Origin: Elusimicrobiota bacterium
Lineage (GTDB): Bacteria > Elusimicrobiota > Elusimicrobia > Elusimicrobiales > Elusimicrobiaceae
DNA length: 64,000 nt
Assembly: GCA_009778915.1 (NCBI GenBank)
Contig: WRFH01000004.1
Location: 37,390-101,389 of the forward strand
Direction: 5' to 3'
The position numbers were made by a program, and so were the translations under genes. Of the stretch, positions 1 through 64,000 are shown piece after piece. The notes below the pieces were generated by a model that saw only the letters and a list, made by a program, of their open reading frames with translations, ran no database searches and was not told the origin of the DNA. The first letter of the stretch is position 1, and each line of letters starts with the position of its first letter.

Positions 1-279
1 CGTATCAATTTTCACGTCGTAAGAAGTTTTATAAAAATTCTGCACGGCCTCTGCGAAACCCGGCGTCATGCCGTAACCGGGATAAAGATGCATACCTTTT
101 TGCTTAATCGCGCCGCACAGCGCGGCCAGCAGTTTTTCAGACGGCGGCACGTCCGGCGAACCTACAGCCAGGTTTAACACTTTGCGCCCGGTATGCTGTT
201 CAATCTTTTTTGCTTCGCGGTTGAGTTTAGCAAAAACATATTCGTCAAAATTATTCAATCTTTCGGAAAATTTTTTCAC
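1..279 (-). CDS. PLP-dependent aminotransferase class I/II, N-terminal part (runs off window); probable aromatic/prephenate aminotransferase
   Basis: Manual translation from GTG at 279: MKKFSERLNNFDEYVFAKLNREAKKIEQHTGRKVLNLAVGSPDVPP...; VLNLxxGxPD motif; overlaps the chorismate mutase stop (GTGA). Confidence 0.8.
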   Translation of the reverse strand, partial: MKKFSERLNNFDEYVFAKLNREAKKIEQHTGRKVLNLAVGSPDVPPSEKLLAALCGAIKQKGMHLYPGYGMTPGFAEAVQNFYKTSYDVKIDT

Positions 280-545
280 TTTATTTCCTCTTCAATTTTT
301 ACGGCGTAACGGTGTATAAGTTCATATAAATCCGCCGCAAAAGCGCGCTCAATTCCGGCGGAGTCCGCGCGGCGTTTAAATTTTTCTAAAACTTCTTTTT
401 TGCGTTTTTCGTCTAACGCGGACAGGTTGTTAGCTTTTTTGTAAAGCCCTATTTCTTTCACAAGACGCTGCCTCTGCGCCAAAATTTCCGTCAGGCGTTC
501 GTCCAAAGCGTCTATTTCCCGTCTAAGTTCTTCAATCCCGCGCAT
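276..545 (-). CDS. Chorismate mutase type II (AroQ-like, monofunctional)
   Basis: LRREIDALD...LAQRQRLVKEIGLYK...DEKR pattern; position in aro operon. Confidence 0.9.
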   Translation of the reverse strand: MRGIEELRREIDALDERLTEILAQRQRLVKEIGLYKKANNLSALDEKRKKEVLEKFKRRADSAGIERAFAADLYELIHRYAVKIEEEIK

Positions 546-1620
546 AGGCCCTCCATATTAAAAAGAGGTCCATAACCGTAATAGCGCAGACGGCGTCCAC
601 GACGGGCACCGCGCGGGCGGCCAGGCAAGGGTCATGCCTGCCTCCGGCGGTAAACTCAACTGGATTGCCTTGTTTATCCGTCGTGATTTGGGATTTAGAA
701 ATAGTGGCCGTCGGTTTGAACGCGGCGTTAAAATAAATAATTTCCCCGGTGCTGATTCCGCCAAGCACTCCGCCGTTTCTATTTTTCTCCGTCATGATTT
801 TTCCGTCTTTATTTATAAAAGCGTCGTTGTTCGCGGAGCCTCTGAGCCGCGCGGCTTCAAAACCGTTGCCGATTTCAAAACCTTTCGCCGCGTTTAAACC
901 CATGACCGCCGCGGCAAGCCTTGCGGAAAGTTTTCCAAACACCGGCTCGCCTATGCCGGCCGGCAGATTTTTTATAAACCCGCGTATGACGCAGCCGACG
1001 CTGTCCCCCTCTTTAACCGCCGCGGCTATTTCCGCTTCCATAAATTTTCCCTCGGCGTACGGGCAGCGCACCGGGCTTTGTTCTATCTGAGCGCGCATTA
1101 GCGTTTGCAGGGCGGAAACGTCGGCTTTTACGCTGACATTCCCTACGGCGGCGGTATGGCTTAAAAATTCTATGCCCGCTTTTTCTTTAAGATATTTCTG
1201 GGCCAGCGCTCCCGCCGCTACAAGCGGCGCGGTGGCGCGGGCGGAGGCGCGGCCGCCGCCTCTGTAATCGCGCACGCCGTATTTTTGCTCATAAGTAAAA
1301 TCCGCGTGCGAAGGGCGGTAAAGATTTTTTAAATTTTCATAATCTTTGGAATTTACGTTTTCATTATTTATAAGCAGCATGACGGGCGCGCCGGTGGTTT
1401 TACCTTCAAAAACGCCGGAGATTATTTTTACGGCGTCGCTTTCTTTCCTCGGCGTTGTAACTGGGCTCTGACCAGGGCGGCGGCGGTCTAGCTCCGTCTG
1501 AATATCGGCGTCAGTCACCGCAAAACCAGCGGGCATTCCGTCCACAACGCAGCCGACTGCTCCGCCGTGTGATTCGCCGAACGTGGTTACTTTAAAAATT
1601 TCTCCGGTAGTATTGCTCAT
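532..1620 (-). CDS. aroC: Chorismate synthase
   Basis: TTFGESHG, RPSHAD, RGGGRASARAT, GRHDPC motifs. Confidence 0.97.
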   Translation of the reverse strand: MSNTTGEIFKVTTFGESHGGAVGCVVDGMPAGFAVTDADIQTELDRRRPGQSPVTTPRKESDAVKIISGVFEGKTTGAPVMLLINNENVNSKDYENLKNLYRPSHADFTYEQKYGVRDYRGGGRASARATAPLVAAGALAQKYLKEKAGIEFLSHTAAVGNVSVKADVSALQTLMRAQIEQSPVRCPYAEGKFMEAEIAAAVKEGDSVGCVIRGFIKNLPAGIGEPVFGKLSARLAAAVMGLNAAKGFEIGNGFEAARLRGSANNDAFINKDGKIMTEKNRNGGVLGGISTGEIIYFNAAFKPTATISKSQITTDKQGNPVEFTAGGRHDPCLAARAVPVVDAVCAITVMDLFLIWRAYARD

Positions 1621-2288
1621 AATTTTACCTTCATGCTATTGTATATTTTTTCCAAATTTTTAACAGTGAACTGCCCCGGTGCCGTGGCTTTTCCAGATGG
1701 AGCATAAGCGGCAAAAGAACCTAGCAGCGGGAAGAAAACTCTTGTAAACGCCGCTTTTTCCCCCATCACCGTGACTATGATTTGACGGCCTTCCTTAATA
1801 GTATCAATTAAAAAGCACGTAACGGTGAGGATATCTTCCGTATTTTTTGCGAAAACAGCGATTTTAATTACCGCCGGCGCAAAAGCCAGCATCTCTTTTT
1901 TTATTTTGTTAAGTTCGTCCGGAGAAGGCGTTTTTTTGAAATTGTGGTATGACAAAATTAGTTTTTTCTTTTCCCCCGCCGTAAAAGACATTTTTTTTGC
2001 GGCCGCCAGTTCAACGTCCACATAAGAAAAATTTTGTCTTAGCGCGTATGAGAGCATAAGAAGCCTTTTTTGTTCGCTTCCTTTAAACGCTCCTCCTTCG
2101 GCTTTTGTTCTCAAAGTAAAAATACTTTTATTCTTTTTTGCGGCCGCGGCCAGCGCGTTTATTTGCGCGCAGTCTGAAATTTGCGCGTAATCGGCCCGTA
2201 TTTCTATGCTGCCTTTTTGCTTTTTCACTTCGGAAAGCAGCGTTTTGAAATTCGTCCGGCGGATAACTTTGTATATTTTCCTTGTCAT
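1617..2288 (-). CDS. aroD: Type I 3-dehydroquinate dehydratase
   Basis: EIRAD, FTLRTKAEGG, YVDVEL, SYHNF, KIA, APGQ motifs. Confidence 0.9.
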   Translation of the reverse strand: MTRKIYKVIRRTNFKTLLSEVKKQKGSIEIRADYAQISDCAQINALAAAAKKNKSIFTLRTKAEGGAFKGSEQKRLLMLSYALRQNFSYVDVELAAAKKMSFTAGEKKKLILSYHNFKKTPSPDELNKIKKEMLAFAPAVIKIAVFAKNTEDILTVTCFLIDTIKEGRQIIVTVMGEKAAFTRVFFPLLGSFAAYAPSGKATAPGQFTVKNLEKIYNSMKVKL

Positions 2289-3565
2289 AAAACCTCTTTA
2301 ATAGCTTTCTCCGGCGCGGGCAGGCCTGTGAATATTTTGAACTGCTCCAGCGCCTGGCCGAGAAGCATTTTTTCGCCGGTGATAACCGTCAGACACTTTA
2401 GAGTTGCCAGGGCCGCCAGCGGCGTCGGGTTTGGTTTATAAATCATTTCAAGCAGAGTCTGCCCGGCTTTCAGATATTCCGCGCCCGGCGGTCTGCTTAC
2501 GCCGTCCATGCCGGCGGACGTCGCGTTTATTATAATGTCCGCGCGTGAAATAAGTTTTAAATTTTTATCGTCCAAAACTTCCGCGCCGAAAATTTTTGCC
2601 GCCTCACGCGCGTGCCGCAAAGTGCGGTTGTACAAATAAATTTGCCGCGCGTCTTTAAGCGCGTATAACGCCGCCCGCGCCGCGCCGCCCGCGCCCAGCA
2701 CGACGGCGGTTTTGCCTTTTACATTGCCGAGCGCGTAAAGTACGCCTTGATAATCTGTATTATAACCTGTCAGAAAACCGTTTTTATTCACGACGGTGTT
2801 TACGGCGTTTATTTTTCGCGCGGCAGGCTCAAGCGCGTCAAGATATTTTATTATTTCCGTTTTTAACGGCATTGTCACGCTGAGGCCGTTGTATTCTTTT
2901 CTTGTGTGCCGCATAAAATCCCGCAGTTCCGTCACGGTTACTTCTTTATATCCGAAAGAAAAAATTTTTTCCACGCCCAGCGCTTTATATCCCGCTTTAT
3001 GCAGCCGCGGCGAAAGCGAGTGGGCGACGGGACTTCCTATCACTACATTTTTTTTCTTTGCCGCGCCGGCCAGCGTTTTGATAATTGCCTGCACAGTTCC
3101 GCCGATATCCAGTTTCCCCCTGTGAATAATATGGTCGGCGTATCCTTTATATATATGCTGCCGCGCGTTGTAAAGAGCCCGCGCGGAAACATGATTTTTG
3201 AACAGCGGGCGCGTAGTGAAATTTTTTATGCGCGTTTTTAAAATTTCAAACGGCGCGTCGAGAAAAAAACATACGCCGCCGCCCTTCTTTAACGCTTCCA
3301 GCGCGCCGGGCGCGTTTATCATGCCGCCGCCGCTGGCTATCACTGCGTCCGCCCCGCCGTCGGCCAGCGCGCGCGCGGCGTTAAATTCCAGTTTTCTGAA
3401 GTATTTTTCTCCTTTTTTTTCAAAAATTTCGCGGACGGATTTGAAAGAAGTTTTGTCCAAAATATATTGGTCCGTGTCGATAAATTTTAACTCCAGCCTT
3501 TCGGCCAGCGCGCGGCCGACGCTTGTTTTGCCCGCGCCCATGAAGCCAGTCAGAATTATTTTCAT
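2285..3565 (-). CDS. Bifunctional shikimate kinase / shikimate dehydrogenase (AroK-AroE fusion)
   Basis: N-term GFMGAGKT P-loop, DTD, GGG, RPL; C-term GSPVAHSLSP, VTMPLK, AVNT, NTD, GAGGAAR, NATSAGM. Confidence 0.93.
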   Translation of the reverse strand: MKIILTGFMGAGKTSVGRALAERLELKFIDTDQYILDKTSFKSVREIFEKKGEKYFRKLEFNAARALADGGADAVIASGGGMINAPGALEALKKGGGVCFFLDAPFEILKTRIKNFTTRPLFKNHVSARALYNARQHIYKGYADHIIHRGKLDIGGTVQAIIKTLAGAAKKKNVVIGSPVAHSLSPRLHKAGYKALGVEKIFSFGYKEVTVTELRDFMRHTRKEYNGLSVTMPLKTEIIKYLDALEPAARKINAVNTVVNKNGFLTGYNTDYQGVLYALGNVKGKTAVVLGAGGAARAALYALKDARQIYLYNRTLRHAREAAKIFGAEVLDDKNLKLISRADIIINATSAGMDGVSRPPGAEYLKAGQTLLEMIYKPNPTPLAALATLKCLTVITGEKMLLGQALEQFKIFTGLPAPEKAIKEVL

Positions 3566-4818
3566 AGGCGGAACCCCGCATGTTTCAGCTTAATCCAAAA
3601 ATCAGGGAATGACTTTTTTACAACGGACGGGGTTAAAATTTCTATTTTCCCCAAAACCGCCGCCGCGGGCGCGAAAGACATTGCCATGCGGTGGTCGTTG
3701 TACGTTTTTATTTTGGCGGTTTGCGGCGCGGCCGCTCCGTAAATTTCTATAAAATCTTTGCCGGATTTTGTCTTTACGTGCATTTTAGCAAGCTCAGCGC
3801 AAAGGGCTTTAATGCGGTCTGTTTCTTTTATTCTCAAAGTGGACAGGCCGGTGATTTTACTTTTGCCGCGCGCGAAAGCGCAGAGCACGGCAAGCGTCTG
3901 CGCCGTGTCAGGCATAAGCGTCATATCGGCGTTAACCGCTTTTAACTGGCAGTTGTTTGAAACTTCTATATAATCTTTTCCTTTGACGACTTTTGCGCCC
4001 ATTTTTGCCAAAATATCGGCAAATTCCACGTCGCCCTGCAAAGAATACGGATTTAAATTAACACGCACTTTACCGCCGGGATTTAACGCGCCGCAGGCCA
4101 GAAAATAGGACGCGCCGGACGCGTCAGGCTCACATTTATACTTCGCACTTTTATACGGACCTTTGACGGTTATTTTTCTGTAGTTTTTATTCTCTATTTT
4201 TGCTCCGAACCGCCGCATGACGTCTAGCGTCATGTCTATGTAAGACGCTGATACCAGATGTCCTTTTATATTTACTTCAAGGCCGTTTTTAAGCGCGGGC
4301 CCCAGCATAAGCAGCGCGGAAATAAACTGGCTGCTTATGTTGCCGCCAATTGTCGTGCGGCCGCCTAGCAAAACCCCCTTTCTTATTTTTAACGGCGGGA
4401 AGCCGGCCTCTTTCAAATATTTTATGTTTGCACTCAGGGAATTCAGTGCGGAAACTAATTCTCCGATTGGGCGTTTTTGCATGCGCGCGGAGCCTGTTAA
4501 AATTATTTCTTTTTCCGTTAACGCGCAAAACGCCGTCAGGAAACGAAACGCGGTACCGGCGTCTTTGGCGTCAATCCGGACATTTTTATTTAGTTTTTTC
4601 CCGCCTGAAATTCTTATTTTTTTGCCGCCGGTTATTTTTACGCCGAGTTTTTTAAGCGCATTTATCAGTATTTTTGAGTCCGCGCTTAAAGACGCGTTTT
4701 CTATAACGCTGCGTCCATCGGCGAGGGACGCTGTCAGAAGCGCGCGGTTCGTCAGACTTTTGGAGCCGCCTAAAACGATTTTCGCGTTAAGCGGTTTTAA
4801 CGGTTTTTTGATTATCAT
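3562..4818 (-). CDS. aroA: EPSP synthase
   Basis: GSKSLTNRAL, AGTAFRF, RPIGELV, SSQFISA, LRIKETDR, DHRMAMS; start set at MIIKK (4818), overlapping the aroB stop. Confidence 0.96.
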   Translation of the reverse strand: MIIKKPLKPLNAKIVLGGSKSLTNRALLTASLADGRSVIENASLSADSKILINALKKLGVKITGGKKIRISGGKKLNKNVRIDAKDAGTAFRFLTAFCALTEKEIILTGSARMQKRPIGELVSALNSLSANIKYLKEAGFPPLKIRKGVLLGGRTTIGGNISSQFISALLMLGPALKNGLEVNIKGHLVSASYIDMTLDVMRRFGAKIENKNYRKITVKGPYKSAKYKCEPDASGASYFLACGALNPGGKVRVNLNPYSLQGDVEFADILAKMGAKVVKGKDYIEVSNNCQLKAVNADMTLMPDTAQTLAVLCAFARGKSKITGLSTLRIKETDRIKALCAELAKMHVKTKSGKDFIEIYGAAAPQTAKIKTYNDHRMAMSFAPAAAVLGKIEILTPSVVKKSFPDFWIKLKHAGFRL

Positions 4819-5852
4819 AAAATTTCGTCTATCGCTTTTGAAATATTTTGCGCGGCGCATTCAATATCGTAAACCGCGCCTCCTATGGAATTAAGAAGCG
4901 TCCATTTTATTTTTTTGCCGTCGTTCTTTTTGTCTTTTAAAATCATTTTTAAAATGTCTTTTTTTTGTATGTTTTTGCATTTCAGCGCAAAACCGCGTTT
5001 GGTTAAAACGGCTCGGATATGTTCAAACTCGTTTGCTTTTAAACTGCCGTTGAGGACGCTGAGTTTGCTTTCCGCGATTATTCCCAGCGCGACGGCCTCG
5101 CCGTGCAGCAGCGGATTTTTTGTTTTAAAAGAAAGAGTTTCAACCGCGTGGCCGACGGTGTGGCCGAAGTTAAGCGTTTTACGCGGGCCTTTTTCACGTT
5201 CGTCAATTTTGACAAATTGCGCCTTTATTTGACAGGATTTATAAATTAGATTTATCATGTCCATAGAGCCGGCGCGTTCAAAATATTTTTTATCTTTTAT
5301 AAGACCGTGTTTTAAAATTTCCGCCCAGCCCGCGCGCAATTGCCGGCGGGGAAGCGTTTTAAGAGTGTTAACGTCAATAAGCACCAGCGACGGGCGGATA
5401 AATGCGCCGATTATATTTTTTGCGCCGTCAAGGTCAACTGCGGTTTTGCCGCCGACGCTTGCGTCTACTTGGGACAACAGCGTTGTGGGGATTTGTATAA
5501 AATCCATGCCCCTCATATAAACGCCGGCGGCAAAGCCTCCCATATCTCCTACAACGCCGCCGCCGAAATTGACCAGCGCGCTCTTTCTGTCCGCGCCGTG
5601 TTTGAAAAGCGTTTTCCAAATATATTCCAGCGTCTTCAGGTTTTTATATTTTTCCCCCGGCGGGATTACTATAAAACGCGCGCGCGGCAAAATATTTTTA
5701 AGCTTGGCGGAATAAAGTTTATAAAGTGTTTTGTCCGTCAGAATAAAGACGGAAGAATAATTTTTCCCTACGCAAAAATTTTTCAGGCGGCCAAAAATCC
5801 CCGCGCTGATAATTATTTCGTAAGAATTTATTTTTAGTGTTTTAACGTTCAT
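4815..5852 (-). CDS. aroB: 3-dehydroquinate synthase
   Basis: GEKYK, GGGVVGDMGGF, PTTLLSQVDASVGGKT, LNFGHTVGHAVE, HGEAVA. Confidence 0.97.
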   Translation of the reverse strand: MNVKTLKINSYEIIISAGIFGRLKNFCVGKNYSSVFILTDKTLYKLYSAKLKNILPRARFIVIPPGEKYKNLKTLEYIWKTLFKHGADRKSALVNFGGGVVGDMGGFAAGVYMRGMDFIQIPTTLLSQVDASVGGKTAVDLDGAKNIIGAFIRPSLVLIDVNTLKTLPRRQLRAGWAEILKHGLIKDKKYFERAGSMDMINLIYKSCQIKAQFVKIDEREKGPRKTLNFGHTVGHAVETLSFKTKNPLLHGEAVALGIIAESKLSVLNGSLKANEFEHIRAVLTKRGFALKCKNIQKKDILKMILKDKKNDGKKIKWTLLNSIGGAVYDIECAAQNISKAIDEIL

Positions 5853-5853
5853 A

Positions 5854-6813
5854 TTAATGTCCGATAAGAGGGCGCGTTTCCGCTATTTTTTGGGCGATAT
5901 AACGCAGCTCCTCAATAGTAATATGCTGGTCTGTATCCGTCTGAGAAGTGCCAACTTCTATCAAAATGCCGTCGTAGAGAAAAGAAGCGTCATCCGCGCG
6001 CATGAGCAGCGCGTCGATAGAGCCCTGCACAATCTGGTCCCGCATTTTGGGGCCGAAAGAGTGGCTGGGATCAAAAAACATTTTCGCGCCGGTATTTTTT
6101 TTCATGCGTTTTGCAAGATTATGCAGCGGCAGATTTCTGTAAGAACCTTTGCTTTCTATGTCAAAGCCGCGGTGTATGTATATGATATCTTCCGTCTTGA
6201 GACGCGTATATTTTGCAAGCCCTTCCCACGCTTTTTCTATATCGGTGCGTTCGGTGCGGGACGGAGAATCCGCTTCGCTGATTTTGCAGTCAAGCCATTT
6301 GCCGTTTTTCAGCGCGATTTTCCATTTATGCTTCTGCGCGTACTGGCCCATTTCAAAAGCCTGCCAGCCCAGCTGGTTGACCGACGGGTTCCAGATTATC
6401 AGTTTGCCGTCGGCGACTCTTTTTTCATAAAGCGGGAGCTGGACGAGCGGGGACATTATTTCGCTGGCCACGAGCATGCCGGTTTTTTTGGAAATTTCCG
6501 CCGCTATTTCGACACTGGGCGGACATTTAAATTTTTTGGAGCGGCGGGTTTTCATCAGCAGGTCAAAGTTTTGTTTGAAAAATTCATAGTCAATGCCCAT
6601 GCTTTCTTTTTCGTCTTTAAGCGTGGTGCGCGATTTGAGGCCCACCACGCGCACTCCGGCTATGGCGCGCTGCGTCTGACCGTCCGCGTTTTTTACTTCT
6701 ATGTCCGCTATTTCAAAAAGCTGCGGCGCGTTGTTCTCGTCGATAGAACACGGGCCGGCTATTATAGTTACTGCGTTTTTGTCGTCTTTCATATTATCCC
6801 TTTGCGCGTGCAT
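5854..6813 (-). CDS. DAHP synthase family I (divergent); start may be MKDDK at 6792
   Basis: IAGPCS, KSRT, LKNG, IHRG, FDPSH, DGILIEV, TDTDQ motifs; first gene of aro operon. Confidence 0.8.
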   Translation of the reverse strand: MHAQRDNMKDDKNAVTIIAGPCSIDENNAPQLFEIADIEVKNADGQTQRAIAGVRVVGLKSRTTLKDEKESMGIDYEFFKQNFDLLMKTRRSKKFKCPPSVEIAAEISKKTGMLVASEIMSPLVQLPLYEKRVADGKLIIWNPSVNQLGWQAFEMGQYAQKHKWKIALKNGKWLDCKISEADSPSRTERTDIEKAWEGLAKYTRLKTEDIIYIHRGFDIESKGSYRNLPLHNLAKRMKKNTGAKMFFDPSHSFGPKMRDQIVQGSIDALLMRADDASFLYDGILIEVGTSQTDTDQHITIEELRYIAQKIAETRPLIGH

Positions 6814-6844
6814 AAAAAAACTCCCGGTTTTGCGTCACCGGGAG
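6814..6844 (-). terminator. Attenuator terminator (3:4 hairpin) of aro operon leader
   Basis: Minus strand CTCCCGGT-gacgcaaa-ACCGGGAG followed by T7. Confidence 0.9.
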
Positions 6845-6868
6845 AGTTTTCCAAATTTTTAAAATAAG

Positions 6869-6946
6869 TTACAGCCCCGATGACGTTGACGGCGGGAAGT
6901 AAAAGTTAAAGTAAAAATAAAATTTCGGGCTGTGTAACTTATTCAT
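6869..6946 (-). CDS. Attenuator leader peptide MNKLHSPKFYFYFNFYFPPSTSSGL (25 aa; 5 Phe, 3 Tyr)
   Basis: Manual translation; F/Y codon run upstream of mutually exclusive hairpins. Confidence 0.9.
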   Translation of the reverse strand: MNKLHSPKFYFYFNFYFPPSTSSGL

Positions 6947-6953
6947 ATTAATA

Positions 6954-6982
6954 ATATTATATTTTAAATTCAGATAAGTCAA
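6954..6982 (-). promoter_or_regulatory. sigma70-type promoter of aro leader
   Basis: TTGACT-17 bp-TAATAT, 7 nt before the leader ATG. Confidence 0.7.
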
Positions 6983-7111
6983 TAGAAAAACATTGGCTGC
7001 CTAGGGCTGACGGTCAAGCAAACTCTCTGTTATGTTGTGAGTAGAGCGCATATTTTGTAAAATATTAAAATAAACAGGCATAATAAGCAAAGCATAAGGA
7101 TAGAGATTTCC

Positions 7112-7186
7112 GCGCCTATAGCTCAATGGATAGAGCACCAGCCTGCGGAGCTGGGGATACAAGTTCGATTCCTGTTAGGCGCACCA
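7112..7186 (+). tRNA. tRNA-Arg(GCG)
   Basis: Acceptor GCGCCTA/TAGGCGC, D arm GCTC/GAGC, anticodon stem CCAGC/GCTGG with loop CTGCGGA, TTCGATT loop, encoded CCA. Confidence 0.95.
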
Positions 7187-7190
7187 TTTG
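7180..7190 (+). repeat. attL core
   Basis: CGCACCATTTG overlapping the tRNA 3' end. Confidence 0.8.
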
Positions 7191-7192
7191 GC

Positions 7193-7221
7193 AACGGCAT
7201 CTTATAAAAGATGCCGTTTTT
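7193..7221 (+). terminator. Intrinsic terminator after tRNA-Arg
   Basis: AACGGCATCTT-ataa-AAGATGCCGTT then T-run. Confidence 0.75.
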
Positions 7222-7397
7222 GTATGGGTTGTGAATTTTGTCGTCGTGGGTTTTTGAAGGTTTGCCGAGTGAGCGTCTTGTATAGCCTATTATATGTCTA
7301 AAATATTGGCTTTTTAAGGCCAAACTATACCCATGCCTATTTTCAGGTATCCCAACAAGTGTATAGTTTTCTAATACTAAACTATGCACTAACGCGA

Positions 7398-9071
7398 CTA
7401 TTCGTATTTGTAGCCCCATTTTTGTTCCTGTTCTTTGAAGTTTAGGTGGGTATAGGCCAAAGTTTTTAAATCTTTCAGACGGAGGTTTTTAGGATTTTTA
7501 TTATTGAAGATATCACTAACAATATTCGGAGACAGGTAGGTCAAATTTATATATCGGTCTATTGTCCTGTAGTTTTGTCCGACTTCTTTTTCAATATCAC
7601 GTAAAGTTTTCCCTTGCTCCAACATACGCATAAACTTCCATCCCAAGGCCAAGCCGCGCACCAAGCCCTCATTCATTTGCGTTACTGTTAATACGTTTTT
7701 AAGAGGACCTTGAGCCAGACTTGTTTTAGTCATATTATCTATAACAAATTCTGTTTTAATAATTAGTTCTGTCCCATCAGAGCTTAGCGAGATATTATTG
7801 TCTATCGGTAAGTTTTTTTCGTTAAATCCGCTGTCATCATAATGCGTCTTGATGAATTTTGTAAATTCTTCAATACTTAAATATATCACAAGTTCTGAGA
7901 TATTTTCTCTTTTAATATAAATGCCTTTATTCAAGAATACTTTTATATGTTCTTGCTTTAGTGTCGGTATTTTCTTTAAAAATATTTTGATATCTTGCCC
8001 AAAACAATTCCAGCTGCTGAAATCAAAGTCTAAAATTTTACTAATGGCTTTGACGGCAAAATTGTCTATCTGCTCCACAGGCAAGTACGTGCCACCGCCT
8101 TTTGTGTAATAGTAGTTAAACCTGCGTCCGGCTTTTTTACTATTAGTAAAACCAAATGGCTGGTTTTCTATTGTATATAACTTGCTATGAAAAAGCCCCA
8201 GAGAATATAGATATCTTTTGCGCTGTTCATTTTTATCATATCTGCGCCCAAGCTGGGTTTGTACCGCTTCAAATGTTTCTTTATCAATAATAGCCTCGTG
8301 CTGGCCTGGATAGGCTTTTTTCAGCCGCAGGTGTTCCATCATACCTATGTATACTTTGCGCGTTAACAGCCAATGCAGACGGGCAATATTAAAGTCTTTT
8401 CCCCCCTTCATGTCCCCGTTCCTCTTTTTCCATGCTTTCCTTTTTATGCCTTGAGTACGCACACATTCAATAACACCTCGCAAAGTCCCAAATTCTAAAT
8501 ATTTCGCAAACAAAGCCTTCACGATTTCGGCCTCGGCGGGATTGACTACTAATTTTTTATCAATCACATCATAGCCGAGCGGCGGCATGCCACCCGCCCA
8601 CATCCCTTTAGCCTTTGTCGCAGCTAGTTTATCACGGACACGCTCGCTTGAAACCTCTCTTTCAAACTGTGCGAAAGATAGCAGCATATTAAGCGTCAAC
8701 TTGCCCATAGAATTACTAGTATCAAAGGCTTGTGTGATAGACACAAAGTCGCAGCCATATTTCTTAAACTCTTGCATCATGTTATGAAAGTCCATGATGG
8801 AACGCGAAAGCCTGTCCACCTTATAAACGACCACAATATTTACAAACCCTGCTTTTATATCCTTTAGCATCTCTTGGAGCCCGGGCCGATCCATAGTGCC
8901 GCCGCTTATCCCGCCATCTTCATAAGTTTTAAAATATTCCCAAGCATTAAAAGTTTGGCTGGCAATATAAGATTTACAAGCATCCTCTTGGTTATTAAGA
9001 GAGTTATATTGCAGCTCCAGCCCTTTCTCGGTTGATTTTCTCACATATACCGCACAATTTATTTTTTTCAT
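7398..9071 (-). CDS. Large serine recombinase (resolvase + recombinase domains)
   Basis: CAVYVRKST catalytic Ser, DRPGLQ, VYKVDRLSRS, LLSFAQFERE, GGMPPLGY, HEAII. Confidence 0.95.
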   Translation of the reverse strand: MKKINCAVYVRKSTEKGLELQYNSLNNQEDACKSYIASQTFNAWEYFKTYEDGGISGGTMDRPGLQEMLKDIKAGFVNIVVVYKVDRLSRSIMDFHNMMQEFKKYGCDFVSITQAFDTSNSMGKLTLNMLLSFAQFEREVSSERVRDKLAATKAKGMWAGGMPPLGYDVIDKKLVVNPAEAEIVKALFAKYLEFGTLRGVIECVRTQGIKRKAWKKRNGDMKGGKDFNIARLHWLLTRKVYIGMMEHLRLKKAYPGQHEAIIDKETFEAVQTQLGRRYDKNEQRKRYLYSLGLFHSKLYTIENQPFGFTNSKKAGRRFNYYYTKGGGTYLPVEQIDNFAVKAISKILDFDFSSWNCFGQDIKIFLKKIPTLKQEHIKVFLNKGIYIKRENISELVIYLSIEEFTKFIKTHYDDSGFNEKNLPIDNNISLSSDGTELIIKTEFVIDNMTKTSLAQGPLKNVLTVTQMNEGLVRGLALGWKFMRMLEQGKTLRDIEKEVGQNYRTIDRYINLTYLSPNIVSDIFNNKNPKNLRLKDLKTLAYTHLNFKEQEQKWGYKYE

Positions 9072-9103
9072 AATAGTCCTTATTTACTATAATACCCCTA
9101 TAC

Positions 9104-9135
9104 ACATTACCGCTTACTAAGCGGAGGAAGTCAAG
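9104..9135 (-). promoter_or_regulatory. Element-specific repeated upstream motif, copy 1 (CTTGACTT-N9/10-AGTAAGCGGTAATGT)
   Basis: Same motif at 11772-11804, 16726-16758 and degenerate at 22801-22832; each precedes a minus-strand gene of the element. Confidence 0.75.
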
Positions 9136-9174
9136 CTAATATTTTTTATAAATTAAAATGTGAGGGAAACGTAA

Positions 9175-10374
9175 ATGAATCAATATAAAGTATTCTATGG
9201 GGAATATACACTAAAACATTGGATTGACCTTATTCTAAAAAAAGATATAATTCTTCCTCCCTATCAACGTAGTTTTGTTTGGAGCAAAGAAAGGACTTCT
9301 GGATTAATCAAAAGTTTAGAAGAAGGATTTTTCGTCCCTCCTGTTATTATTGCTTCTTTATCTATGAATAATAAATGGGAAAATTATATTCTGGATGGAC
9401 AACAACGCCTGACTTCTGTTCTGCTACGTTATCTTAATATATTCCCTGACGAAGACAAGTTTAAAGATACAGGGAATGATGCATTGGCAAATGACAATGA
9501 TGACGAGGAAGAAGAAGACTCTGATAATATTAATATCCTAAATTGGACGCTTAGAGATATTCAGGATGCGATACAGAATAGAGAAAAAGAAAATATTTTG
9601 AAAAATCTAATGAAAAGTGGAAAATATAAAGAATTTGATATCAATACACTAAATAGCGAATTTTTTGAAAAAACTTGCCTTCCTTTTGCTTATATAAAAC
9701 CAACTCAAGACTCTGAAAATGACCAAGTACGATATTATTCTTCTGTATTTCGCAGAATAAATACTGGAGCCCAATCTCTCTTACCTTTAGAAGCACGGGC
9801 TTCAATGTATTGGCTTAACAAAGATTTTAAAGATTTCTTTCAGCCTGTATTATTTAAACAAATAAAAACGAATACAAAAGTGACAGATTTCGCCAGATAT
9901 ATGTCTATATTAGCTGAATACGACCATTTAAAGAGGGGTAACAAAAATATATCTCTGTTGGCTCGTGGATTCCGATATAAAATGGAAACATATATAGAAA
10001 ATTTTATATACCATACAATAGGCGATAAACCGTCAACTACATTTACTGAGTTTAAGAGTATTTTCCCAAGTAATCAATATCAAGATAAAATTAATTATTT
10101 AAAAGAAGACATCAAGTATGCAGGAGTGCCAGAAAAACTCCAATCTATAGTCGATGCAGACTATTATTTATTTGGATTAATTTATTTTGTCTTATTTGAA
10201 AATAAAAGAATAGATACTAATAAAGTGAATAATTTAGATAAAGATATAAAGCAAGCCATTTCTGATGCCAAAGAAAAAGAGAAACGCCAACCTGCGGCAT
10301 TAAAATATTTAACAAGTAGAGTTAAAAAATCCATAGAAATATACGGACGCTATATTAAAGATGAACATAAATAA
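9175..10374 (+). CDS. DUF262 (GmrS-like ParB/Srx) domain protein
   Basis: PPYQRSFVW, ILDGQQRLTS, FRRINTG motifs. Confidence 0.88.
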   Translation: MNQYKVFYGEYTLKHWIDLILKKDIILPPYQRSFVWSKERTSGLIKSLEEGFFVPPVIIASLSMNNKWENYILDGQQRLTSVLLRYLNIFPDEDKFKDTGNDALANDNDDEEEEDSDNINILNWTLRDIQDAIQNREKENILKNLMKSGKYKEFDINTLNSEFFEKTCLPFAYIKPTQDSENDQVRYYSSVFRRINTGAQSLLPLEARASMYWLNKDFKDFFQPVLFKQIKTNTKVTDFARYMSILAEYDHLKRGNKNISLLARGFRYKMETYIENFIYHTIGDKPSTTFTEFKSIFPSNQYQDKINYLKEDIKYAGVPEKLQSIVDADYYLFGLIYFVLFENKRIDTNKVNNLDKDIKQAISDAKEKEKRQPAALKYLTSRVKKSIEIYGRYIKDEHK

Positions 10375-11125
10375 CAGCAGAAGATTTATAAAAGAGCCTG
10401 TTTTAAACATATTATATGATTCTATTGTGTCCACAATATCTCTTCAGGATGGATTCAATTCTTTGGCAGTTTTCGACTATATTTTCTCATCTGTTTTTAT
10501 AAAAATCACAGGATGTTTAGAGCAAAAGATGAAACTAATATGTTGGGAAATGGCAACTGAAGATTTAGAATATAGACGGAAACTGCTGTCAGATGAAGAT
10601 AATCTAGGGGAATGTTCTCGCTATGAGGCAAAAAATAAAATATTCAAATCTCTTTGTAAACATTATTTTTCTCTAACTGACACCACAGAACTTGAAATAC
10701 CTCAAACTTTATATTTAATAGAAATAAAAAAAGAGTTCCTTTCTCTATTTTCAAATTCTCACTTTAAAAATATTTATCCGAGAGATTACATGGAATGGCT
10801 TAATATAATTGATGAATGGATCAAGCAAAAGAAAGACTATAAAATAACATTGCTAAAAGATAGTGGATTGTCAAGTTCATTATTTGGAGAAGAAAATTGG
10901 GATAAGGACACAAAAAATCAAATAAAACTATCATATAATAATATGATTATTTTTAGAAATACGGTCGCGCACAACACAAAATCTCCATTAAAAGAGCTTC
11001 CTACGATAAAAACTATGCGACAACCTGATTTTGTTTATGAAAACTATTTTATTAGGTTCACAGTACTTATTTTAGCTGATAAAATTTTCATATCATTATT
11101 TGACAAATATCTGAAAGCCCTTTAA
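10361..11125 (+). CDS. Putative HEPN-domain RNase
   Basis: Helical protein with GCLEQK and R-X4-H motif RNTVAH; overlaps the DUF262 gene. Confidence 0.65.
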   Translation: MNINNSRRFIKEPVLNILYDSIVSTISLQDGFNSLAVFDYIFSSVFIKITGCLEQKMKLICWEMATEDLEYRRKLLSDEDNLGECSRYEAKNKIFKSLCKHYFSLTDTTELEIPQTLYLIEIKKEFLSLFSNSHFKNIYPRDYMEWLNIIDEWIKQKKDYKITLLKDSGLSSSLFGEENWDKDTKNQIKLSYNNMIIFRNTVAHNTKSPLKELPTIKTMRQPDFVYENYFIRFTVLILADKIFISLFDKYLKAL

Positions 11126-11133
11126 AATATCCA

Positions 11134-11565
11134 TCACCTCAAATTAAAAAAATCCGGGCCGCTGACTTTTGAACCACAAATTGTCTTGGCCACGGCTGAA
11201 AGCGTGGGATAAGTTTGTCCTTTATATTCAAACTTATCACTCCCCAAAACTATGACTTTGTTTTCTAGTCCGTTATAAATGCGGATTAGTTCCGTACCGA
11301 CTTTCAACTCATATTTATTTTTAACCGCTTTTTGTAGGGCCTCTTTTGGCCCACGTTTGGCATATTTGTTAAGGCGTAGGGCATATTTATCCACTAGTTT
11401 AATACCAAAAAGCTCGCACTGTATTTTATACCACAAAGGCCGGAGTATTGATGCCTTGGCACGGCAGGGAGATAAGAAAAACATTTCCCAATATTCCTGC
11501 AATCTGGCATATTCTATTTTTGATAGCTCTTCATAGCTTTTAGGCAAATAAACTTTATTTCTCAT
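11134..11565 (-). CDS. DUF2924 family protein
   Basis: GTELIRIYNG...FEYKGQTYPTLSAVAKTICGSKVSGPDFF signature. Confidence 0.85.
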   Translation of the reverse strand: MRNKVYLPKSYEELSKIEYARLQEYWEMFFLSPCRAKASILRPLWYKIQCELFGIKLVDKYALRLNKYAKRGPKEALQKAVKNKYELKVGTELIRIYNGLENKVIVLGSDKFEYKGQTYPTLSAVAKTICGSKVSGPDFFNLR

Positions 11566-11755
11566 TTAAAATCTCCCTGATTTTTTTGAGTTTTATCAAT
11601 ACTTGTCTGTCTTTATTTTTAGCACGTAGCAACAACTCAAATATCGCATTAGTAATCTCAAAAACTTCTTTGCCGGTTAAGCGTGGGCGACCATATGGAT
11701 TCCCGGATATGCCTTTCTTAAACCTATATTTTTCTGGTGGTTTTCTTTTAGACAT
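11555..11755 (-). CDS. Small DUF5681-like protein (66 aa)
   Basis: KPPEKYRFKKGISGNPYGRP signature; AAGGAG SD upstream of ATG 11755. Confidence 0.75.
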   Translation of the reverse strand: MSKRKPPEKYRFKKGISGNPYGRPRLTGKEVFEITNAIFELLLRAKNKDRQVLIKLKKIREILNEK

Positions 11756-11771
11756 ACATTCTCCTTTTGTA

Positions 11772-11804
11772 ACATTACCGCTTACTCTAGGGAGAGAAGT
11801 CAAG
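11772..11804 (-). promoter_or_regulatory. Repeated upstream motif, copy 2
   Basis: acattaccgcttact-N10-aagtcaag on + strand. Confidence 0.75.
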
Positions 11805-11915
11805 TTAAATATAGGCTCAATCCTGTAATAAAACAGAATGAGTCCGTAGTGAATAGTAGCTTTTGAAAATTGTAGAATGGTATCATATACTAAAACAAAG
11901 CAAAAAAGGTATGTT

Positions 11916-12773
11916 ATGACAAAAGAGATATTCATTAAAACCCGATTATTTAAAAATAACTCTGATTTTATAGAACAAAGAAAAAAACTTATACAAGAAG
12001 CCATTTCTTTTAAGTCTGGCAACCAAACACAAAGAGAAAAAACTATTACTTCGGTATTTGGATGTAATAAGGCAGCCTGTTTTTCAAAACCGGGCAAAGA
12101 AGCGGCAAGAAAGAATAATCCGAATTTGCTTGATATGTATCCCAGCGTAGAAGAAAATGAAAAAGAATTGTTCCAAAGTTGGGCATTTCAGCAAATTTGG
12201 GAATATCTTATAAAAATTTCTATTATTCAACACGATGCTTTTAAGAAAGTATTAGTTTTATTATATCGGTTATGTTTTTTTATTGACCATAAAGAGAATA
12301 CTGCTCATCAATTTCGCTATGCTCCGTCTAATGAGGTCCTCAATGAAATTGAAAATATACAAAAATATGTTTTAATTCCGGGCTTCAAAGAAAGATTTGG
12401 AACTACTCAAGAAGTTGAATTACTGGATTTTCTGTATTTTGTTGATTTACTTTCTTGGAATGAAGATGTTAAGTATAGGACGAAAAAAGAGCCGGGAGAA
12501 TTTTTTAAGAAAAATAAAAATGGAACTTATAGCCTCTCTACAGGCGAATGTTGGGCGGGACGAGTCAATACAATTTTATCCATAATTTCCGCGCCGCTTA
12601 TGATTAGCAAGTTTATAGACAATATAATTTACGCAACAGCCAATAAGGGCACTATCGACGTCAGACTTATAACAACGACTATCCAAACTTTTGCGAAAAC
12701 CAGAGGAATATGCGTAATACACGACAGGGAACTGCTTGCATACCTATCCCCCTATTTAGAGGACAATAAATGA
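11916..12773 (+). CDS. Hypothetical protein, probable restriction endonuclease partner of the downstream MTase
   Basis: Long AT-rich ORF overlapping the MTase start; no motif firmly recognised; start chosen at MTKEIF. Confidence 0.55.
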   Translation: MTKEIFIKTRLFKNNSDFIEQRKKLIQEAISFKSGNQTQREKTITSVFGCNKAACFSKPGKEAARKNNPNLLDMYPSVEENEKELFQSWAFQQIWEYLIKISIIQHDAFKKVLVLLYRLCFFIDHKENTAHQFRYAPSNEVLNEIENIQKYVLIPGFKERFGTTQEVELLDFLYFVDLLSWNEDVKYRTKKEPGEFFKKNKNGTYSLSTGECWAGRVNTILSIISAPLMISKFIDNIIYATANKGTIDVRLITTTIQTFAKTRGICVIHDRELLAYLSPYLEDNK

Positions 12774-13591
12774 ATATGCTCGACGAACTCAAAAATAAAA
12801 TTTTCAACGAAGATGTTTTTGAAACATTGAAGAGATTACCGGACAATTCGGTCGACATGGTTTATGGCGACCCCGATTATAATGTCGGCATCAATTATAA
12901 CGGTAAAAATTACACAAAAAAATGGAACGAATATATTGATTGGTATATTTCTTTGACGGAGGAATGCTTGCGCGTATTAAAGCCGGACGGCAATTTGTTT
13001 ATGCTTAATTACCCCAAACAAAACGCCTATTTGCGTGTTAAATATTTAGACGACGTGGCGTATAATGTCAATGATTATGTTTGGGTGTATAACAGCAATG
13101 TCGGAATGTCTGATAAAAAATTTACTACGGCCCATCGCTCTGTTTTACATGCGACAAAATCAAAAGACAATAAATTTTATAAAGAACAGGTTGCTCTGCC
13201 TTATCAAAACTTAAATGATAAAAGAATAAAACAAAACATTTCAAACGGCTCTGCCGGCAGAATGCCGTATTCGTGGTGGTATTTTAATTTGGTAAAGAAT
13301 GTTTCAAAAGATAAAACTTTTCACTCCTGCCAAATTCCTTTAGACCTTGTTGAAATGCTTATAAAAGCGACGACAAAAGAAAATGATTTGGTACAAATAC
13401 TCTTCGGCGGTTCAGGCTCGGAAATAGTTTTATGTAAAGAGTTAAAACGTAACTTTATATCAAGCGAATTGCACAAACCATATTACGATATGATACAGGC
13501 GCGGCTGAATAACAACGGCAAGATAGAAGAAAAATATAAATTGCAATTGAGAAAACAAAATAACGTACCTGAACAACCAATGCTTTTATAA
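12770..13591 (+). CDS. N6A/N4C DNA methyltransferase (beta class)
   Basis: DPDYN (DPPY variant) N-terminal, HSCQIP, FGGSGS SAM motif C-terminal. Confidence 0.88.
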   Translation: MNMLDELKNKIFNEDVFETLKRLPDNSVDMVYGDPDYNVGINYNGKNYTKKWNEYIDWYISLTEECLRVLKPDGNLFMLNYPKQNAYLRVKYLDDVAYNVNDYVWVYNSNVGMSDKKFTTAHRSVLHATKSKDNKFYKEQVALPYQNLNDKRIKQNISNGSAGRMPYSWWYFNLVKNVSKDKTFHSCQIPLDLVEMLIKATTKENDLVQILFGGSGSEIVLCKELKRNFISSELHKPYYDMIQARLNNNGKIEEKYKLQLRKQNNVPEQPMLL

Positions 13592-13658
13592 TAAAATTTA
13601 CAATTTTATTGTTACGCCGTTCAGTTAAGCAAAGATACAATTAGAAACGAAACTAAGT

Positions 13659-13692
13659 AAAGCCCCGTTGATATATTTCAACAGGGCTTTTT
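13659..13692. terminator. Hairpin terminator between convergent R-M operons
   Basis: AAAGCCCCGTTGA-tatatt-TCAACAGGGCTTT. Confidence 0.65.
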
Positions 13693-13708
13693 ATATGAAG
13701 ATGAGATT

Positions 13709-14455
13709 TTATTTTAAGATTTTTACCCAGCTATCTTTATATTTCATGGCCGACAAAACATCTTCTTTTTTTAAAAGAGGAGGTTTTGTTATAGAAATAT
13801 ATAACGTATCAGAGGGGATGTCTTCCACTATAGTGAATTGAGAACCATGCGGCTGCCAAGTAAAGCAATGCTTGCCTTTAGCGTCAAAACCCTCAAGATT
13901 TTCTCTGCTATTCCATTTCCAAGTATATAATTCATGCTCATATCTTTGAGTGTCAAACTCAAAAATCGCGAATTCATCAAAGTTTTTACCCTTCATTAAA
14001 ACCACAGTCCTGACAAATTTATATTCTTTGCGTACGGCGGAAACGCGCTCGTTCCAGATTGCAAGAACTTGTTCCCCTAAAGAGTTCGGGTCGGCTGACA
14101 GATAATGAGAGTCTCCGAATGAATACTTAGGCGAGTTCCTACCTGATATCAAGCGAACTCTTTTTTGAGTTCTAATAGAAGCGGATTTGACCGTCTTTGC
14201 GCCCCAACAACAATTACCGAGGACAACGTCATCTAACCCAACATTGGACGGTTTCCATTTTGCGCCAACGCAATTGGCAAAAATTTCTTCCCACTCGCTG
14301 CCTTGAAGGTCATAGGAAAGTTTTGTCGCCATGGCGTAAGCAAGTTCTCTCCCTAAGTTGGATATAAAACCCTTTGGAAACTCGTTTAAATCAAAAGGCG
14401 GTTTTACCTTCTGTACAGTTCTTAATTTGGGATTTAAATTTGCCATTTTTTTCAC
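13709..14455 (-). CDS. Putative type II restriction endonuclease
   Basis: Directly downstream of C5 MTase and vsr; PD-(D/E)xK-like LDDVV...GAKTVK. Confidence 0.65.
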   Translation of the reverse strand: MKKMANLNPKLRTVQKVKPPFDLNEFPKGFISNLGRELAYAMATKLSYDLQGSEWEEIFANCVGAKWKPSNVGLDDVVLGNCCWGAKTVKSASIRTQKRVRLISGRNSPKYSFGDSHYLSADPNSLGEQVLAIWNERVSAVRKEYKFVRTVVLMKGKNFDEFAIFEFDTQRYEHELYTWKWNSRENLEGFDAKGKHCFTWQPHGSQFTIVEDIPSDTLYISITKPPLLKKEDVLSAMKYKDSWVKILK

Positions 14456-14515
14456 TCAATAGAATTAATTAACTTCTAATAAATTCTACTGGTTTTTTAG
14501 GAAAATAACAATGGG

Positions 14516-15649
14516 TTAGTAAAATACGGCGGGGATAAAGTTTTTTAATACTTCATAAACCATATCGACGGGCACGGCGTTGCCGGCCTGTTTGCGAATG
14601 TGAGAGTCTTCCAAAACTATTCTGAAATCGTCAGGGAAACCTTGAAGGCGAAGCATTTCTCTTGGGGTTAAGCGTCTTTCTCCGTTGACAAGCAGATAAT
14701 TGTACGATGCGCCGGCGCGTAAAGCGCAGGAGTACGGATAAGAAGAAATATTTCCGCTCTTATTTTCATGCCAAATAGACGGGGTATGTTTGCTTGTGTG
14801 CGCCGCTTTTCTTTTGTCAATTATACTTTTAGAGGCAAAATATTTGGCGGCGACATTTTTTTCTAATATATCATTCAACTTTTTGCCGCTTGCAACCTTC
14901 TTCGGCCATTTCATATCAAAAGGGTGTAATGCGCCGACAATGATTACTCTTTCTCTCTTTTGCGGCAGACCATAATCTAGGGCGTTTAAGACCTTATAGT
15001 CAACAAAATAGCCCAAGTCTTTTAAAGTGGTTAAAATTTTCTTAAACGTCTTACCCCCATCGTGCGAAACCAGCCTTTTAACGTTTTCCAAAACGAAAGC
15101 TTTGGGCTTTTTAGCCGCTAAAATACGCGCAATTTCAAAAAATAACGTGCCGCGGGTATCTTCAAAGCCCTTGCCTAAACCGATAATGCTAAACGCCTGA
15201 CAAGGAAATCCTGCAAATAAAATATCGTGTTCCGGGATTTTATTATTTGGAATCTTTGTAATATCGCCTGAAGGATATTTGCCGAAGTTGGCGGCGTAGC
15301 TTTTACAGGCAAACTCGTCAATATCCGAACTTAAAAGACATTCATAATTTATTTCTTCAGAATCAAAAAACTTTTTTGCGGCAAAATGGAATCCGCCTAT
15401 TCCGCAAAACAAATCTATAAAACGGATTTTTTGTTTAACGGCGGGCTCAACAGCGGAATTTTTGTTAAGGAAAATATGTTCTACCGGCATGTCAAATACG
15501 CCGGATATGCGATAGGCGAGGTCTATTGACGGCGTGGTATCCCCGTTTTCAATAGAAATAATAGTCTTACGGGTAACGTTTGCCCTCTCAGCCAGCTCAT
15601 TTTGGGTAACGTTATTAGCCCTGCGTATTGTTTTTAAAGTGTTTTCCAT
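14516..15649 (-). CDS. C5 cytosine DNA methyltransferase with N-terminal XRE HTH
   Basis: HTH TQNELAERANVTRKTIISIENG; FIDLFCGIGG, AGFPCQ, ENV, QKRER, QAGNAV. Confidence 0.95.
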   Translation of the reverse strand: MENTLKTIRRANNVTQNELAERANVTRKTIISIENGDTTPSIDLAYRISGVFDMPVEHIFLNKNSAVEPAVKQKIRFIDLFCGIGGFHFAAKKFFDSEEINYECLLSSDIDEFACKSYAANFGKYPSGDITKIPNNKIPEHDILFAGFPCQAFSIIGLGKGFEDTRGTLFFEIARILAAKKPKAFVLENVKRLVSHDGGKTFKKILTTLKDLGYFVDYKVLNALDYGLPQKRERVIIVGALHPFDMKWPKKVASGKKLNDILEKNVAAKYFASKSIIDKRKAAHTSKHTPSIWHENKSGNISSYPYSCALRAGASYNYLLVNGERRLTPREMLRLQGFPDDFRIVLEDSHIRKQAGNAVPVDMVYEVLKNFIPAVFY

Positions 15650-15662
15650 ATAAAGTATTAAA

Positions 15663-15678
15663 TGTGAAGTTTATTACA
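15663..15678. promoter_or_regulatory. Putative operator for the HTH-MTase
   Basis: Imperfect palindrome TGTGAAGTTTATTACA just upstream of the MTase start. Confidence 0.45.
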
Positions 15679-15719
15679 CTTATTGTATTAAAATTAAGAA
15701 AGAAATAAAAGCGTTATTT

Positions 15720-16136
15720 TCAAAGTTTGGCGTTGACCGCTTTTTTAATTTTGGAAACGCACTTATCTATATTTTTTTCTATATCATTCCCCCAAAAACG
15801 CAAAACAAGCCATCCATCTTTTTTAAGCTGTCTGTTAACGAATTTATCCCTTGACATATTTCTTTGTATTTTGGCCAGCCAATATTTTTTATTGGAGTCT
15901 ATATAATTAGGATTTTTTTGCAACTTTTTTCCATGCCAAAACTCGCTGTCGCAAAAAACCGCTATTTTATATTTTCCAAAAACAATATCCGGTTTGCCCA
16001 AAATATTTTTACAGTTTTTTCGATAGCGAAAACCGCTTTGCCATAACGTCTTGGCGAGTTTTACTTCTATTTTAGTCCCGCTAGACTTTATGGCCCGCAT
16101 TGTTTCGCTGCGCTGTTTTTTTGTCACGGTATCCAT
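15720..16136 (-). CDS. vsr: Very short patch repair endonuclease
   Basis: MDTVTKKQRSETMRAIKS, GKPDI, FCDSEFWHG, RFW. Confidence 0.95.
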   Translation of the reverse strand: MDTVTKKQRSETMRAIKSSGTKIEVKLAKTLWQSGFRYRKNCKNILGKPDIVFGKYKIAVFCDSEFWHGKKLQKNPNYIDSNKKYWLAKIQRNMSRDKFVNRQLKKDGWLVLRFWGNDIEKNIDKCVSKIKKAVNAKL

Positions 16137-16153
16137 AAAATTATTTTAACAAA

Positions 16154-16366
16154 TCAGTTGCGGTGCATAAAGAGCATTGTTTCATAAACGCTTTTTAAAT
16201 GGAGAGCAGCCTTGTCTATATCCGCCAGCCCGCCTATTATTAAATTAGCTTTGTTTTCCTCCACCCCCTCTTTAGCATAGGCCATTTTTTGGTTAATATC
16301 ACGCGTCAATCCTTCAAGTACGCTGAAAGATTGCTTTAAAAATCTTATTTTTTCTTCTTTTGTCAT
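16154..16366 (-). CDS. Small hypothetical protein (70 aa)
   Basis: AGGAGG SD; co-oriented with DUF2924 gene. Confidence 0.65.
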   Translation of the reverse strand: MTKEEKIRFLKQSFSVLEGLTRDINQKMAYAKEGVEENKANLIIGGLADIDKAALHLKSVYETMLFMHRN

Positions 16367-16414
16367 AACGCCTCCTGGTTTTAGGTGGCAGGAGTTATCC
16401 TGCCACCTGTTTGA

Positions 16415-16696
16415 TTACAGTTTAAAAAATACATATCCGCTGACCGGGCCGCCCACGATATGGACTGCGACGGCGGATATGCTTTTGAAGGTTTGGCCTT
16501 TGTATTCAAAGCCGTTTTCAAGCACTTTTACCTCCAAGATTTCGCCTTTATACTTCCTTGTTATGACGCTGCCCGGCTTGGGTATGCGCGGGTCATGCGC
16601 CCTGGCAGTATCCTGATAGGCCGCTGTTGTCATGTCTATGGGCAAGCCTTTTTGCTCTGTTTTTATAACCTTTATTTTTGTTTGTTTTTTCTTCAT
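16415..16696 (-). CDS. DUF2924 family protein (second copy)
   Basis: PGSVITRKYKG...GFEYKGQTFKSISAVAVHIVGGPVSGYVFF; GGAGG SD before MKKKQ. Confidence 0.85.
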   Translation of the reverse strand: MKKKQTKIKVIKTEQKGLPIDMTTAAYQDTARAHDPRIPKPGSVITRKYKGEILEVKVLENGFEYKGQTFKSISAVAVHIVGGPVSGYVFFKL

Positions 16697-16725
16697 AACT
16701 TCCTCCATCCCTATAGCGGGTATAC

Positions 16726-16758
16726 ACATTACCGCTTACTATAGGGATGTAAGTCAAG
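16726..16758 (-). promoter_or_regulatory. Repeated upstream motif, copy 3
   Basis: acattaccgcttact-N10-aagtcaag; partly inside an 11-bp inverted repeat CATCCCTATAG/CTATAGGGATG. Confidence 0.75.
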
Positions 16759-18231
16759 TTATACCAGATTCTTAAGCCAATCCAGTCCGGGGCCTCTATT
16801 CAGCTCATGCGCTAAAAGCTGGGAAAGAGAGTCGCATTGGTCGTCATGTTTCCCGTTAGGGAAGCTTACAAGCTCTTTCTCAAAAGCTTCCCACCACTTT
16901 GGCTTGTTATCTGGGAAAACGCACCTGCCGGACTCTAAAAGGTGCGATATATTTTTTAACCTTGTAGCCTTGTCGTGCTCAGGCTTGAAAGGTTTTAATG
17001 TATTGCCATACTTTTCCGTCATGTATTGGGCAAGCCCGGTGCCGCTATTGATATCCTCGACTATGATATCCTCTAAAAAGGCTATGTCTTTATATTTTGC
17101 AGAGGCCTTATCTTTTAGCTCCTCCGCTTTTTTGACTAAAGCAGGGAACTCGAGTTTATCTCTGTAAACGCCTAAAATATAAATCTTATTATCAGAGGCC
17201 GTCAGATACGTTATACAAACAGAATAATCATTGTGTTCCTCAGCCTTACTCGCGGTATCCCAGCTCTGCCCGATATGAAACGGCCTTATTTTACGGGTTC
17301 TTATATCTTCTAAAAGAGTTTGCCGGTTATAAAACTTTAGCCATTCGCGCTTAATAATATTCCCTCCGCGCGACGTCGGATTTTGCTGATACTGGCTGGC
17401 AAAGTAATAAGAGCCCATACTGCTTTCTATTTCTTTCAGTTTGACCGCGCTCTCTCTTTCCGGGTGCAATGCCTCGCCAATTTTACGTGTAAAAATGGTT
17501 TTATTACCCGAATGGTCACTGACTTCCCAACTCTCATCCTCCACCGCTATTGAAGGCATTTTTATCAGTCTAAATGAGGAGTCTATTTCCAGTAAATGGC
17601 CTGTAAAGTCCATCTCGTGAGTACGCTGCATAATAACGATTATTTTACCGTTATTTTTATCGTTCAGCCTTGAAATGAGGGTATTCCCGTACCAATCGTT
17701 AGTTTTTTCTCTGATAGTGTCCGAATTAGCGTCTTTTGGAGAGATGGGATCATCGATTATGGCGATATCCCCGCCCCGTCCCGTCAGCGTTCCCCCTACG
17801 GATGTGGAAAACCGCCCGCCGCCTTTAGTGGTTTCAAAATCGCTTATACCCTTCCTGTCTTTTGAGAGCTTGGTCGCGGGGAAAATTTCCCGATACCACA
17901 CGCTGTCCATTATCTTCCGGCAATCCAAAGCCATTTTTTCCGCCAAGCCGTCCGAATAACTGGCGCATATAATATTCATTTTCGGATTGTGCCCGAGTAA
18001 AAAAGCGGGCAAAGCCACGGAGCATAGAATAGATTTCATGTACCTGGGCGGGATATTAATTATTAACTTTGGATTTTTGCCCTGCGTTACGTCAACAAGT
18101 TCACTGCATATAACGTCGGTATACCAATGGTCCAAGTACGTACTATTCCCTGCGATTTCCTGAAAGACTTTTATAGAAAAAGACTTCAAGTCCTGCCTTA
18201 ATATTGCCGCCAATTCTTCATTTTTGTTCAT
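16759..18231 (-). CDS. Phage terminase large subunit
   Basis: INIPPRYMKS, TGRGGDIAIIDDP, SQYQQNP, SWDTA, FPNGKHDDQCDS. Confidence 0.93.
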   Translation of the reverse strand: MNKNEELAAILRQDLKSFSIKVFQEIAGNSTYLDHWYTDVICSELVDVTQGKNPKLIINIPPRYMKSILCSVALPAFLLGHNPKMNIICASYSDGLAEKMALDCRKIMDSVWYREIFPATKLSKDRKGISDFETTKGGGRFSTSVGGTLTGRGGDIAIIDDPISPKDANSDTIREKTNDWYGNTLISRLNDKNNGKIIVIMQRTHEMDFTGHLLEIDSSFRLIKMPSIAVEDESWEVSDHSGNKTIFTRKIGEALHPERESAVKLKEIESSMGSYYFASQYQQNPTSRGGNIIKREWLKFYNRQTLLEDIRTRKIRPFHIGQSWDTASKAEEHNDYSVCITYLTASDNKIYILGVYRDKLEFPALVKKAEELKDKASAKYKDIAFLEDIIVEDINSGTGLAQYMTEKYGNTLKPFKPEHDKATRLKNISHLLESGRCVFPDNKPKWWEAFEKELVSFPNGKHDDQCDSLSQLLAHELNRGPGLDWLKNLV

Positions 18232-18643
18232 TTGTCATCTCCTTTTTTCTCTTAAAAAAATTATTTATTATGAATTCATCATCCTTTGTTAATGCCGAGA
18301 CTACTTTTTCACGTTCTTCCTCCTTCATATCTAAGATAGAAACCTGTGATAGCACCATCCCCACAGCTTTCAAATTACCCTTTAAAGCACTGTTAACAAG
18401 CTGCATCCAAATGGCGGTAAGAGTTTTTACCCTGGACGGTTCCCCATTCTTTCTAACGTCAATATCTTTTTCAAGAATATCTTTGAGTATGGACATTGAG
18501 TTTTTATCGCCTTTTGGCCGGCCCGCAGGGTTGCCGGACACGCCTTTTTTAAACTGTGTGTTCAACGGCGGCTTTTTGTAGCCGGTTTTATACTCCGACT
18601 CCGATATAAGTCTATTTTGAGTTCTTTTTATGGTCAGTATCAT
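18218..18643 (-). CDS. DUF5681 protein (small-terminase-like)
   Basis: GYKKPPLNTQFKKGVSGNPAGRPKG; immediately upstream of terL. Confidence 0.85.
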   Translation of the reverse strand: MILTIKRTQNRLISESEYKTGYKKPPLNTQFKKGVSGNPAGRPKGDKNSMSILKDILEKDIDVRKNGEPSRVKTLTAIWMQLVNSALKGNLKAVGMVLSQVSILDMKEEEREKVVSALTKDDEFIINNFFKRKKEMTNEQK

Positions 18644-19896
18644 AATTCTAGGGTATCCTCTTCTACTTTTTTGGCTTTTTTACCCGCCATCTTTTCCCAG
18701 CGGTATATGGCGACATCGCAGTAATGTTCAGACAACTCTATGAGACGCGCCTTGCGCCCCGTACGCTCTGCGGCAAGCAAGGTAGAACCGCTGCCGCCGA
18801 ATGGGTCAAGTACGATATCGCCGATTTTAGAGGCATCCAAAATCAAATCTGCGAGCAGTCCGACAGGTTTAACCGTTGGATGAAGCTTTATATTTTCTTT
18901 ATTAAGCTTGTTGTTTATAAAAATACCCGGGTAGTCGATAACATTCGTCCGATAGCGGCCCTGAGCCCCTAGGTTTATATTGTTTGTGTGCGGAGCGGTA
19001 CCGTTTTTATAGACGAAAATAAATTCGTGCTGGGAACGATAAAGACTGCCCATGCCGCCAGACAATTTGTTCCAAATCAGAACGTTTTTAAACTCTGTAA
19101 AGATTTTTTTGGAAGCATTTGTAATTTCTTCTATGTGACGCCAATCTTGAAAAATATAGTGCAGGGAACCATCCGTGGAAAAATTCGCCATATGTTCAAA
19201 AGCCGTTCGCAGGAACGCCGTAAACTCTTCGGAAGAAAGTTCTCCCGACGCCATGATAAACTCGGTATGTTTCGTTTTACCTCTACCGCAGATATGCCCT
19301 TTAACCTTGACGTCATAAGGTGGATCCGTTACGATAATATTGGCCTTTTCTTGGCCGAGAAGCGTTCCGTAAGAACCTGCGTGAAGAGCGTTCCCGCAAA
19401 AAAGTTTATGCGAGCCCAACTGCCATAAATCTCCAAGCTCTACTCTTTTAGGAATGTCCTTCCCCGGCCAAGCGTCAATTTCTTCATTTTTAGGCTGTTC
19501 TTTGTTTAAAAGTAAATCGACCTCGGCGGTCGCCAGACCCGTTAGCGTTACGTCGAAATTGGGATCACTAAGAACAATATCCTCTACTTCTAAAGCCAAA
19601 ATTTCTGGGTCCCATGAAGAGTGCTCGCCAATTTTATTGTCCGCCACCACGTAGGCTTTCTTCTGAGTTTCGCTCAAATTTTTTAGCCTTACTATAGGAA
19701 CTTCCTTAAGAGCCAATTTTTGAGCGGCTAACAGGCGTCCATGCCCTGCCAAAACCATATTCTTTTCGTCGATGATGATAGGCGCGGTAAATCCGAAATG
19801 TTTTATACTTTGACAGATTTCCTCGATTTGCTTCGCGCTGTGCTTCCTCGGGTTTCGGGCGTAGGGTTTTAAAGCTTCAATACTCATTTTTTCCAT
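18640..19896 (-). CDS. ParB-like domain fused to N6/N4 DNA methyltransferase
   Basis: LKPYARNPRKHS, LAGHGRL, ADNK; TDPPY, HPTVKP, DPFGGSGST. Confidence 0.93.
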   Translation of the reverse strand: MEKMSIEALKPYARNPRKHSAKQIEEICQSIKHFGFTAPIIIDEKNMVLAGHGRLLAAQKLALKEVPIVRLKNLSETQKKAYVVADNKIGEHSSWDPEILALEVEDIVLSDPNFDVTLTGLATAEVDLLLNKEQPKNEEIDAWPGKDIPKRVELGDLWQLGSHKLFCGNALHAGSYGTLLGQEKANIIVTDPPYDVKVKGHICGRGKTKHTEFIMASGELSSEEFTAFLRTAFEHMANFSTDGSLHYIFQDWRHIEEITNASKKIFTEFKNVLIWNKLSGGMGSLYRSQHEFIFVYKNGTAPHTNNINLGAQGRYRTNVIDYPGIFINNKLNKENIKLHPTVKPVGLLADLILDASKIGDIVLDPFGGSGSTLLAAERTGRKARLIELSEHYCDVAIYRWEKMAGKKAKKVEEDTLEL

Positions 19897-19977
19897 AAAA
19901 AATCTCCTGTAGGATAAACTACAGGAGATATTATGCACCAAAATACTTTTTAAGCCCATTTCAACTTTTGTACTACA

Positions 19978-20679
19978 TTACTTTACGTCCATAGCTGATT
20001 CAAGTTTTTTATGAATACGATGCTTATCTACAGATATTTTTTCCTCAGATAAATTCTGTTCATTATTTTTAGCTATATATTTTGGATCGTCCATAATATC
20101 TTTACGTGTTTTACCGGTATTTTCAGAAGCCAATAGCACATCAGCATCTCTATGAAGGTTTAAATTTAAGGTAGGCATTTCTTCTAATAAAGCTCTTATA
20201 TATTTACTGTTTGAGGCTAAAAATCGCGAAATTTCCCGCATGGATTTATTACCGCGAATTACCAACGACACTTCGTTCTTACCATTATTTTTATTTTGTT
20301 TTACCGTTATCCCGGCGTTTTCCGGCAAGACAAACCCAAACGTCATCGTAACAAAATTTTTACTTATAATAGGATCAAGAACCAATCCTTTTTCCCCTAT
20401 AGCCGGCGTATAAGAGTAGTCCTTATCAAGTCCATCTAAGTTCATGCGCCCCAGTTCTACTTCTCTAATAAGCTCCTTGGGAGTAATTTTTCTTATTTTG
20501 GCTATCCCCTTTTTTATCTTATTAAACCTTGGCTCTTTATCAAAAAATGTCGAAAAATTTTCAAAATCTTCTTGGGTGTAGCCTAAATAACCTTGCTTCA
20601 TAAGGCTTTGAATTTCTTTAAATGTCTTAGCTTGAACCAAGCCAGTTTTATTCCTAAGAACAAAAATTAGATTTCCCAT
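19978..20679 (-). CDS. Hypothetical protein
   Basis: Long ORF with AGGAGG SD before MGNLIF. Confidence 0.65.
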   Translation of the reverse strand: MGNLIFVLRNKTGLVQAKTFKEIQSLMKQGYLGYTQEDFENFSTFFDKEPRFNKIKKGIAKIRKITPKELIREVELGRMNLDGLDKDYSYTPAIGEKGLVLDPIISKNFVTMTFGFVLPENAGITVKQNKNNGKNEVSLVIRGNKSMREISRFLASNSKYIRALLEEMPTLNLNLHRDADVLLASENTGKTRKDIMDDPKYIAKNNEQNLSEEKISVDKHRIHKKLESAMDVK

Positions 20680-20729
20680 AATATCCTCCTTTAACAATCA
20701 TAGCAGGATTTTATGGGAAAATCATATTT

Positions 20730-21680
20730 TTAATAAAAGAATAAGTCTTTTGCTTTGTCCCCGAGGGAATACGGTCTGAAAGCATTAACTGTGTTGAAAG
20801 CCCCTATAACTGATGTATATTCATATAATCCTGCGTATGTAAAAAGCGTGCCGTTTAAGTGAGCTCCGTTTACATAAGGCTCGTTGGTGTATACAAAAAT
20901 TATTTTGTTAAAACTTAAAGGAGCATTATAATCACCGGTCACTAACACGCCGTCTTTATTTCTTGAAAGAATACTGTTGTAATATGAAAAATCATTACCA
21001 TAAATACAGTTTTTGTCAGGCCTTATATCAAAGTTGGTACTTAAAAAATGTGATATAGTGATATGACAAACGACTTTTCCGCCGGATCTCTTTTTAAAAA
21101 TCTCTTCATCCTTTGCATAATAATACTCTTGCAGCATCCTGGCAGATTTATCGAACTTATCTATATTTTTTTGTGCATTTTGGAGCAAAGTATAACTATT
21201 CATAGGGTTATTGGCGGTACGCTCCTCGTATTTTTTAAAAAACTCATTGGAAGATGTTGTACCCAAATCAAGAATTAAGCCAAACCTACATCCATTCGGG
21301 CAATATTCTTTACTTTTTGACTCAAAGTAATTATTAAGATTGCCATAAATATCATGGCTCAATGTAGAAGTATTTTTAAATTTTTCAGGACACTGTTTCA
21401 AATCATTGTAAGCATTAAGAGCTTTTTGAGTACTTTTAGCTTTATCCAACCCTAATGCATCTAAAAGACTATTAATACTTTCCGTATTTTCATTAGAAGC
21501 AACAATTTTACAACTCTCCGGGATGTTCGCCATGATTTTATCATTTTCTTCTTCAATAGTAGCAATCCCATCCCAATAGTTTTCAAGGTTATTACATTTG
21601 CAACTTCCTAAAACTAGTGGCTTAACTGTGGAACAGCCGCACATAAATGAAACTATAATCATAAATAGATATTTTTTCAT
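20730..21680 (-). CDS. Putative lipoprotein
   Basis: MKKYLFMIIVSFMCGC lipobox-like signal; AGGAG SD. Confidence 0.7.
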   Translation of the reverse strand: MKKYLFMIIVSFMCGCSTVKPLVLGSCKCNNLENYWDGIATIEEENDKIMANIPESCKIVASNENTESINSLLDALGLDKAKSTQKALNAYNDLKQCPEKFKNTSTLSHDIYGNLNNYFESKSKEYCPNGCRFGLILDLGTTSSNEFFKKYEERTANNPMNSYTLLQNAQKNIDKFDKSARMLQEYYYAKDEEIFKKRSGGKVVCHITISHFLSTNFDIRPDKNCIYGNDFSYYNSILSRNKDGVLVTGDYNAPLSFNKIIFVYTNEPYVNGAHLNGTLFTYAGLYEYTSVIGAFNTVNAFRPYSLGDKAKDLFFY

Positions 21681-21682
21681 TT

Positions 21683-22219
21683 TTATTCTCCTTTTAACAA
21701 ATCAAATCTGTTAAAATAATCCTGCTTTGAGAGGATTTTGTCGCTGCCATTGCCTATTCTCATAACCTCTCCTTTTGCTTTGTTGTTTTCTATTACAACA
21801 TCTTTTGAGGAAAGAAGGTATTCAATTACTTTATCCGCAGGGACAACGTAAATATATGGATAATCAGGATATTTTTTGTCTTCTGAAGAACCAAAAAACA
21901 CAAAGCAGAAAAATATTTTTCTGCCTTTATAATCCTCTTTTCTATCCAGGACGTTGTCCACCTTCCAATATTGGTAATTCCCCCAGAAATCTTTTTTACT
22001 TTTAACATATTTATCTCTCTGCAATGTCGTTTTAACTTCAATGAGAAACGGGGTTTTGCTATTAGGATTTTGGACGAAAATATCAAACCCCTTCGTATTG
22101 TTTAATGATATTGAAGCGTCAAACCCCTCCTTATATAGCCTTGATAGAACGGCAAACTCTCCTGCAAGGCCACTTTTGTTTGTATTTATATTTTCGGGTA
22201 TAATAGTTGTTGTTCCCAT
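21683..22219 (-). CDS. PD-(D/E)xK nuclease-like protein, paralog 2
   Basis: SGLAGEFAVLSRL...GFDIF...IEVKT. Confidence 0.75.
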   Translation of the reverse strand: MGTTTIIPENINTNKSGLAGEFAVLSRLYKEGFDASISLNNTKGFDIFVQNPNSKTPFLIEVKTTLQRDKYVKSKKDFWGNYQYWKVDNVLDRKEDYKGRKIFFCFVFFGSSEDKKYPDYPYIYVVPADKVIEYLLSSKDVVIENNKAKGEVMRIGNGSDKILSKQDYFNRFDLLKGE

Positions 22220-22222
22220 TGT

Positions 22223-22774
22223 TTATTCTCCTTTTTTATGCCCTTTATGGGTTAATAAGGAAAAATTATTTAAATAATGATTCCAGTCCAGCACATCTTT
22301 TCCAAAACCGATTCTCAGCGCAAAATTTTTCTTTACGCCTTTGCCCGGAGATTTTGTACGCGCGTCTCTTATATAAGACAAAACTTCTCTTCCGGGTACT
22401 ATAAAAATATAAGCATAATCTGGTTTTCTGTCTTCGGGTTGTTTCGCCACTATTCCGGCCACTTCTTCTTCATTGGGGAACCAAACAAAAGCAAAAATTT
22501 TTTTGTTATATTTTCTTTCTTGGTCAAATATTTTTTCGCCCACATTCCAAAAACAATGCTTGCCCCACTTACCGCCGTAAAGCGATTTCATGTAAGAAGC
22601 TGTTTTAACTTCAATTTGAAACTGCTCGCCGGTCTTGTTATTAACAGCAAGGATATCAACGGATTTAGTGTTCCCAAAAGTCAAGGAAGCGTCAAATCCT
22701 TTTTGCGCTAAACGTGAAAGCACCGCAAACTCTCCTGCAAGACCACTTCTGTTGTTATCTATATTTTTAGGCAT
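22223..22774 (-). CDS. PD-(D/E)xK nuclease-like protein, paralog 1
   Basis: SGLAGEFAVLSRL...SVDIL...IEVKT. Confidence 0.75.
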   Translation of the reverse strand: MPKNIDNNRSGLAGEFAVLSRLAQKGFDASLTFGNTKSVDILAVNNKTGEQFQIEVKTASYMKSLYGGKWGKHCFWNVGEKIFDQERKYNKKIFAFVWFPNEEEVAGIVAKQPEDRKPDYAYIFIVPGREVLSYIRDARTKSPGKGVKKNFALRIGFGKDVLDWNHYLNNFSLLTHKGHKKGE

Positions 22775-22800
22775 AATGCCTCCTATTTTTTCTTTTCCTT

Positions 22801-22832
22801 ACATACAGCCTTACTTTCCGCAGCAAGTCAAG
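22801..22832 (-). promoter_or_regulatory. Repeated upstream motif, degenerate copy 4
   Basis: acatacagccttact-N9-aagtcaag. Confidence 0.5.
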
Positions 22833-22903
22833 TAAATAAATTTTTTGAATTCGAATATGATACCTATTTGTCGGCAAAGTAAGTTAAGATATAAGTGTAA
22901 AAA

Positions 22904-23066
22904 CAGCCAATAAAAAAGGCGGCTATCATTTTCGAGGGATTCGAGACACTCTAAATGATACACCGCCTCCCTGACCTCTTACGAGGCAGGGAATTGGCTG
23001 ATCACTTTGGTTCTCGAATCCGCACGCCTGTTTTTCAGGTGTGCTGTGATACTTTTTTAAGTATCA
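22904..23066 (-). ncRNA. Structured RNA, C4/CI-antisense-like with upstream target hairpin
   Basis: Nested stems CAGCCAAT/ATTGGCTG, AGGCGG/CCGCCT, TATCATTT/AAATGATA, CCTC-GTAA-GAGG (GNRA on minus); 10-nt complementarity 22937-22946 with 23012-23021. Confidence 0.65.
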
Positions 23067-23279
23067 ACATCTGGGATCAAAAATTTTTATAAAATAGTTT
23101 GTTCTTTTTCAGACTCCTTTTACTTCTCTATTTTTATTTTAGCAATAATATTCCGGAAATGATACTGATGCAATATTTTAGTCTTATATTATTATAGTAT
23201 TATATTCACATGATATTTTGTATAATGCGCGGGAGGGATATTTTATATAATAAATGTATATATTACGTAGGGGTTCCAA

Positions 23280-24515
23280 ATGGTTGAAAAAAAATTTATA
23301 GATTTGTTCGCAGGCTGCGGAGGGCTATCTTTGGGATTAATTAATGCCGGATGGAAGGGGATATTTGCCATAGAAAAATCTCCTGATGCATTTCAAACCC
23401 TAAAACACAACCTAATTGATCAAAAAGTAGTAAACTCTTTCAACTGGCCAGTCTGGCTCCCCTGTGAAGCTATGACAACATCTTTTCTATTAGAACACTA
23501 TATCGATCAACTTAAAAACCTTCAAGGAACTATTGAATTAATTGCAGGAGGACCACCTTGTCAAGGATTTTCTATTGCAGGCAAAAGAAAGCCAGATGAT
23601 CCACGGAACTCTCTAACAGAAGAGTATATTCGTGTTGTAGACTTAGTTAAACCAAAATTTTTGTTACTCGAGAATGTAAAAGGATTTAAAGCTGCATTTA
23701 AAATAAAAGGATCTAAAGAGCAAAAAGTATATTCTAAAATAGTAAAAAGCAAGTTGGAAGAAATAGGATATATCGTATATGACCAAATGTTAAATGCGGC
23801 TGATTTTGGCGTCCCACAAATTCGAGAGAGATTTATAATGATTGCTGTCCAAAAGGATATATATCGTGAGAACGAAAACCCCTTCATTTTTTTAAATAAA
23901 AATCTTGAAGAATATCTAATAAATAAAAACCTTTATAGAAATAAATATACCACGACAAAACAGGCTATCTCTGACCTAGAGACAGATTGTAGAGAATTAG
24001 TTGATTGTGAAGATTTCAAGAATTTTAAACAAATAAAATATTCTCCCAAAAACTTAACTAAATACCAGAAACTAATGAGAGAACATACTAATTCAGAAAA
24101 GAATCCCAACAGTTTGCGTTTAGCGAAACATAGAAACAATACTAAGAATAGATTTAATCTTATCTTAAACAAGTATGAAAAGGGCAAAAATATACCAAAA
24201 ACCGATTTAGAGAGTTTTGGCACCAATAAACAATGTTTTACTCCCCTGCACCCAAATCTCCCTTGCAGAACAATAACAACATTACCTGATGATCTGTTGC
24301 ACTATAGCGAGCCTAGAATATTAACTGTTAGAGAAAATGCTAGGATTCAATCTTTTCCTGACTGGTTTGATTTTCTAGGAAAATATACTACTGGTGGAGA
24401 TAGACGAAAAAAAGAATGTCCGAGATATACACAAGTTGGAAATGCTGTGCCTCCGTTGATGGCCGAAGCCTTAGGTACTGTTTTGCTTAAATTGGAGGTA
24501 GAATATGGCAGATAA
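23280..24515 (+). CDS. C5 cytosine DNA methyltransferase
   Basis: FIDLFAGCGG, GGPPCQGFS, ENV, PQIRER, QVGNAVPP. Confidence 0.95.
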   Translation: MVEKKFIDLFAGCGGLSLGLINAGWKGIFAIEKSPDAFQTLKHNLIDQKVVNSFNWPVWLPCEAMTTSFLLEHYIDQLKNLQGTIELIAGGPPCQGFSIAGKRKPDDPRNSLTEEYIRVVDLVKPKFLLLENVKGFKAAFKIKGSKEQKVYSKIVKSKLEEIGYIVYDQMLNAADFGVPQIRERFIMIAVQKDIYRENENPFIFLNKNLEEYLINKNLYRNKYTTTKQAISDLETDCRELVDCEDFKNFKQIKYSPKNLTKYQKLMREHTNSEKNPNSLRLAKHRNNTKNRFNLILNKYEKGKNIPKTDLESFGTNKQCFTPLHPNLPCRTITTLPDDLLHYSEPRILTVRENARIQSFPDWFDFLGKYTTGGDRRKKECPRYTQVGNAVPPLMAEALGTVLLKLEVEYGR

Positions 24516-26856
24516 TACTCTTTATTTTAAAGCAAATGCTGGTTTAAAAGATATTCTTGGAAAAGGGCTAATATATGATGACAATGTTGCTATAATAGAG
24601 CTAATTAAAAATGCTAAAGATGCCAAATCTCCAAAAGTTAAAATTAAATTTGAAGACGAAGGCAAAATTTCAAAAAAATCCTCACTAACTATAACCGATT
24701 TTGGTTCTGGTATGTCTATTGATGATATAACATGGAAATGGCTCAATATGGCATATTCCGAAAAAAAGGATCAGCCTCTCAGTAAAGGTTTTGCCGGAAG
24801 CAAAGGTATAGGAAGATTTAGTTGTGATAGACTAGGGAAAGAGCTCATTATATTCACAAAATCTTCAAAAGGCGAATATATTAAATTCCCTATTGAGTGG
24901 ACTAAGTTTGAAAATAAAGGAAAAGAAGACCTAATTTCAAACATACCATTAACATATGAGATTTTAGATAAAAAAAGTTTTCTTTCAGAGATAAAAGAAA
25001 AAGATTTCACTACAGGAACTGTACTAAAAATAAAAGAACTTAGAAGTGATTGGCCATCATCTAAATTGAAAAAGCTAATAAGCGAATTAGGAAAGTTTTC
25101 TCCATCGTTGGATAATGGTTTTGAGGTTGAGTTGTATTCCGATAATAGAGATTTAAAGGGGCTTGTAAACAAGAGAATAAATAAAGACATCTTTGATAAG
25201 CTCTCATTTAAAACTACATATATAAAATCAAACATAGATAAAAATGGAAAAAACATTGAAACCACTTTGTTCTATCAAGGGAATCAAGTTTATAATTATT
25301 CGATACCTAACCCTTATAAACTTCTGAAAAATATTAATATTGAAGTTCATTATTTAGACACATTATCAAAAATGTATTTTACTAAAAATTTTGGAATCAA
25401 CCCTGTAGAATATGGTTCCATTTTTTTATTCTATAACGGTTATAGGATATCGCCTTATGGTAATATAAAAAATGATTGGCTTGGTTTGGACCAACGCAAA
25501 TCTCAAGGCACTAACAGATTCTTGGGAACGAGAGAAATTCTAGGTAAAATAAACATAGTGGATGAAGATAATACTTTTTCAATAATTACAAGTCGTGAGG
25601 GCCTTGCTCACACAAAATCTTTTCAAGAATTAGTAGCATACGATAAAGAAGAAAAAACTACAATCAATGAAAATGATGAATCTTATGGCTACGTTACTGT
25701 GATAATAAGACAGTTAGAAAACTTTGTTGTTACCGGATTGGACTGGGATAGAATTATAGACAAATTTAACCCCAATAGAACTGGAGCTATTAATGAATTA
25801 GATATAATTTCTGACCCTAGCAATTTTGAACTTAAAAAAGCAAATGAAGAAAATATTGAAAAAATATGTAATCGTTTACTAAAGTCTAAATGGAAAATAA
25901 AAAATCTTACCATTAACACTAATCTTTTAAAGGATATCTCTAAGATTTCAGAAGAAAAATATGATAAATTTGTTGATGATTTTAAAGGTATTCTAAAATC
26001 AAAATCCATACAGAGCCTCTCTGTAAGAGAAAAAGGTGCTCTTGTCAAGATAATTGATAGTGAACAAGGAAAAACAAAGAAAGCTTTGGAAGAGCTGAAT
26101 GTAGAAAGTGGCCTTAGGCAAAAAGCAGAAGCGGACAAACTTATTGCTTTACAATTGGCTGAAGCAGAGAAGAAAAGAAGTCAATATTTTGAAGACCTCA
26201 TTTCTCCAGAACAAAATCTAGATGCTTTGATTACCCACGTTATCAAACAAATATCAGGTGGTATTGAAAGCAATGTAAAGGCTACGCTTTCCACTTATTA
26301 TAAAAATCCAGACCATGTTTCCAAAGAAGAACTTGTTGAAATACTTGAGGATGTTGCATTTGATATTTCTACTATAAAAGAATCGGCAATAATGTCCAAG
26401 AACGCTAATTTTAACATGAAAGTAAACACTATAAAAGCTGATTTGTTCGCATTCATAAAACAATATATAGATAAAATAGCTTCTAGAGAGAAAAAATGGG
26501 AATTAGAAATTTCTTATACCAATACACAAGATTTGGAAATGAATAAAGTTTTTTCCCCACCAGAAATAGCAGTTTTATTGGCTAATATTTTTGACAATGC
26601 TCGCAAAGCAAAAGCCAACACATTGAATATCTCTTTCCATCCAAATAAAATAATTTTTACCGACGATGGTAAGGGCCTCTTGCCTGATGTTCCATATAAT
26701 AAATTTTTTGAGAAAGGCTTTTCTTCTACAGATGGAGGATTTGGTCTGGGATTATACCACTCAAAACTTATAGCGAATAATCTGGGCGCAATTATAAGAA
26801 TTGAAAATAACAAAGATAGTAAAGGCGCAAAAGTTATCTTGGAGTTTAAAGGATGA
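24505..26856 (+). CDS. GHKL (MORC/MutL-like) ATPase fused to C-terminal histidine kinase
   Basis: N-term ELIKNAKDA, DFGSGMS, GSKGIGRFS, TGT; coiled linker; candidate H-box ITHVIKQ, NIFDNA, DDGKG, FEKGFS, GFGLGL. Confidence 0.88.
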   Translation: MADNTLYFKANAGLKDILGKGLIYDDNVAIIELIKNAKDAKSPKVKIKFEDEGKISKKSSLTITDFGSGMSIDDITWKWLNMAYSEKKDQPLSKGFAGSKGIGRFSCDRLGKELIIFTKSSKGEYIKFPIEWTKFENKGKEDLISNIPLTYEILDKKSFLSEIKEKDFTTGTVLKIKELRSDWPSSKLKKLISELGKFSPSLDNGFEVELYSDNRDLKGLVNKRINKDIFDKLSFKTTYIKSNIDKNGKNIETTLFYQGNQVYNYSIPNPYKLLKNINIEVHYLDTLSKMYFTKNFGINPVEYGSIFLFYNGYRISPYGNIKNDWLGLDQRKSQGTNRFLGTREILGKINIVDEDNTFSIITSREGLAHTKSFQELVAYDKEEKTTINENDESYGYVTVIIRQLENFVVTGLDWDRIIDKFNPNRTGAINELDIISDPSNFELKKANEENIEKICNRLLKSKWKIKNLTINTNLLKDISKISEEKYDKFVDDFKGILKSKSIQSLSVREKGALVKIIDSEQGKTKKALEELNVESGLRQKAEADKLIALQLAEAEKKRSQYFEDLISPEQNLDALITHVIKQISGGIESNVKATLSTYYKNPDHVSKEELVEILEDVAFDISTIKESAIMSKNANFNMKVNTIKADLFAFIKQYIDKIASREKKWELEISYTNTQDLEMNKVFSPPEIAVLLANIFDNARKAKANTLNISFHPNKIIFTDDGKGLLPDVPYNKFFEKGFSSTDGGFGLGLYHSKLIANNLGAIIRIENNKDSKGAKVILEFKG

Positions 26857-27800
26857 AAATAGAATATAAAATTCTATGGATTGACGACAATCATAGACAT
26901 CTGAAAGGGATAAAAAAAGTAATATCTGATTTTATAAAACAACAAGAAATTATACCTAATATAAAAAATATAACAGCTAATCCGGATTGGACTCCAGATA
27001 ACGATAAAGAGTTTATTGACGCTATAAAAGACATTGAATTAGATATGGTATTTATTGACTTTAATATGCCTGGCGCAATGGGTGACGACTTAATCAATTG
27101 GATAAGAACTTCTGAAAACAATTATCATATTCCGATACTTTTTTATACTGGGGAAGATGATCCAATAAGCACTTTGCAAGACAAAATAATAGCTCTTAAT
27201 AAAAGAAAAAGAACAAAAATAATTGATGGAATATATTTTTCAGATAGAGATAATATTGCGGATAAAACAATCAATATCCTTAAATCACTCTTTAAAAAAG
27301 AAGAGAGTATTCAAAGAAGCCGTGGGCTATTAATGGATAGAGTAAGTGAAATTGACGGTGAAATGATAAATAGTCTTGATCTGTTGTGGAAAAAAATACC
27401 CGCTGGCAAAGAAGGAGCAATAAAAGGCTTCCTTATAAAAAACATAAAACAATTTGGAGAACACAGTCTAGAACTAGCAGAAAAAATTAAAAATAATAAA
27501 TTTTCTGAAGTATTAAAAATAATAAACAAAAAACATAATACAATAGGAACAGCCTTAAGAACATCAACCCTTGTTCAGCTATTAGAAGCTACAAAATCTA
27601 AAAAAGACCTCTCTCAAAAACTAAAATGTTTTAGCAATTCATCAGACAAGAATTGTCTTTGTTCACTACGAAATAGATATGCCCACACGACTGCTAAAGA
27701 GCTAGATAAAGAACATAATACAACTTTATGTAAATATATCAGAAAAGAAACTAGAGAGCAGTTGGAAAATGTCAAACAGATAATAGCCCAACAAAAATAA
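26853..27800 (+). CDS. Receiver domain fused to putative HEPN effector
   Basis: ILWIDDN, VFIDFNMPG (phospho-Asp), FYTG; C-terminal LRNRYAH R-X4-H motif. Confidence 0.8.
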   Translation: MKIEYKILWIDDNHRHLKGIKKVISDFIKQQEIIPNIKNITANPDWTPDNDKEFIDAIKDIELDMVFIDFNMPGAMGDDLINWIRTSENNYHIPILFYTGEDDPISTLQDKIIALNKRKRTKIIDGIYFSDRDNIADKTINILKSLFKKEESIQRSRGLLMDRVSEIDGEMINSLDLLWKKIPAGKEGAIKGFLIKNIKQFGEHSLELAEKIKNNKFSEVLKIINKKHNTIGTALRTSTLVQLLEATKSKKDLSQKLKCFSNSSDKNCLCSLRNRYAHTTAKELDKEHNTTLCKYIRKETREQLENVKQIIAQQK

Positions 27801-28030
27801 TCCCTGATATTCCCTGTTGTGGAATTTAGGGAATTTTGGGTGTCACCATAGTGAGAAATAGATAAAAAAGCTGGAAAATAGGGCTAAAAGTGCCTTTTTT
27901 TATGAATTTCGCTGTAAATTGCGGGAATATCAGGGATTTCAAGGTTTTACTCCAAGAAAAGCACATCAGGACACAAAACAACAGGCCAAAAACGGCATTT
28001 TACCCTGTTTTTGGCCTGTTAGCAGGGTAA
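27799..28030. repeat. Inverted-repeat array at the element right end
   Basis: 16-bp IR 27799-27814/27923-27938; 14-bp IR 27980-27993/28007-28020; TTACCCTG/CAGGGTAA. Confidence 0.75.
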
Positions 28031-28087
28031 GCTCGCAGCCAGCAATAGTCCCCGTCTTGTATGCTCCGGGCGGTCACTATTTAGTAC

Positions 28088-28098
28088 CGCACCATTTG
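28088..28098 (+). repeat. attR core
   Basis: CGCACCATTTG identical to 7180-7190. Confidence 0.8.
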
Positions 28099-28376
28099 CC
28101 ACTGGCATCTTATAAAATATGGCGTTTTTGTATGGGGTTTGGAATTTGTCGTCATGGATTCTTGTGAATTTGCCTAGTAGGTGCCTTGTATATCCTATAT
28201 ATGTTTAAATTATTGGTCTTTTAGAGGTAAAGTAACCTGTGTCTGTTTTCAGGTATACTAACAAGGGCTTAGTTTATGGTTATTAAACTATGTACTTCCG
28301 TAATTTATATTGGTAACCATATTTTTGCTCCTGCTCTTTGAAGTTTGTGAGTATAGGTTAAAGTTTTTAATTCCTT
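28088..28376 (-). pseudogene. Degenerate copy of element left end including a frameshifted recombinase 3' end
   Basis: Aligns with 7180-7475; translates KELKTLTYTH-NFKEQEQKYGYQY vs KDLKTLAYTHLNFKEQEQKWGYKY. Confidence 0.8.
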
Positions 28377-28537
28377 GTCCTAATATTAATCTTTTTTATG
28401 TTATAATCTTAATTGACTAATTATAATGTATACAAAAGGAGCCGCATATGATTAGCAGTTTATTGACAGGGTTTCCGGGATACGGCGCGGCTTTTTGGGC
28501 GCAGGCGGCGGACCGCCCTGTGCCGGGGAAATAGCGC

Positions 28538-31009
28538 GTGAGGATAACTATCAAGATACCCAAAGCCATTGCGGCAAAGGTTTTAGCCGCGGTTTTTTTA
28601 TGCTGCGCGGCGAACGCGGCGCAAGCCTTGGACAGAACGCTCACGGCAGATGATACAACTTTATTCAATCAATATATCGCCGATATCAACGCGTCGCCGG
28701 ACGCCTCAAATACTCTTACAATAACGGCCAGTCAGACTCTCACGGCATCCTTGACAGAGTTAACAAAGTCTACCACAATAGACGGTGTTTCGACGGATAC
28801 TGTAATTGACTTCAACGGAAATAATGGTCTTGAGCTCGGCACTACCGGCGCTGTGTATAATGTTAAAAATATAACATTCCAGGGAAATTTATCCGGCGTT
28901 TCCGTTTACGGAATTGCCGCTTTACCGTCGGGGCGGTTCGGCGCTCCGATTATCAATATAGATAATGTCATATTCCAAAATATCAATAACGACGCTGCCA
29001 CCGCGATATACGCCGGCGCCGCCGGCATTGAGTTTAATCTGACGTCCACGGGCGGCAGCACCATTATCAGGGATAATGTCGTCAGCAACGGCGTTCTGCC
29101 GGGGTTGGCGCCGATTGTCCTTTCAAGCGGCGGCTACATTACCGTCACGACAACAGGAAACCCGATTATTTTTGATAATAATACCGGTATTGAGTCCGGC
29201 GTAATAGTCCAATATTTTTCCTCATCCGAACTCTACGTCAAAGCCACGGACGGGGATGTTATTTTCAGCAATAACAAAGCCGTAAATCCCGGAGTGGCAT
29301 ATACGGCCGGAGCATTATTATGTTATACCAATACTCCCGTTGAACTCACCTCTTCCGCCGGCGGAAACATAGTCTTTGAAAATAATTACGCCAACGGCGC
29401 GTTAAATGACATTTTAATGTGGGGTCAGAGTCCTTCATACGGAAATCTGCTCATCAACGGCGACGCCGGCGACGTATTTATCGGAAGCGGCATCAGTTCG
29501 GCCGTAAATGCGCCGGCGGACATTGCCGGTATTATTATAACCAAAACGGGCAACGGCTCTTTAACCTTAGGCCCGGATTCCGTCAACGGAAACTATCTAG
29601 GCGTCTACGACCAAACCGGCGGGACTTTGACGGATTATTCAACCTCTTTTTTCGGCGGAACGAACAATATTTCCGACTCAACCGTCAATTTGCTCTCGCC
29701 TGTCAGCACTCTGACGCTAGGGACTGCTTTTAATGTTAACGGCGCGGGCGTGAACGCGATAAACGGCTCTACGACGACGTTTACCACCCCTGCGATGGAT
29801 GTTGTTGGTACAAATAACTTCGGGATTGACGTTAACGGCAAAACCGGAGCCTCCGACAGTTTCCAAATCGGCACATTAACCGGCACCGGCACCTTGAACC
29901 TGAGCGCGCTGAACGTGATAGGCGCGCCGACGGCGGCGCAGATTCCTTTCCAAGCGTTCGACGCGGGCAGCAACTCCGGCGTTTCTTTCGACACAACCGT
30001 TGGTCGGGTAGACACTCCGATTTATGCCTACGGCGTGCAGTCGAACGGCAACGGGCAGTACAGCCTTTTCCGGCTGCCGGGCATAGATACGAAAGCCCAG
30101 CGCGGACAGGCCGCGGCTTTGGCGGCGTATCAGAACCAGCTGGCCGTGACGGGCTATCTGTTTGACCACGTCTATCTGGACAGAGGCGGGCCTCAGGAAA
30201 GCCGCGCGGATTATGCGGGTTTGTCTTCGGGCGACGCTGCCGGACGGATGCCCGCGCTGTGGGGCAAAGCCTACGGACGGACGGGCAATATGAATTTGAC
30301 GCAGGGATACAAGGCGGACAACGACGCCTATGGTTTTATCGCCGGTATGGATTCGTCCGTAAAGGATGCTGGCGGCGGGTGGGACTTCATGCTGACACCC
30401 TATGCGGCCTATAACGGCGCGCGCCTTAAATACGACGGGATTACCGGATATCAGGACGGCGGCCAGGGAGGTTTGATGGGCGCGGCGTTCAAAGAGAATT
30501 TCACCGGCACGCTTCTTGCCTATGCGGGCGGTTATAACACGCGCATGACGCAGACGGACGATAATTACAGCAACTGGTTTGCGGGTACGGCCGTAAAGGG
30601 CGCGTATAATTTCTATCTGGCCGAGCGCAATATCATACAGCCGACGTTGCGCGCGTCCTATGCCAAGTTCGGCCGCCAAGAATGGCGCGCCGGATGGGGA
30701 GATGTGAATATGTTTGGCGGCAGCCTGGACGGCTGGACGCTGACTCCGGGGATGAACCTGTTTTACGAGCGCGGCGGCTGGGACGCTTACATCACCGCGG
30801 GCTATGTGTTCAATTTTGACGGCAAGGCGGGCGGCAGCGTAGAGTCCGCGCCGCTGCCTGAAATGGCGCTGCGGAACAACTACGCGGAATACGGCGTCGG
30901 GATGAACTACCGCTGGAACGCGGATTTGACAAGTATGGCGCAGATTACCGGCACCGGCGGCGGCCTCAACAGCGTAGGCTTGCAGGCGGGAATGTCGTGG
31001 AGGTTTTAG
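28538..31009 (+). CDS. Autotransporter (beta-helix-like passenger + C-terminal beta-barrel)
   Basis: Signal peptide, N/G/T-rich passenger with FxxN repeats, LWGKAYG barrel start, terminal WRF. Confidence 0.85.
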   Translation: MRITIKIPKAIAAKVLAAVFLCCAANAAQALDRTLTADDTTLFNQYIADINASPDASNTLTITASQTLTASLTELTKSTTIDGVSTDTVIDFNGNNGLELGTTGAVYNVKNITFQGNLSGVSVYGIAALPSGRFGAPIINIDNVIFQNINNDAATAIYAGAAGIEFNLTSTGGSTIIRDNVVSNGVLPGLAPIVLSSGGYITVTTTGNPIIFDNNTGIESGVIVQYFSSSELYVKATDGDVIFSNNKAVNPGVAYTAGALLCYTNTPVELTSSAGGNIVFENNYANGALNDILMWGQSPSYGNLLINGDAGDVFIGSGISSAVNAPADIAGIIITKTGNGSLTLGPDSVNGNYLGVYDQTGGTLTDYSTSFFGGTNNISDSTVNLLSPVSTLTLGTAFNVNGAGVNAINGSTTTFTTPAMDVVGTNNFGIDVNGKTGASDSFQIGTLTGTGTLNLSALNVIGAPTAAQIPFQAFDAGSNSGVSFDTTVGRVDTPIYAYGVQSNGNGQYSLFRLPGIDTKAQRGQAAALAAYQNQLAVTGYLFDHVYLDRGGPQESRADYAGLSSGDAAGRMPALWGKAYGRTGNMNLTQGYKADNDAYGFIAGMDSSVKDAGGGWDFMLTPYAAYNGARLKYDGITGYQDGGQGGLMGAAFKENFTGTLLAYAGGYNTRMTQTDDNYSNWFAGTAVKGAYNFYLAERNIIQPTLRASYAKFGRQEWRAGWGDVNMFGGSLDGWTLTPGMNLFYERGGWDAYITAGYVFNFDGKAGGSVESAPLPEMALRNNYAEYGVGMNYRWNADLTSMAQITGTGGGLNSVGLQAGMSWRF

Positions 31010-31088
31010 AAGTTTTGTCAAGAAATTGAGCATTTGGTATTATAGAAGTTACAAGAAAGACCAGCCTTTTATCAACACGGGAATCATA

Positions 31089-31865
31089 ATGCTATATAAT
31101 GATTTGTTAAAATTTTCTTACAAGCGCCTAAAAGATTTCTTTAAAAATGTTTCCACCTTTGAAAATCAGTTTGAATGGACGGAATTTTCAAATATTTGTT
31201 ACAACAAAATGTACGGGAATAATTCTTACGAGCGTTTCTGTACCACCGCTGAACTAAGAAAAGAAATTCCGGAATTACCGGGCATGTGCAAAAAATGCAG
31301 AGAATATTTTTTGCATCCCCGCAATAAAAGCAAGGTTGTATATGACGTAATGATGGGAAGGTTGTTCGAAGATATTTTAATAGATTTTTTAAATTCACAG
31401 TGTAAAATTAAAGCGGCCAGGGCTGATAATCAAAACAAAAAATATCCCGATTGCATGATTTTAGGGAAGGACAAGGGGATATTGGCCTATTTCGAGGTAA
31501 AATACCACTGCGCTCCGTTTATTTTAGCCAACCAAAAGATTGGGCGTTATTGCTATGAAGGCAGCGCCACTTTAGACCAGAAAAAAATAATAAAGCAGTT
31601 AGAAATAATAGAATCCGATATTGACAGGCCGGTTTTTTACCTGCACTGGATAGACTATCCTTGTTTAAAGGGAGTTTTTTTTGAAACGTCTGAACAGATT
31701 AAAGATTATCTGTACAACCCCGATAACGTTTTCAAAAGACAACGCCGCGAGGGCGATAACGATAAAGGACCTCAGTCAGTATATCTCCATAAAGTATATT
31801 CCCCCCTGTTATCTATGGGCTCGTTTGAAGAGTTTGCGGAGAAAATCAAAGGACTGGAAAAATGA
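31089..31865 (+). CDS. Putative PD-(D/E)xK nuclease
   Basis: GRLFED...YPDCMIL...YFEVKY; overlaps the next gene; start may lie further upstream (31026). Confidence 0.65.
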   Translation: MLYNDLLKFSYKRLKDFFKNVSTFENQFEWTEFSNICYNKMYGNNSYERFCTTAELRKEIPELPGMCKKCREYFLHPRNKSKVVYDVMMGRLFEDILIDFLNSQCKIKAARADNQNKKYPDCMILGKDKGILAYFEVKYHCAPFILANQKIGRYCYEGSATLDQKKIIKQLEIIESDIDRPVFYLHWIDYPCLKGVFFETSEQIKDYLYNPDNVFKRQRREGDNDKGPQSVYLHKVYSPLLSMGSFEEFAEKIKGLEK

Positions 31866-33187
31866 TTACAATAAACGGGAAACAACTTCCGATACCTTCA
31901 TTTTTTATGATTTCCAACCTCGGCGGCGGCGCCAGCGACAAGTACCGCGAAGTCGTTTATATGGATTTGTACAAAAATATCCCGACACTCTTCAACTACT
32001 ATTATTTAACTCGTCCGGACTTTGCCACGAAATGGCTTAAACACCTGCCGGATTATGATTCAATGGCAAAATTTATAAAATACGTGCGGCAGGATATGAT
32101 AAATACGGATAAGTACATTTCCAAGAGCCATTCTCCGTCGGACGTAGACTATGAATCTATAGTTTATTTGTTAGATTCCGGCGCGGCTAATATAATAAAT
32201 AAGTTTGATAAAAACGCGTCTATAGAGCAAGTCAAGGAGCATCTGCTTAAGGAGCTTATCAACTATTATGACTTTGCTCACCGGTATAAATTTGATTTGA
32301 TTGTAGGCTTAGATATCGGCGGCAAATATACTTTTAAAGGCGAGGAAAGGCACACGCAAGAGATTATCGACAGAAATACCCAAATTAAAAAACAAAATGA
32401 TGAAATAAACTCTATGCTGCTGGAAGCGAGTATAAAATATTTAACCGCTCATAAAGATTATTATCCGAAAGTCTTGGCCACTGTCCACGGAGACACTCCA
32501 AAAGAATTCAGGGAATATACCGAAAAAATTTTGGCGTTAGAAAAAGAATATAACTATAAATTTTGGGGCTTTGCTTTAGGCGGCGTGGCAAATGCTAAGG
32601 GTAAGGATAAATCTTGGTTTAAATCTATGCCGGAGGGAATGTCCGCGAATACATTTCTTACCGCCGAGGCCGCGAAAATAGTAAAAAAAACCGCCGGGAA
32701 CAGATATATACACGTTTTAGGCGGCGGCGGGAAAGATAACATTCCCCTGATATCCTCCCAAGGCGCAGCATCTTTTGATACCTTTACTCCGGGCAGGAGA
32801 GCTTATGACGGAAATGACGCTTCCACAAAACTTGTTTTCAACAAAGATGCCGATGAGCACTTCTCAAAATATCTCATCGGGAAATATGATATAAATCTAA
32901 AGCCTATTAATAAAGATTGGGATTTTGATTATTATCCTTTAAATAAAATAAACGACGATATAGATTTATGCGGCTGCCCGGCCTGCCAATGTATAAAAGC
33001 ATTTGGAGAAATCAAAAAGTTGTACTCCCTCAGAAGAGAAGAAGATAATGAAGACTATTATTACGCCAGGCAGCTATGTAACGCTCATTCTATTTGGCAG
33101 CATGTAAGATTGTGCGAAATCGCGTCGAGAAAAAAATTTCTTAATTATTGTCTTACGTTCAGTCTTTTAATAATCTCTTTTTTATAA
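31862..33187 (+). CDS. Divergent tRNA-guanine transglycosylase-like protein (DpdA-like)
   Basis: LLDSGA, GLDIG, TVHG, ALGG, IHVLGGG, SFDT, Zn site CGCPAC...HS. Confidence 0.75.
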   Translation: MITINGKQLPIPSFFMISNLGGGASDKYREVVYMDLYKNIPTLFNYYYLTRPDFATKWLKHLPDYDSMAKFIKYVRQDMINTDKYISKSHSPSDVDYESIVYLLDSGAANIINKFDKNASIEQVKEHLLKELINYYDFAHRYKFDLIVGLDIGGKYTFKGEERHTQEIIDRNTQIKKQNDEINSMLLEASIKYLTAHKDYYPKVLATVHGDTPKEFREYTEKILALEKEYNYKFWGFALGGVANAKGKDKSWFKSMPEGMSANTFLTAEAAKIVKKTAGNRYIHVLGGGGKDNIPLISSQGAASFDTFTPGRRAYDGNDASTKLVFNKDADEHFSKYLIGKYDINLKPINKDWDFDYYPLNKINDDIDLCGCPACQCIKAFGEIKKLYSLRREEDNEDYYYARQLCNAHSIWQHVRLCEIASRKKFLNYCLTFSLLIISFL

Positions 33188-33918
33188 GAAGAATCCATCT
33201 CAAAACCTATAGATTTACGCCCAAGCTTAAGGGCGGCCAGGCAGGTTGTCCCGCTGCCTAAGAAAGGGTCTAAAACAGTGTCTCCTTTATCGGAAGACAT
33301 TGTTATTATTCTCTCAATCATGTCCAGCGGGTAAATCGTTGGGTGCTTAAGGTTGAGAGACTTCTTAGTCATATTATTAACGCGGTTAAAATACCATACG
33401 TCCGTCGGGTTCCTGCCCTTCCCCCCCGCCAGCCGCTTATCATTCTGGGTAATATAAGGAATACGGATTTTATCCAAATTAAACACATAATTTTTTATAT
33501 CCTTAACGCCCCAGACTATATTCTCATATCTGCCGGACAGCCTGTTGGTGCAATTCTGCATATTATTAAATGTCCAGGTTATTATATTCCGTATCTTAAA
33601 ATTCTCTTCCTTCATAATTTGATAACCGATAAACGGAAGAGGTAAAATTTCCCTGTCCTCCCCGTACGGGATGGGAGAAAGATTTAAGAAAAAACTGCCG
33701 TCGGGCTTCAGAACCCTGTATATTTCTTTTGTTATATCCTTTATAAGTTTTTTCCACTCGTCCAACGGAATCGTATCCAAATATTTGCCATAAGGTTTGC
33801 CGATATTATACGGCGGAGAAGTGACAACAAGACGCACGGAAGAATCCGGAACCTTTTTTATCAGCTTTCTGCAATCGCCGAAATCAACAAAAATATCCTT
33901 TGTCTTAATCATTTTCAA
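33145..33918 (-). CDS. N4C/N6A DNA methyltransferase (M2)
   Basis: TSPPYN, HPTIYP, DPFLGSGTT. Confidence 0.93.
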   Translation of the reverse strand: MKMIKTKDIFVDFGDCRKLIKKVPDSSVRLVVTSPPYNIGKPYGKYLDTIPLDEWKKLIKDITKEIYRVLKPDGSFFLNLSPIPYGEDREILPLPFIGYQIMKEENFKIRNIITWTFNNMQNCTNRLSGRYENIVWGVKDIKNYVFNLDKIRIPYITQNDKRLAGGKGRNPTDVWYFNRVNNMTKKSLNLKHPTIYPLDMIERIITMSSDKGDTVLDPFLGSGTTCLAALKLGRKSIGFEMDSSYKKEIIKRLNVRQ

Positions 33919-34684
33919 TCTTCTTTAATCTTTCATTTGCCATGTCCACATACTCGGGCACTATTTCATATCCCAAATAGTGCCTGTTTAGTTTTTTAGC
34001 CGCCGCGGCGGTAGTGCCGCTGCCCATAAACGGGTCTAAAACGATATCGCCCGGGTTGGTGCCCGCTAAAATTACTCTTTCAATCAATCTTTCGGGATAC
34101 TGGGCCGGGTGCGCGGTGCGCTCCAAAAAATTGCCGGAAATCATCGGAATACGCCAAACATCCGTCGGGTTTTTAAGCTGGGATTTATATCTGTCCGGCC
34201 TGTAATTAAGAGACGGGATTTTAACGTCGTCCAGATTAAATTTATATTTTTTATTATTTTTTGTATACCAGAAAATAAATTCATATCTTGGCGCGAACCG
34301 CCTGTCCGTCGAGCCGCCCCAGTCAAAATTCCATATGATTAAATTTTTCAGATACATTTTTTTAAAAAATGTTTCCATCCAAAACGGCGTGATTACGGCG
34401 TTTCCGTCATATCTGTTTTTAATATTTATCCAAACAGAGCCGTCTTCTTTAAGGACTCTGAAACACTCGGCAAAAACTTTCTTCAGCATATTTCTGTATT
34501 CTTCTTCCGGCAGGAAATCTTTATATTTCCTGCCCTTGCTGGCAATTGTGCGCCCCGACTTAGTTTTATTGCCGTACTGAATATTTATATTATACGGGGG
34601 AGAAGTAACTATTAAATCAACGGATTTATCGGGTATTTCTTTCATTTCCTCGCTTGAGGATAAAAAAATCTTGTCTATTTTCAT
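33905..34684 (-). CDS. N4C/N6A DNA methyltransferase (M1)
   Basis: TSPPYN, HPAQYP, DPFMGSGTT. Confidence 0.93.
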   Translation of the reverse strand: MKIDKIFLSSSEEMKEIPDKSVDLIVTSPPYNINIQYGNKTKSGRTIASKGRKYKDFLPEEEYRNMLKKVFAECFRVLKEDGSVWINIKNRYDGNAVITPFWMETFFKKMYLKNLIIWNFDWGGSTDRRFAPRYEFIFWYTKNNKKYKFNLDDVKIPSLNYRPDRYKSQLKNPTDVWRIPMISGNFLERTAHPAQYPERLIERVILAGTNPGDIVLDPFMGSGTTAAAAKKLNRHYLGYEIVPEYVDMANERLKKIEND

Positions 34685-34888
34685 AATCTCGAACTTATAT
34701 AAATACGGGAATCTAATTATTGTTTATAAAACATTATACAATTATAAAAAAACAGGGTCAAGAATATTATAAGAAGTAAGTTTAACAATATTTTATTACG
34801 TCTGAACTATATTTTGCCCGCGAAAATATACGGGCGCTTTGTACTGAGCGCTTTTTTATACGCGGCTGCGGCATAGTTTGAAATTTTT

Positions 34889-35431
34889 TCAAACGCCGGC
34901 CGGCAGTTTGTCTTTCATTAATCTTCGGTAGTTTAGTTTTTTGCCGTCTGTTATAAAGGTGCCGTCGCCGACGGCGTGTATCACGCGCTTTTCTCTGCGC
35001 CCGCCGTTAACCCACGCGGCGGTTGCGTCCAGAACAAAAATATTGTGCTTTTTTATATGGTCAACAATTTTACATTCAATGTTTGCTATGCATTCTTTTA
35101 CCAGCGGCGCTTTTACCGTAGAAGCGGGCAGCGGAGTCAGATTAAATTTTTGGAATTTGTCCGTGTCCGCGCCCGTGCAGTCCCCGATACGCACGACAGT
35201 TTCGGCTATATCAACGGCGGGGATTGAGATGACGCACTCTTTGGTTTTTGTGAGAGCCTGATAGGAAAAATTCCACGGACCGGTCAGAATTGCAAACCTC
35301 GGCGTGAAATCCATAACCATATGCCAAGACAGCGTCATCATATTATTTTTGCCGTTATCAGACGTGGTTATCAGCACCACGGGCCCGGACTCCATTAAAG
35401 TAAAGGCCTTTTCTAACGTCAGTTTTTTCAT
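34889..35431 (-). CDS. Flavin reductase family protein
   Basis: GPVVLIT, NMMTLSW, DTDKF, APLVKECIANIEC. Confidence 0.85.
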   Translation of the reverse strand: MKKLTLEKAFTLMESGPVVLITTSDNGKNNMMTLSWHMVMDFTPRFAILTGPWNFSYQALTKTKECVISIPAVDIAETVVRIGDCTGADTDKFQKFNLTPLPASTVKAPLVKECIANIECKIVDHIKKHNIFVLDATAAWVNGGRREKRVIHAVGDGTFITDGKKLNYRRLMKDKLPAGV

Positions 35432-35575
35432 ATTTCCCCCTTTAACGACAATAAATATTTTACAAATTATTTTCTATAATCCCGTTGATATATTTGAGGG
35501 TGATTTGCATAATAGACATTTCCCCCCACCCTGAAAGGATGAGGGGAAAAATTTTAGGATGTTGTACTATGTTCT

Positions 35576-36142
35576 CTATACTTCCCAACTTTTGGAAAAC
35601 TCTCTGTCCCTGAAAAGCGCGGCCAGGCCGGTTATTTGTTTTAACCTTAAAATCTCGTCGGCGGACATGCCCAGGTGCTGGCTTATCCAGTGGTCGCTCT
35701 TTCCCATTTCCGTCAGCTCGGCCACTATGTTGCTCATCAGGTCTACGTTGTGGGAGCCGCGCGCGCGGTTGTGGCGGATTGTGGACGCCATGCGTTCGCC
35801 TATCGGCTTTTCTATGACGGCGCACGGCAGGCGGCCGTGTTCGCGCTCGTAAATATCTTTGTATTTAAGCATAACCGAATAACGGTGGAAGCCGTCCACA
35901 ATTTCATACATATCGTCTTTTTTGTGATAGTAGACGACTATGGGCATTGTGTAACCGTCTTCTTTTATACTGTCGTACAAAAGCGCCATTTCCGGCGGCG
36001 CGACGGTGTTGGGGTTATACTCGTTGGCCCGTACTTTTTCTACGGGGATGGATTTTATTTCATAGACAGGACTTCTGTACAACTCACGTCTGCCGGCAAC
36101 TTTGCTTGTGCCGGACCCACTGAGTTTCTTCATTTTTTGCAC
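35576..36142 (-). CDS. ParB-like protein, IbrB family
   Basis: ANEYNPNTVAPPEMALL, DGYTMPIV, VDGFHR, STIRHNRARG. Confidence 0.88.
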   Translation of the reverse strand: MQKMKKLSGSGTSKVAGRRELYRSPVYEIKSIPVEKVRANEYNPNTVAPPEMALLYDSIKEDGYTMPIVVYYHKKDDMYEIVDGFHRYSVMLKYKDIYEREHGRLPCAVIEKPIGERMASTIRHNRARGSHNVDLMSNIVAELTEMGKSDHWISQHLGMSADEILRLKQITGLAALFRDREFSKSWEV

Positions 36143-36146
36143 CCAC

Positions 36147-37451
36147 TTATATTTTGTTGTATTTCTCTATAAGTTCTTTCATTCTTTCTCTCTGCTTTTT
36201 TGTCTGCGAGAAAGAAAGCGACCTGCACAACTGGTCATTTTTTAAAATGCAGATTGCCATTCTGCGCCAGGTAGGGGCTATTCGCTTAACCTCCAGCCTG
36301 GAATTTATTGTATCCGGAATATATTTGAAAATAACAAGCGGCAGGCCCTTTCTGCCTCTTGTCGAAAAGCCGTTGAACGTTATTGCTCCGTTCGGCAGCA
36401 GTTTATAATATTCTTCCGGAATGACTGACCCCATGCGGTGCCAGTAGCGTATAAATTTAACAAATTTGTGTTTATAATTGGTTGCCAGCTCCGACGGCAG
36501 GCTGGCAAGCAGCAATTTTGTATATGTTTTCCACGTGTGCCCTTTGGGTAGTTTGACGTTTCTGTACCCCAGAATGCTGTTGCCGGCGTATATGTTGCCG
36601 AAGTTGGCGCCGCTTACCCTGTTCACCACTTTTACCCACGTCGCCGGCTCTATCACGCGGAAAAGGTTTAATCCTATGCGCTGGTCGTCGCCGAACGGCT
36701 GGCATATTCTCTGCGCGGACAGCGCGACGCCGGCCTTGTAAAACATATCGTAAAGTTTGTTGTAATCCCAGTCCTGTTTAGCGTTTGCTACCCATACGTC
36801 TTCCGTCGTCCAGTCATAAATAGGATAGCAGTTGTACAGCTTTTCCTTTCCGGGTATTTTTGTAGTCCAGTTAAGGTTGCTCAGCATTTCTTTATGCTTG
36901 ACGGCTATGGTTCTGAAACGGTTAAAACTTTCGTTCGAACGTATGCCTATGAGACACGCCGTTTTCTTCCCCCCCGCGTACCATTTGCCGAACTGCACGA
37001 CGAATTCCTCAAATTCCATATGCTTGCGGAAAAACGGAAACGGATGGTGCTTTTCCGTAATGCACGGGTAATTCGGATATTCCCTTATCCATTTATCGCG
37101 CTGCCTGAGGTCCCACGGCGTCCAAAAAGGCTCGTAAACACTGACGGCGTTACGCAGGTTAAGCGGCAGGCAGCACCAAAAAACTTCAAACAAATCCGAA
37201 TTTTTCTTAAATGTTTCGATAATAAAATCTATCGTCAGGTTATACTGCCCTTCCAGGTCGACAAACAAAATGCCTACTTTCTGTTTGATTTTATGCGCGC
37301 GCATATAATCGACGACAAGGTTAAGCATAACCCCGCTGTCTTTCCCGCCGGAAAACGAAAGATATATCTTTTGGAAATGATTAAATATATAATCAATTCT
37401 CTCACAGGCGGCCGTATAAACGTTTTTGTCTATATATCTTTTTATGCTCAT
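36147..37451 (-). CDS. PAPS-reductase-like DUF3440 protein, IbrA family
   Basis: SFSGGKDSG, GIRSNESFNR, YPIYDW, RICQPFG, RVSGAN, WRRMAICILKND. Confidence 0.88.
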   Translation of the reverse strand: MSIKRYIDKNVYTAACERIDYIFNHFQKIYLSFSGGKDSGVMLNLVVDYMRAHKIKQKVGILFVDLEGQYNLTIDFIIETFKKNSDLFEVFWCCLPLNLRNAVSVYEPFWTPWDLRQRDKWIREYPNYPCITEKHHPFPFFRKHMEFEEFVVQFGKWYAGGKKTACLIGIRSNESFNRFRTIAVKHKEMLSNLNWTTKIPGKEKLYNCYPIYDWTTEDVWVANAKQDWDYNKLYDMFYKAGVALSAQRICQPFGDDQRIGLNLFRVIEPATWVKVVNRVSGANFGNIYAGNSILGYRNVKLPKGHTWKTYTKLLLASLPSELATNYKHKFVKFIRYWHRMGSVIPEEYYKLLPNGAITFNGFSTRGRKGLPLVIFKYIPDTINSRLEVKRIAPTWRRMAICILKNDQLCRSLSFSQTKKQRERMKELIEKYNKI

Positions 37452-37548
37452 CCAATCTCTCAACGCGGGTAATGCTATTTAATTGTTGATATAAGAATAA
37501 TTTACTATAATTAAATTTATAAGATTAGTGCATAAGCACCTAAAAACT

Positions 37549-38226
37549 ATGAACGACTACACTAAAATGATAATAAAAAGCCCTCTTTTCAGAGGGATTT
37601 CCAAAAAAGAGACTGATTTTATCCTGTTTTACCTGAAACCGCAGATAAAAAAATATAAAAAAGGCGTTTATATAACCCTGGATGGAGAACCTGTCCGTGA
37701 GCTTATGCTGCTTTTGGAAGGCTCCGTGCGGATAGTAAAGGATGACATATCCGGCGCGCGCTCGTTTATGGCGCAATACCGGCCCGGTGATTATTTTCTG
37801 GAAGCGTTTGCCTGCATTGACGCAAAAAGCCCGGTCAGCAGCCAGACGGCAGCCGATTCTTTGGTCATGGCAATACCTTATAAAAATATCATCGATATGC
37901 CCCCGTCGGTAATTGAAACGCAGTGCAAAATACTTAAAAACCTGCTCGTTGTCGTCGGGAATAAAGCTTTGGCGGCGCACCGCCAGATTGAGCATGTCAG
38001 CAAGCCGGGCATAAGAAAAAAAATCATGTCCTACCTTTCGGCGCAGAAAAGCCGGGCGGGGAAAAAAGAGTTTATCATTCCGCTAAGCAAAACGGATTTG
38101 GCCGATTTTCTCTTCATAAACAGAAGCGCGATGACGAGAGAGCTTGCCGCGATGAGAAAAGAAAAACTGCTCAATTTCAAAGGCAGAAAATTTACGCTGC
38201 CGCCCGACATAAAATATAACAGGTAA
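37549..38226 (+). CDS. Crp/Fnr family transcriptional regulator
   Basis: cNMP-like domain (LLEGSV, GDYFLE) and HTH LADFLFINRSAMTREL. Confidence 0.9.
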   Translation: MNDYTKMIIKSPLFRGISKKETDFILFYLKPQIKKYKKGVYITLDGEPVRELMLLLEGSVRIVKDDISGARSFMAQYRPGDYFLEAFACIDAKSPVSSQTAADSLVMAIPYKNIIDMPPSVIETQCKILKNLLVVVGNKALAAHRQIEHVSKPGIRKKIMSYLSAQKSRAGKKEFIIPLSKTDLADFLFINRSAMTRELAAMRKEKLLNFKGRKFTLPPDIKYNR

Positions 38227-38255
38227 ACACGTCGGAAATATTATATATTATACCT

Positions 38256-38600
38256 ATGAAAAGAAGTTTAACTACCAATTTGTTCTTGGCGCTCTGCGTG
38301 CTTGTAGCCGCAAGCTACGTGTTTAAAACTTATTTTTCCGCGATAAAAGAGTTCGCGGCCCAGGTCCGTGTCGTGCAAATACCCGAACGCGATATAAACT
38401 CCGACGGCTCATCAAAAACAACCATGCATAACACCGATTTGTGGCAGGCAGCTATCGTCAAGTATATTAATCCGCTGAAAGCCGCTTTTAAAAAACTAAA
38501 AAACGATATTGTGCCGCAAAAAACAGGCAGCGTCATTATCGAGGGCGACCAGTGCGTAGTGCAAACCCAGAGCGGCAAAACAAAAGAATGTCCTAAATAA
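38256..38600 (+). CDS. Hypothetical exported protein
   Basis: N-terminal hydrophobic segment; fills the intergenic space. Confidence 0.6.
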   Translation: MKRSLTTNLFLALCVLVAASYVFKTYFSAIKEFAAQVRVVQIPERDINSDGSSKTTMHNTDLWQAAIVKYINPLKAAFKKLKNDIVPQKTGSVIIEGDQCVVQTQSGKTKECPK

Positions 38601-38736
38601 TTTTCTCCCCTTTTTAAGGGGAGTACCGCCGCAGGCGGGGAGAGGTTTTGAACCGCGCTACAAACTTTATAGCCGCCGGAGGGTAAAAACCCTTCCCCCG
38701 CTTCGCGGGTACTTCCCTTAAAAAGGGAAGAAAATT
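38599..38736. repeat. REP/MITE-like inverted pair of palindromic units
   Basis: TTTTCTCCCCTTTTTAAGGGGAGTACC... and ...GGTACTTCCCTTAAAAAGGGAAGAAAA. Confidence 0.7.
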
Positions 38737-38761
38737 ATATTCTGACAAAATTTAGTTTAAT

Positions 38762-38802
38762 AAAAAATCCCCGTAAGAAGAAATCTCTTACGGGGATTTT
38801 TT
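38762..38802 (-). terminator. groEL terminator (bidirectional)
   Basis: AAAAAATCCCCGTAAGA...TCTTACGGGGATTTTTT. Confidence 0.85.
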
Positions 38803-38817
38803 GTTAAAAAAACAACT

Positions 38818-40446
38818 TTACATCATGCCGCCCATACCGCCCATTCCTCCGGGCATCGGGTTTGCGCCTTTTTCTTCGGGCAAATCCGCGACCAGAGCTT
38901 CCGTCAAAAGGACAGTCGCCGCGATTGAGGCCGCGTTTTCCAGCGCTATGCGGACGACTTTCACGGCGTCAACGACGCCCGCTTTAAGCATGTCCGCGTA
39001 TTCGCCTTTCTCGGCGTCAAAGCCTTCGTTCTGTTTGGCTTTTTTGACGTTTTCGACGACAACAGCGCCGTCCAAACCGGCGTTCTCCGCTATTTGTTTA
39101 AGCGGCGAAGTTAAAGCTTTCTTTACAATATTGATACCGGTTTTAACGTCGTCATTGTCGACTTTCAAAGCGTCCAAAGCTTTTTCGCAGCGCGTCAAAG
39201 CGACTCCGCCGCCGGCGACAAGACCTTCTTCAACTCCCGCTTTTGTCGCGTTTTTCGCGTCTTCGACTTTGGCTTTTTTGGCTTTCATTTCGGTTTCCGT
39301 CGCCGCGCCTACGCTGATTACCGCGACGCCGCCGGACAGTTTGGCCAGCCGTTCCTGCAGTTTTTCTTTGTCGTAATCGGACGTGGAATTTTCAATTTGT
39401 TTTCTGATTTGCTCCGCGCGGGCGGAAATATTTTTCTTCTGGCCTTCGCCGTTGACGATGGTCGTGTTTTCTTTATCCACGACGACGCGCTTGGCCGAAC
39501 CAAGCATGTCAAGCGTCGCGTTTTCAAGTTTTAAACCTTTTTCTTCGGTAATAACCGTGCCGCCGGTAAGAACGGCGATATCTTCCAGCATTTCTTTGCG
39601 TCTGTCGCCGAAGCCGGGGGCTTTAACGGCGCAGCCTTTTAACGTGCCGCGCAGGCGGTTGACTACCAGAGTTGCCAGCGCTTCGCCGTCAACATCTTCG
39701 GCTATAATTAAGAAGTTGCGGCCGTTTTTGACAATGCCTTCCAAAAGCGGCAGAAGTTCGTTCATGGAAGAAACTTTTTTGTCCGTCAGAATAATCTGGC
39801 AGTCTTCCAAAACACATTCCATTCTTTCCGCGTCCGTCACAAAATAAGGCGAAATATAACCGCGGTCAAACTGCATCCCCTCGACGATATTAAGTTCCGT
39901 CGTCGCGGTTTTGCCCTCTTCAACAGTGATAACGCCCTCGTGCCCGACGCGCTCCATAGCTTCCGCTATCAATTCGCCGACGGTGCGGTCATTGGCGGAA
40001 ATCGTGGCGATTTGGGCTTTCTCTTCTTTGGTCTTGACGGGGCGCTGCATTTTGGCAAGCTCTGCTTTAACTGTTTCCACGGCCTGCTCAATGCCTCTTT
40101 TTATCATGGTCGGATTTGCGCCGGCGGTGATATTTTTAATGCCTTCGTTCAAAATAGCCTGCGTCAGAACGGTGGCCGTCGTCGTGCCGTCGCCGGCAAT
40201 GTCGTTGGTTTTGGACGCGACTTCGCGGATTAACTGCGCGCCCATGTTCTCAAATTTATCTTCAAGCTCAATCTCTTTGGCGATTGTCACGCCGTCGTCA
40301 ATAACCAGCGGGCTGCCAAATTTTTTTTCAAGCACCACGCTTCTCCCTTTGGGGCCCAGCGTAACGCCGACGGCTTTCGCCACTTTTTCAACCCCGGCTT
40401 TCATTTTAGCGCGGGCTTCGTCTCCGTATACAATCTGTTTTGCCAT
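38818..40446 (-). CDS. groL: Chaperonin GroEL
   Basis: [28 protein letters not shown] tail. Confidence 0.99.
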
Positions 40447-40459
40447 AAAAAATTATCTC

Positions 40460-40753
40460 CTATTTAATAATACCCATGATGTCTTCCTGATGCATAATCA
40501 GGTAGTTTTTATCGTTAATTTTAACTTCGGTGCCGGAATATTTGCCGTACATGATTTTATCGCCTTTTTTAACGTCCATAGGCATGCGTTCGCCCTTTTC
40601 GTTTAATCTGCCCGGCCCGGCGGCGACTACTTCCCCCTCCACCGGTTTTTCTTTGGCGGTATCAGGTATGATGATGCCGCTTTTCATAACTTCACGCTCA
40701 ATGGGTTTGACTATAATTCTGTCCCCCAAAGGCACAATATTTATTTCTGCCAT
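40460..40753 (-). CDS. groS: Co-chaperonin GroES
   Basis: PLGDRI, SGIIIPDTAKEKP, GKYSGTEV; GGAGG SD before MAEIN. Confidence 0.98.
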   Translation of the reverse strand: MAEINIVPLGDRIIVKPIEREVMKSGIIIPDTAKEKPVEGEVVAAGPGRLNEKGERMPMDVKKGDKIMYGKYSGTEVKINDKNYLIMHQEDIMGIIK

Positions 40754-40847
40754 GTCCAAAACCTCCGTATTATTTTTAAATATTCTGGTTTTTACCGCGG
40801 GCAAACGTCCCCCCGGCTTATTCTTAATTTACAAAATTTGTTTATTA

Positions 40848-40874
40848 TTGTCAAACTTAGGCAAAGAGTGCTAA
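40848..40874 (-). promoter_or_regulatory. CIRCE-like HrcA operator overlapping the groES -35 box
   Basis: TTAGCACTC-N9-GTTTGACAA; TTGACA-17 bp-TAAATT follows. Confidence 0.75.
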
Positions 40875-40882
40875 TTTAGGAA

Positions 40883-41710
40883 CTAGAAAGAAAAAAACAT
40901 TTTTTTAAACCGCGCCCATTTCAGCGCCCAGTAGCCGGGTTCCGGCATTACTTTGATTATGACGGCGGAGATGTTGTCTTTACCGTCGTTGTCGTTGGCT
41001 TTGCGCACCAGCGCTTTGCAGACTTTTGAAGGACTGGTTTTGTCGGCTTTTTGCAGGTACTGCTTTATTTCCTCGTCGGACAATCCTTTGTTTACGCCGT
41101 CGGAACATAAAAATAAAATGTCGCCCGGCATTATCGTAAACTGCAAAATATCAAACTCAACGTCTTTTTTTATGCCCATGGCGCGCGTCAAAACGTTTTG
41201 CACGGCGGACTTTTCCGCCTGCACTTTTGTAAGCAGCCCGCGCTTTATATGTTCCGCCGCCAGAGAATGGTCCGTCGTAAGCTGCGTCAGCACGTCCATG
41301 CGCAAAAGATAGAGCCGCGTGTCGCCTATATGAATGACATACGCCTCATTCCCCTCTATCAGCACGCCGCTTAACGTGGTGCCCATGCTGCGGTACATCG
41401 CGTTTTCCTGCGCCAGTTTATAAATTGAATAATTGGCGTAGTCAGCCGCCATTAAAAGTTTTCTTTCAGTCTTGGACATTTCCGGCAGAAAATCTTTCGG
41501 AATAACAATCTGGCCGGAGTTCATTTTGGTAAGCGTTTCGACAAAAGAACTTATCGCGATATTGCTTGCCACTTCCCCCGCGCTGTGGCCGCCCATGCCG
41601 TCGGCCACCACGGCAAAACGCAAATCCGAAGATATATAAACCATATCTTCGTTTTTATCTCGTATCTTGCCGATATCGCTGTAAGCGGCAAAACTGAGCC
41701 TCAGCGTCAT
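40883..41710 (-). CDS. PP2C-type Ser/Thr phosphatase
   Basis: GKIRDKNED, VADGMGGH, MGTT, HIGDTR, LCSDG, DNIS. Confidence 0.95.
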   Translation of the reverse strand: MTLRLSFAAYSDIGKIRDKNEDMVYISSDLRFAVVADGMGGHSAGEVASNIAISSFVETLTKMNSGQIVIPKDFLPEMSKTERKLLMAADYANYSIYKLAQENAMYRSMGTTLSGVLIEGNEAYVIHIGDTRLYLLRMDVLTQLTTDHSLAAEHIKRGLLTKVQAEKSAVQNVLTRAMGIKKDVEFDILQFTIMPGDILFLCSDGVNKGLSDEEIKQYLQKADKTSPSKVCKALVRKANDNDGKDNISAVIIKVMPEPGYWALKWARFKKMFFSF

Positions 41711-43989
41711 AAATCACGTCTTAGAGTCATGTGTATTATAAAATAAATATTCGCAAAAATGAAAATCAGCAGCGCGCCGAATTTAAAAATAAAAGTATCC
41801 GGGTTATACTGCGCGGTCCTGTCAAAAGGAACAAAAACGGTCTGGTACCATATGGCGCGCATCATGCCTCTGTCCCCTTTTGAGAGGTAAATGCCGGCAA
41901 GGATTCTGAGAGGGTCCGTTTCCGGGGCTGGTCTCTCGCCGAAGCCGGGTTTTTCCGTCAAATCTTTAAGGTCGTTCGCCGCCGTCAGCAGGCTGGAGCC
42001 GAAATTCATGTCCAGCTGCACCAGTTTTCCGCCGGAGTCAACGGCCGGCGCGGATAATTTTTCCCCGTATTTCGCTATATAATCTTTAACCTCCGGCACT
42101 TCTTTTACCTGGGCGGCGGTAGCGTAAACTTTACCTGAAATCATATAGCCGAAAATGGAACACAGCGCCAGCACGAAAAGCATAAGCGGCAGCAGGCGGC
42201 TGAACGTAAAAGTACGCGGCAGCACGACCGCCACGGCTGAAACCGCCAGCAGAATGGCCGAATAATACAGCAGCGTGATAAGCGTCGTGTCAGCCGGCAT
42301 CACCTGCAGCGCGGCAAACTGCTTGCAGAAAAACAGCGTAAGCAAAATAGCGGCCGAGCACAAAATCCTCAGCGGCAGAACCTGCTTGCCGAACATTAAA
42401 GTTAACGACAGTATCACCCCTATAACCATATATATAAGCATGTAATCCTGCGCGAACATATTCATCAGCCCCGTCGAAAAAGCGCTTCCCCATCCGGCGT
42501 TTACGCCGAAAAAGCCGGCAAGATAAGAAAACGCGCACAGCGCGATAAAAGACAGCGCCGCCCGCGAGTACGCGTTCATGCAAGACATTATAAACAGCGC
42601 GAAAACGAGAGCGCCGGCGACTATGGTAAGCGTCACGTCCGCCATATAAGATTTGACGTCGAACAAAAACATAAACGCGTCAAAAAAGCCCGGCTGTCTG
42701 CCCGGTTCAAGAGTAGTCGCCACCGCGCCGCCGAACTTAACCACAAAAATCATGGCGATAAGCGTTACGATGAAAAATATAGGGATATGAAAGAAAAGTT
42801 TGGCCGCGACTTCCGATACTATCTTAAAATGGGTGTCTTTGTTTCTGACGGTTTTTACGGGGATGGGAGATGTCCTGGTTTCCAGCATTTCCTTACTTGA
42901 TTCCGTTTTGCTGTCGCGGCGTTTGCGGGAAACTTCTTCCTTAAAACCCTGCGAACCGATGACCGGCATAGCCACGCCGGCGTTTTCGCCTTGTTTAAGT
43001 TTTTGTATTTGCTCGTTTTCGGTGATGTGCCTGTAACGCATGCTCTCCGTCGCGGTATGCACTTTTTCGGCGCGGACGCGCAGCGGCGCCTCTCCGCCTA
43101 TGTCAAGCGACGTGCCGGAGCCCTGTTTTACGCGCAGCTGGTCCTCCGCCCGCATTTTTAAAATATAGTCTAAAGTTTCCTGCGCGCTCTGAAAGCGGTC
43201 CTCGGGTTTTTTGGCCATCAGTTTCTGGACGACAATCGTAATCCAAGGCGGCATGTCCCGTCTTATATCACTCGGGTTAGGAATAGGCTCGTTAATATGC
43301 TTCTGGATAATTTCCATAGAGGATTTGCCTCTGTAAGGGAACTGGCCGGTAAGCATAAAATAAAGCGTGGCGCCGGCGGAATAAAGGTCCGCCCGCACGT
43401 CGACGTCGCCGCCCAAAGCCTGCTCCGGCGAAATAAAATAAGCGGTGCCGGCCATCTCCGTGGTTCTGGTGACGTTTTTGTCCTTCTCCATTTTTTTGGC
43501 TATGCCGAAGTCAACTATTTTCGCTTCAAGTTTTTCGTTGATTAAAATGTTAGACGGTTTAATGTCGCGGTGTATAATGCCTTTCTCATGCGCGACGGCA
43601 AGGCCTTTGAGCACGTCCTGGAAAATATTTAAAATAAAACCGACAGGCAGGTTAGGGCGGCGGCGGATAATATTCGAAACGTTGTCGCCCGATATAAAAG
43701 ACATAATGATAAAATACAACCCGCGCTCGCGCCCGACGTTGTAAACGTTGACGATGTTCGGGTGGTCCAGCTCCGCGATGGCGCGGGCTTCCGTCAGGAA
43801 AAGGGAAACTGCTTTCTGGTCTTCCGCCAGCGACGGGCTTAAAATTTTAACGCAGACTATTCTGTCCAGCGCTTTGTGCTTTGCTTTATATACCGCGCCC
43901 ATGCCGCCGACGGCGATTTTCTCAAGGATTTCACAGCCGGCTATGGTGGTGCCGACCAACGGGTCCTTCATATCTTTTTGTTCTGGCAT
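41707..43989 (-). CDS. Hanks-type Ser/Thr kinase with multi-pass membrane C-terminus
   Basis: GGMGAVY, VKI, HRDIKPSN, DFG, SPEQ; many hydrophobic segments. Confidence 0.93.
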   Translation of the reverse strand: MPEQKDMKDPLVGTTIAGCEILEKIAVGGMGAVYKAKHKALDRIVCVKILSPSLAEDQKAVSLFLTEARAIAELDHPNIVNVYNVGRERGLYFIIMSFISGDNVSNIIRRRPNLPVGFILNIFQDVLKGLAVAHEKGIIHRDIKPSNILINEKLEAKIVDFGIAKKMEKDKNVTRTTEMAGTAYFISPEQALGGDVDVRADLYSAGATLYFMLTGQFPYRGKSSMEIIQKHINEPIPNPSDIRRDMPPWITIVVQKLMAKKPEDRFQSAQETLDYILKMRAEDQLRVKQGSGTSLDIGGEAPLRVRAEKVHTATESMRYRHITENEQIQKLKQGENAGVAMPVIGSQGFKEEVSRKRRDSKTESSKEMLETRTSPIPVKTVRNKDTHFKIVSEVAAKLFFHIPIFFIVTLIAMIFVVKFGGAVATTLEPGRQPGFFDAFMFLFDVKSYMADVTLTIVAGALVFALFIMSCMNAYSRAALSFIALCAFSYLAGFFGVNAGWGSAFSTGLMNMFAQDYMLIYMVIGVILSLTLMFGKQVLPLRILCSAAILLTLFFCKQFAALQVMPADTTLITLLYYSAILLAVSAVAVVLPRTFTFSRLLPLMLFVLALCSIFGYMISGKVYATAAQVKEVPEVKDYIAKYGEKLSAPAVDSGGKLVQLDMNFGSSLLTAANDLKDLTEKPGFGERPAPETDPLRILAGIYLSKGDRGMMRAIWYQTVFVPFDRTAQYNPDTFIFKFGALLIFIFANIYFIIHMTLRRDL

Positions 43990-44167
43990 TTTTTCACCCT
44001 TTCAGATGCGGAGTTGTAAAATATTTATCATTTTCATTATAACATAAGTTATACGCGCGCGTACCATACAATCAAAATATAATAAAGACGGTTTTCCGGG
44101 CGCATTTCCCATTCACGATAAAAAATTGTATAATCATAATATAATTTGCACAGAGGTAAATAAAAAA

Positions 44168-44548
44168 ATGAAAGAGAAAATACACCCGAAATACGAACCT
44201 GTTGAAGTTACCTGCGCGTGCGGCGCAAAATTTTTAACGCGTTCCACGATGAAAACCATTAAGCTGGACATTTGCTCGGAATGCCACCCGTTCTTCACCG
44301 GCAAACAGAAAGTGCTGGACACGGCGGGCAGAGTAGATAAATTTAACAAAAAATTCGCCGCCACCGAAGGCAAAGCCGTGGTAAGAAAAGCCAAAACGGA
44401 AGTCAAGGCCCAGGCCAAAATCAAAAAGCCGGTCAAGATTAAAAAAATTATAGTGGCCGGGGACGACAGAAAAGCGCCTCCCAAAAAATTGAAAAAAGAG
44501 GCGGCCAAAGAAGCAAAGAAAGCGGCCCCAAAAGAAGAAAAGAAATAA
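44168..44548 (+). CDS. rpmE: 50S ribosomal protein L31 (Zn-binding type) with basic C-terminal extension
   Basis: [33 protein letters not shown]. Confidence 0.96.
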
Positions 44549-44562
44549 AATTTGTTGCAGAC

Positions 44563-44598
44563 AAACCCCCGCCGGAAGAAAATTCCGGCGGGGGTTTT
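44563..44598 (+). terminator. rpmE terminator
   Basis: AAACCCCCGCCGGAA...TTCCGGCGGGGGTTTT. Confidence 0.85.
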
Positions 44599-44606
44599 AT
44601 TGTATA

Positions 44607-44777
44607 TTTTCCCCTCTCCCCTCCGGGGGAGAGGGATAGGGTGAGGGGGTGTGTACACATCATGTACACAAATTATATCGCCGTAGAGCAAAAGCGGAAT
44701 AACTAATTTTATAACGGCTATATTTTGTGTACATTCCCCCTCACCCCGGCCCTCTCCCCCGGAGGGGAGAGGGAAAA
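44607..44777. repeat. BoxC/REP-like inverted pair forming a ~170-nt hairpin
   Basis: CCCCTCTCCCCTCCGGGGGAGAGGGATAGGGTGAGGGG and CCCCTCACCCCGGCCCTCTCCCCCGGAGGGGAGAGGG plus an inner IR. Confidence 0.8.
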
Positions 44778-44780
44778 TAA

Positions 44781-44810
44781 AAAAAGCCCGTCCTTTCGGA
44801 CGGGCTTTTT
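44781..44810 (-). terminator. ompA-like gene terminator
   Basis: AAAAAGCCCGTCC-tttc-GGACGGGCTTTTT. Confidence 0.85.
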
Positions 44811-44823
44811 GAAGTATTATATC

Positions 44824-45477
44824 TTATTGTTTATAATTCGCGGCGACTAAGTCTTTGTTGGCGGTGATGTTAAGCACCACGCGTCTGTTGGCCGCGCGGC
44901 CGTCAGCGGTGCTGTTGTCCGCGACCGGGTTATTCTGCCCGTAGCCGACGTAAGTCAGGCTGTAGGTTTTAACCTGGTTGGCAACCAGCTGGTTGTAAAC
45001 CGCTCTTGCTCTGTTCTCAGACAAAGTCTGGTTGAAAGCGGCGGTGCCGGTGGAATCGGTGTACCCTTCCACGACGATTATATTATAAGGATATTTCTTA
45101 AGCACTTTGCCGAGATTCCCTATGGTCGTGATAGCGTCCGAAGACAGAGTATAGCTGCCGGTGTTGAACAAAATATCGCCTTTCAAAACAACTTTAAGCG
45201 AGCCGTCCGGATTTTTCTGCACGTCGGCGATGGCGGCAAGTTCTTTGGCCTGGGCGTCAAAATAGTTGCCAATGCCCCCGCCCAAAGCAGCGCCCGCTAG
45301 ACCGCCTATGATAGCGCCGGTGGCGGATTTACCGCCGGTATTATTCGCTATTACAGCGCCGCCGATGGCGCCCACTGCGGCGCCCGCGCCCGCGCCGAGA
45401 TAAGTATTTGTGCTCGGCGTAGTGCACGCGCCGAGAGCCAACGCGCCGGAGATACAAACTAAAACTAATTTTTTCAT
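44824..45477 (-). CDS. OmpA-family lipoprotein with glycine zipper
   Basis: LGAC lipobox, Gly-zipper, GYTDSTG, NQTLSENRA, NRRV. Confidence 0.93.
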   Translation of the reverse strand: MKKLVLVCISGALALGACTTPSTNTYLGAGAGAAVGAIGGAVIANNTGGKSATGAIIGGLAGAALGGGIGNYFDAQAKELAAIADVQKNPDGSLKVVLKGDILFNTGSYTLSSDAITTIGNLGKVLKKYPYNIIVVEGYTDSTGTAAFNQTLSENRARAVYNQLVANQVKTYSLTYVGYGQNNPVADNSTADGRAANRRVVLNITANKDLVAANYKQ

Positions 45478-45583
45478 ACATCCTCCTGAGTTTGATTTCT
45501 TCTATATTTTACAAAAATTTTCGTTTAACAACATAAATATAACGCCGCCGTGACAAAATTATTGCATTTTGTATAATATAAAA

Positions 45584-46342
45584 ATGAATACTGTCTACCT
45601 TGGCTTAGCTATTACCGCGCTTGTCGTCCACATAATAATGAAATTAATGGCGGTCAAAGATAAACCGCCGAAATACGAAGTTAAACCTTTAAAAAACGAA
45701 ATTCCTGAAATTTCTTACAAACCGCCCGACGGCATGACGCCCTGCCTGGCCGCTTATATAATGAACCGCGGTTATGATAAGAAGATACTGAATATTTTAG
45801 TGGCGTACGCCGCCGTCAGAGATTTGGTGCGCGTCAAAGACAGCCTGTCATATGACGCGATGATTATTGAGACGTTAAGACCGTCAGAAGATTTTGAAAT
45901 CCTGCCGGAGATTGAAAAGAACGCTCTTTTTATTTTGCTTGGCGACAGATTTTTGCCGGGCAGAATTTTCAGGTTCGTACCTAAAGAAATTGAGGACTTT
46001 AACAGAATAAATGAATTTCTGGCCGAACGTCTGGAGCAGGCGTCTTATTTATATTTGCACGCGTTCAGCGATTTGCTGGGTTTTAAAAAATATTTGGAAG
46101 TAGGCGAATTTACGCGCCTGCCCGAAGCCACGCCTGAAGAAGCGCCGGCGCGTTTTATAGGCACGCGCGAAAACGCGCTTGAATACCTGCCGTACGCGCT
46201 GGCTTTCGGCCTGCAAAATAAATGGGCGGGGCTTATAAACTCCGAAGTAATTGACGGAAGCTACAGCGTTCTTTTGGCCGAGAACCAGAGGCACGCTTCC
46301 GCCCCGAGCGGAATTTCCGAATCTGATTTATACGATTTATGA
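45584..46342 (+). CDS. DUF2207-like membrane protein
   Basis: PPDGMTP, GFKKYL, YLPYALAFGLQNKW. Confidence 0.65.
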   Translation: MNTVYLGLAITALVVHIIMKLMAVKDKPPKYEVKPLKNEIPEISYKPPDGMTPCLAAYIMNRGYDKKILNILVAYAAVRDLVRVKDSLSYDAMIIETLRPSEDFEILPEIEKNALFILLGDRFLPGRIFRFVPKEIEDFNRINEFLAERLEQASYLYLHAFSDLLGFKKYLEVGEFTRLPEATPEEAPARFIGTRENALEYLPYALAFGLQNKWAGLINSEVIDGSYSVLLAENQRHASAPSGISESDLYDL

Positions 46343-46420
46343 CCTTAACTTTACAACGTAAAAATGTTTTAGTAAAATATATAAAGTTAAGTAAGTTCTG
46401 ACGGAACAAAAAAATTTTAT

Positions 46421-46495
46421 TCCCCGGTAGCTCAATGGTGGAGCATTCGACTGTTAATCGAAGGGCTGCTGGTTCGAGTCCAGCCCGGGGAGCCA
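46421..46495 (+). tRNA. tRNA-Asn(GTT)
   Basis: TCCCCGG/CCGGGGA acceptor, anticodon loop CTGTTAA, TTCGAGT, CCA. Confidence 0.97.
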
Positions 46496-46507
46496 TTTAA
46501 GACAACT

Positions 46508-46540
46508 AAACCCTTTGGCGATTTCATCAAAGGGTTTTTT
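46508..46540 (+). terminator. Terminator after tRNA-Asn
   Basis: AAACCCTTTG...CAAAGGGTTTTTT. Confidence 0.7.
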
Positions 46541-46613
46541 CGTCTTAAAATTTGGCTTTTTATTCTGTTCGGACTATCGTGTTTTAATCCGAAAATGTAT
46601 GGAGGAAACAACA

Positions 46614-47195
46614 ATGGAAAGAAAAATTTTTAAAGGACTTTTGTTTGAAGGACTTTGCCGGGAAAATTTTGAAACCGCCGTCGCCGTACAGCGCCAAATA
46701 TTCCCGCGGGAAGACGGAAAACAGAATTTTTTAGATTCCCTTAAAAACGGGCCGGCAAGAGGATACGGCGTCTGGCTTATAAAATTAAAAGACGAATGTA
46801 TAGGCGTTATCGGGCTGTACCATTATCCTGATTACCCCGAGGACGCGTGGGGCGGCTGGGGCGGCATTACGGAACAAAACAGAGGAAAAGGTTACGGCAC
46901 GGCGATGATGGATTTTATAGAAAATGAAGCCAAAGAGCGCGGTTTTAAAAATTTCCGCTTTTTTACCGACGATGTTGACAATAAAAACATCCTGAATATT
47001 TCTAAAAAACGCGGCGTGATGGTTGAATTATATTCTAATCCCGACGACTACTACGCGGCCGCCGTCGGAAACATTGTAATAGTCTCCAAAAGCCTGTCCG
47101 CCGAACCCGTGCAGCCGTGGGGCAATAAATATCTGGGCCTTAAAGAACTGGGAAAAAAGCAAAACGCTTTTAAACAAGAAGACGCGGCGCGTTGA
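46614..47195 (+). CDS. GNAT family acetyltransferase
   Basis: RGKGYGT acetyl-CoA motif; GGAGG SD. Confidence 0.8.
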   Translation: MERKIFKGLLFEGLCRENFETAVAVQRQIFPREDGKQNFLDSLKNGPARGYGVWLIKLKDECIGVIGLYHYPDYPEDAWGGWGGITEQNRGKGYGTAMMDFIENEAKERGFKNFRFFTDDVDNKNILNISKKRGVMVELYSNPDDYYAAAVGNIVIVSKSLSAEPVQPWGNKYLGLKELGKKQNAFKQEDAAR

Positions 47196-47222
47196 TATTT
47201 TTCTAAAGGACCGGTATCTCTT

Positions 47223-48407
47223 TTATTTGCTTCTGCTTTTGGATTTAGAATATAAATCAAACGCCACCGCGCCTAACAGCACAAAACCTTTTATGGCCTG
47301 CTGCCAGTCTATCCCGACGCCCATTATTGACATGCCGTTGTTCAGCACGCCCATAAAAAGGCCGCCGATAATAGCGCCGACAACCGTGCCCACGCCGCCG
47401 GTTACCGACGAGCCGCCTATATAACACGCGGCTATAGCGTCCAGCTCAAACATGTTGCCGGCTTTGGGCGTGGCCACGTTTAAGCGCGCGGCAAAAACTA
47501 TGCCCGCCAAAGCCGCCAGAAGGCCCATGTTTGTGTACACCCAAAACATTACCCATTCCGTTTTTATGCCGGAAAGTTTCGCGGTTTTCGCGTTGCCGCC
47601 GACGGCGTAAACGTGTCTGCCAGGCACGGTTTTTACCGTTATAAAATGATAAATACCGACCAGCGCGCCTAGTAAAATTAAAATATTCGGTATCCCTTTA
47701 TAAAGCGCGAACACCACAATAAAGAACATAACGGACAATATCAGAAAAATATTTTTCAAAATCCAAATCCCGAACGGCATAACATCAAAATTATATTTGA
47801 TTTGTTTTTTGCGGCTCAAAATTTCAGCCGCCAAAAGTGCGGCGCACAGCAAAACGCCGATAAGCAGGCTCAGCGCGTGCAAAGGTTTTCCGAAAAGCGT
47901 AATCCCGCCGAACGGGTCCCCTATAAACCCGGACGCTATCGACTGGAAAATCTGCGGGAACGGCCCTTTTGAAGTCCCTTTCAAAAGCACCAGCGCGAAT
48001 CCTCTGAAAATAAGCATGCCCGCCAGAGTAACGATAAAAGCCGGCACTTTTATAAAGGCAATCCAAAACCCCTGCCACGCGCCTATCACGCAGCCCGCGA
48101 GCAGCGATATAATCACGGCAAAAAGCGGATTTAAGCCGAGGTCTACCATCAGCACCGCGGCCACGCCGCCGATAAGCGCCACGGCGGAGCCTACGGACAA
48201 ATCCACATTCCCCGTCAGAGTGCACAAAAGCATGCCGACGGCTAAAATCAAAATATAGCTGTTTTGTAAAATGAGGTTTGTAAGATTTATAGGCGTCATC
48301 AGCACGCCGCTTGTGAGAAAACTGAAAAATATCATCAAAGATATCAGCGCGATTATCATGCCGTACTGTGTTAAATGTTTTTTTATATAAGCTAATGATT
48401 GTGTCAT
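47223..48407 (-). CDS. Sugar ABC transporter permease (GguB/XylH-like)
   Basis: DLSVGS, FIVTLAGM, GRHVYAVGGN, FELDAIAA. Confidence 0.93.
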   Translation of the reverse strand: MTQSLAYIKKHLTQYGMIIALISLMIFFSFLTSGVLMTPINLTNLILQNSYILILAVGMLLCTLTGNVDLSVGSAVALIGGVAAVLMVDLGLNPLFAVIISLLAGCVIGAWQGFWIAFIKVPAFIVTLAGMLIFRGFALVLLKGTSKGPFPQIFQSIASGFIGDPFGGITLFGKPLHALSLLIGVLLCAALLAAEILSRKKQIKYNFDVMPFGIWILKNIFLILSVMFFIVVFALYKGIPNILILLGALVGIYHFITVKTVPGRHVYAVGGNAKTAKLSGIKTEWVMFWVYTNMGLLAALAGIVFAARLNVATPKAGNMFELDAIAACYIGGSSVTGGVGTVVGAIIGGLFMGVLNNGMSIMGVGIDWQQAIKGFVLLGAVAFDLYSKSKSRSK

Positions 48408-48416
48408 TTTTTTATC

Positions 48417-49943
48417 CTATATCATATGGGAAATAATTTTTTCCTGCGTGGCGGTTTTGGCGTCAAGTTCGGCGGAGATTCTGCCTTCGCTCATCACGTA
48501 AATTCTGTCGCTCATGCCTATGACTTCCGGCATTTCGGACGATATCAATACGCACGCCATGCCGCCGCGGGCAAGCTCGTTTATGATTGTGTAAATTTCA
48601 TATTTCGCGCCCACGTCTATGCCTCTTGTCGGTTCGTCCAAAATCAAAACTTTCGGCGCCGCGAAAATCCATTTTGAAAGAACCACTTTCTGCTGGTTGC
48701 CGCCGGAAAGATTTTCCGCCGTCTGGTAAATCGACGGCGCTTTTATGTTCATTTTTTCTTTAAATTCTTTCGCGGTTTTTGTTTCGCCGCTTTCATTTAT
48801 CACGCCGTAATCCGCTACGGCTTTAAGATTCGCCATCGACGTGTTATTTTTTATATTCTGCATGAGCACGAGGCCGTACTCTTTCCTGTCCTCCGTGACG
48901 TAAGCGAGCCCGTGTTTTATGGCTTTCGGAATAGTGTCTAGATTTACTTCTTTGCCCTCCATAAAAGTTTTTCCGCTTATATTGCGGCCGTAATATTTGC
49001 CGAATAAACTTGTCGCCAGTTCCGTCCTGCCCGAACCCATGAGCCCGGCAAAACCAACCACTTCCCCGGCGCGGACGCTGAAGTTAATATCGTCTAAAAT
49101 TTTCCTCTGCGGATTTTCCGGGTGGAAAACTGTCCAGTTTTTCACTTCAAAAACAGTGTCGCCCGGTTTGTGGGAACGCTTGGGAAACATGTCCGTAATT
49201 TCCCGTCCGACCATACTTTTTATAATTTTCTCTTCTGAAATTCCAGCTTTGTTTACTTCAATTGTTTCGATTGTGCGCCCGTCGCGCAGCACCGTGACGG
49301 TATCCGCCACGGCGGAGACTTCATTTAATTTATGGGTAATTAACACGCAGGATATGCCGTGATTATTTTTAAGTTCCGTTAAAAGTTTGAGAAGATTTTG
49401 GCTGTCCCGTTCGTTTAATGCGGCGGTGGGTTCGTCTAAAATTAGCAGTTTTACGTCTTTGGCGAGCGCTTTCGCGATTTCCACAATCTGCTGTTTGCCT
49501 ACGCCTAGTTTGTTTACCGGCGTGTCCGGGTTTTCGTTCAGGCCGAGTTTTTGCATGTAAACCAGGGCGTCCGCTCTGGTCTTATCCCAGTCTATCATGC
49601 CCGCCTTTGCGCGTTCGTGGCCGAGGAAAATATTTTCGGCTATTGAAAGATAAGGGCTGAGCGCAAGTTCCTGGTGAATTATGGCGATGCCGGCGCGTTC
49701 GCTCTGTTTTATATCCGAAAATCTGCATAACGCGCCGTCAAAAATAATATCGCCGCTGTAAGCGCCGTAAGGATAAACGCCGCTGAGTATTTTCATCAGC
49801 GTGCTTTTCCCGGCGCCGTTTTCCCCGACGAGCGCGTGTATTTCTTTTTTCTTTACTTTAAAACTGACGCCGCTTAAAGCTTTCACGCCGGGGAATTCTT
49901 TGGTGATATCCTTCATTTCAAGAAGGATGTTTTTTTCTGACAT
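48417..49943 (-). CDS. Sugar ABC transporter ATPase (GguA/XylG-like)
   Basis: GENGAGKST, LDEPT twice, LSGGNQQK. Confidence 0.95.
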   Translation of the reverse strand: MSEKNILLEMKDITKEFPGVKALSGVSFKVKKKEIHALVGENGAGKSTLMKILSGVYPYGAYSGDIIFDGALCRFSDIKQSERAGIAIIHQELALSPYLSIAENIFLGHERAKAGMIDWDKTRADALVYMQKLGLNENPDTPVNKLGVGKQQIVEIAKALAKDVKLLILDEPTAALNERDSQNLLKLLTELKNNHGISCVLITHKLNEVSAVADTVTVLRDGRTIETIEVNKAGISEEKIIKSMVGREITDMFPKRSHKPGDTVFEVKNWTVFHPENPQRKILDDINFSVRAGEVVGFAGLMGSGRTELATSLFGKYYGRNISGKTFMEGKEVNLDTIPKAIKHGLAYVTEDRKEYGLVLMQNIKNNTSMANLKAVADYGVINESGETKTAKEFKEKMNIKAPSIYQTAENLSGGNQQKVVLSKWIFAAPKVLILDEPTRGIDVGAKYEIYTIINELARGGMACVLISSEMPEVIGMSDRIYVMSEGRISAELDAKTATQEKIISHMI

Positions 49944-51016
49944 TATTTGATGTCGCTTTCTTTATAATATCCGGAATCTATCAGAGCGGGTTTTACCGTT
50001 TCTTTATAAACCGTAACGGGCGCGCAAAGATAAGACGGCACGATTTTTACGTTATTATTATATGTTTTGGTATCGTTGACTTCTGGCGTGCCGCCGTCAA
50101 AAATAGCTTTGGTTATGTTCACGGCGCGCTGGGCCAAAACGCGCGTGTCTTTGAATATCGTCGCCGTCTGCTCGTCATGGAGTATGGCTTGGACATTGAC
50201 TTTATCGGCGTCCTGACCGGTAATTACGGGGAACGGCTTTTTCGCGTCGCCCGGCGCGTAGCCCGCGCCTTTCAGGGCTGAGATTACGCCGTAGGCCACC
50301 GCGTCGTTAGGAGAGAGCACCGCGTCCACTTTTTTAGAAGTGTAAAAGGCGGAGAGTATATCCGTCATTCTTTCCTGCGCTTTCTGGTTGCTCCACTGCT
50401 CAATGCCGTATTTCGGCCAGCCGACCTGGCGTGAAGGAGTTAAGATTATTCCTTTGTCAATGTAAGGCTGCAAAACGCTCATCGCGCCGCTGAAAAAATA
50501 GTAGGCGTTGTTATCGTCCGGCGCGCCGCTGAAAATTTCCACGTTAAAAGGCCCCTTCGCGCCTTTGTCAAGCCCGAGGGCTTTTTCTATAATCCTGCCC
50601 TGCAGCACGCCCACCTGGTAATTGTCAAACGTGACGTAATAATCCACGTCGGGAGTGTTTTTGATGAGCCTGTCATAAGCTATTACTTTAATATTTTTTT
50701 CCGCCGCTTCTTTAAGAACGGGCGTCAGCGCTTCGCCGTCAATAGGCGCGATAATTAATATATCCGCGCCGAGCGTGATTAAATTTTCAATCTGCGAAAT
50801 TTGCGCGCTTACGTCATTTTGCGCGTATTGGACAGAAACTTTGTAACCCAGTTTTTCAAGCTGGCGTTCGAGATTATCGCCGTCCACGCTCCATCTTTCC
50901 AAATCTTTCGTGGGCATGGAAACGCCGACAAAATGCCGTTTGCCGCCATTGCCGCCGCCGCAGGCGGATATAAATAAAATCGCCGCCAGAAATAAAACAC
51001 CGTATAATTTTTTCAT
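49943..51016 (-). CDS. Sugar-binding lipoprotein (ChvE/XylF-like)
   Basis: SAC lipobox, MPTKDLERW, AYDRLI, DDNNA, TGQDA. Confidence 0.92.
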   Translation of the reverse strand: MKKLYGVLFLAAILFISACGGGNGGKRHFVGVSMPTKDLERWSVDGDNLERQLEKLGYKVSVQYAQNDVSAQISQIENLITLGADILIIAPIDGEALTPVLKEAAEKNIKVIAYDRLIKNTPDVDYYVTFDNYQVGVLQGRIIEKALGLDKGAKGPFNVEIFSGAPDDNNAYYFFSGAMSVLQPYIDKGIILTPSRQVGWPKYGIEQWSNQKAQERMTDILSAFYTSKKVDAVLSPNDAVAYGVISALKGAGYAPGDAKKPFPVITGQDADKVNVQAILHDEQTATIFKDTRVLAQRAVNITKAIFDGGTPEVNDTKTYNNNVKIVPSYLCAPVTVYKETVKPALIDSGYYKESDIK

Positions 51017-51981
51017 TTGGAAATCTCCTCTAATTTAAATACAGTTTTATACTCTTTTACGACGTTGTTTTTTATTACCGTGTCGCCCCAGCCCGGGTGG
51101 TTTACGGCGTCCGGCAGGTGCTGGGCTTCTAAAGCTATTCCCATAAAAGGCGCGGCAACGCGGCCGTTTATTTTCCATTGCGGCTCAAAATAGCCGGCGG
51201 TGTAGACGACTAAAGCGTTTCTGTCGGTAAGAACGCTTACGCGGCGCGTGCGTTCTTCGTTTTCAAGCGTGCAGGCGACGGAAGAGTTCAGGCAGAAAGG
51301 AGTGTCTATGCCTTTGCCTTCCAGGTGCTGGCCGATTTGCGAGGTTTGCGTAAAATCATAGACGGTATTTTTTACCGGCAGCTTTTTACCCGTAGGTATA
51401 TTTTGCGCATCCAGCTCCAAATATTCCGGCGCGTTTATTTGAAGATAGTGGCCTTTTATATCCGTCCCTCCCAGATTAAAATAGGCGTGGTTCGCGGGAT
51501 TAAAGAGCGCTGACTTTTGGCTTTTCGCGCGGAAAATTATTTCAAGACTGTTGTCCGGATTGAGGTTATAAATAACTTCCGCGTCGATAATCTCCGACGA
51601 AGAAAATTTTACGCCGCGCGGAGTTTCCTCCGCCTTCCATAATATATTGTGGAACGCGTGCTTGCCGCCGTGCAGAGTATTTTCGCCTTCGTTTTTGTCA
51701 AGGTTATAAGTAACGCCGTCGACTTCATACCGCGCGTTTTTTATTCTGCCCGCCGCCGGGCCGGCCGCAGCGCCCAAGTAGTAACCGTTGTTTTTATAGT
51801 CTTCTAAATTACTGAAAGACAAAACGCGGTTTTGCATTGACGTGGACGGAAAATACAACCCGCACAATCCCGCGCCGTAGGATGAAAGTTCAACGCGGTA
51901 TCCGTTTTCATTTTCAACCGAAAACAAAAGTACTTCATGCCCGTTAAGCGAGCCGAATGTTTTATTTGATATTTTTATCAT
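51013..51981 (-). CDS. Aldose 1-epimerase (mutarotase)
   Basis: AGRI, LHGG, NHAYFNL, ALEAQ. Confidence 0.9.
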   Translation of the reverse strand: MIKISNKTFGSLNGHEVLLFSVENENGYRVELSSYGAGLCGLYFPSTSMQNRVLSFSNLEDYKNNGYYLGAAAGPAAGRIKNARYEVDGVTYNLDKNEGENTLHGGKHAFHNILWKAEETPRGVKFSSSEIIDAEVIYNLNPDNSLEIIFRAKSQKSALFNPANHAYFNLGGTDIKGHYLQINAPEYLELDAQNIPTGKKLPVKNTVYDFTQTSQIGQHLEGKGIDTPFCLNSSVACTLENEERTRRVSVLTDRNALVVYTAGYFEPQWKINGRVAAPFMGIALEAQHLPDAVNHPGWGDTVIKNNVVKEYKTVFKLEEISK

Positions 51982-53453
51982 TTGGTTAACTCCCGCGTCG
52001 CCGCGTAAATCTTTTTATATTTTTCGTAAACCGTCTTATATTCTTGCGCTGTCCGCGCGTCCGGCGCATATTCTTTTGATAATTTTACAAATTTTTCGGC
52101 GCAGTTTTGAAAACTGTCAAACCACCCCGCGCCCACCGCCGCAGTCATACACGCGCCCAGCGACGGGCCCTGCTCGGTCTCAAGCGTGATTATTTTGCAG
52201 TTAAAAATATCTGCCTGCATTTGCAGCCAGTCTTTATTCTTCGCGCCGCCGCCGACGGCGATAACGCGCTCAAATTTTTTGCCCGCTTTAATCATAAGTT
52301 CCATACAGTCTTTCAGCGAAAACGTTATCCCTTCCATAACCGCCCGCGCGAAATGCGCCGTTGTGTGGCTTATGTCTATTCCTATAAAACTGCCGCGCAC
52401 GGCGGAATCCGCGTACGGCGTTCTTTCGCCGACAAGATAAGGCGTAAACAAAAGACCGCCCGAACCGGCGGGAATTTTCTCCACCCCGTCTAAAAATTCT
52501 TCAAAACTCATATTTTTTGCAAACGCGTTTTTGAACCAGCTTAAAGAACTGCCCGCGCTTAAAGTTACGCCCATTGAATAATAGCTGTCCTTTATTATAT
52601 GGTTGAAAAAGTGCACGCTGCCTTTATAGTCCTGCACCGTCCGGCCTTCGTAAGCCAAAAATACGCCGGATGTACCTATGCTGCACATACCGGTTTTTGT
52701 GTCCAGCACGCCGGCGCCGGCGGCGGCGCAGGCGTTGTCCGCCCCGCCGGGATAAACGGCCGGTTGGTTTGTAAGGCCCAATTTTTGCGCGATTTCTTTT
52801 TTGATTACTCCGGCTTTATCCGTCGAGTTCATTAATTTCGGGAAAACATTTTGCGGGATGTTAAAAGCGTCGGCTATGCGTTTGCTCCACTGCTTTTTTT
52901 CTATGTCTAACATCAGCGTCCCGGCGGAGTCCGAGTATTCCATCTGCATTTCTCCGGTAAAATAAAAGGAAAGGAAATCTTTAGGGAGTAAAAATTTTTT
53001 TGTCTTTTTCCATATCCCGAGTTCGTTTTCCTGCACCCAGAGGATTTTGGGAAGAGTGAAACCTTCAAGCGCGCGGTTTTTTGTTATTTTGAGAAGGTCC
53101 GCGCCCAAAACTTTTGTTATTTTTTCGCATTGCGCTGTGGTGCGTACGTCGTTCCACAAAATCGCGTTTCTGAGCGGTTTGTTGTTTTCGTCAAGCAAAA
53201 CCAAAGTGTGCATCTGGCCGGAAAAACTGACTGCTTCAATTTGAGCTTTCGCATCGGGGACAAGACGGATAATTTCTTTAATTACGTTTTCCGCCGCGAC
53301 GGGCCAAAGCAACGGGTTTTGCTCGCTGAACCCCGGAGCGGGATTTAAAACCGGATATTCCGACGACGCGCTGGCAACAGCTTTCCCGTCACGCGAAATT
53401 AATAAACCTTTTAAAGCGCTTGTGCCTAAATCAAGACCAAGAACATAAGACAT
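51978..53453 (-). CDS. xylB: Xylulokinase
   Basis: GLDLGTS, SGQMH, ILWNDVR, GGADNA, GERTP. Confidence 0.95.
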   Translation of the reverse strand: MSYVLGLDLGTSALKGLLISRDGKAVASASSEYPVLNPAPGFSEQNPLLWPVAAENVIKEIIRLVPDAKAQIEAVSFSGQMHTLVLLDENNKPLRNAILWNDVRTTAQCEKITKVLGADLLKITKNRALEGFTLPKILWVQENELGIWKKTKKFLLPKDFLSFYFTGEMQMEYSDSAGTLMLDIEKKQWSKRIADAFNIPQNVFPKLMNSTDKAGVIKKEIAQKLGLTNQPAVYPGGADNACAAAGAGVLDTKTGMCSIGTSGVFLAYEGRTVQDYKGSVHFFNHIIKDSYYSMGVTLSAGSSLSWFKNAFAKNMSFEEFLDGVEKIPAGSGGLLFTPYLVGERTPYADSAVRGSFIGIDISHTTAHFARAVMEGITFSLKDCMELMIKAGKKFERVIAVGGGAKNKDWLQMQADIFNCKIITLETEQGPSLGACMTAAVGAGWFDSFQNCAEKFVKLSKEYAPDARTAQEYKTVYEKYKKIYAATRELTK

Positions 53454-53467
53454 AAAAAACTCCTCCG

Positions 53468-55630
53468 TTAAAACATATATCTTCCCTGCAAACTTGCGCT
53501 GAAACCTTGCCTTGTTCCCGCGTAGCCCTGTAAGCCGATGTCAAGTGTCAAAGGCAGATTGTCCGAAGGCGCCGCTTGCAGACCTAATTCGCCCACGCCC
53601 GTCGCGCCTTTAAGCTCCGGCGTGTCAACCGCCGCGCCGTTGACTGCCGCTTCCGCTTTGCCGTTGAACTCATAATCAAGGAAAGCGCCAGCGTAAGGCG
53701 TGAGATTTTTCTTTGCCGCGTAATTCACGCGCCCGCCCAGTCTTGTTCTTATTGAATTGGCCGCGTCAAAAGATACCGCGTCGCCCTGAATATCCGCGTC
53801 GTCGCCGCCCTGATACGTGTAGAACGCTTTCGCCGATAAATCAAGCCCGAACTTCCCGCTCAATTCATGTAACCAGCCCGCTCCTAAGTGCGCGCCGTAA
53901 TACATGGCGGAAGTATCGTAGCTTACATTGCTTAAACCTACAAAGTCCGCGCTTGAAAAATCCGTCCCGGCGGAACCCGCGCGCACCGAACCTTCCCCGT
54001 ACCACGCGCCGTCAATATCATATCTGCCCAACAAGCCCAGACCGTAGTAGTTTGTGTTTCCGCCGCCGTCAACGGACGGCGCGGAGTTGAAAGTGTTGTA
54101 AGAATCATAATTACCCCAGCCCGCTTCTAAGAACGCGCCCGCCGTGATGTTTTCATTCATCTTTTTGGCAAGACCGGCCATCATTGAAAACCCTTTCACG
54201 TCAATGTGCGAGCCGGTTTCATATTTGGCGGAGCCGCCGTCCATCGCGGCAAAGAGCGTAATCCCCTCCGCTCCCCGCGCCGCCTGCATCGCGCGGATTA
54301 TGCCGTAGCTGGCTATAAGGTCTGAGCCTTGGTTTAGAAACGCAAGTCCGCCGAGCTGCCCTTCCGACAACGCTTTCGTTTGGTCATTAGACGACGAGCC
54401 CGCGACTGTGGCGTAAAGGTTATCGGCGTCCCACGTCAGGTCAAAGTCATAGATTTTGGAAATGCCCGCGATGCCCAATGCCGTGGTGTTTATCCCCGTA
54501 GTCGTCAGGCCGTTGCCGGACGTGTTAATCAATGTCACTGTGTCGCCCGGGTTTAACGCCGAGGTGCCGCCGTCTATGGCCACTCCTATTTTGCTGTTCG
54601 TAATATCCACGGCGGAACCGACGGTCAGCATTGTTTCCCCGCCGGCCATTGTCGTCGGCAGATAGAAGTTCAGGTTTTCAAAATTATAAACGCCGGCGAC
54701 GCTCATGCCGGAGTTTTTAACATTAAGCGTATTTCCTGTCCATAGGTCTGTCGCTCCGGTATTAGTGCTTGAGTAAAGGGAAAGATATCCGCCGTAGACG
54801 CTGGCCGAACTTAAGTTGGAAACACCGCCTATTGTTACAGTATTGTTTGTGATATTTACCGGTATATTCGCGCTGGCCGACAATGTAAAACCGACATCTC
54901 CTCCCGCAATCAGAGAGGAAACCGTGCTGTCCATAACGGTCACGGTATTATTCGTCAGCGTGTAAGTGCCTGTGGTGCCTAGCAGCGTTACGACAACCGC
55001 GCCGGTAACGCTGTTGACACTGCTGTTGCCGCTGACGTTGACTGCGTTGCCCGACAGCGTCGCGGAAGCGGCTCCGACCAGCCCACCCGCGTACCCGCCG
55101 GAAAGGGCGCCGGTTACCGTGCAGTTGGAGAGGTTGACGGTGTTGCCTTCAACCGTGTTGGCGGTTGAAGAGGCGGCATTCCCGCCGTAAAACGCCATAA
55201 CGTGGCTGTTGGTGGCGTTAACTGTATTTCCGTTAGCCGTGGCTGAGCCGCTGCTGCTGCCGGCGAATCCGCCGGTAACCACATCCGCATTGCTGTTGTC
55301 AATATTTATGGTGTTGTTATCGGCCGCTTTGTCGCCGGTAAGCGTGCCGCCGGACGGCATAGCGCCGCCGTAAATGTATAAATGGTTTATTGAGTCTGTA
55401 CTGACGGCGTAGCTGTTGAGGAAGTTAAGCGTGTTGCCGTTACTGTCAAGCAGGGCGGCCGTATCGGCGCCGTTCCAGCTGCCGTTGGCGCCCGGGCCGT
55501 TGCCGTAAACATTGGCGGTGGTCGTACTAAAGCCGTCAATGGTTAATGTCTGCTGCGCCTGCGCCGGAACAACCGCGGCGGAAAGTAAAACACATAAGCC
55601 TAACGATGATATTATTAGTTGTTTTCTCAT
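53468..55630 (-). CDS. Autotransporter
   Basis: Signal AQA, repeated GG...NTV beta-helix units, beta-barrel with terminal YMF. Confidence 0.85.
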   Translation of the reverse strand: MRKQLIISSLGLCVLLSAAVVPAQAQQTLTIDGFSTTTANVYGNGPGANGSWNGADTAALLDSNGNTLNFLNSYAVSTDSINHLYIYGGAMPSGGTLTGDKAADNNTINIDNSNADVVTGGFAGSSSGSATANGNTVNATNSHVMAFYGGNAASSTANTVEGNTVNLSNCTVTGALSGGYAGGLVGAASATLSGNAVNVSGNSSVNSVTGAVVVTLLGTTGTYTLTNNTVTVMDSTVSSLIAGGDVGFTLSASANIPVNITNNTVTIGGVSNLSSASVYGGYLSLYSSTNTGATDLWTGNTLNVKNSGMSVAGVYNFENLNFYLPTTMAGGETMLTVGSAVDITNSKIGVAIDGGTSALNPGDTVTLINTSGNGLTTTGINTTALGIAGISKIYDFDLTWDADNLYATVAGSSSNDQTKALSEGQLGGLAFLNQGSDLIASYGIIRAMQAARGAEGITLFAAMDGGSAKYETGSHIDVKGFSMMAGLAKKMNENITAGAFLEAGWGNYDSYNTFNSAPSVDGGGNTNYYGLGLLGRYDIDGAWYGEGSVRAGSAGTDFSSADFVGLSNVSYDTSAMYYGAHLGAGWLHELSGKFGLDLSAKAFYTYQGGDDADIQGDAVSFDAANSIRTRLGGRVNYAAKKNLTPYAGAFLDYEFNGKAEAAVNGAAVDTPELKGATGVGELGLQAAPSDNLPLTLDIGLQGYAGTRQGFSASLQGRYMF

Positions 55631-55682
55631 TTATAGTTTACGAATTAGTTAAAAGTCAGCTTTTCAGGCGCCGCCGCCTTAC

Positions 55683-55713
55683 AAAAAACAGCCCCCCGTC
55701 GTTAACGGAGGGC
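55683..55713 (-). terminator. Terminator downstream of xylA
   Basis: Minus: GCCCTCCGT-taacg-ACGGGGGGC-tg-TTTTTT. Confidence 0.7.
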
Positions 55714-55720
55714 GTGATGA

Positions 55721-57028
55721 CTAATAAAGATAGTCGTTAAGTTTTGCTTTTAATGTTTCCAGCCTGTCGGACTCATTTTTGAGGTTCTTGTTGTTTAACG
55801 CGTATTCCTCAAGCTGTTTGAAGTCCGTTTGCCCGGCGACGATTTTCGCGCCTATGCCGGTTTTGTAGGACGCGTAACGCTTGTCGATAATATCCTCAAA
55901 AAATTTGTCTTTTTTGAGTTTTTCCACCGCTTTAAGCGCGCGCGCGTAAGTGTCTATGCCGGCTATGTGCCCGAGGAAAAGGTCGTCCTGTTCAAATGAG
56001 CCGCGGCGCATTTTGGCGTCAAAATTGATACCGCCTTTGTGCAGGCCGCCGTTTTCAATAATCTGGTACACCCCGAGCGTGGTGGAGTAAAGGTCCGTCG
56101 GGAATTCGTCCGTGTCCCAACCCAGAAGAACGTGGCCCTGGTTTGCGTCAATCGAACCCAGCATGCCGTTTATGCGCGCCACGCAGAGGTCGTGGTCAAA
56201 AGTATGACCGGCGAGAGTGGCGTGGTTGGCTTCGATGTTCAGCTTGAAATCCTTTTGGAGGCCGTGCGTCGCCAGGAAAGCTATCGTCGTGGCAGCGTCA
56301 AAATCATACTGGTGGGTAGTAGGCTCTTTGGGTTTTGGCTCAATTAAAAACTGCGCGTCAAATTTAATTTCTTTGGCGTAGTCAACGGCCATTTTCATAA
56401 AGCGGGCGATATTGTCCGTCTCAAGTTTCATGTCCGTGTTCAGCAGAGATTCATAACCCTCTCTGCCGCCCCAGAAAACGTAATTTTTTCCGCCGAGCCG
56501 TTTGCCGACTTCAAGACCTTTTTTGACCTGCGCGGCGGAGTGGGCGAAAACATCCGCGTTATTGCTTGAGGCCGCGCCGTGCACAAAGCGCGGGTCCGAA
56601 AACATGTTCGCGGTGTTCCACAATAATCTTTTGCCGGTTTCTTTCATGCGTTTTTCTATCAGGGAAACTATTTCGTCGATATTTTTATTTGTCTCTTTCA
56701 AATTGCCGCCCTGCGGCGCGATATCCGCGTCGTGAAAGCAAAAATATTCGACGTCCAGCTTCGTTAAAAATTCAAAAATGGCGTCAACTCTGTTTTTAGC
56801 GGTATCCATCGGCGTTTTGCCGAACCAGTTGCGTTGAAAAGTGCCGGGGCCGAACGGGTCCCCCCCTTCCTGCACCATCGTATGCCAGTACGCCACGGCA
56901 AAGGGAAGATGCTCCTTCATTTTTTTGCCCAAAACAATTTCTTCGGGGTTATAATATTTGTACGCAAAGAGATTTTTACTCTTCGGGCCTTCATAAGCTA
57001 TTTTTTTTACTTTTGAAAAATACTCCAT
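55721..57028 (-). CDS. xylA: Xylose isomerase (class II)
   Basis: [42 protein letters not shown]. Confidence 0.98.
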
Positions 57029-57049
57029 ACCATGCCTCCGTTTTTTTTA

Positions 57050-59143
57050 TTATAAATCAATTTCCGCCGTCAGAATTTTACCGCCGGATAAAGACATGCT
57101 CCGCGCGTCCGGCTGAGTGAAACCCGCGTGTAAAACGTGTTTGCCTTTTATAAGCTTAGCGTCCCCGTTCGCGTCAAAACGGGAAAAAGCGTTTTTGGCC
57201 AGCTTAATTTTAAGTTCTGTTTTTTCACCCGGCTTAAGATAAACGCTGCCTATGCCGCAAAGGCTGCGGATTTCTTTCTGTCCGGGCGAGGTTACGTAAA
57301 TCTGCACCGTTTCGCGCGCCGGGATTTTACCTTTGTTTTCAACCGTCACGCTGCACACATCTTTATCAGCTTTAAAATTTTTAAGAGAGAATTTTGAATA
57401 GCCTAACCCGAAGCCGAACGGATAAAGCGGTTCCCCCTTAAAATATTTATAGGTGCGGTTGGTCATGTTATAATCTTTAAAATCCGGCAAATCAGAAGTG
57501 GAGCGGTAAAAGGTCAACGGCAGTTTGCCCGACGGACTGAATAGGCCGAAAATTGCCTCCGCCACCGCGCGTCCGCCGTTTGCGCCAGGGTAAAAAGCTT
57601 GGATAATACCGTTCGCTTTTTCGTCCGCGTAAACGCAGGCCAACGCGCTGCCCGAAACAAAAACGACTATGACGGGTTTTTTGCCCGCCGCCGCGATTAC
57701 GTTTTCAAGCAGCTTCTGCTGGCGGCCCGGGAGTTCAATGTAAGGCTTGTCCCCGACGGCCTGGCTTGCGCTGAAAGCGTCGCTCTCTTCGCCTTCAATG
57801 TCCGCGTCAAGACCGAGGCAGACGATAACCGCGTCGCTGCGTTTTGTGACGGCGCGGGCTTCGGACAAACGGTCGTCTTCCTGCGCCAGTCCTTCTGTCC
57901 TGTCTTTAAAAAGATGGCAGCCTTCGCTGAACAAAACGCGGGCTCCGGCTTTTTCCGCTATTTCCCTCACTCCGTCAAGAACGGTGATGTGGCGGCTCGG
58001 CGTGCCCATGTAATTGCCTTCAAGAGCTTTGCGGCTGTCCGCGTTCGGGCCTATTACGCCGATAGTTTTTATTTTTTTGATATTAAGCGGCAACGCGCCG
58101 TCGTTTTTAAGCAGAACTATGCTTCTGCGGGCGACTTCCGTGTTAAAAGCGTTGTGTTCGGGACAATCCACGACATTATAAGGGATGTCCGCGTATTTCG
58201 GATTTTTGGGAGCGCCCAAAAGTCCCAGACGCATGCGCGTGGTAAACAGGCGGGTTACCGCCGTATCTATATTCTCCTCGCTTATCAAGCCGTTTTGAAC
58301 GGCGGCCACGGCGTTGGGGAACAGATTGCCGCAGTTAATGTCGCAGCCTTTTGAAATAGCCAGCGCGACGGATTCCTCCGGCCCTTTTGTAACTTTATGG
58401 TTTTCGTGAAAATCTTTTATGGCCCAGCAGTCTGAAACCACGTGTCCGTCAAAACCCCATTTATCGCGCAGGATTTTTTTTAGGAGCAGTTCTGAGCCGC
58501 AGCAAGGCTCGCCCAGAGTGCGGTTATACGCGCCCATGACGGCCTCCACGTTGGCTTCCTTGACGGCGGCTTCAAAGGCGGGCAGATAAGTATTCCACAA
58601 ATCATAATCGTCCACGACGGCGTTGAAGTGGTGTCTGTCATTTTCCGGGCCGGAGTGAACGGCAAAATGTTTCGCGCAGGCGGCGGTTTTAAGGCTGTTT
58701 TTGTCAGGCCCCTGCAAACCCTTTATATACGCCACGCCCATGAGCGACGTAAGATACGGGTCCTCGCCGTAAGTTTCATGACCGCGGCCCCATCTCGGAT
58801 CCCGGAAAATATTTATGTTCGGCGTCCAGTAAGTTATTCCTTTATATATATCATGGTCGCCTTCTTCCTGATTAGCGTTAAATTTTCCGCGGCCTTCGGT
58901 GGAGACAGTGTCCGCCACTTTTTGGACAAGTTCGGCGTCAAACGTCGCGGCCAGACCTATGGCCTGCGGGAATACCGTCGACACGCCCGCGCGGGCTATG
59001 CCGTGCAGCGCTTCGTTCCACCAGTTGTAAGACGGGATATTGTGATGTTTAAGTTCTTTTGAATTATGAATCATCTGGGAAACTTTTTCCCGCAGATTCA
59101 TTTTCGCTACTAACGCGCGCGCTTCTTTTTTTATATCGTACAT
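57050..59143 (-). CDS. GH3 beta-xylosidase
   Basis: WWNEALHG, RDPRWGRGHETYGEDP, KHFAVH, VSDCWA, Fn3-like tail. Confidence 0.92.
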   Translation of the reverse strand: MYDIKKEARALVAKMNLREKVSQMIHNSKELKHHNIPSYNWWNEALHGIARAGVSTVFPQAIGLAATFDAELVQKVADTVSTEGRGKFNANQEEGDHDIYKGITYWTPNINIFRDPRWGRGHETYGEDPYLTSLMGVAYIKGLQGPDKNSLKTAACAKHFAVHSGPENDRHHFNAVVDDYDLWNTYLPAFEAAVKEANVEAVMGAYNRTLGEPCCGSELLLKKILRDKWGFDGHVVSDCWAIKDFHENHKVTKGPEESVALAISKGCDINCGNLFPNAVAAVQNGLISEENIDTAVTRLFTTRMRLGLLGAPKNPKYADIPYNVVDCPEHNAFNTEVARRSIVLLKNDGALPLNIKKIKTIGVIGPNADSRKALEGNYMGTPSRHITVLDGVREIAEKAGARVLFSEGCHLFKDRTEGLAQEDDRLSEARAVTKRSDAVIVCLGLDADIEGEESDAFSASQAVGDKPYIELPGRQQKLLENVIAAAGKKPVIVVFVSGSALACVYADEKANGIIQAFYPGANGGRAVAEAIFGLFSPSGKLPLTFYRSTSDLPDFKDYNMTNRTYKYFKGEPLYPFGFGLGYSKFSLKNFKADKDVCSVTVENKGKIPARETVQIYVTSPGQKEIRSLCGIGSVYLKPGEKTELKIKLAKNAFSRFDANGDAKLIKGKHVLHAGFTQPDARSMSLSGGKILTAEIDL

Positions 59144-59151
59144 ATTTTCTC

Positions 59152-60528
59152 CTAAGCCTGCGCCGCGGCGCGTTCTTCGACGGCGTGGACAAGTTCGGCG
59201 TAACGTTTGTCGTCAAGCGGGTAGAATTTCATTATTACCAGCGTTATAAACATTAATATCGCGGGCACTATCGAAACCATAATCAAAATGCCCCGCAGAG
59301 ATTCCGCCGATTGAACCTGATTAGGAACATACTTAAATAAGTCCAGCATGAAACCCAGCAGCATGCCGCCGACGGCCAGACCGAATTTAAAGAAAAATCC
59401 GATTGCCGCGTACGCCACGCCGCCCATTCTGTGGCCCGTTTTGTATTCGCCGTAAGTAATGGCCTCCGGCACAAGAGCCCACGCGTAACCGCCGGTAATG
59501 CCGCCGACAGCCGCCACGATTTTACAGACAAAAGCCGCCCACACCGCGCCCGGCGGGATTATCAGATATGCAAGCGTAAAGACCATGTTCAGCAGAATGC
59601 CGCCGTACATAAAAGGCTTTTTCCCGACGGCGCGCACCATCGCGGGCACGAACGGGAACAGAATAATAGCCGGTATGGTGCCGGCCAGGTTAAAATATTT
59701 CAGAAGGTCCGGGCGGCCGAGATTATACTGTATATAATAGGTGCCAACGCCGCCGGCTATGGAGAACGTGGAAAAGTTTACCGCGAACATAACGCATAGT
59801 AAAATAAGAGGAGTGTTTAACTTAAACTGCGAAATCATGTCTTTGACTTTAATAGGTTCTTCGCTGACGGGCACGACGCGTTCCTTAGTGCTTTTGTAGC
59901 AGAACAAAAGAAGCGACGCGCCGATAATGCCCATGACTACCATAGTCATTTGGTACCCGTGCTGGGGGCCGAATTTCGCGCCGAACAAACCCGCCAGAAA
60001 CGGTAAAAAGAAAGCTATTATCACGCCGCCGGCGTTCGCCATGAACATGCGGACGGAGGTGATGCTGGCGGTTTCGTCCTGTCTTCTCGTCATGGCCGCG
60101 GTAAGAGCGCCGTAAGGAATGTTAATCGTCGTGTAAACCATCGTCAGAAGAATATAGGTGACGTAAGCGTAAATTATTTTGCCGACGTCGTTAAAACCCG
60201 GCGTGGTGAAGCAGAGGACGGCGGTCACTAAAAAAGGAATCGCCCCGTAACGCATATAGGGGCGGTATTTGCCGTCTTTGAAGTGGTGTTTGTCTATGAA
60301 CGCGCCGATAACAGGGTCCGTAATAGCGTCCCAAAAGCGGGACACGAAAAACATAATGCCCACGGCTTTTGCGGAAATTCCGAAAATATCCGTATAAAAA
60401 AACGTCAGATACATTATTATAGTCTGGTAGATAAAGTTGCAGGCCATATCGCCTGAAGCATAACCGATTTTTTCCAACATTCCGATATTGTCCTGCCTGG
60501 GGGGAAGCGTCTGCGTGTTAGCGGTCAT
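59152..60528 (-). CDS. GPH-family glycoside:cation symporter (XynT-like)
   Basis: GYASGDMACN, WDAITDP, GKYRPY, NIPYGAL. Confidence 0.92.
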   Translation of the reverse strand: MTANTQTLPPRQDNIGMLEKIGYASGDMACNFIYQTIIMYLTFFYTDIFGISAKAVGIMFFVSRFWDAITDPVIGAFIDKHHFKDGKYRPYMRYGAIPFLVTAVLCFTTPGFNDVGKIIYAYVTYILLTMVYTTINIPYGALTAAMTRRQDETASITSVRMFMANAGGVIIAFFLPFLAGLFGAKFGPQHGYQMTMVVMGIIGASLLLFCYKSTKERVVPVSEEPIKVKDMISQFKLNTPLILLCVMFAVNFSTFSIAGGVGTYYIQYNLGRPDLLKYFNLAGTIPAIILFPFVPAMVRAVGKKPFMYGGILLNMVFTLAYLIIPPGAVWAAFVCKIVAAVGGITGGYAWALVPEAITYGEYKTGHRMGGVAYAAIGFFFKFGLAVGGMLLGFMLDLFKYVPNQVQSAESLRGILIMVSIVPAILMFITLVIMKFYPLDDKRYAELVHAVEERAAAQA

Positions 60529-60597
60529 AATTTCTCCTGTTTTGAAACGGACATTTTCAATTATATCACATATTTATATGTTGTCAAATTTATGTTT

Positions 60598-62766
60598 TTA
60601 TAACTTTGTCTTCAAGACATCCTCGTCGAGCAGATGCTCAAAATCCGCGGACGGGAGCGGGCGCGAAAAGACATAGCCCTGCGCCAAATCACAGCCGATG
60701 GCCGTTAAAAATTCCACCTGCTCTTTTGTTTCAACGCCTTCGGTAACTATGACGCAGCCCAGCTTTTTTATCATCTCCACCGTGCCGCTGATAATATGGC
60801 GCATGCGTTCGCTGGTTTCGCCGCGCGTCAGAAATTCTTTATCCAGTTTCACGCAGTCAAAATTTAAATCTTTAAGTATGTTAAGCGAAGAATACCCCGC
60901 GCCGAAATCATCCATAGCGACGGTAAACCCGCGCGCGTGCAGCGCGTCCAAAACGCCGCGCATAGTTTTGCCGCTGTCAAAAGCGATACTCTCGGTTATT
61001 TCCAGTTCTATAAGGTTGTGCGGCAGGTTATAGCGGTCAACAATTTCGGTTACCGCGTCTATAAAACGAGCGTCTTCCAGGTGTAAGCGCGAAAAGTTTA
61101 CGCCGACGGGCACTACCCGCCTGCCTTCTTTTATGCGCCGCGCCAGAAGTTTTACCGTCTCTTCCAAAACGAACATATCCAGTTTAAGCACAAAACCGTT
61201 TTTCTCAAACACCGGAATAAATTTGTCCGGCGGGATAAGCCCCTTTTTCGCGTCCTGCCAGCGGACCAGCGCCTCCGCGCTTTCTATGCGGCGGGTTTTG
61301 AAATCATATTTGGGCTGTATAAAAACTTTAAACTGCCCGTCGGCAAGGGCGGCGTTCATTTTGCTCTCAATTTCAGATATAAGTTTAATCTGCTCGCGGT
61401 AAGCGTCGTTGTAAAACGCGAAAGTCTGCCCGGCGTCGCGGCGTATGGAATTGAGGGCCATGTTCGCGCGGTCAATCATTATATAGAAAGGGACATCCTC
61501 GTCAACCAGGTACATGCCGGCGTTAACCGTTATTTCAAGACATAATTTTTCATCCTGGCAAAAATGGCTTATGCGCGACAGTATTTTTTCTATACGCGCG
61601 TTAAATTCCGCGCGGTCCGGGCAGGCCAGCAGTAATAAAAATCTGTCCGCGGACGAATGGCAGAGAAGTTCGTTTTCCTTAACCTCTTCCTTCAAAATCC
61701 GCGCCGCGTGTTTTAAAATCTTGTCCCCCTGCTCAAAACCGTAAATATCGTTAATCGCTTTAAACCTGTTTATATTTACCGCCGTCAGCGCGAAAGGTAT
61801 TTTGTTTTTTCTGAAAGCGTCCGCGGTCCTGGCAAAATTAGACTCAAAATAATTGTGGTTGCCCAAACCGGTCACGTGGTAAATAAAAGCGCTGCGGTAC
61901 AATGCGTCGCTGTGCTGGCGGTAAGCGAGTATAATAAACAGCAGCAAAACTCCCAGCACGATAATAATCGCCACGCACATAAACACGGCGGCTGTCAGCT
62001 GTTTCTGCGGCCTGTGGCCGGGGTTAGGCTGCAATGCCAGCAGCCGCCAATTATTGTACTCGAGAGGAACGGAAGATATAAAATAATCCCTGCCGGATAA
62101 AGAACACCGCGCGGCGCCGTTGTCCGGCGGGATTTGTTTCAGGCAGCCGGCGGCGGCGTTATTACGACCAAGTATAATATCCCCGTCCGCGCCGGCAATA
62201 AACCACTGCGTATAGCCGGGCACCGGCTCACGGTACAGCGCGGTCTCGTAAAAAGCCGTAAGCTGCGCGGCAAATAATACGCCCGCTTTATTGCCGTTTC
62301 TGTAGACGGGCTTGACAATTATAATCCTTTTATCATCATGCGCGGCGGACCTTGAAACATAATAGTTATCTCTGTAAGCGGCGGATATTGCTTCGGCGGA
62401 GAGAAAATCGTTTTGCGCGGAACTGTCCGAAAAATAAGTTTTGCCGTCGGGAAACTGAAAGCCCATCATCTCAAAATTATTGCGCTGCTTCTGGCGGGCC
62501 AGATAGAGCATAAGGCCCTTCGTATCCTCCACGCGCGGCAGTCCCTCAAGCGATTCCCCGACGGAGGCCAGCACCTGCAGTTCCGCGTCAATCTGATAAT
62601 TAAATTCTTTGGCAAGAGTTTGTCCGGCGGAAAAGATGTCCGCCTTTTCCCTCTGCTCCAGCACGTTGTCTAAATGTTTCCAATACAAAACAATACTTAA
62701 AGACACCAAAACGACCGCGGTAAAAATCAGCAGTAAAATATTTCTGAAAGCCGGTGTTTTATACAT
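60598..62766 (-). CDS. Membrane sensor with degenerate GGDEF and EAL phosphodiesterase
   Basis: Two TMs, SADRF in place of GGDEF, EALVRW, EITES, DDFGAGYSS. Confidence 0.9.
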   Translation of the reverse strand: MYKTPAFRNILLLIFTAVVLVSLSIVLYWKHLDNVLEQREKADIFSAGQTLAKEFNYQIDAELQVLASVGESLEGLPRVEDTKGLMLYLARQKQRNNFEMMGFQFPDGKTYFSDSSAQNDFLSAEAISAAYRDNYYVSRSAAHDDKRIIIVKPVYRNGNKAGVLFAAQLTAFYETALYREPVPGYTQWFIAGADGDIILGRNNAAAGCLKQIPPDNGAARCSLSGRDYFISSVPLEYNNWRLLALQPNPGHRPQKQLTAAVFMCVAIIIVLGVLLLFIILAYRQHSDALYRSAFIYHVTGLGNHNYFESNFARTADAFRKNKIPFALTAVNINRFKAINDIYGFEQGDKILKHAARILKEEVKENELLCHSSADRFLLLLACPDRAEFNARIEKILSRISHFCQDEKLCLEITVNAGMYLVDEDVPFYIMIDRANMALNSIRRDAGQTFAFYNDAYREQIKLISEIESKMNAALADGQFKVFIQPKYDFKTRRIESAEALVRWQDAKKGLIPPDKFIPVFEKNGFVLKLDMFVLEETVKLLARRIKEGRRVVPVGVNFSRLHLEDARFIDAVTEIVDRYNLPHNLIELEITESIAFDSGKTMRGVLDALHARGFTVAMDDFGAGYSSLNILKDLNFDCVKLDKEFLTRGETSERMRHIISGTVEMIKKLGCVIVTEGVETKEQVEFLTAIGCDLAQGYVFSRPLPSADFEHLLDEDVLKTKL

Positions 62767-62845
62767 ATAGGTTTCTCCCTATAGGCAAAACATTATGTCT
62801 TAATATATAGTTTATAGTATCATAAATAAAAGAAATAATTACAAG

Positions 62846-62879
62846 AAACTCCCCGCATATCGGCTACGCGGGGAGTTTT
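62846..62879 (-). terminator. Terminator
   Basis: AAACTCCCCGC...GCGGGGAGTTT. Confidence 0.7.
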
Positions 62880-62907
62880 GTCATTTGTCCGTTATCTTTT
62901 TATTTTA

Positions 62908-63468
62908 CTATTTGTAACCCGCCACGACGCAGGTTCCGTTGTTCATCGCGCTTTGCAGCAGAGGCGAATCCGGCGAAGAGGAAGAAGTTTGCTGCCCGCT
63001 GACTAAGTCCGCCGATACGTTGACGGACATATTTCCCGCGTCGACGGACGGCATTGTTTTTCTGTATTCGTCCGCGTAGTTCGCCAGGTCTTTTTTCGGA
63101 AATTTACAGGTCATCAAACCGTTATTCGGCATTTGTTCTTTGTACACGCATTTGCCGTTTTTTAAGCCGGTGATATTACGCAGCATCATGCTTTCCTGGT
63201 CCGACGCGCCGAAAGCCGCCATCGCCGGGTGTTTAAATTTGCATTTAAAAGGAGAACACGCCGCAAGTTTATCCGGGAAATTCGCGCATGAAGCCGCCGG
63301 CGCCGCCGCTTTCTTTTTTGACGAATGTTTTTTAGATTTTTTTACGCTTGGCCCAGACGTCAGGTAACTTACGGAATACGCTTGAGCGGTCGTCGTCTTT
63401 TGCTGCGCGTATACTGATACCGTCGCGAGTAAAACCGCCGCGCAGAAGATAAGAATTATTTTTTTCAT
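62908..63468 (-). CDS. Secreted Cys-containing hypothetical protein
   Basis: Signal peptide VYA; AGGAG SD. Confidence 0.7.
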   Translation of the reverse strand: MKKIILIFCAAVLLATVSVYAQQKTTTAQAYSVSYLTSGPSVKKSKKHSSKKKAAAPAASCANFPDKLAACSPFKCKFKHPAMAAFGASDQESMMLRNITGLKNGKCVYKEQMPNNGLMTCKFPKKDLANYADEYRKTMPSVDAGNMSVNVSADLVSGQQTSSSSPDSPLLQSAMNNGTCVVAGYK

Positions 63469-63656
63469 TTTTTCTCCTCATAACTTAAGTTTAAATTTTA
63501 TTATACATATTTTAATATGGAAAAATACCGCGCGGTTATTGATATTCCGCGTACATCGCGGTATGAAGCGGAGGCAGTTATGATTATCCCGCGTACTCCT
63601 CAATCTAACTAGTTATTTTAAATTATAAATATATAAATATTTAGTAGTATAATGAT

Positions 63657-64000
63657 ATGTTTAAAAAGCTGACAAAAAGGCTTATGCTGTTTCTCGGCAA
63701 TCCGAAGATTAAGGATTTTGACGTTAAGGACGCCAAATCCGTTCTCGTGCGAAGCTGGTCCGGCATAGGGGATTCCATAGTCATGGCGGCAGCCGTCAGG
63801 GAACTTAAGAAAAACCGGCCGGATATTAACGTCTGCGTCGTGCAGAGAAGCCGCTCGCGCGACGTGTTTAAAGATAACCCGTATATCGACAAAGTATATC
63901 CTTACACTTTTTACCACTTCTTAAAATTGAGGAATAAAGCTGACGTTTATATCGACGCGCGGGACCATATGAACGCCGGGAATTTTTTATTTTACCGCGT
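63657..64000 (+). CDS. Glycosyltransferase family 9 (heptosyltransferase-like), partial
   Basis: Manual translation ...SVLVRSWSGIGDSIVMAAAVRELKKNRPD...FKDNPYIDKV. Confidence 0.85.
   Translation, partial: MFKKLTKRLMLFLGNPKIKDFDVKDAKSVLVRSWSGIGDSIVMAAAVRELKKNRPDINVCVVQRSRSRDVFKDNPYIDKVYPYTFYHFLKLRNKADVYIDARDHMNAGNFLFYR

Follow-up and report, generated by a model that had tools for sequence, protein, structure and literature searches.

What would a DNA methylase be doing in an operon that ends in a two-component relay? The question is raised by three genes in the window (the whole 64,000-nucleotide stretch of Elusimicrobiota DNA analysed here), which a preliminary description, made from the letters alone, had read as overlapping and co-oriented. 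ORF calls confirm all three at their positions on the forward strand: a C5-cytosine DNA methyltransferase of 411 aa (23280..24515; PF00145, E 1.3e-60), a soluble GHKL-ATPase/histidine-kinase fusion of 783 aa (24505..26856), and a 315-aa protein joining a receiver to a helical domain (26853-27800), with ORF overlaps of 11 nt (methylase/kinase) and 4 nt (kinase/receiver). The methylase, the two GHKL modules of the kinase and the receiver named in that description were all matched by Pfam (DNA_methylase, HATPase_c_3, HATPase_c and, above its cut-off, Response_reg), and the operon is, as claimed, devoid of a restriction nuclease. Two small, divergent PD-(D/E)XK-like genes, recognised by weak Pfam matches, lie 500 bp upstream of the operon; they occur in none of the other loci searched and were rejected as part of the system, as were, on comparison of neighbouring ORFs, the other R-M genes of the island. 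Promoter-like sites number 24 against 24.2, which is the chance level.

The trio had also been placed at an island end, and it does close an island of ~21 kb at a tRNA-Arg. The integration site is a tRNA-Arg(GCG) gene (7112..7186, forward strand; ARAGORN and repeat analysis), the 3' end of which (7180-7245) recurs on the same strand as an att-like direct repeat of 66 nt at the right island end (28088..28153; 86% identity, E 8e-12 by blastn), and a large serine recombinase (7398..9071, reverse strand; Resolvase and Recombinase Pfam domains) is the likely island integrase. GC content of the cassette genes is 0.29-0.34, versus 0.47 for the genome.

Conservation of the three-gene neighbourhood, which the preliminary description had named as a check, is evident from the loci compared. 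A kinase gene lies immediately 5' of the receiver gene in all 29 GTDB loci, in 11/11 loci of evenly drawn genome samples and in 60 of 61 assessable metagenome loci, a highly redundant set; methylase and kinase together precede the receiver in the same order in 26/27 assessable GTDB loci, 8/10 sample loci and 43/44 metagenome loci. Where the order fails in the samples (L044/L119 and L051), the methylase remains within the same gene string. Three of 32 initial GTDB loci (L029-L031) were dropped as having PorX-type receivers, L118 has no receiver at threshold, and the receiver of L131 (RNDAAH) does not align with the family (probability 2.8%). Across 43 diverse complete cassettes the methylase Cys94, H578 and N698 of the kinase, and D69, R157, R273, N274 and H278 of the receiver protein are invariant, and E32 of the kinase is kept in 42. 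There is no conserved fourth gene, the commonest of 282 neighbouring ORFs being found in 4/43 loci, and the cassette is frequently flanked by genes of defence or mobility (type III R-M, RloB/AAA, TOTE, Tn7, integrases). The trio is found across numerous bacterial groups, and the family is a broad one, its receiver profile matching 431 clusters (50% identity) at E<=1e-10; weaker matches will include ordinary receivers. Spread is patchy, with 1/301 in its own phylum and 11/401, 2/400 and 1/401 in three other groups, the seed genome being included in each count; no relative was found in viral contigs, and no full-length match in plasmid and phage records. We consider a defence role for the cassette likely.

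The methylase carries the catalytic PCQ (Cys94 at 23559-23561) and ENV motifs, in 43/43 dereplicated complete cassettes. In the kinase, HATPase_c_3 covers residues 27-149 and HATPase_c residues 688-781, and a maximum 19-residue hydropathy of 0.93 agrees with the claimed lack of transmembrane segments. Its N-terminus is a GHKL module of the paraMORC type (E32, N36, DxGxG, GxKGxGR), as known from R-M contexts, with E32 and N36 kept in 42/43 cassettes and DxGxG, G98 and G101 in 43/43. Residues 29-210 match the BbrUII/HgiDII restriction-enzyme family (NF050001) at E 7e-18, far under that family's cut-off. Reports on GHKL-type restriction enzymes describe R.HgiDII and the BbrUII family beside methylases, R.NmeAIP as a paraMORC-Ymh HEPN protein and R.EcoUTORF4938P as a GHKL module with a kinase domain (PMC2441816, PMC2292703, PMC3710099). 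The cassette shares with these a homologous N-terminal GHKL module beside a methylase, and among them a HEPN output (Ymh) and a kinase C-terminus had already been recorded, separately from each other; in them, however, ATPase and effector form one direct fusion, whereas in the window a His-Asp relay across two proteins stands between ATPase and HEPN. From the likeness of its N-terminal module to GHKL-type restriction enzymes, in which a nuclease stands where the window protein has a kinase core, we infer that the kinase senses DNA. A middle region (216-415) is conserved and may be S5-like; it is followed by a charged helical linker, a DHp helix and the kinase ATP-binding domain (N694, N698, D720-x-G-x-G, G745-x-G-x-G). 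The DHp His578 (26236-26238) is invariant in 78/78 relatives as in the 43 complete cassettes, and a profile alignment (E 2e-13) places it at the phospho-His position of the 5uht kinase. An acidic residue after the phospho-His is a textbook two-component feature; in the window kinase this residue is Val, and across the 43 kinases listed it is V, H, Q, L, I, S or T, and acidic in none.

The receiver (residues 1-149, 26853..27299; PF00072) retains the acidic pocket and phospho-Asp claimed for it, D11-D12, the phospho-acceptor D69 (27057-27059) and T99 all being there. D69 is invariant in 143/143 aligned full-length relatives, and fold search aligns 125 residues to a solved receiver (Z 13.7, rmsd 2.5). 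The Lys after beta-5 that is canonical in receivers (PMC8011034) is missing, its position aligning with S130, and the nearby Arg132 is conserved in 135/143. Other features of a canonical His-Asp pair were found, namely a phospho-His in a DHp helix, N, G1 and G2 boxes, and the receiver DD, D and S/T; with neither an acidic neighbour after the His nor the canonical Lys in the receiver, the relay chemistry is atypical. That a functioning His-Asp relay controls the defence is probable.

What the relay would control depends on residues 150-315 of the receiver protein (27300..27800), a helical domain claimed to be HEPN from its R-X4-H motif. The motif, LRNRYAH (R273, H278; RNRYAH at 27669-27686), is confirmed, and its conservation in homologues, another point put forward for checking, is nearly complete, with R273 in 143/143 and H278 in 142/143 aligned full-length relatives, of which one (P0290) lacks the motif by pattern; RNxxAH is found in 43/43 complete cassettes, where R157 is likewise invariant. 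HEPN domains are defined by Rx4-6H with a polar residue after the Arg, positioned where a core helix ends (PMC3710099), and the window domain fits this definition, helix 120-129 of its model (pLDDT 95) finishing at the motif His. The optional HEPN Ex3[KR], an acidic second motif present in many of the families, is represented by E166 in 35/43 and D/E168 in 43/43 cassettes, with Lys at +4 in 5/43 only. Fold search with the helical domain placed five HEPN-titled chains among the top 35, at Z 6.3-8.1 (2hsb, Z 8.1, rmsd 3.4, 105 aligned; 3o10, 8.0; 8xdj, 7.5; 7ae2, 6.5; 4nqf, 6.3); with 1ylm, 1jog, 3c8g and 3brj, which PMC3710099 classes as HEPN, the top 35 hold nine HEPN chains, and wHTH folds are absent from the matches. 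HEPN RNases act independently of metal, as dimers in which two motifs come together. A homodimer was predicted at 0.71 against 0.00 for the best control, with R273, N274 and H278 in the interface, by a mark that 20/30 solved pairs and 1/23 single chains reach (contacts agreeing to at least 95% between runs, pLDDT at least 85); the pass may be due to resemblance to solved HEPN dimers.

We accept the predicted fold only with caution, because the Z scores are moderate (the best, 8.8, is within the chance range of helical bundles, and designed bundles rank among the matches) and Foldseek returned no match for the isolated domain at E<=0.001. No HEPN Pfam family passed its curated cut-off, the window domain scoring 16.3 bits versus 27.1 for HEPN_Cthe2314; weak matches among 134 members were to RiboL-PSP (9), Cthe2314 (6), MAE_28990 (5) and Apea (2). 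In fold search the whole receiver protein retrieved receivers only, and an Atlas search with residues 148-315 gave unnamed clusters under 0.9 and a HEPN structure match below the naming bar. The moderate Z and the blanks in Foldseek and curated Pfam would suit some other helical effector or binding bundle with a coincidental RxxxxH. Yet the matches span several HEPN families and structures independent of one another, and the motif lies at a helix end as in HEPN, within the predicted dimer interface; we find a coincidence of this kind most improbable. The HEPN claim stands as a probable assignment, carried by motif, fold matches and dimer, and falls short of proof on Foldseek and sub-threshold Pfam; the C-terminal domain is probably a HEPN RNase.

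The observed anatomy, co-conservation, invariant catalytic residues and island location, together with one module swap described below, are consistent with a conserved, mobile, self-contained cassette, likely anti-phage, in which a methylation-reading kinase would switch on a HEPN RNase. The ATPase half of the kinase would likely read the methylation state at the target sites of the methylase, Asp69 would be given phosphate by His578 of the kinase half, and phosphorylation of the receiver would turn on (rather than release) the predicted dimeric RNase, which would cut RNA and arrest the infected cell, as in abortive infection. This model as a whole is tentative, a little short of even confidence, and its step of phosphorylation turning the RNase on is somewhat favoured. 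We count against it locus L054, where methylase and kinase are intact and the receiver has no HEPN, the failed E. coli pairs discussed below and the atypical relay residues.

Among the sources consulted, the only validated relay defence is Ambrosia (AbrRABCD) of Pseudomonas aeruginosa, which is thought to act via transcription (bioRxiv 10.1101/2025.09.30.679545). Compared by architecture, it is alike in its methylase, HATPase sensor kinase and phospho-Asp receiver; it differs in an N6 rather than a C5 methylase, an XRE regulator, a receiver-wHTH and a separate HNH nuclease, whereas the window has three genes, a receiver fused to a probable RNase and no regulator. The same preprint reports that the phospho-Asp is required, D60A abolishing defence, that the methylase is required and infection-induced, that pre-methylated phage is not protected, and that host toxicity was not seen. 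The last two reports weaken 'methylation marks self' and 'abortive' in our model. The reverse polarity would make the cassette a guard or addiction module, whether as anti-anti-restriction backup or for post-segregational killing: a kinase that stays active as long as the methylase works would keep the receiver-HEPN protein phosphorylated and silent, and the RNase would be freed once either enzyme, methylase or kinase, is lost or inhibited. The HEPN RNases PrrC and RloC play a guard role. They reside in R-M operons (PMC3710099), the cassette genes are tightly coupled in translation, and two genome loci (L020, L026) combine a broken kinase with a receiver frameshifted upstream of the RH motif. 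However, just these two decayed loci are credible (several broken metagenome loci resemble sequencing errors), decay of the whole cassette explains them equally, L112 has a frameshifted kinase, possibly by sequencing error, beside an intact receiver, and the loss of defence in Ambrosia D60A fits activation; a guard is rather unlikely.

The chassis of methylase, GHKL-kinase and receiver is already published (PMC8011034; bioRxiv 10.1101/2025.09.30.679545). In the computational work of Bellieny-Rabelo et al. 2021 (PMC8011034), HEF_HK (PF19191)/Response_reg_2 (PF19192) pairs adjoin C5 methylases, and a paraMORC origin is proposed. Alike are the C5 methylase, the soluble HATPase_c_3 + DHp + HATPase_c kinase and the adjoining receiver; the window has the HEF_HK layout of HATPase_c_3, His helix and HATPase_c, with no membrane segment and a C5 methylase upstream. 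At E<=0.1 the window kinase has no PF19191 match, nor do any of 10 relatives have one at E<=0.001; PF19192 finds none in the window receiver and matches 2/134 members (best E 0.0045). Unlike their 600-aa query, the window receiver protein has 315 aa and a probable HEPN, where the text of PMC8011034 assigns no output domain, and the window cassette has no conserved HNH, Vsr or other nuclease (HNH neighbours occur in 4/43 loci). ParaMORC-HEPN fusions are known from R-M neighbourhoods (PMC3710099), and in PrrC/RloC and DS-11 (CBS-HEPN) a defence HEPN RNase is likewise gated by a fused regulatory domain, but through an ABC-ATPase or nucleotide binding rather than a receiver (PMC3710099, PMC13092281). 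Receiver-HEPN output was not found in the open-licence literature searched, and supplements of papers could list the cassette; the HEPN output branch looks undescribed, and it alone would be new on a known chassis.

Both chassis papers suggest R-M regulation (PMC8011034; bioRxiv 10.1101/2025.09.30.679545), and a pair of 'receiver + ATP-binding protein' units from E. coli, listed with no methylase, were scored non-defensive (DefensePredictor Table S6), although these are probably another branch. PADLOC, too, has no model for the receiver family (3 stray single matches among 134 members). Such points would suit a non-killing, regulatory circuit, with methylase or island expression tuned by a protein of narrow RNA-processing or RNA-binding function under the control of the relay. 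It would be a circuit with no DNA-binding domain and no conserved regulated gene, though, and with the strict conservation of RNxxAH and a patchy distribution typical of defence cargo also against it we find it quite improbable.

One locus, L001, is a chimera, its methylase and GHKL half grouping with Bacillota but its kinase core and receiver falling into the window clade, which hints at swappable input and output modules, although this is a single event that physical linkage can explain as well. The methylase co-varies with the GHKL half (partial rank correlation 0.49), versus only 0.13 for kinase core and GHKL half. This co-variation, like the behaviour of the Ambrosia methylase, also suits a methylase that is trigger rather than self-mark: induced by infection or trapped on phage DNA, it would present methylated DNA or a methylase-DNA complex for the ATPase to read before firing the relay. 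No conserved XRE/HTH control gene adjoins the cassette across the loci compared, and the GHKL half is similar to type II restriction enzymes whose partner methylases are protective; a trigger is unlikely. Two-component relays are the standard signalling device of bacteria. If the preferred model of a methylation-reading kinase activating an RNase is true, phosphorylation acting directly on an RNase in a three-gene cassette would extend the known modes of immune signalling, and the cassette would supply a DNA-methylation-responsive kinase and a minimal system for testing the sensory input of prokaryotic MORC-type ATPases, a question dating from 2008. On the wider proposition we lean slightly towards doubt: in it a phosphorelay would directly gate an RNase toxin in widespread immunity, the DNA-reading ATPase of a restriction enzyme would have been rewired to a kinase, and methylase and sensor input would be swapped as one unit against kinase and receiver-RNase output, making the signalling chassis plug-and-play for DNA surveillance.

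The genome strongly avoids GATC (ratio 0.08), which is not assignable to the cassette methylase because three C5 methylases and other methylases are encoded. In each of two termite gut metagenome runs, one contig covers the stretch with no differences; these runs are possibly the source of the DNA itself.

The three overlapping, co-oriented genes of the preliminary description, encoding a C5 methylase (window 23280-24515), a GHKL-ATPase/histidine-kinase fusion (24505-26856) and a receiver-HEPN protein (26853-27800), were all borne out on checking the window's + strand, as were their overlaps and named motifs, and they form a real and conserved cassette. Of 32 GTDB loci found, three were PorX-type false hits; in the 29 kept, the kinase is directly upstream of the receiver in every case, and methylase and kinase occur together in 26 of the 27 with enough DNA; the proposed check for a conserved three-gene neighbourhood was thus passed. 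These loci occur in Cyanobacteriota, Rhodothermota, Pseudomonadota, Bacillota, Bacteroidota and Campylobacterota, as well as, going by record titles, Planctomycetota, Spirochaetota, Fibrobacterota and Lentisphaerota. Evenly drawn genome samples, with only five candidates scored per genome, were positive in 2/400, 11/401 and 1/401 genomes, seed genomes counted; they yielded 11 new loci (one a repeat of L004), all with the kinase upstream and 8 of 10 assessable in the standard order, with two exceptions: in L051 the methylase follows the receiver, and in L044 three genes, one DndH-like, separate methylase from kinase. In the redundant set of metagenome loci the kinase is upstream in 60/61 and methylase and kinase are present in 43/44, with a divergent methylase in L066. 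The RNxxAH motif is found in 27/29 GTDB, 10/11 sample and 54/57 metagenome receivers uncut by a contig end, the misses being truncated proteins. Dereplication of 73 complete triples at 90% receiver identity left 43 cassettes, selected for completeness, and a search for a fourth conserved gene found no neighbour family in more than four of these 43 loci (Vsr in one); the unit is therefore three genes without a restriction nuclease, consistent with the earlier view that no classical REase is involved. As a separate observation, L119 (2850-8266) and L044 (5035-12920) each carry in one gene string a C5 methylase, 713-aa unknown, 515-aa unknown, DndH-like 1523-aa ATPase, kinase and receiver-HEPN, which apparently couples a C5 methylase to a module resembling Dnd restriction.

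An ordinary C5 enzyme, the methylase retains PCQ and ENV in 43/43 cassettes. The 783-aa kinase shows no hydrophobic segment, in agreement with the claimed lack of TM segments. Its N-terminal GHKL domain keeps E32 and N36 in 42/43 cassettes (the exception is a short ORF call) and matches the BbrUII/HgiDII restriction-enzyme family at E 7e-18, below cut-off; Bacillota-type relatives match PADLOC REase_II models at 1e-26 to 1e-30. The C-terminal third aligns with solved histidine kinases across the DHp and catalytic domains, placing H578, invariant in 78/78 close and 43/43 diverse relatives, on the phospho-His. The H-box is atypical, since the residue directly after this His is acidic in none of the 43 kinases listed.

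A word-index search gave 24 relatives of the receiver-HEPN protein, and a profile search returned cluster representatives numbering 1105 at E<=1e-3, 431 at 1e-10 and 55 at 1e-30. Conservation of the R/H pair held up: across 143 aligned full-length proteins (169 pooled), R273 is invariant and H278 present in 142, with D69 and R157 likewise invariant. The canonical receiver Lys is absent, and a conserved R132 lies two residues further on. The C-terminal domain was modelled in isolation at pLDDT 95, and an exhaustive structural aligner ranked first the Roquin N-terminus (Z 8.8), which includes a HEPN part, then a designed bundle, HEPN 2hsb (Z 8.1) and sacsin HEPN (Z 8.0). Its top 35 also hold three more HEPN-titled chains, and Csm6 and SO_3166, which are HEPN proteins too. 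A further four of these 35 chains are given as HEPN in PMC3710099. Z values by themselves are not decisive for helical bundles. Two domain copies were predicted to form a homodimer (0.71, against 0.00 for the best control; the mark is reached by 20/30 solved pairs and 1/23 single chains) whose interface contains R273, N274 and H278, a pass that may be driven by likeness to solved HEPN dimers. The expected C-terminal HEPN thus gains from the aligner's HEPN chains, the dimer and weak matches among relatives to four different HEPN Pfam families, but Foldseek with the isolated domain returned no match and no HEPN Pfam family was named above cut-off. Taken together, fold, Pfam matches and predicted dimer make a HEPN RNase probable, and a C-terminal domain other than HEPN very unlikely.

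We tentatively favour, at somewhat below even confidence, a methylation-read relay that switches on a HEPN RNase, every functional step of which we infer. Methylation would mark host sites, and the GHKL clamp would engage sites without it; a change in the GHKL would travel via the linker to the kinase, His578 would phosphorylate Asp69, and the receiver would license the HEPN dimer to cleave RNA and stop the infected cell. Guard or addiction logic, with the sign reversed, and a methylase that acts as the trigger both seem unlikely, and non-lethal regulation by the cassette improbable. Kinase and motif are both lost in L020 and L026, the kinase is broken beside an intact receiver in L112, and L054 is a bare receiver; several other decayed loci look like sequencing errors, and the group as a whole gives no clear preference for either sign of the switch.

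The cassette appears to have exchanged modules. Identity between L001, a Melainabacteria-type genome, and the window is 38, 24 and 14% over methylase and ATPase half, against 41% over the kinase core and 47% over the receiver; L003, L056 and L062 resemble L001. Trees built on 24 of 43 rows place the L001 methylase and ATPase half beside Bacillota cassettes with support of 1.0, and its kinase core and receiver join the window clade (1.0, 0.997); alternative groupings were rejected on 16 rows (p-AU 2e-46, 3e-23), the groups having been named after inspection of the first trees. Across 43 cassettes, the pairs being non-independent, the partial rank correlation between methylase and GHKL is 0.49, that between kinase core and receiver 0.36 and that between GHKL and kinase core 0.13. 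The crossover thus lies within the kinase gene. Its position fits a methylase-matched sensor, but the swap is a single event that linkage alone could produce. A kinase-profile search of a gammaproteobacterial sample was positive in 8/400 genomes, six matching the GHKL half only. Each of these six loci (L129-L134) combines a methylase and a double-ATPase kinase with a receiver-like gene of different output, L129 being Ambrosia-like (N6 methylase, receiver, HNH). The chassis is therefore general, with the window cassette as its HEPN branch. The RNDAAH-bearing receiver of L131 was rejected as the same family; it is a second receiver type that does not align.

PMC8011034, in the parts consulted, gives a computational account of this chassis in another branch and assigns no output domain; neither of its Pfam models matches the window cassette proteins. 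Ambrosia (bioRxiv 10.1101/2025.09.30.679545) is a validated five-gene system with N6 methylase, wHTH receiver and HNH, in contrast to the three genes, C5 methylase and receiver-HEPN found here; in Ambrosia, phage were not protected by methylation and host toxicity was not seen. The portions consulted of further sources note a putative restriction enzyme combining GHKL and kinase domains (PMC2441816), paraMORCs (PMC2292703), paraMORC-HEPN fusions (PMC3710099), a GHKL-Shedu whose defence needs the ATPase Glu (PMC12137116), and two receiver plus ATP-binding units that gave no protection when tested (DefensePredictor); the cassette is not described in the corresponding portions of PMC12839542 or the Tiamat preprint. 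No receiver-HEPN fusion was found in the literature searched, whose supplements may list one. The cassette would work in outline like Ambrosia and the GHKL restriction enzymes while belonging to neither, differing in the probable RNase fused to its receiver.

The cassette genes are AT-rich (GC 0.29-0.34 vs 0.47) and, as their placement at an island end implied, form the final cargo of a ~21-kb element bounded by tRNA-Arg(GCG) (7112-7186) on the left and a 66-nt direct repeat (28088-28153) on the right. It carries a serine recombinase, terminase, DUF2924, DUF5681, ParB-methylase and further methylase-linked defence-like genes. Within its own phylum the receiver family is confined to this genome (1/301 genomes searched); termite gut metagenomes are the source of this DNA. 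The interval 7187-28088 is a compact tRNA-Arg island with a terminase large subunit, two DUF2924-like genes and at least four defence-like cassettes. By eye, likeness to the island's left end seems to run on ~200 nt at the 28088 repeat, which suggests tandem insertion of a second, related element there. At 9175-11125 (+), a GmrSD/DUF262 protein precedes a 254-aa RNTVAH protein with no Pfam or PADLOC match, a possible second HEPN defence pair. Two small paralogous PD-(D/E)XK-like genes (39% identical; 21683-22774, - strand), divergent from the methylase, were absent from the other loci searched. The island's other system (13709-16136, - strand) comprises Vsr, an HTH-C5 methylase and a putative REase; a homologous set (L051, 10162-12444) directly follows the kinase-receiver-methylase cassette of an unrelated genome, its REase being 33% identical (E 6e-42). 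Outside the island, 31026-34684 holds a 279-aa nuclease-like gene, two adenine/cytosine methylase-like genes and a 441-aa gene, tRNA-guanine transglycosylase-like by eye and lacking a PADLOC or NCBIfam match, and is possibly a DNA-modification defence locus. Across the whole genome, GATC is strongly depleted (observed/expected 0.08).
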